From an uncultured virus (IMG/VR IMGVR_UViG_3300042923_001406) (taxonomy: Duplodnaviria > Heunggongvirae > Uroviricota > Caudoviricetes), in IMG/VR virus record IMGVR_UViG_3300042923_001406: 20,000 nucleotides of DNA; one strand, 5' to 3'. The notes beneath the pieces were generated by a model. The model ran no database searches. It was not told the DNA's origin and saw nothing but the letters and a program-made list of their open reading frames with translations. Below, piece after piece: positions 1 to 20,000 of the stretch. Both the position numbers and the translations under genes were made by a program. Each line of letters begins with the position of its first letter. The first letter of the stretch is position 1.

Positions 1-120
1 TTTTCCGAAGTAAGTGCTGTTAACTCAATAATAGATACAACTAAAACTGAAGAAATGCAATATCTTTATAATGGTAGATATGATGAATATGCAAAAGAAA
101 TAGATGAATTATATAAATAA
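1..120 (+). CDS. 3' end of a hypothetical protein (partial, starts before window)
   Basis: Frame 1 is open from base 1 (FSEVSAVNSIIDTTKTEEMQYLYNGRYDEYAKEIDELYK) to TAA at 118-120, directly followed by the SD of the next gene. Confidence 0.75.
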   Translation, partial: FSEVSAVNSIIDTTKTEEMQYLYNGRYDEYAKEIDELYK

Positions 121-133
121 GGGGATGTTATTT

Positions 134-472
134 ATGGATGATATTAGAAAAAATAGACATAGAAAATCATTAGAATATGCCTTAAAAATCTTATTAGACA
201 AAGAGTATAATAAATATATTTTATCCATATACTTATATGGAAGTTGTGCTAGAGCAGAACAGAAGTATAATTCTGATGTAGATTTATTTATATTTATAAC
301 AGAAGATATGGATAGAAAAGTTTATAATAAACTTAAAAGTGATATATCTCCAGAATACTTAGGATTACCTATAGTCGATTTACATTGTAGTAAATCTGAT
401 AAGTTTAGTGATGTTAACTTATTTAATAAAAATTTAAAGAAGGAGTCAGAACTTTTATGGGAAAGAAGTTAG
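134..472 (+). CDS. Minimal nucleotidyltransferase (MNT, Pol-beta superfamily), putative antitoxin
   Basis: Motif IYLYGSCARAEQKYNSDVDLFI matches the hGSxARxxxxxxSDxD signature, with a further acidic residue in IVDLH. ATG 134 is preferred over 104 because AAGGGG lies just upstream and 104 is inside the preceding CDS. Confidence 0.9.
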   Translation: MDDIRKNRHRKSLEYALKILLDKEYNKYILSIYLYGSCARAEQKYNSDVDLFIFITEDMDRKVYNKLKSDISPEYLGLPIVDLHCSKSDKFSDVNLFNKNLKKESELLWERS

Positions 473-960
473 ATTATTTATTTTATGCTGAAGACGATTA
501 TAGATATGTAAAAGAAGTTATTAAGACAGGTTTAGTATTTAATGGTATTTGTCATAATTCTCAAAATATTTGTGAGAAGTATTTAAAACATATAATAGAT
601 ATTAATGACTTAGATGACTTAGAAGTTATGAGAACACATTCCTTAAAAGTTTTATACAAATTTATTAAAAATAATATTAAAGATTTTAAATGTAATTGGG
701 ACACTATTCTTAAAGTAGATGGTTATTATTTTCAAGTTAAATATCCTGGAGATAATTCATTTACAGCAGACGAAGAAGACATTAAGAAATCATGGGATGC
801 TGTAGTTGAAACTAGAAATTCAGTGTTAAATTATTTAAAGACTTTTAAGATAAGTAATAAAGAGGATATAATTAAAGGTATAGATGATTTTATTGAACAG
901 TTAAGGGAAACTAGTTTAAAAGATGCATTATCAAAAGATTTTGATAGTAATATTGAATAA
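457..960 (+). CDS. HEPN domain protein (MNT partner) with about 40-aa C-terminal extension
   Basis: SQNICEKYLK matches QQxxEKxLK, RTHSLKVL matches xxHDLxxL, and YFQVKYPG matches YxxxRYP. It overlaps MNT by 16 nt and has SD AAGGAG at 440-445. Confidence 0.88.
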   Translation: MGKKLDYLFYAEDDYRYVKEVIKTGLVFNGICHNSQNICEKYLKHIIDINDLDDLEVMRTHSLKVLYKFIKNNIKDFKCNWDTILKVDGYYFQVKYPGDNSFTADEEDIKKSWDAVVETRNSVLNYLKTFKISNKEDIIKGIDDFIEQLRETSLKDALSKDFDSNIE

Positions 961-989
961 TATACAAATGATTTAATAGGAGTGTTAAA

Positions 990-2363
990 ATGAGTGAAAA
1001 AATATACGGTATAGATTTAGGGACTACTAATTCTCTTATAGGATGTGAAGGTAAATTAATAACAGGATTAGTATCTTCTAAAATAAATATATCTAACAGA
1101 ACTAATGTTTCAAGTGATAAAGTTGGTGAAGATATATTTGGTTCTTATAAAGTAGATATGGGGTTAGGAGAAGAAGGAATATTTTCTATAGATGCTTCTT
1201 CAATTACTTTAAAAACTTTAGCTAATATGGTTAAAGATAAAACTAATGAAATTGTTAAAGATGTAGTTATTTCAGTTCCAGCTTATTTTTCTTCTAATCA
1301 AAGAACAGCAGTTAGAATATCAGCTGAAAAAGCAGGATTAAATTTAATAAGTGTAATAAATGAACCTACAGCAGCAGCCTTAAAAATATGTGGAGTACAG
1401 GATGATGGTAAGATTAGAAGAGATGTTTTTATAGTATATGATTTAGGTGGTGGTACCTTTGATTGTACAGTAATAGATTCACGTTCAGGAAAATATCATG
1501 TTGTAGGAACAGATGGTTGTATACTAGGTGGTGATAATTTAGATAGAAATATAGCAGAATATATTATGAATAAATTAAAAATACCTATATATAAAAGAAC
1601 TACTATATTAATATCTGAATTAATAGAAGAATGTAAAAAATGGAAAATACAAATGCAACAAAATTATAATATATTTAAAGATGATAAACATTATGAAACA
1701 ATAGTAATACCTAAAGATTTTAATTCAGATATATGTATTAATATAACATTAGGCGATTATAAAAAATTTGTTAGAGATACATTTGGTAAAACTGTATCTA
1801 TAATAACTAATTTAATAAATAGTAAAATACCTAATGGGACTGATTATAAAGTAGTTTTTGTTGGAGGTTCAACTCATTGTAATTATTTATGTAGTTATGT
1901 ATTAGAAGAGTCTAATATTCCTTATAATAAAGCCGAATTTGATAGAACTCCAGATTATACAGTGGCACTTGGTGTAGTTATGTATGCTGACTTAATAAAG
2001 AAAGGAAACGGTGATATAGAATTTAAAGATGTCACTAAACAATTATCAATAGCAGATAGTAATGGTAATGCTATTGTAATAATACCTGCTAATACTAACA
2101 TACCTTGTTCAAAAACAAAGATATTAACTAATCCAGTAGATGCTAATATATTAAATGTTAGACTGTATCAAGGTAATTCTCTAATATCTAAAAATAATGA
2201 ATATATTGGAAGTTTAGAGTACAAATATGAAAGATTTATGAAAGCAAAAGAAGGTGACGTTGAAGTTACTATTAATGTTGATATGGGTGGTTTTATAACA
2301 TTAGAAGTTATAGATTTTATTAATTTTGGAGAAAAGAAATCTATAACTTTAAGAGGATTTTAA
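990..2363 (+). CDS. Hsp70/DnaK-family protein, short divergent form lacking the alpha-helical lid
   Basis: Motifs GIDLGTTNS, VISVPAYF, INEPTAAA, YDLGGGTFD, LGGDNLD and VFVGGST are present. An SBD-beta region (IIPANTNIP...LYQG...VEVTINVDMGG) ends at the stop codon. SD AGGAG at 978-982. Confidence 0.95.
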   Translation: MSEKIYGIDLGTTNSLIGCEGKLITGLVSSKINISNRTNVSSDKVGEDIFGSYKVDMGLGEEGIFSIDASSITLKTLANMVKDKTNEIVKDVVISVPAYFSSNQRTAVRISAEKAGLNLISVINEPTAAALKICGVQDDGKIRRDVFIVYDLGGGTFDCTVIDSRSGKYHVVGTDGCILGGDNLDRNIAEYIMNKLKIPIYKRTTILISELIEECKKWKIQMQQNYNIFKDDKHYETIVIPKDFNSDICINITLGDYKKFVRDTFGKTVSIITNLINSKIPNGTDYKVVFVGGSTHCNYLCSYVLEESNIPYNKAEFDRTPDYTVALGVVMYADLIKKGNGDIEFKDVTKQLSIADSNGNAIVIIPANTNIPCSKTKILTNPVDANILNVRLYQGNSLISKNNEYIGSLEYKYERFMKAKEGDVEVTINVDMGGFITLEVIDFINFGEKKSITLRGF

Positions 2364-2364
2364 T

Positions 2365-2685
2365 ATGTTTATAGGTTCTTATAAAATTGATATAGACTAT
2401 CTTAAAAGAATATATAGAAAACCAGAACTAGTAAAAGAATATTCAAATTCTTTAATACCAAAAGAATTCGTTCATATAAAAGAATTAAGAGATAATCAAT
2501 TATATTATATATGTATGAGTTTAAGAAAAATAGGTATATTAGATTACAAAGAACTAAATGAATCAATAAATATAATATTAAAAGGATTAAGGATAACAGG
2601 ATATGCTGATGAATTAATAGAAGTTTCTGTTATATATAATTTAATAAATAAAGATAAATTAGACGTATATTTGGAAAGGTTGTGA
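2365..2685 (+). CDS. Hypothetical protein (106 aa)
   Basis: Starts 1 nt after the Hsp70 stop, has an AGAGG SD, and overlaps the next gene at GTGA. Confidence 0.75.
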   Translation: MFIGSYKIDIDYLKRIYRKPELVKEYSNSLIPKEFVHIKELRDNQLYYICMSLRKIGILDYKELNESINIILKGLRITGYADELIEVSVIYNLINKDKLDVYLERL

Positions 2686-3215
2686 ATTGTTTGGACAAAG
2701 AAGAGTTAAAGTTTCAATATAAAGTTAAAAATAGATATAGTATTTATGAGGATTTAGAATTTGTAAGAATTATATTAAATAGAGTTAAAGAATTAACGGA
2801 TATAAATGAAACTATATTTGAATCTTATAATGAATTAAACAAATTATCAGAAGAAATTAATAGTTTATTAATAAGTCTTAATGAAGATGAAGATAAAGAA
2901 ACAGAATTAAGACATAAAATGACGGTATGTTATTTTGCTTTAGAAAATTATATGTCATATTTTTATAAAGATTATAAAGACAGTATAAATTTAAAAAAGA
3001 AAATAAATAAATTAGCATTTCAATATTTAGATTCAAGATCACCTATAGTTAAAAGTAAACAATTATTAGACCAATCATTTATGCCTTATGAATTTATAGA
3101 TACATTAAGATTATTAAATGAAGGTACAAAGTATATAGGATTTAAATTAATTGATAGAGAAGATATTATATTAGATAATCTAATTGATAGATTAAATGAT
3201 ATAACATGGATATAA
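2682..3215 (+). CDS. Hypothetical helical/coiled-coil protein (177 aa, GTG start)
   Basis: ORF with GTGA overlap, upstream GGAAAGG and a heptad-like E/L-rich middle. Confidence 0.75.
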   Translation: MNCLDKEELKFQYKVKNRYSIYEDLEFVRIILNRVKELTDINETIFESYNELNKLSEEINSLLISLNEDEDKETELRHKMTVCYFALENYMSYFYKDYKDSINLKKKINKLAFQYLDSRSPIVKSKQLLDQSFMPYEFIDTLRLLNEGTKYIGFKLIDREDIILDNLIDRLNDITWI

Positions 3216-3397
3216 AATCATTAAAAGAAGAGATGCAATTTATAACAAATACAATAACTGATGATTTAGAATATTTATTGTATCTCTTATTAAAAGATGG
3301 TTTAGATAAAGACAAACCTAATATAGTTGAATCTGATATAAAAGAAGAGATTAATTTAAATTCTGTATTTATAGAAAATTGGTTTAATAGTTTATAA
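3206..3397 (+). CDS. Small acidic hypothetical protein (63 aa), or 5' part of an interrupted gene 3206..3646
   Basis: ORF overlaps the upstream stop. The same frame stays open for 82 further codons after TAA 3395-3397. Confidence 0.6.
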   Translation: MDIKSLKEEMQFITNTITDDLEYLLYLLLKDGLDKDKPNIVESDIKEEINLNSVFIENWFNSL

Positions 3398-3409
3398 GAA
3401 GGTGATATT

Positions 3410-3646
3410 ATTAAAGATAAAATAAAAGAAATAGCTTTAATAAAATATGACAACTTTATTAAAGAAAAAGAACAAATAAATTCAAATGAATTATTTGAAT
3501 TACCTACTATAATATTAGTAGGTTACATATTAAGAAATTATTCTAAAACACCAAAAATATCAATTTCTAAAGAATTTCTAAAAAATAATATATCTTATGA
3601 AAAATATAAAGAAGTAAGAATGTTATTAAGTATTTTAGATAATTAA
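3410..3646 (+). CDS. Unannotated hypothetical protein (78 aa) with putative ATT start, or 3' part of an interrupted gene
   Basis: Frame 3398..3646 is open (KDKIKEIALIKYDNF...VRMLLSILDN*) and fills the gap exactly. AAGGTG at 3399-3404 precedes ATT 3410 with a 5-nt spacer. Confidence 0.55.
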   Translation: MKDKIKEIALIKYDNFIKEKEQINSNELFELPTIILVGYILRNYSKTPKISISKEFLKNNISYEKYKEVRMLLSILDN

Positions 3647-3671
3647 CTAAGGAGAAAGGAAAAGTTTTACT

Positions 3672-5186
3672 ATGGGTTTTTATAATAAAAATTTATTTTT
3701 GAGATTACCAAACAAGATGGCTATTATTGATACTTTAGAAAGAACAGGTGAACCTAATTCAGAATCTTTTTCACCTTACGTTGGGATGAATTATTTAATA
3801 ACAGCACAAATGATAGGACCTAAATATGGTAATGTAAATTTTGATATTATAAAAGAATATATAATATCAACTAGAAATGATTTTAAACCAGATAAAATTA
3901 AAGGTCAAATAGATTATAAATCTAGAGAAGATAGTAATGATTTTGAAAGTTCAAAGAAAGATAACTATGAGATTTTTTTAGAAAATATAGATGAACGATA
4001 TATAACAGATTCACTAAAAAGTATGTTAATTGGTATGAAATTAAATTATAAAAATGATATTAATTTAGCAGCAAATGCTACTTTAAAAGTACAAGCCGAC
4101 ATGTATGACAAAGAGACAGGAAAACCATTTAATCAGTCTGATGTATATGTAGAAGATTTATCTCACAAGGATGTATATAATAGACATGAGTTAAGAAGTA
4201 GATTAGCTTTTTTACTTAAAAAGTTACAAGATGGTTCTAAGCAATTTGGTATTTCCTTATTATCTATGTTTGCAGCTTTAGATGGTATTAGAAGTTTAAA
4301 AGGACCTTATGAAGATATAAAACCAAATGAGATATTACAATTTCCTATTTATAACGTAAATTCAAATGGTGATTTAACATCTAAAGTAGACCCATTAAGT
4401 GCTAATGCTACAAGAAAGTTTATAAATGCTAAAAATTTAATATTAGGATTACCATATGATTCAAAAGATAAAGATAATAATAATTTAGCAAAATATTACT
4501 CTTTGTATTATAATACTGGTATAAGATTAATAAATACAATAAAAGAATTAGGATACAATTTATATGAAGAAGATATAACAGAATATACTTCTATAGTAAT
4601 AGAATCTTTATTAGTTGACTATATAATGTCAAATGAAGAGTTATTAGAAGATATGTCTATATGTGATCCTAATATACTTAATGTATTAAGAGATAATAAT
4701 ATTATATTTAATAGACCGACTATATATCATGAAAAGTTAGAAGAACAAATGTCAAAAGAACAAAAACATATATCTTTAAGAAATATGGCAAGAATTAAAT
4801 CACAAATGATTAGTTTTAAAAGAGAAGAAAGTAATAAGATTAATGCTGAATCGGAGCATGTAAGTTTAATAAATAAATTTTTTACTGTTTACAATAAAAC
4901 CTTTCCGAAATCCTTTATAGAGGAGAAATGTACTGAAGATTGTTGTATAATAAATAATGTTTTATGTGATTCATCACATAATCCATTAATATTTAAAGAC
5001 AATGCTTGGTTACTTATGTTAGGTAATGATACGCCGGGGTTTTCAAGTATACACTTTATTATAACAAGTGATGCTAAAGTTATAAAATTAGATAATGAAA
5101 ATGACTTAATTTACGCAACGTTATCAAGTTTACTGAGAGTTATTTACGAGAAAGATTATTCTTTATTAGATAGAGGAGTTAAATAA
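3672..5186 (+). CDS. Hypothetical protein (504 aa)
   Basis: Long ORF with AAGGAG/AAGGA SD elements upstream. No motif recognised. Confidence 0.85.
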   Translation: MGFYNKNLFLRLPNKMAIIDTLERTGEPNSESFSPYVGMNYLITAQMIGPKYGNVNFDIIKEYIISTRNDFKPDKIKGQIDYKSREDSNDFESSKKDNYEIFLENIDERYITDSLKSMLIGMKLNYKNDINLAANATLKVQADMYDKETGKPFNQSDVYVEDLSHKDVYNRHELRSRLAFLLKKLQDGSKQFGISLLSMFAALDGIRSLKGPYEDIKPNEILQFPIYNVNSNGDLTSKVDPLSANATRKFINAKNLILGLPYDSKDKDNNNLAKYYSLYYNTGIRLINTIKELGYNLYEEDITEYTSIVIESLLVDYIMSNEELLEDMSICDPNILNVLRDNNIIFNRPTIYHEKLEEQMSKEQKHISLRNMARIKSQMISFKREESNKINAESEHVSLINKFFTVYNKTFPKSFIEEKCTEDCCIINNVLCDSSHNPLIFKDNAWLLMLGNDTPGFSSIHFIITSDAKVIKLDNENDLIYATLSSLLRVIYEKDYSLLDRGVK

Positions 5187-5188
5187 TT

Positions 5189-5368
5189 GTGAAAAAGATT
5201 TCAGTTAATACATTACAGAATATTGGTATAAATAAACTTATAGATGAAAATATAAGATTTACCATTACACATGATGAAGAAGAAGATATTGAAGAGGAGG
5301 ATAAAATTAATAATGTCAGCGATAAAATTACCTTACTTAGGGAACAATGCTTACGCGGAAATTTATAA
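5189..5368 (+). CDS. Small acidic hypothetical protein (59 aa, GTG start), missed by the ORF track
   Basis: GAGGAG at 5173-5178, GTG at 5189. Translates MKKISVNTLQNIGINKLIDENIRFTITHDEEEDIEEEDKINNVSDKITLLREQCLRGNL* and begins 2 nt after the upstream stop. Confidence 0.6.
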   Translation: MKKISVNTLQNIGINKLIDENIRFTITHDEEEDIEEEDKINNVSDKITLLREQCLRGNL

Positions 5369-5852
5369 TACTCCTAATGGTTATCAAGAAGTAACTAATT
5401 TAGATAAATATAATAATAGTATTATTAGAAATACTAGGATATTTAGAGTAGATTTATTATACTATTTGAATGATTATTTTGAATTAAGTACTATAAGGAA
5501 ATACAGAGCAGCAATATATTATATAATATCAGGTATTGCTATGATGAAGAGTAATAAAGATTTAATAGCAAAATCATTAGAATCATTATATAAAGAAGAC
5601 CCTAAATTTAAAATATTTATAGGTAAAGTCTACTATTTTAGAGATACGGAAGATGAAGAGTTATCTTTATATGAAGCAATAGTAACAAATGTAAATAAAT
5701 CTATATTAAGTTTATTAGATGAATTACCAAAGAAAATACCTAGTAAAAAGTATATAATAAATTCACAGTTATATTTATATTTTTCTATAGATAGTATTTT
5801 TCCTATTGAAGAACTAATGAAAGTTAAGGGATTGGAAGTGATTTCGAGATGA
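5313..5852 (+). CDS. Hypothetical protein (179 aa), translationally coupled to the polymerase
   Basis: ATG 5313 follows GAGGAGG (5294-5300). The track's start at 5271 adds an MMKKKILKRRIK stretch that looks like an off-frame reading of GAA/GAT codons. ATGA overlap with the polymerase. Confidence 0.75.
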   Translation: MSAIKLPYLGNNAYAEIYNTPNGYQEVTNLDKYNNSIIRNTRIFRVDLLYYLNDYFELSTIRKYRAAIYYIISGIAMMKSNKDLIAKSLESLYKEDPKFKIFIGKVYYFRDTEDEELSLYEAIVTNVNKSILSLLDELPKKIPSKKYIINSQLYLYFSIDSIFPIEELMKVKGLEVISR

Positions 5853-8800
5853 TGAAAGTTGGTATATTCAGAGATATTAAGAATAACATAGATTATACAG
5901 TAGTAGTAAATGTTGTTCAAAATAAGGGAGAACGTATAGAAATATATAGAAGGAAAGAGGATTATTCACCAATTGATACTTATAATGCTATTTCAGCTTA
6001 TTATAGAAAATCAAGAGAATATTACTATGGTGATAGTGAATTAATAAGAGAGTATTTAAATGCTCAAAATTCATGTATAACTATAAAGGGAGAATTAAAT
6101 CAAACAAGTACATTTAATCAAGAGGGTTTTATTATAACTCAAATGAAAGTAAATGAACAATTAGGGTTATCTAGTAAGGTTATATTAGTAAATGGTATAA
6201 TAAAAGAGGAATTATATGTAACACCTAACTATATGATACATATAGATGGTATAACTGAAATGAATACAAATATATTTGTAGACCCTTTAAATATTAAAGA
6301 TTATAAAATAATATCTATATTATCTGATTTTCAAGATAATGATACAATAGATGCAGATTATTATTCATTAGATTATTTAAAATCAAAATATCCTATAGAC
6401 CATGTAGATAATTATGATTATTTAATAATAGAATCTATTGAACAAGCAGAGGAAGAACTTAAAAAATGGAAGAATTCTAAAGTAAAAATAAAGTCCATAG
6501 ATATAGAGTCTACTGGATTAGAAATGTCTGTGTTTGGTGAAGATTTAATAACCGGAGTAGTCTTATCATATGATTGGGAGCCATTAGGTGAAGTAGAAAA
6601 TTCAAGATACTTTCCTTTTAGACAAAAGAATTTTAAGTATAATTTACCTTTAGATTTTTTAAAGAAAATTGAAACTGCTGTAAATTCACAACCTAAAGCT
6701 AAAACAATAAATTTAGATGTTTATGATGGTACATTAATAGTTGCTCATAATATGAAAATGGAAAAGAAAAGTTTCTGGAGAGATGAATTAGATGTAAGAA
6801 TTGATATGGATACATATACATTATCTACTTTAATAGATACTAGAATGGAAAGAGGATTACATACATTAAAAAATAGAGCACAACAAGCAACTAAATTATT
6901 CTGGTTAGAGTTGGATATGGTATTTAAATCTAAATTAATAAGATTTGATATTTTACCTTCGGAAATAGTAAGATATTATGCTTGTCCAGATACAGCTAAT
7001 ACTATTAAAGTACTAAAATGGTTATATAAACAATTACCAGAAACTGAACAAGAAGTTTATATGATAGAAAATGAATTACAGTATACAAAAGCTAATCAAG
7101 AATACTATGGTTTAAGATTAAATCAAGAGGGATTAATAAAAAGACTTAAAAATGTTGAATTTATAGTGGATAAATTATCTGACATATTTAAAAGAAAACA
7201 TAATACTTCTAAAAATATAAATTCAGCAGATGTATTAAGAGATATAGTATATAATAAATTAGGATGTAAAGTTGTAGTTCGTACAAAGAAAAATAAACCT
7301 TCAACATCAGTAGATGCTATTTCAAATATAGTAAAACATGGTCTAATTAAAAATATTGATTTAGACAAAGATGTTCCACCTGATGTATTAGATTTATATG
7401 GTAAATCTATAATAGATGGTAAAGAATTAAAAAAGAATAAGTATCCTACTTTAGTTATTTTATCATATTATAATAAGTATAAGAAAGAGTTAGGAGCTTT
7501 AAGACGTTTACAAAAGAAATCAATAAATGATAGAGTAATGTTTGGTATAAATGGTACAGGTGCAGCTTCAGGTAGACAAACTTCAGACGCACACCAATAT
7601 TCAGATACTATGAAAGAATTAGTATTATCTGATACACCAGAACATACATTAATATCATCAGATTATTCTCAAGTAGAATTAAGAGTTCTTGCTTATATTA
7701 TAAAAGATACAAGATTAATAGAGCTAATGAAAGATAAACATATAGATATACATAGAGCATTTTTATCCATTATTAATGGAATACCTGTACATATGATTTC
7801 AGCAGTAATGAGGTCAAGTGGAAAGCGTGTTAATTTTGGTGTTGTATATGGTATATCAGAGTATGGTCTTGCTAGAGATACTTATGGACCAGAATATACT
7901 AAAGAACAGTTATTAGATAGAAAGAAAGCTATAACAGATTTCTTTAATGGTATACCTGGTTGTAAAGAATTAGCTGATTATAATAGAAAATTTGTATTCG
8001 AACATGGTTATATAGAAACACCATTAGGATACAGAAGAGTTTTATATGGTGTATTTGATGAAGGATTAACTAAAGCACAAAAAGAAAGAATATTTAGAGC
8101 AGCTAATAACACACCTGTACAAGGATTTGCTGCACATTTAATGAAGATGGCAGAAAATAATGTAATGAGGTATATAAAAGAAAAAGGTTGGGACAAAACT
8201 ATAACTTATATGGGTAAAGAGTTTCCGTTAGTTAGAAATATGTTATCTATACATGATGAATTATTAATATCTGCACATAATTCAATACCTAAAGAAGAAA
8301 TAGTACTTATGTGCAAAGAGTGTATGGAAATAGAATTTAAAGATGCACCTCCTTTCTTTGCAGTACCGACTTTTGTAGAAAATTGGGCACAAGGTAAAGC
8401 TGAACAATTTGAAATGTCTGTTTCTATGAGAGATGATATATTAGAAGCATGGTTAAAAGAAGGAAAATCAATAGTAGATTGGGATAATTTAACTTATTCA
8501 ATAAATGAATATAAATTAAATCAAATAAAAGATTATATGGAGTCTTTAATAAGAAAATATAAAACAGAAGAAGAAATTATTAAACATGTTAATCATCCAG
8601 AATTTACACATTTATTAATTTCAGTTTATGTAAATAAAGATATTGTTAAGAAAAATTCACATGAAGATTGTATTGCTATTGCAGTAAAAGAATATATGAA
8701 TAATCCTGATAATGTAATAGTAGTAGAAAATTCTTATGAAGAATATAAAGAAAATAAAGAAATACAAGATTCCATTTCTTATTTGAAAGATTTTGAACAA

Positions 8801-9178
8801 TATATTGAAATTGATGATAAAGGTCAAGTTGTATTACCAGAAGAAGATATAGATAATGAGTTTACAGAAGAAGATTCTGAAGATTATAGGTTATTAATAG
8901 AAAAAGAAGAAGAAGAAAGATTTAGTAAAACTTCTATAGATTTAGTATATTTAGGTAATATAGCTATAATAGACACTACAGAAATACAAACGAAAGAAGA
9001 TTTACAAAAATTTCATAATTCTATTGTAAAATTATGTGATCCTAAAGGGTATTACCAGTTAAATTATATGCGTGGTGGTTCTATGTTACCTACTAATTTA
9101 AAAATGGATTATAAACAAAAAGAAATAATGGAATTAATAAGTAAATATAAAACTAAAGAGGTGATTAAATGTCGTTAG
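5849..9178 (+). CDS. polA: Family A DNA polymerase with 3'-5' exonuclease, no 5'-3' exonuclease, long N- and C-terminal extensions
   Basis: ExoI SIDIESTG, ExoII VAHNMKME, ExoIII YYACPD. Also GTGAASGR, motif A SSDYSQVELRVLA, DIH, motif B RSSGKRVNFGVVYG, GYIETPLGYRR, NTPVQGFAA and motif C SIHDELL. Confidence 0.95.
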   Translation: MMKVGIFRDIKNNIDYTVVVNVVQNKGERIEIYRRKEDYSPIDTYNAISAYYRKSREYYYGDSELIREYLNAQNSCITIKGELNQTSTFNQEGFIITQMKVNEQLGLSSKVILVNGIIKEELYVTPNYMIHIDGITEMNTNIFVDPLNIKDYKIISILSDFQDNDTIDADYYSLDYLKSKYPIDHVDNYDYLIIESIEQAEEELKKWKNSKVKIKSIDIESTGLEMSVFGEDLITGVVLSYDWEPLGEVENSRYFPFRQKNFKYNLPLDFLKKIETAVNSQPKAKTINLDVYDGTLIVAHNMKMEKKSFWRDELDVRIDMDTYTLSTLIDTRMERGLHTLKNRAQQATKLFWLELDMVFKSKLIRFDILPSEIVRYYACPDTANTIKVLKWLYKQLPETEQEVYMIENELQYTKANQEYYGLRLNQEGLIKRLKNVEFIVDKLSDIFKRKHNTSKNINSADVLRDIVYNKLGCKVVVRTKKNKPSTSVDAISNIVKHGLIKNIDLDKDVPPDVLDLYGKSIIDGKELKKNKYPTLVILSYYNKYKKELGALRRLQKKSINDRVMFGINGTGAASGRQTSDAHQYSDTMKELVLSDTPEHTLISSDYSQVELRVLAYIIKDTRLIELMKDKHIDIHRAFLSIINGIPVHMISAVMRSSGKRVNFGVVYGISEYGLARDTYGPEYTKEQLLDRKKAITDFFNGIPGCKELADYNRKFVFEHGYIETPLGYRRVLYGVFDEGLTKAQKERIFRAANNTPVQGFAAHLMKMAENNVMRYIKEKGWDKTITYMGKEFPLVRNMLSIHDELLISAHNSIPKEEIVLMCKECMEIEFKDAPPFFAVPTFVENWAQGKAEQFEMSVSMRDDILEAWLKEGKSIVDWDNLTYSINEYKLNQIKDYMESLIRKYKTEEEIIKHVNHPEFTHLLISVYVNKDIVKKNSHEDCIAIAVKEYMNNPDNVIVVENSYEEYKENKEIQDSISYLKDFEQYIEIDDKGQVVLPEEDIDNEFTEEDSEDYRLLIEKEEEERFSKTSIDLVYLGNIAIIDTTEIQTKEDLQKFHNSIVKLCDPKGYYQLNYMRGGSMLPTNLKMDYKQKEIMELISKYKTKEVIKCR

Positions 9179-9966
9179 CAGATGATTTAACAACTATTAT
9201 GAAGCAAACTAGTACTTACAAAGAAGAAACACCTTCTAATATAGAAGATATAAATAAAGAAATAAGTGATACAAGTAATAATGAATCTGTTAAGGAAGAT
9301 GATAACCCATTCAAAAAAATTAGTTTAAGTAAAATATTAACAAATCCTAAAATGATTATGAGTATGTTAGGAATAATTATACTCATAATCATGGGTATTA
9401 TATTTATACCTGAATTAATTAAAGAACCAGAAGATACAGGTGCTGAATTTTTAGAAGATTTGGATATTACTACTTATAAATATTCTCTAGAAGAAAAGTC
9501 ATTAATGAGAATAGCTGGATATACGGCGGATGAAATTGAAAGATATGAAATTGAAGAAAGAGATCCTTATGAATTAATAAAAGAAGTAGAAATAAAAAGA
9601 AAAGAACAATATGAAACAGATATAAAACCATTATTTGATAGTGCATCAGATGAATATAAGTTTTTAATGAATAATACATGGGTTGGTGGAAAAGACATAC
9701 TACCAGATGTAATAACTACTAAAGACTCTAATTATAATAAAAGTTATGGTACTTATAATTGTGACTATAGAAAAATTCCTGCAAAAGGTTCACAATTATT
9801 TTTAAAATTATATATTGTTGAACTAAATTCAACAGTTTTTATGTCTATAACTCCAGAAAGATATAGTGAGTTAAATGAAACTGGTAATATAGTAGTTACA
9901 TTATATTTTAATGAATATAGTGATGGTTCTATTATAGTAACAGAAGTTAGTGAAAAAGAAATATAA
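9169..9966 (+). CDS. Single-pass membrane protein (265 aa)
   Basis: Hydrophobic stretch MIMSMLGIIILIIMGIIFIP at about aa 62-81. SD GAGGTG at 9158-9163. Confidence 0.8.
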   Translation: MSLADDLTTIMKQTSTYKEETPSNIEDINKEISDTSNNESVKEDDNPFKKISLSKILTNPKMIMSMLGIIILIIMGIIFIPELIKEPEDTGAEFLEDLDITTYKYSLEEKSLMRIAGYTADEIERYEIEERDPYELIKEVEIKRKEQYETDIKPLFDSASDEYKFLMNNTWVGGKDILPDVITTKDSNYNKSYGTYNCDYRKIPAKGSQLFLKLYIVELNSTVFMSITPERYSELNETGNIVVTLYFNEYSDGSIIVTEVSEKEI

Positions 9967-9978
9967 GAGAGGTATATT

Positions 9979-10770
9979 ATGATAATACAACAAGCAGAAC
10001 TAATACCTGATTGGTTAAAGAAGGATTTAGATGACAAATGTCCTTTTTGTGGTTCTTTATATGAAGTAGGATACTCTCCTAATGGTAAAAGAGTTACTAA
10101 ACATTATTGTCCTAATAAAGAGTGTTCAGAAACTATTGTGAGTAAAATGGTATTTGTTTGGAATATTTTAAAAGTAGATGGTATTAAAGAAGGTCGTTCA
10201 AGAGAATTAGTTAAGAATAACAAAATTAAACACCACTTAGAAGCTATACCTTTAGTTTTAAAGAATAAACCACGTATTGATTTAACTACTTATATGAGAT
10301 TAAATTGTATACAAGGAATTGATACAACATGGGATAAAATTTGTTTTAATAAAAATTCTTTAGATGAAGTATTAAATTCAAATGATATAAGAGGAATATT
10401 AGATATTGAAGATGTAAATAATGCAAAAAAGTATATTTCTAATTTTGATATAGTATATCCCAATAAACCTAAACATGAATCCATATTAAATATAAGTATA
10501 ATGATGACAGGAGATATATTAGGATTTGAGCCTAGAGAATTGTTAGTAGTAGCTATGAATAAAAAATATAATGGTCTTTTAAATTTAGGGTATTCTAAAT
10601 CAATAAGAAAGACTGGTATATTTGCATTAGTTAAAGATCCTAAATCAAGTGTTACAAATAAAGTTAGTGTTGCCTTAGATTGTGGTATACCTATTATGTC
10701 TCCAGAAGAATTTATAATAAAAGTAGATAAATTGATAAGAGAAAAGGTTGGTGATAACTATGAATTTTAG
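9979..10770 (+). CDS. Zn-finger/HhH/BRCT protein resembling only the C-terminal half of NAD-dependent DNA ligase
   Basis: C4 finger CPFC...YCPNKEC, degenerate HhH (LKVDGIK, NCIQGID), and BRCT-like MMTG...KSIRKT...LV...NKVSVALDCGIPIMSPEEF. No KxDG adenylation domain. SD GAGAGGT. Confidence 0.8.
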   Translation: MIIQQAELIPDWLKKDLDDKCPFCGSLYEVGYSPNGKRVTKHYCPNKECSETIVSKMVFVWNILKVDGIKEGRSRELVKNNKIKHHLEAIPLVLKNKPRIDLTTYMRLNCIQGIDTTWDKICFNKNSLDEVLNSNDIRGILDIEDVNNAKKYISNFDIVYPNKPKHESILNISIMMTGDILGFEPRELLVVAMNKKYNGLLNLGYSKSIRKTGIFALVKDPKSSVTNKVSVALDCGIPIMSPEEFIIKVDKLIREKVGDNYEF

Positions 10771-11110
10771 AAAATTTATAGAAGATAAATATGACGTAAG
10801 AGAAAGAATAAAACAATTACAAAGTAATCCTATAAAAGATTTTCTAGATAGTGATATATTTCCTTGTGATTTTGTAACAACAGAAAATGGTGAAATGGTT
10901 AAAATGTTGTATTATGGTAACGGTACTAGAGAAATAGCTGTGCTAGACTTATTATCATATACAAGAGAAGATTTGATAAAAATAAGTGATAAAGAACTTT
11001 TAGAACTATATGATGCTTATACCTCTAATTTCAATTTTGAAAAAGCGTCTTTATTAGACATGTCTAAATTAGAAATAATTAGAAAAGAGTCTATAAAAGG
11101 TATAGTATAA
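10760..11110 (+). CDS. Hypothetical protein (116 aa)
   Basis: ATG 10760 follows GGTG at 10750-10753 and overlaps the upstream stop. The ORF track instead starts at TTG 10748. Confidence 0.75.
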   Translation: MNFRKFIEDKYDVRERIKQLQSNPIKDFLDSDIFPCDFVTTENGEMVKMLYYGNGTREIAVLDLLSYTREDLIKISDKELLELYDAYTSNFNFEKASLLDMSKLEIIRKESIKGIV

Positions 11111-11111
11111 T

Positions 11112-11906
11112 ATGATTAATATTATATTAAAAGAAGATAAGCAAAATATAGATTATGATTATATTTTTAAAGATTTAATAGAATTTAAAGAAAAAACTAA
11201 ATCAATATATAAACCAATACTAGGTATATATAATATTGGTTTATATTTAAAAGATATAAGAGACATAAAAGAATTATTAAATAATAAAAACAAATATAAT
11301 CATTTAAATATAGATTTATTATTAGAAGAAAATATATTTAAACAAATTACATTAGCTATACCAGATTTAAAAACATCAGAAAATAAAAATTTTATGGAAT
11401 ATTTAATAGATGGTATATCTAAACGTAATATGATTATAAATAAAAAAGTAGTATATTTAATGTATAATTCAATAGGTAAATCTTTTATGGAAATAGATGA
11501 GATTCTAGATAAATTATATTCTATATATGGTTCTTTTATGGAAATAACAGATAAAGATGTATCTAAATATATTATAATAAATGATATAGTTTATCCAAGA
11601 AATGTATTAATAGCTTATATAAATTTAGATAAATATAGAAAAATAAAATTAGAAAAATGTTTATCATCCATAAGTAAGGATATAGTATTAGCTTCAATGG
11701 TTAAACAAGTAAAAAAATTACATGAACAAAAAATTAAATATTTAAATACAGGATTAGGTAATAAATTTATAAAAACATTAAATACAAAGAATTTAAACTT
11801 AATGTATTATTTATTAGTTACAACTAAACCATATTATTTAAATGATATAATTATTTTATTAGAAATATATGAAAGAGGTTTAAGTTTAAATGATATACTT
11901 TACTAA
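11112..11906 (+). CDS. Divergent DNA polymerase III delta (HolA)-like clamp-loader subunit
   Basis: INKKVVYLMYNSIGKSFMEIDEILDKLYSIY...ITDKDVSKYI resembles the HolA lid pattern IxxxAxxxLxxxxGxDxxxLxxELEKLxxY...ITxEDVxxLV. VLASMVKQVKKL resembles the collar helix. The N-terminal domain is shortened. Confidence 0.6.
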   Translation: MINIILKEDKQNIDYDYIFKDLIEFKEKTKSIYKPILGIYNIGLYLKDIRDIKELLNNKNKYNHLNIDLLLEENIFKQITLAIPDLKTSENKNFMEYLIDGISKRNMIINKKVVYLMYNSIGKSFMEIDEILDKLYSIYGSFMEITDKDVSKYIIINDIVYPRNVLIAYINLDKYRKIKLEKCLSSISKDIVLASMVKQVKKLHEQKIKYLNTGLGNKFIKTLNTKNLNLMYYLLVTTKPYYLNDIIILLEIYERGLSLNDILY

Positions 11907-12594
11907 AAGTCCACTTAAAACATGGCAACCAAATTTAATACAATTAGATTTAGAAGATGATTTAGGTCATATATATGTTTCTAGAAATACATATGACCAA
12001 TCTGTTATAATAAATGATTGGTTTGGAGGAGATATTGAGCTTGTAAAGAAAAAAGTTGGTGGTAATCCAAATCAAGATGATATTATAGATTATATGCAGA
12101 ATGTAATACCAAGCCCTATAAATATATTGGTTCCATTTTATAATTTAATAGGTCAAGAAGTATTACTTAATATAGATGATATAAAACAACTTGTTGGAGT
12201 ATTATCATTTATATCAATGAGTTTAGATTTTAAAATGATGTTAAAAGTACCCTTTGAAGTTAGAGCTAATCTAACTTATACAAAAAGTATTTTAATTGAT
12301 TACCAAAATCATTTTGATGATTTTAATTTTAAAATATATGATTATGAAAGACATATAATAAGTGAGAGAGAAAGTAATGAAAGAGAATACTATTCAGAAA
12401 AAGATGAAGATGTTGTTGAAGAAATTTTAGATTTAGATAAATTCTTTGATGAAATAGGATGGAATGATGTTAAAGTACCAGAAATACCATATATAGAACC
12501 TATTAAAGAAGTATCTAAAGATAAAACGATAATAGAACATGAACAAAAATCTGAAGCAGATGTTTATGAAAGTATCATAAACAAATATGTATAA
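11890..12594 (+). CDS. Hypothetical protein with acidic C-terminus (234 aa)
   Basis: ORF overlaps the upstream gene, SD AGAGGT. Confidence 0.8.
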   Translation: MIYFTKSPLKTWQPNLIQLDLEDDLGHIYVSRNTYDQSVIINDWFGGDIELVKKKVGGNPNQDDIIDYMQNVIPSPINILVPFYNLIGQEVLLNIDDIKQLVGVLSFISMSLDFKMMLKVPFEVRANLTYTKSILIDYQNHFDDFNFKIYDYERHIISERESNEREYYSEKDEDVVEEILDLDKFFDEIGWNDVKVPEIPYIEPIKEVSKDKTIIEHEQKSEADVYESIINKYV

Positions 12595-12608
12595 AGTGAG
12601 GATTAGAG

Positions 12609-13118
12609 ATGAATTTTTTATTAAATTTAAGTTTTTCTATAGGTATAATAACTTTAATATTTATATCACCAGTAATAATGAATATTGGATTAGTTAAACT
12701 TAGTAATAATGATTATAAAATAAGTAATAAAGAATACTTATTTTGCATGATACCAGTAGTAAATAATTTTTATGGTAAATCAAAGTATTCTGGTAGTAAA
12801 GTATCGTTATCAGGTATATCTTGTATAGTTTTATATTCTTCAGTATTATTTAGATATCTGTCTATGGTATTGATGTTTAATAACACAAATTTACAAGTAA
12901 TAGGAGTGTATATATTTTTATTATCAATATTAGTATATTGGATATTAAACGCATTAGAAATATATAATATATTAAACGATTCTGGAGTATATGGATTAAC
13001 ATCTAAAATAATATATTCATTTACTGTTATATTGGGTCATATAATGGTTGGTTATTACTTACCTAAGAAAGTAGCTTATTACACTAATAATTCAAGTACA
13101 GACAAATTATATGAGTGA
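12609..13118 (+). CDS. Multi-pass membrane protein (169 aa)
   Basis: About four hydrophobic segments, SD GAGGA. Confidence 0.8.
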   Translation: MNFLLNLSFSIGIITLIFISPVIMNIGLVKLSNNDYKISNKEYLFCMIPVVNNFYGKSKYSGSKVSLSGISCIVLYSSVLFRYLSMVLMFNNTNLQVIGVYIFLLSILVYWILNALEIYNILNDSGVYGLTSKIIYSFTVILGHIMVGYYLPKKVAYYTNNSSTDKLYE

Positions 13119-13425
13119 GATTAGGAAATTTATTGACCCTGATAATTTTAAATCAAAATCAGTAAGTACTCCTTATCCACATATAAAAATAGTAGAGTTA
13201 AACATAGCTACTAAATTAGTAGTGGATTCTTTAGACGAAGGTGATATGCCTTTATTAGCAACATATAAAGGTGAAACTAAAATAATAAAGAGCATATCTA
13301 ATTCAGCTATAAATATTAATAGACTTTTAAAAGTAAATGATTTAGATGTTGTATTTAGTAAAGATAATATATATAATATACAAAATATATTAGATTATAT
13401 GGAGGCATCTAAAGAATGGATTTAA
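13111..13425 (+). CDS. Hypothetical protein (104 aa)
   Basis: ORF overlaps both neighbours. Confidence 0.7.
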   Translation: MSEIRKFIDPDNFKSKSVSTPYPHIKIVELNIATKLVVDSLDEGDMPLLATYKGETKIIKSISNSAININRLLKVNDLDVVFSKDNIYNIQNILDYMEASKEWI

Positions 13426-13634
13426 TATTAGTTATAATTATATCTATAATTATTTTCTTTATTAAAATAAAATATAACAAAGAAAATATTATTGTATTTA
13501 ATAAAACAAATAATGATGGTATTATTGAGAAAGAATATATAAAAGAAGATGAGTTAAAAATAGGAACTAATTTAATGTTAAGGAGAGAACCTAGAGCATT
13601 TCATAAAATATTAGATGATTTAGGTTTAAATTAG
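13416..13634 (+). CDS. Small membrane-anchored protein (72 aa)
   Basis: N-terminal LILVIIISIIIFFI followed by basic residues, SD GGAGG. Confidence 0.75.
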   Translation: MDLILVIIISIIIFFIKIKYNKENIIVFNKTNNDGIIEKEYIKEDELKIGTNLMLRREPRAFHKILDDLGLN

Positions 13635-13637
13635 ATT

Positions 13638-13961
13638 ATGATAATATTAATAATATTAAGTATAATATCATTAATTTTAACGTTATATTGTAATCCTACT
13701 AACATTGTTTCTTGGGTATCAATAATAACAACTTTTACATTTATATTAAGACCTATAGGAGTACATGTAAAAGTAAACAAAATAATACCTATAGAACTAT
13801 TAATAACTTTTTTGGCTTTTAATGGTTCTTTAATGTTAAAAACGTTTAGTTTAAAAACGTATATATTTATGATGTTGTGTAGAGGATTATTTTATTTAAT
13901 TGTATTATATGATGATAAAAGTTATATATACATACAAGAAACAGAAGAAAGGGAGTTATAA
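13638..13961 (+). CDS. Small multi-pass membrane protein (107 aa)
   Basis: Three to four hydrophobic segments, starts 3 nt after the upstream stop. Confidence 0.75.
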   Translation: MIILIILSIISLILTLYCNPTNIVSWVSIITTFTFILRPIGVHVKVNKIIPIELLITFLAFNGSLMLKTFSLKTYIFMMLCRGLFYLIVLYDDKSYIYIQETEEREL

Positions 13962-13965
13962 TATT

Positions 13966-15096
13966 ATGAGAAATGGTATTATAGATACAATTCAGTTAAT
14001 TACAAGCATAGATAATGATGTAGATAAATTATCTGTTTGTATGAAAGATTTAGATAGTTATATTTTATTTGGTAAATTAAATGATTATTTATCTTTTATA
14101 GATAAAGAAGTAGAATTTAATACTAGATGGGATATTATTAATGGAATTAAAGAAGAAGTTATAAATACTATAGCTGTTAAAAGTATAATTCAGAGTGTTA
14201 TACCAGATATTAATTTAGGTGTAGACGAATTAGAGTTAAGTAGTTTGATACCTGATAATAGTAAAGCTATTAATGTTATAACATTTGACAAAGATTCCTT
14301 AAAAACAAATGATATAGCTTTAGCACAAATTATTTTAATATTAAATTATAAAGATGGTAAGTCTAAAGTTACTAGATGGAAAGATTTTCAATGTTTAGAT
14401 GTAAATTCTAAGGTATTTAATTTAAGATTATTTACAAATTCAGATGAAGTAGATGAATTTTCTAAAAATGCTCAAGGTAAATATGTTATGGTTGATATAA
14501 AGAATACAACTTATGGATTACAAGTTTATAAAGACATGAGTATTTATGAGGAAGAAGTTAAAGTACCTTCTGAAGTATTATTATCTACATTAAAATTAAA
14601 AATGTATATAAGTAAAGATAATGAATTAGAAAGTTATGTTGAAAAATATGATATGATAAACAAGTTAAAAGGTATTATGTATTTTGAACCTGGATATCAT
14701 ATTGTAGAAATTGTAGCTGAATTAATGATAATATCTACGGTTTGTAGGATATTTGAAACATATGATAGAAAACTTCTTTATAGAGCAGCATTTGCAAGTA
14801 GAGGTTATTTAATGAAAACAAATACTAAACTCTCTAATACACTTATTAATTATCATAATATAATTACTAGTGATTTAAAGACAGATTTAGATTTAATAAG
14901 ATTACTTGATACAAATCTACCTATAGAAGAAGGAGATATAAATAAACAAGCTTTCTTGTCAATAAGAAAAATTGTTACATCTTTAATGAGAGGAAAGAGG
15001 GGACTTTATGAAAAGAATATTATTAATGATTATATTAATACTATTGATAGTCAATATAGTGGGTTGTTCCAAAGAGGAATCATCGACTTGGATTAG
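13966..15096 (+). CDS. Hypothetical protein, possibly a degenerate YhaM/Cbf1-like OB-fold plus HD-fold protein
   Basis: ATG 13966 follows GGGAG at 13951-13955. CLDVNSKVFNLRLF...GKYVMV...YGLQV is OB-like, and GYHIVEI...FETYDRKLLYRAAF resembles YhaM H..EV...YP..NRDLL..GALLHD but lacks the HD. The ORF is secure, the family call is weak. Confidence 0.45.
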   Translation: MRNGIIDTIQLITSIDNDVDKLSVCMKDLDSYILFGKLNDYLSFIDKEVEFNTRWDIINGIKEEVINTIAVKSIIQSVIPDINLGVDELELSSLIPDNSKAINVITFDKDSLKTNDIALAQIILILNYKDGKSKVTRWKDFQCLDVNSKVFNLRLFTNSDEVDEFSKNAQGKYVMVDIKNTTYGLQVYKDMSIYEEEVKVPSEVLLSTLKLKMYISKDNELESYVEKYDMINKLKGIMYFEPGYHIVEIVAELMIISTVCRIFETYDRKLLYRAAFASRGYLMKTNTKLSNTLINYHNIITSDLKTDLDLIRLLDTNLPIEEGDINKQAFLSIRKIVTSLMRGKRGLYEKNIINDYINTIDSQYSGLFQRGIIDLD

Positions 15097-15721
15097 TTCA
15101 GATGGAAGTTCTATTTATATAAATGATAAACCAGTTTTATTAAACTCTTTTGATGGATCTATTGGAATTTATAATAATGAAAACGATTTTGTAAATTTTA
15201 CATTTAAAACATGTGATTCTAATTTCAGAAATTGTCCTGAAAATAGACAGGGAGTTTATGAGTCTGATTTGATTGAATATAAAAATGCTAAATATTTTGA
15301 TGGTTTTATAGATACTTTTTCATGTATGCATATGCCAAATGATGAAAGTACATCTAAGGAAGTTGTTATAAATACTAAAGATACAAATATAAAACCACTT
15401 AGTATTGTAAGAGAAGATGCATATTTCATACTAGAAAACATAAAATTTGAACCTATAAATAAATCTACATTTGCAAATACTATAATTATAAATAGTAACG
15501 GTAATAATATGATTATAAGAAATACAGATATTACTATACCGGGTATATTATCAGTATTTAAAGGTACTAAGGATGTAACACAACAAGTAGAAATAAATGG
15601 TATAACATGTATGTTATATGAGTCTTCTCTATTTAATTTTTACCAATATGGTGGTAATATAATAAAAATATCTAAAGATATAAATGTAAATGAATATATA
15701 GAACTAAAATCAATACAATAG
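15008..15721 (+). CDS. Putative lipoprotein (237 aa)
   Basis: MKR, hydrophobic core and lipobox IVG|C (Cys20), followed by SKEESS. SD AGAGGGG. Confidence 0.8.
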   Translation: MKRILLMIILILLIVNIVGCSKEESSTWISSDGSSIYINDKPVLLNSFDGSIGIYNNENDFVNFTFKTCDSNFRNCPENRQGVYESDLIEYKNAKYFDGFIDTFSCMHMPNDESTSKEVVINTKDTNIKPLSIVREDAYFILENIKFEPINKSTFANTIIINSNGNNMIIRNTDITIPGILSVFKGTKDVTQQVEINGITCMLYESSLFNFYQYGGNIIKISKDINVNEYIELKSIQ

Positions 15722-15731
15722 GGGAACGTAA

Positions 15732-16187
15732 ATGTGGATAGGAGTTATATGTTTAATAATTATATTATGTTTATACTTATCAATGATAATTATATTTTTT
15801 AAACACCCACATTATCTAAAGTTACTATTTTCTAAAGAAAGTGAAGAATTTAAAGAGGACTCTGTTGTTCATAAAATAATATGTACAACAGTAGCTCCTA
15901 CTTATAGAGAAGAATATTTTGGCTATAGATATTTTGTATTACCTGTTTACGGATTTAAAACTATGATGATAGATAGTAAATTTAGAGTTTATGGTGTAGT
16001 ACGTTTAAATAATGAGTGTTTAATTTTATATAAAGGGGATGTTATAAAAACTATGATTTGTTTAGATGATAAGAGACATTCTGAAGTTATACTAGAAGAT
16101 TTAAGAATTATATATAGAAATATCTTATTAGTTGCATTAACAGGAGGTGTAATATTTTGGCAAGTATATTTGAAGTTTATGATATAA
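15732..16187 (+). CDS. Membrane protein with N- and C-terminal TM helices (151 aa)
   Basis: Hydrophobic at aa 2-23 and about 131-148, SD AGGGG. Confidence 0.8.
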   Translation: MWIGVICLIIILCLYLSMIIIFFKHPHYLKLLFSKESEEFKEDSVVHKIICTTVAPTYREEYFGYRYFVLPVYGFKTMMIDSKFRVYGVVRLNNECLILYKGDVIKTMICLDDKRHSEVILEDLRIIYRNILLVALTGGVIFWQVYLKFMI

Positions 16188-16345
16188 GAGAAAATAAAGA
16201 ATATACTATGGATTTTAAAGAAATATGTAATAAATATAAAGATTCTAATATTAATTTGTTTAATGAAAATCACATTTCCGTTATATCTATATTCAAGAAA
16301 GGAGTAAAAATAGCTGTTATAAGTAAAGTAAATAGAAAGGAATAA
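16157..16345 (+). CDS. Small hypothetical protein (62 aa, TTG start)
   Basis: Near-perfect SD AGGAGGTG at 16142-16149, 7 nt before the TTG. Ends 2 nt before the next gene. Confidence 0.75.
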   Translation: MASIFEVYDIRENKEYTMDFKEICNKYKDSNINLFNENHISVISIFKKGVKIAVISKVNRKE

Positions 16346-16347
16346 GT

Positions 16348-16950
16348 ATGGATAACAATAAAATAATTATAATTTCTAATAGTAATCCATTTACAGAAGT
16401 AATTAAAAATAAAATATTGCAGTTAGTAGATAATATTATATTATCTAATAAAAAGATTATTATTTTTAAAGAGGATGTTCTTCTTTATGATATATTAAAG
16501 GATAATGAAAATGTACAATATATATCTTCAATAGCAAGTAGTGGAGATGAGATGTTGTTTAATAAAGAAAACTATTTATATTATAATAATTCAGATAAAA
16601 TAAAAGAATATAAGTTAGATAAAAGTAAAATATTTAAGAGGGCAATATCAAGATATCCATTACCAGATAGATCTAAAGTTTATGATAATATAGAATATAA
16701 AACTTTAAGAGAATCTGTTGTGGATAAGAGAATAAAATTTTGTATATCTCAAATAATAAATGATTTTGGAATAATAGTTAATTTTAGTTCAAATAAAGAT
16801 ATGAATATAATTAACAGTATTAAACCAGAATATGGAGATGGTAAATTTTATTTTATATATGATTGTATAAAAAATAAATCTGAATTTATAGTAGGTGGTT
16901 GTTATTTAAAAGAAGAAGACTTTTACAAATTTATAAAGGAGAACAATTAA
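16348..16950 (+). CDS. Hypothetical protein (200 aa)
   Basis: ORF with AAGGA SD and an alternating beta/alpha pattern at the N-terminus. Confidence 0.8.
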   Translation: MDNNKIIIISNSNPFTEVIKNKILQLVDNIILSNKKIIIFKEDVLLYDILKDNENVQYISSIASSGDEMLFNKENYLYYNNSDKIKEYKLDKSKIFKRAISRYPLPDRSKVYDNIEYKTLRESVVDKRIKFCISQIINDFGIIVNFSSNKDMNIINSIKPEYGDGKFYFIYDCIKNKSEFIVGGCYLKEEDFYKFIKENN

Positions 16951-17415
16951 ATGAATAGTATTATACCAATGACATATAATTTTAAGTTAGAAGACGATAA
17001 TATAAAACATCCTTCTATGATATATCAAGTAATAAAAGATACAAGAAATGATATATCAGTAAGTAAACTAATACCTGATGATTTACAATGTTATATAAAC
17101 TATTTAGATTTAATAGTTATGTTTAGAAATAAATGGATTTCAACAGGATATTTAGATTTAGGAATGATACCTGTAATATATGGTCCAAGCTTTATGCATT
17201 CTTACATTGTACCTAGTATATTATCTAGATGTAATGAGGCAGGTTTAAAAATAGAACCAATGCCTGGTATATCGTTCTTCAAGAGAAATTTTAAAGAAGA
17301 TATAACAGACTACTGGATATTTAGAGATGAAGCAGCAAAGTATTTAGGATGTTCTACAAAAGAGGTAACATCTAAGAAATTATTAAGTAAATTACTAAGG
17401 AGGGAATTTGAGTGA
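16951..17415 (+). CDS. Hypothetical protein (154 aa)
   Basis: SD AAGGAG, abuts the upstream stop. The C-terminal EAAKYLGCS is reminiscent of a short HTH-like element. Confidence 0.8.
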   Translation: MNSIIPMTYNFKLEDDNIKHPSMIYQVIKDTRNDISVSKLIPDDLQCYINYLDLIVMFRNKWISTGYLDLGMIPVIYGPSFMHSYIVPSILSRCNEAGLKIEPMPGISFFKRNFKEDITDYWIFRDEAAKYLGCSTKEVTSKKLLSKLLRREFE

Positions 17416-18137
17416 AAATAATAGATATAAATGATATTATTTTAGGTAATGTAGAACTATCTAAGAGTAGTAATATTAATAAATCTTTAGATTTATCTAA
17501 AGAAATTCAAGAAGTAGTTAATTCAATAGAAGGATTATATAATAAAGAACATCTTAAATTAACTATGTCACATACTGAATTTTATGAAGCTAATCCTTTA
17601 TTAGATAATTATTTAAGTGATTATAAGAAATTGAATAGTACTTTATTCAAAAAAGAATTATTTTACGCTATGTTGTGTGAGACTTATATTCCTTATATTC
17701 CTTCTGATTTAACAGCATTATTAGTATTAACAAGAAATAAGGTTGAAACACCAAATAGGATGATAGTAGCTTTAGATAAATCTAAATTTAAAAAATATAT
17801 AACACAACAATTTAATGAAAATAATAAAATTTTAAAGGAAATAATAGATAAAATTTGGGGTTATAATGTAAATTTAGTAACTAAAAATAGACCTATGGTA
17901 ATAAATAATAAAGTAACGGAAATTTATATTGATAATATAAATGATATATTATTATGTAATAATAATATAAATGATATACTTAAAGATACTGATGATATAA
18001 ACAATTTATGGTACTCTAAAGATAAAGGTATAGTTTTAGGTGATAAGGAAATTCCTTTAAGAACACTAATACATGAATTCGGAATAACTAAAACTGATTT
18101 AGATTTAAGGAACGTGTTTTTATTAAATGAATCATAG
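17412..18137 (+). CDS. Hypothetical protein (241 aa, GTG start)
   Basis: SD AAGGAGG, GTGA overlap with the upstream gene. Confidence 0.8.
   Translation: MKIIDINDIILGNVELSKSSNINKSLDLSKEIQEVVNSIEGLYNKEHLKLTMSHTEFYEANPLLDNYLSDYKKLNSTLFKKELFYAMLCETYIPYIPSDLTALLVLTRNKVETPNRMIVALDKSKFKKYITQQFNENNKILKEIIDKIWGYNVNLVTKNRPMVINNKVTEIYIDNINDILLCNNNINDILKDTDDINNLWYSKDKGIVLGDKEIPLRTLIHEFGITKTDLDLRNVFLLNES
17931..18000 (+). repeat. Short in-frame 30-nt-period tandem duplication
   Basis: ATAATATAAATGATATA occurs at 17932-17948 and 17962-17978, with a degenerate third start at 17991 (protein DNINDIL/NNINDIL/DDINNL). Confidence 0.5.
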
Positions 18138-20000
18138 AGAGATATTTAATTCTAAAATAAAGGATATATCATCAAGAACTGAAAAGTATTTTAATGAAAC
18201 TAAACAGTATTTAGATAATTTAAATGTAAAAGAATTAAATGATTTACAATATTTTAAAGAAATTTATAATAAATTAAATGAATACAGTCAAATGATTAAT
18301 AGCATAAGAATATCCTTTACTTTAGGTAGTATAAAATCTTTTATAGATAAAGAATACGAATCTAAGTTAGATAATATTGAATTTGAAAAAAATAGTTTAC
18401 TATTATCTTTAAGGGATAAAGTAAATAATGCTATAGAAATTAAAAGAAAAGAAATAAAGAAAACAAACGAACAAATAAAACTAAAAAATAATAAGTTAAA
18501 AGAAGAAATAGAAAGTGAAAATTCTAAATATAAACAATTAGAAATAAAAAAACAAAGATTATTAGAATTTTCAAATGAAATATTACAATTATGTTCAGAT
18601 TATGGTATAAAAACTACAGACATAAATATTAATAATGAAATGTTTACTATTGAAGAATTTAATGTATTTTATGATGAATTTTATGCATTTATATCATCAA
18701 ATTATGATAAAAGAAATAATCCAATAAGATGGATAATGAATAAAATACAAAGTAATGAGATCAGATTATTTTTATTAATAATTTCATTAATGTTAATATT
18801 TACACCAGCTATAGATATATTATCTATAATATTAATTTTATATATTATGTATAATCAATCTATACAAGAAAGTTTAGTAAAAAAATATACCATTATGGCA
18901 GGATTATCTTTTAATATTAACCCTATGGAAATAGGATATTTAAAAGAAATTCCAGAAGATATGATTGAAGAAGAAATATCTGAAGAAATAGATATAGACA
19001 ATGAACCAGAGTTTAAAGAATTGTTAGAAGAAATAAATAGTATAATGGAGTCTGTAGATGATGAAGAAATAAAAACAGAAATGTCTGGTACTTTATCTTC
19101 TTTTATGAAAGATTATTCAAATATGGAAAATGAATTAAACGAAATAATAATAGAAACAGATGATAATAAAAAAGAAATACTATATCTAATAGATGAAAAA
19201 ATAAAAGAGTTAAAAGATAAAGAATTAGAATTAAAATCAAGTATAAAACTATTAGGTAAAGAATTTTCTGAAGATTATATAATAAATACCAATGTAAAGT
19301 TAGGTTTAAATAAAGATACTATGATTTACGAAACTTTAGACATAGGATTAAAAAATATAGTCTTTAAACAAAAAGGTACACAAAAAGAATTAGATGATTT
19401 TATAAAAATAATGGTAGCTAATTACTATTGTAATGTTAGACCTGGATTTTTAGATATAACTGTTTATGACCCTAATAATATGGGTCGTTCACTATCTGGT
19501 TTTTATAATGATGATTTAGATAATTTATTTAAAATTTATAATGGAACTTTAGATGAATTAATGAAAGAATTTAAAGAACATACTAATGACATGATGAAAG
19601 TTATTAAAGAATCTGATATAAATGAGTATAATTACAACGCTAAATCTATAGGTAAATCTTGTTTATACTATAAACTTTTAATAATTTTATCACAACCTAA
19701 AAATATAGAAGAAAATGAAGCTTTACAAAGTTTCATGGAATATTCTGCAAAATTAGGTGTATTTGTTTGGGTAGTATCAGATTCAAATTTTAATAACACA
19801 TATGTATTTAATAAACCATTTGAAAAAATAATTAACCCCATAGAAATAGATTCATTTAATTTTCCTGAAGAAATAATGTATAATATGTATATCTCATACA
19901 AATCATTAAAATCTCCTGCACTATTATGGGATGATTTCAGAGACAGAAGTATATCAGAAGATAAAATATGGACATATAATGCAGATGAATTTATAGAACT
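18127..20000 (+). CDS. Large coiled-coil, membrane-anchored FtsK/SpoIIIE-family-like protein (partial, runs off window)
   Basis: Frame is open from ATG 18127 (MNHREIFNSK) to the window end, about 624 codons. It has a coiled coil, a TM hairpin (about 18766-18850) and an acidic coiled coil. Then VRPGFLDITVYDPNNMG...DINEYN...YKLLII...LGVFVWVV and IWTYNADEFIE resemble the degenerate first ATPase fold and the linker preceding an active FtsK domain. Confidence 0.65.
   Translation, partial: MNHREIFNSKIKDISSRTEKYFNETKQYLDNLNVKELNDLQYFKEIYNKLNEYSQMINSIRISFTLGSIKSFIDKEYESKLDNIEFEKNSLLLSLRDKVNNAIEIKRKEIKKTNEQIKLKNNKLKEEIESENSKYKQLEIKKQRLLEFSNEILQLCSDYGIKTTDININNEMFTIEEFNVFYDEFYAFISSNYDKRNNPIRWIMNKIQSNEIRLFLLIISLMLIFTPAIDILSIILILYIMYNQSIQESLVKKYTIMAGLSFNINPMEIGYLKEIPEDMIEEEISEEIDIDNEPEFKELLEEINSIMESVDDEEIKTEMSGTLSSFMKDYSNMENELNEIIIETDDNKKEILYLIDEKIKELKDKELELKSSIKLLGKEFSEDYIINTNVKLGLNKDTMIYETLDIGLKNIVFKQKGTQKELDDFIKIMVANYYCNVRPGFLDITVYDPNNMGRSLSGFYNDDLDNLFKIYNGTLDELMKEFKEHTNDMMKVIKESDINEYNYNAKSIGKSCLYYKLLIILSQPKNIEENEALQSFMEYSAKLGVFVWVVSDSNFNNTYVFNKPFEKIINPIEIDSFNFPEEIMYNMYISYKSLKSPALLWDDFRDRSISEDKIWTYNADEFIE

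Follow-up and report, generated by a model that had tools for sequence, protein, structure and literature searches.

A gene run in a 20,000-nt stretch of DNA (the window) raises the question of whether a family A DNA polymerase (PolA) and a protein resembling the delta subunit of the Pol III clamp loader serve one replication machinery. The sequence-only reading of this stretch proposed a hybrid in which PolA is assisted by Pol III-type accessory proteins. With a probability of roughly two in three, the evidence from gene co-occurrence and predicted folds favors a form of this idea in which a DnaX/delta loader encoded by the element provides its PolA, the replicase, with the element's own clamp. 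The clamp and the loader ATPase proved to be element-encoded and a delta fold is predicted, but the notions of a local replisome operon and of subunits among ORFan neighbors were not borne out.

The element and its gene run

The window belongs to a 141-kb circular, plasmid-like DNA, closed from the contig at 141,226 bp through a terminal overlap of 225 bp with 1 mismatch; closure restores an FtsK ORF of 1172 aa (1160 aa in the relative's FtsK). Below, G000 denotes numbering along the whole element and G001 its full-length relative (52% GC), which has homologues for 61 G000 ORFs, nearly all co-linear, and is the only full-length relative among the 80 viral loci kept in a profile scan. The IMG/VR record of the element is classed as viral. 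Pfam scans of 147 ORFs detected no capsid, portal, or terminase genes, although diverged virion genes may escape them; PHROG scans of 27 + 52 proteins likewise detected no virion genes, the sole terminase match being a weaker cross-match on FtsK. The profile scan of genome contigs returned no related loci and a metagenome scan with the delta alignment no match, and the host genome was therefore not found. Neither repeats nor tRNAs exceed the chance expectation in this AT-rich DNA, no RNA data set was listed among the sequencing runs, and a search of the literature, largely open-access papers, returned no description of the element's replisome.

Table 1. Features of the window discussed in the text (window coordinates).
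Feature	Position	Strand	Basis or remark
NAD ligase N-terminal half, 3′ end (369 aa; adenylation part, KxDG motif)	1..120	+	PHROG, Pfam
179-aa conserved ORF	5313..5852	+	overlaps PolA start; homologues in 12/15 loci
1109-aa family A DNA polymerase	5849..9178	+	Pfam, VIA, conserved residues
PolA residues 1-165, predicted beta-rich N-terminal domain replacing the 5′-3′ nuclease	5849..6343	+	AF2 secondary structure; in 120/120
PolA residues 185-850, 3′-5′ exonuclease and polymerase, Klenow-like core	6401..8398	+	VIA
PolA residues 858-951, predicted helical extension	8420..8701	+	AF2 secondary structure; in 120/120
PolA residues 1030-1100, small C-terminal domain after acidic linker	8936..9148	+	AF2; in 120/120
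265-aa conserved protein, one membrane-like hydrophobic segment	9169..9966	+	sequence; homologues in 14/15 loci
Split NAD-dependent ligase, C-terminal half: C4 zinc finger, HhH region, likely BRCT	9979..10770	+	PHROG, conserved Cys
Conserved ORF of ~120 aa without known family	10748..11110	+	homologues in 13/15 loci
264-aa delta-like clamp-loader subunit (predicted) without P-loop	11112..11906	+	Foldseek, VIA, Walker A count, holA match of G001 orthologue

The six ORFs of the run are co-oriented and overlap or nearly abut, and all were confirmed, including those for the 1109-aa PolA, the ligase C-terminal half, and the delta-like protein. The first has an ATG start with a strong RBS and matches no family in Pfam, NCBIfam, or PHROG scans. 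All 14 related loci extending as far as the delta gene share this gene order, so the genes are indeed linked in relatives. However, the local cluster is weak evidence for a replisome operon because the whole ~15 kb block, membrane genes and unrelated neighbors included, is equally syntenic and the clamp and DnaX genes lie 55 and 68 kb from the run. Nor is the linkage of delta to PolA special, as an unassigned neighbor correlates with PolA distances nearly as well in a co-divergence test (0.88 versus 0.91 for delta). The intervening ORFs, earlier called ORFans and possible subunits, have homologues in 12–14 of 15 related loci, and no evidence ties them to the replisome; the 9169..9966 protein, with its hydrophobic stretch, is probably not a subunit.

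The long polymerase and the split ligase

The long PolA is likely the element's replicase. It matches Pfam DNA_pol_A with an E of 1.8e-47 and carries family A motifs A, B, and C on a Klenow-like fold (VIA against the Klenow fragment: Z 30.3, rmsd 2.8, 574 aligned). Residues D218, E220, Y377, D381, D605, R655, K659, Y667, H802, D803, and E804 are invariant in the 120 aligned sequences; the first four are proofreading residues, and the acidic position of Exo II holds E in 113 sequences and D in 7. With these residues intact, 3′-5′ proofreading activity is predicted. Chromosomal Pol I normally has a fused N-terminal 5′-3′ nuclease. Pfam and NCBIfam scans match no such family on the long PolA, confirming the absence noted earlier, and the nuclease is encoded by a separate gene at G000:54395-55423.

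The C-terminal residues 1030-1100 are predicted to fold as beta-beta-alpha-beta-beta-alpha (pLDDT about 90) and form a candidate accessory-binding domain. The strand/helix pattern resembles that of the E. coli alpha C-terminal domain (CTD) by eye only; hhalign between the two gives an E of 0.48, a score equaled by 4 of 30 shuffles. Comparisons of this domain by hhalign and HMM with E. coli DnaE and with Bacillus plasmid PolA tails gave nothing, as did Atlas features, a PDB sequence search, and Pfam. In whole-protein fold searches, the Klenow core took up all matches and left none for the N- and C-terminal domains. Such large conserved extensions, to which searches assigned no fold, could make PolA self-processive, with the clamp serving the lagging-strand ligase, nuclease, and short PolA instead. 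Processivity through fused domains or thioredoxin has been proposed for other phage PolAs (PMC3201878), and both G000 and G001 encode a second, short PolA whose motifs are intact. This alternative is nonetheless quite improbable, because relatives throughout the family retain a complete loader, whose delta-like gene lies 1.9 kb from polA, and because the conserved DnaX tail described below implies a fork partner.

The ligase-derived Zn/HhH/BRCT protein of the sequence-only reading corresponds to the C-terminal half of an NAD ligase that is encoded in two pieces. LigA unites its adenylation, OB, zinc-finger, HhH, and BRCT domains in one chain, whereas the element's ligase is spread over two genes, of 369 and 263 aa. 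The C-terminal half matches positions 390-454 of the PHROG NAD ligase (E 4.9e-8) and has four Cys invariant in 10/10 sequences, while its BRCT part is weakly supported (5 bits against the Thermus ligase). The N-terminal gene begins upstream of the window at G000:120462 and matches PHROG NAD ligase positions 24-283 (E 2.6e-15) and Pfam DNA_ligase_aden (E 1.5e-4). The element also encodes DnaB, a DnaC-like loader, a split DnaG-type primase, RNase H, and a stand-alone DEDD exonuclease.

Clamp, loader, and the proposed fork

The description of the 11112..11906 product as HolA-like agrees with structural searches, which predict a three-domain clamp-loader fold with delta as the best match. All 28 Foldseek matches listed are clamp-loader subunits, and Walker A occurs in none of 23 family members. 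The E. coli and B. subtilis deltas rank first and second in VIA (Z 8.8 and 8.7), tied with gamma at Z 8.1. The alignment with delta at Z 8.8 covers 232 residues at an rmsd of 15.4 with a differing domain orientation, and the model itself has a pTM of 0.41 with TM-scores of only 0.23-0.32. At the sequence level, the G001 orthologue reaches the holA model with an E of 1e-4 (17.9 bits, where the cut-off is 80), whereas the window's protein matches neither the curated HolA model nor the Pfam/NCBIfam clamp-loader families; the delta alignment finds no loader in PDB sequences or Pfam. Clamp binding and opening is its putative role. Residues 33-38 form a hydrophobic loop that ends in a nearly invariant Gly and precedes a strand; judging by eye, it may correspond to the hydrophobic clamp-wrench loop that follows a domain I helix in HolA.

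It is very improbable that this ORF encodes a degenerate AAA+ protein with a function other than clamp opening. The window's protein has no match in the delta family, hhalign to the delta of the Lysinibacillus plasmid pBsph gives only an E of 0.057, and DnaA/Hda lids reach a similar VIA Z, all of which would suit such a protein. Against it, three-domain alignments (model 1-255 or more) among the best eight VIA rows are confined to clamp-loader subunits, as are the listed Foldseek matches, and genes for DnaX and a clamp lie on the same element.

A three-domain beta clamp is predicted at G000:40753-41793, where the Atlas model of the product (pI 5.5) matches beta clamps with a TM of 0.77-0.81 over 330-338 residues. 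The curated DnaN model TIGR00663 does not match the clamp in G000 or G001, and the 330-aa ORF at the clamp's position in G001 is only 17% identical to it. DnaX (G000:58943-60130) is recognized by TIGR02397 (E 1.3e-35), and 60 of 64 family members have Walker A. At 395 aa, it is shorter than cellular-type matches (500-600 aa). In 47 of 64 DnaX homologues, a tail motif falls within the final 22 residues; an upstream window contains it in 0/64, and shuffles average 2.2 (maximum 7), the pattern having been drawn from the same 64 sequences. In E. coli, tau's extreme C-terminus binds the polymerase (PMC1888804). The conserved DnaX tail may similarly hold a partner at the fork, with the PolA CTD as one possibility; a complex prediction of PolA 850-1109 with DnaX 350-395 scored 0.21 against a mark of 0.32 in a run without folded controls.

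For delta-prime, the holB model matches only DnaX in G000 and G001, although a diverged copy could escape it, and no second member of the DnaX profile was found in 518 six-frame segments. The delta-like ORF itself escaped profile models, so a diverged delta-prime might do so too. No DNA_pol3_alpha match was obtained in G000 or G001, whereas 10 of 14 control genomes scored above the cut-off; hence, no DnaE/PolC of the element or its full-length relative was detected that would account for the delta subunit. The clamp and loader might instead serve a host Pol III (DnaE/PolC) as bulk replicase, with the PolAs restricted to initiation, repair, or transfer-linked synthesis. A plasmid may carry a clamp and loader yet no replicase of its own, as pBsph has the full set and no detected polymerase, and a scan of the long PolA for classic clamp-binding motifs found none. 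However, divergence is much greater in the clamp, DnaX, and delta of the element (below curated cut-offs or undetected) than in those of pBsph, which makes docking on a host polymerase less likely. The short DnaX also speaks against a host replicase, as does the fact that all 120 sequences retain a proofreading PolA whose extra domains are conserved, and we regard this alternative as unlikely.

In the preferred reading, the long proofreading PolA would copy the element while held on DNA by the element's beta clamp, which the DnaX ATPase and the predicted delta-like subunit would load; the functional coupling of PolA and clamp is the inferential step. The fork would be assembled from DnaB, the DnaC-like loader, and the split primase, and Okazaki fragments would be finished by the separate 5′-3′ nuclease, RNase H, the short PolA, and the two-piece NAD ligase. 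Because delta-prime was not found, the loader could consist of four DnaX and one delta, and the DnaX tail may dock a fork partner such as the PolA CTD. A broader and more doubtful proposal, offered tentatively, is that widespread large single-strand-coded elements rebuilt a Pol III-style holoenzyme on PolA, with (i) a 4 DnaX + 1 delta loader lacking delta-prime, (ii) a DnaX tail that engages the PolA CTD as tau engages alpha, and (iii) an exonuclease-less second PolA for the lagging strand.

Comparison with known systems

The bacterial-type clamps and loaders known so far assist replicases of family C. The element resembles the Pol III holoenzyme in its predicted beta, DnaX, delta-like subunit, DnaB, DnaG-type primase, and stand-alone DEDD exonuclease. 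It differs in that no family C polymerase or delta-prime was detected, DnaX is short and has no more than a tail beyond the collar, primase and ligase occupy two genes each, and delta is about 70 aa shorter than solved deltas. The T4 gp44/gp62 loader would share the layout of four ATPases and one non-ATPase (PMC3201878) if delta-prime is truly absent; however, the element has bacterial-type DnaX, delta, and beta in place of gp44, gp62, and gp45, and a family A rather than a family B polymerase.

Adenylation and zinc-finger halves are likewise separate genes in two-gene phage NAD ligases, such as that of phage T5. Each half of the ligase has a matching PHROG family, with 325 and 256 positions, respectively, the latter matched through the G001 orthologue. 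Unlike the phage ligases, the element's halves lie ~9.9 kb apart on a plasmid-like DNA.

Among plasmids, NZ_CP045024 (349 kb; presumably pXO16) and NZ_CP076292 (216 kb) of Bacillus encode a related PolA of 1132-1157 aa and a DnaX of 422-431 aa. Their PolA aligns with the element's family by hhalign with an E of 5.7e-40 (24% identity over 703 columns), and its sister grouping is weak (82/42) in a tree that leaves out both short PolAs as below the cut. The DnaX tails are similar by eye, although the tail pattern is not matched. No DnaE was detected on either plasmid, nor were beta and delta, for which the DnaN/holA models also miss the window element's own. The large conjugative plasmid pBsph shares beta, DnaX, delta, and a separately encoded 5′-3′ nuclease with the element, but it has delta-prime, no detected PolA or DnaE, and subunits close to cellular ones.

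The closest precedents are phages Ralstonia RSL1 and Microcystis Ma-LMM01, for which PolA, Pol III beta, and Pol III gamma were predicted in 2011 (PMC3201878; also PMC4889955). Like the element, they pair a polymerase of family A with a beta clamp and a loader ATPase of the gamma type, no family C polymerase is listed for them, and none was found in the Ma-LMM01 genome; in a Mardecavirus, the beta gene adjoins its PolA. Gamma is the only loader subunit found in these phages, and completion of the loader by host subunits or a gp62-like subunit was left open (PMC3201878). A delta profile did not match Ma-LMM01 in a search without a positive control. The element differs in its delta-like candidate, its plasmid-like nature, and its much longer PolA with extra domains. 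The hybrid PolA/Pol III idea is thus not new in kind, since the 2011 work already put it forward for these two phages (PMC3201878); what the element adds is a delta-like subunit and a conserved tail on DnaX. The former bears on the question of loader make-up raised for those phages and, if the preferred reading is true, a bacterial-type loader would operate without delta-prime. The small defined set of PolA, beta, DnaX, and delta makes both the PolA-clamp and the loader questions testable by reconstitution. Such a system could explain the replication of large Bacillus plasmids with related PolA and DnaX, and a clamp-dependent PolA might find use in long-read amplification.

Extent and gene content of the element

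The contig (141,451 bp, 23.7% GC; the window is its final 20 kb) carries almost every gene on the same strand. Its termini share a 225-bp overlap with 1 mismatch, and joining them yields an intact FtsK ORF of 1172 aa (1160 aa in the counterpart of a relative); because the overlap closes and this ORF is restored, the element is a 141,226-bp circle. Besides FtsK, its genes include those for RNA polymerase β and β′, a pilus-type ATPase, an actin-like protein, and an S-layer protein. Pfam scans of 147 ORFs and PHROG scans of 27 and 52 proteins returned no capsid, portal, or true terminase, although the record is classed as viral. GC content and SLH domains point to a host among the Bacillota; a scan of genome contigs found no host genome. 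An MNT-HEPN toxin-antitoxin type pair (nucleotidyltransferase plus HEPN) sits between a ligase half and hsp70; none of the 15 related loci yielded a detectable homologue. A 398-aa ORF, conserved in 13/15 loci and without a family match, has an OB-fold and helical look by eye.

Replication genes and the predicted clamp loader

The gene run described in the sequence-only reading (long PolA, ligase half, delta-like gene) is present as stated, and the hybrid PolA/Pol III system it proposed is supported in part. DnaX, a predicted β clamp, DnaB, and primase are encoded at other places on the circle, and profile searches of the contig (G000) and its full-length relative (G001) found no family C polymerase. 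Delta-prime (HolB) was not found; the searches for it (holB model, DnaX profile) also missed the delta-like gene of G000. Pfam matches cover DnaB, a two-gene primase, a stand-alone 5′-3′ nuclease, a DEDD exonuclease, two RNase H genes, and UvrD. A second PolA, in which motifs A, B, and C are intact, begins at the thumb region and gave no exonuclease match. In PHROG the ligase half aligns to the zinc-finger part of NAD ligase; a gene of its own, with its end at window position 120, encodes the adenylation half. This split-gene pattern recurs, with primase, ligase, and Pol I functions each divided. By eye, an ORF close to dnaB looks like a helicase loader of the DnaC/DnaI type, and another may be an SSB that ends in an acidic tail; no family match is convincing for either.

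Coordinates of features on the element and in other sequences
Feature	Coordinates	Remark
DnaX	G000:58943-60130 (L004:3044-4231)	family match
Predicted β clamp	G000:40753-41793	structure model, TM 0.77-0.81
Second PolA	G000:7041-8378 (L001:7041-8378); G001 orthologue L111:3845-5182	445 aa in both; adjoins RNase H
Primase, TOPRIM and zinc-finger genes	G000:33922-34734 and 89773-90249	55 kb apart
DnaC/DnaI-like ORF	G000:85696-86352	
SSB-like ORF	G000:37210-38427	
MNT-HEPN pair	window 104-960	
Short Hsp70	window 990-2363	457 aa; kept in 12/15 related loci
Ligase half	window 9979-10770	
Delta-like ORF	window 11112-11906	
398-aa ORF	window 13900-15096	
PolA-membrane gene ORF	L091:7892-12028	1378 aa
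Bacillus plasmids	L117:5254-8652; L113:19773-23246	
Vibrio Mardecavirus	L118:3463-8900	

The delta-like ORF has no family match. For its model, all 28 Foldseek matches listed are clamp-loader subunits (best E 3.3e-7; B. subtilis delta, E 2.7e-6), and in VIA E. coli and B. subtilis delta top the list across all three domains, with gamma tied. A clamp-loader fold is predicted for the ORF, the model and match being of modest quality (pTM 0.41, TM-scores 0.23-0.32). A P-loop occurs in 0/23 homologues. The G001 orthologue weakly matches the holA model (E 1e-4), which also matches DnaX proteins and therefore signals loader kinship, not delta specifically.

Members of the element's DnaX family (~370-420 aa) end in a low-complexity linker and a short conserved motif, found in 47/64 members (shuffle mean 2.2) with a pattern derived from the same sequences. 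This ending suggests a docking tail for a hypothetical partner, resembling that of E. coli tau, whose extreme C-terminus binds the polymerase (PMC1888804).

The long polymerase and its neighbourhood

Residues 185-850 of the long PolA form a Klenow-like core (structure comparison, Z 30.3). Its catalytic residues are invariant in 120/120 aligned sequences, all of which share (i) a predicted beta-rich N-terminal domain, (ii) a predicted helical extension, and (iii) a small C-terminal domain after an acidic linker. The last resembles the C-terminal domain of E. coli Pol III alpha in strand/helix pattern, by eye only; hhalign and HMM comparisons gave no sequence signal. In one related locus (L091), PolA has lost its tail and is in frame with the downstream membrane gene, which may reflect an assembly error or deletion.

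The related loci number 15 (28-52% GC), and ~9 distinct lineages cover the whole block. The delta gene is reached in 14, every one of which preserves the gene order PolA, membrane protein, ligase half, delta. Retention extends to Hsp70 and to several small genes of membrane-like type, and of the 61 G000 ORFs with G001 homologues nearly all keep their order. The distance correlation with PolA is no stronger for delta than for a neighbour without an assigned function (0.91 and 0.88, 45 non-independent pairs). From polA, the clamp gene is 55 kb away and the DnaX gene 68 kb. Because unrelated neighbours are co-retained and these two genes are distant, the case for a hybrid replisome rests on gene inventory, not on a local cluster. 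The suggestion that intervening ORFans could be replisome subunits is not supported, as nothing links them to replication.

Most likely, with a probability of about two in three, the long PolA is the replicase: it would copy the element, served by the element's own β clamp, which DnaX and the delta-like subunit would load. Against this stand a scan that found no clamp motif in the long PolA and the large Lysinibacillus plasmid pBsph, in which clamp and loader are complete but no polymerase was detected, showing that a plasmid can carry such a set alone.

Comparison with known systems

A PolA/Pol III-style hybrid is not new in principle, and the element is a further variant of a predicted kind. 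Phages RSL1 and Ma-LMM01 encode PolA, β, and gamma; Kazlauskas and Venclovas (2011) proposed that β serves PolA there and raised the question of whether the loader is completed from the host or by a subunit resembling gp62 (PMC3201878). A 2016 supplement has the same entries and may hold further cases (PMC4889955). An Aquificae virus is described with PolA and β but no obvious loader (PMC7689252). In the portions covered, the PolA reclassification paper uses "clamp" once, within a reference (PMC10201439), and a review covering pXO16 has nothing on its polymerase (PMC6199540). Literature searches found no description of the element's replisome.

In a Vibrio Mardecavirus, a β-like gene lies directly upstream of PolA, and the second gene further along is gamma-like. 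A long PolA related to this one, together with a short DnaX but no DnaE, is encoded by two large Bacillus plasmids, which are possible cultured models; their PolAs group with the element's family with weak support (82/42). What the element adds to the known idea is a delta-like subunit, a DnaX tail, a pair of PolAs, and an apparently absent delta-prime, and these make the old loader question testable with four proteins.
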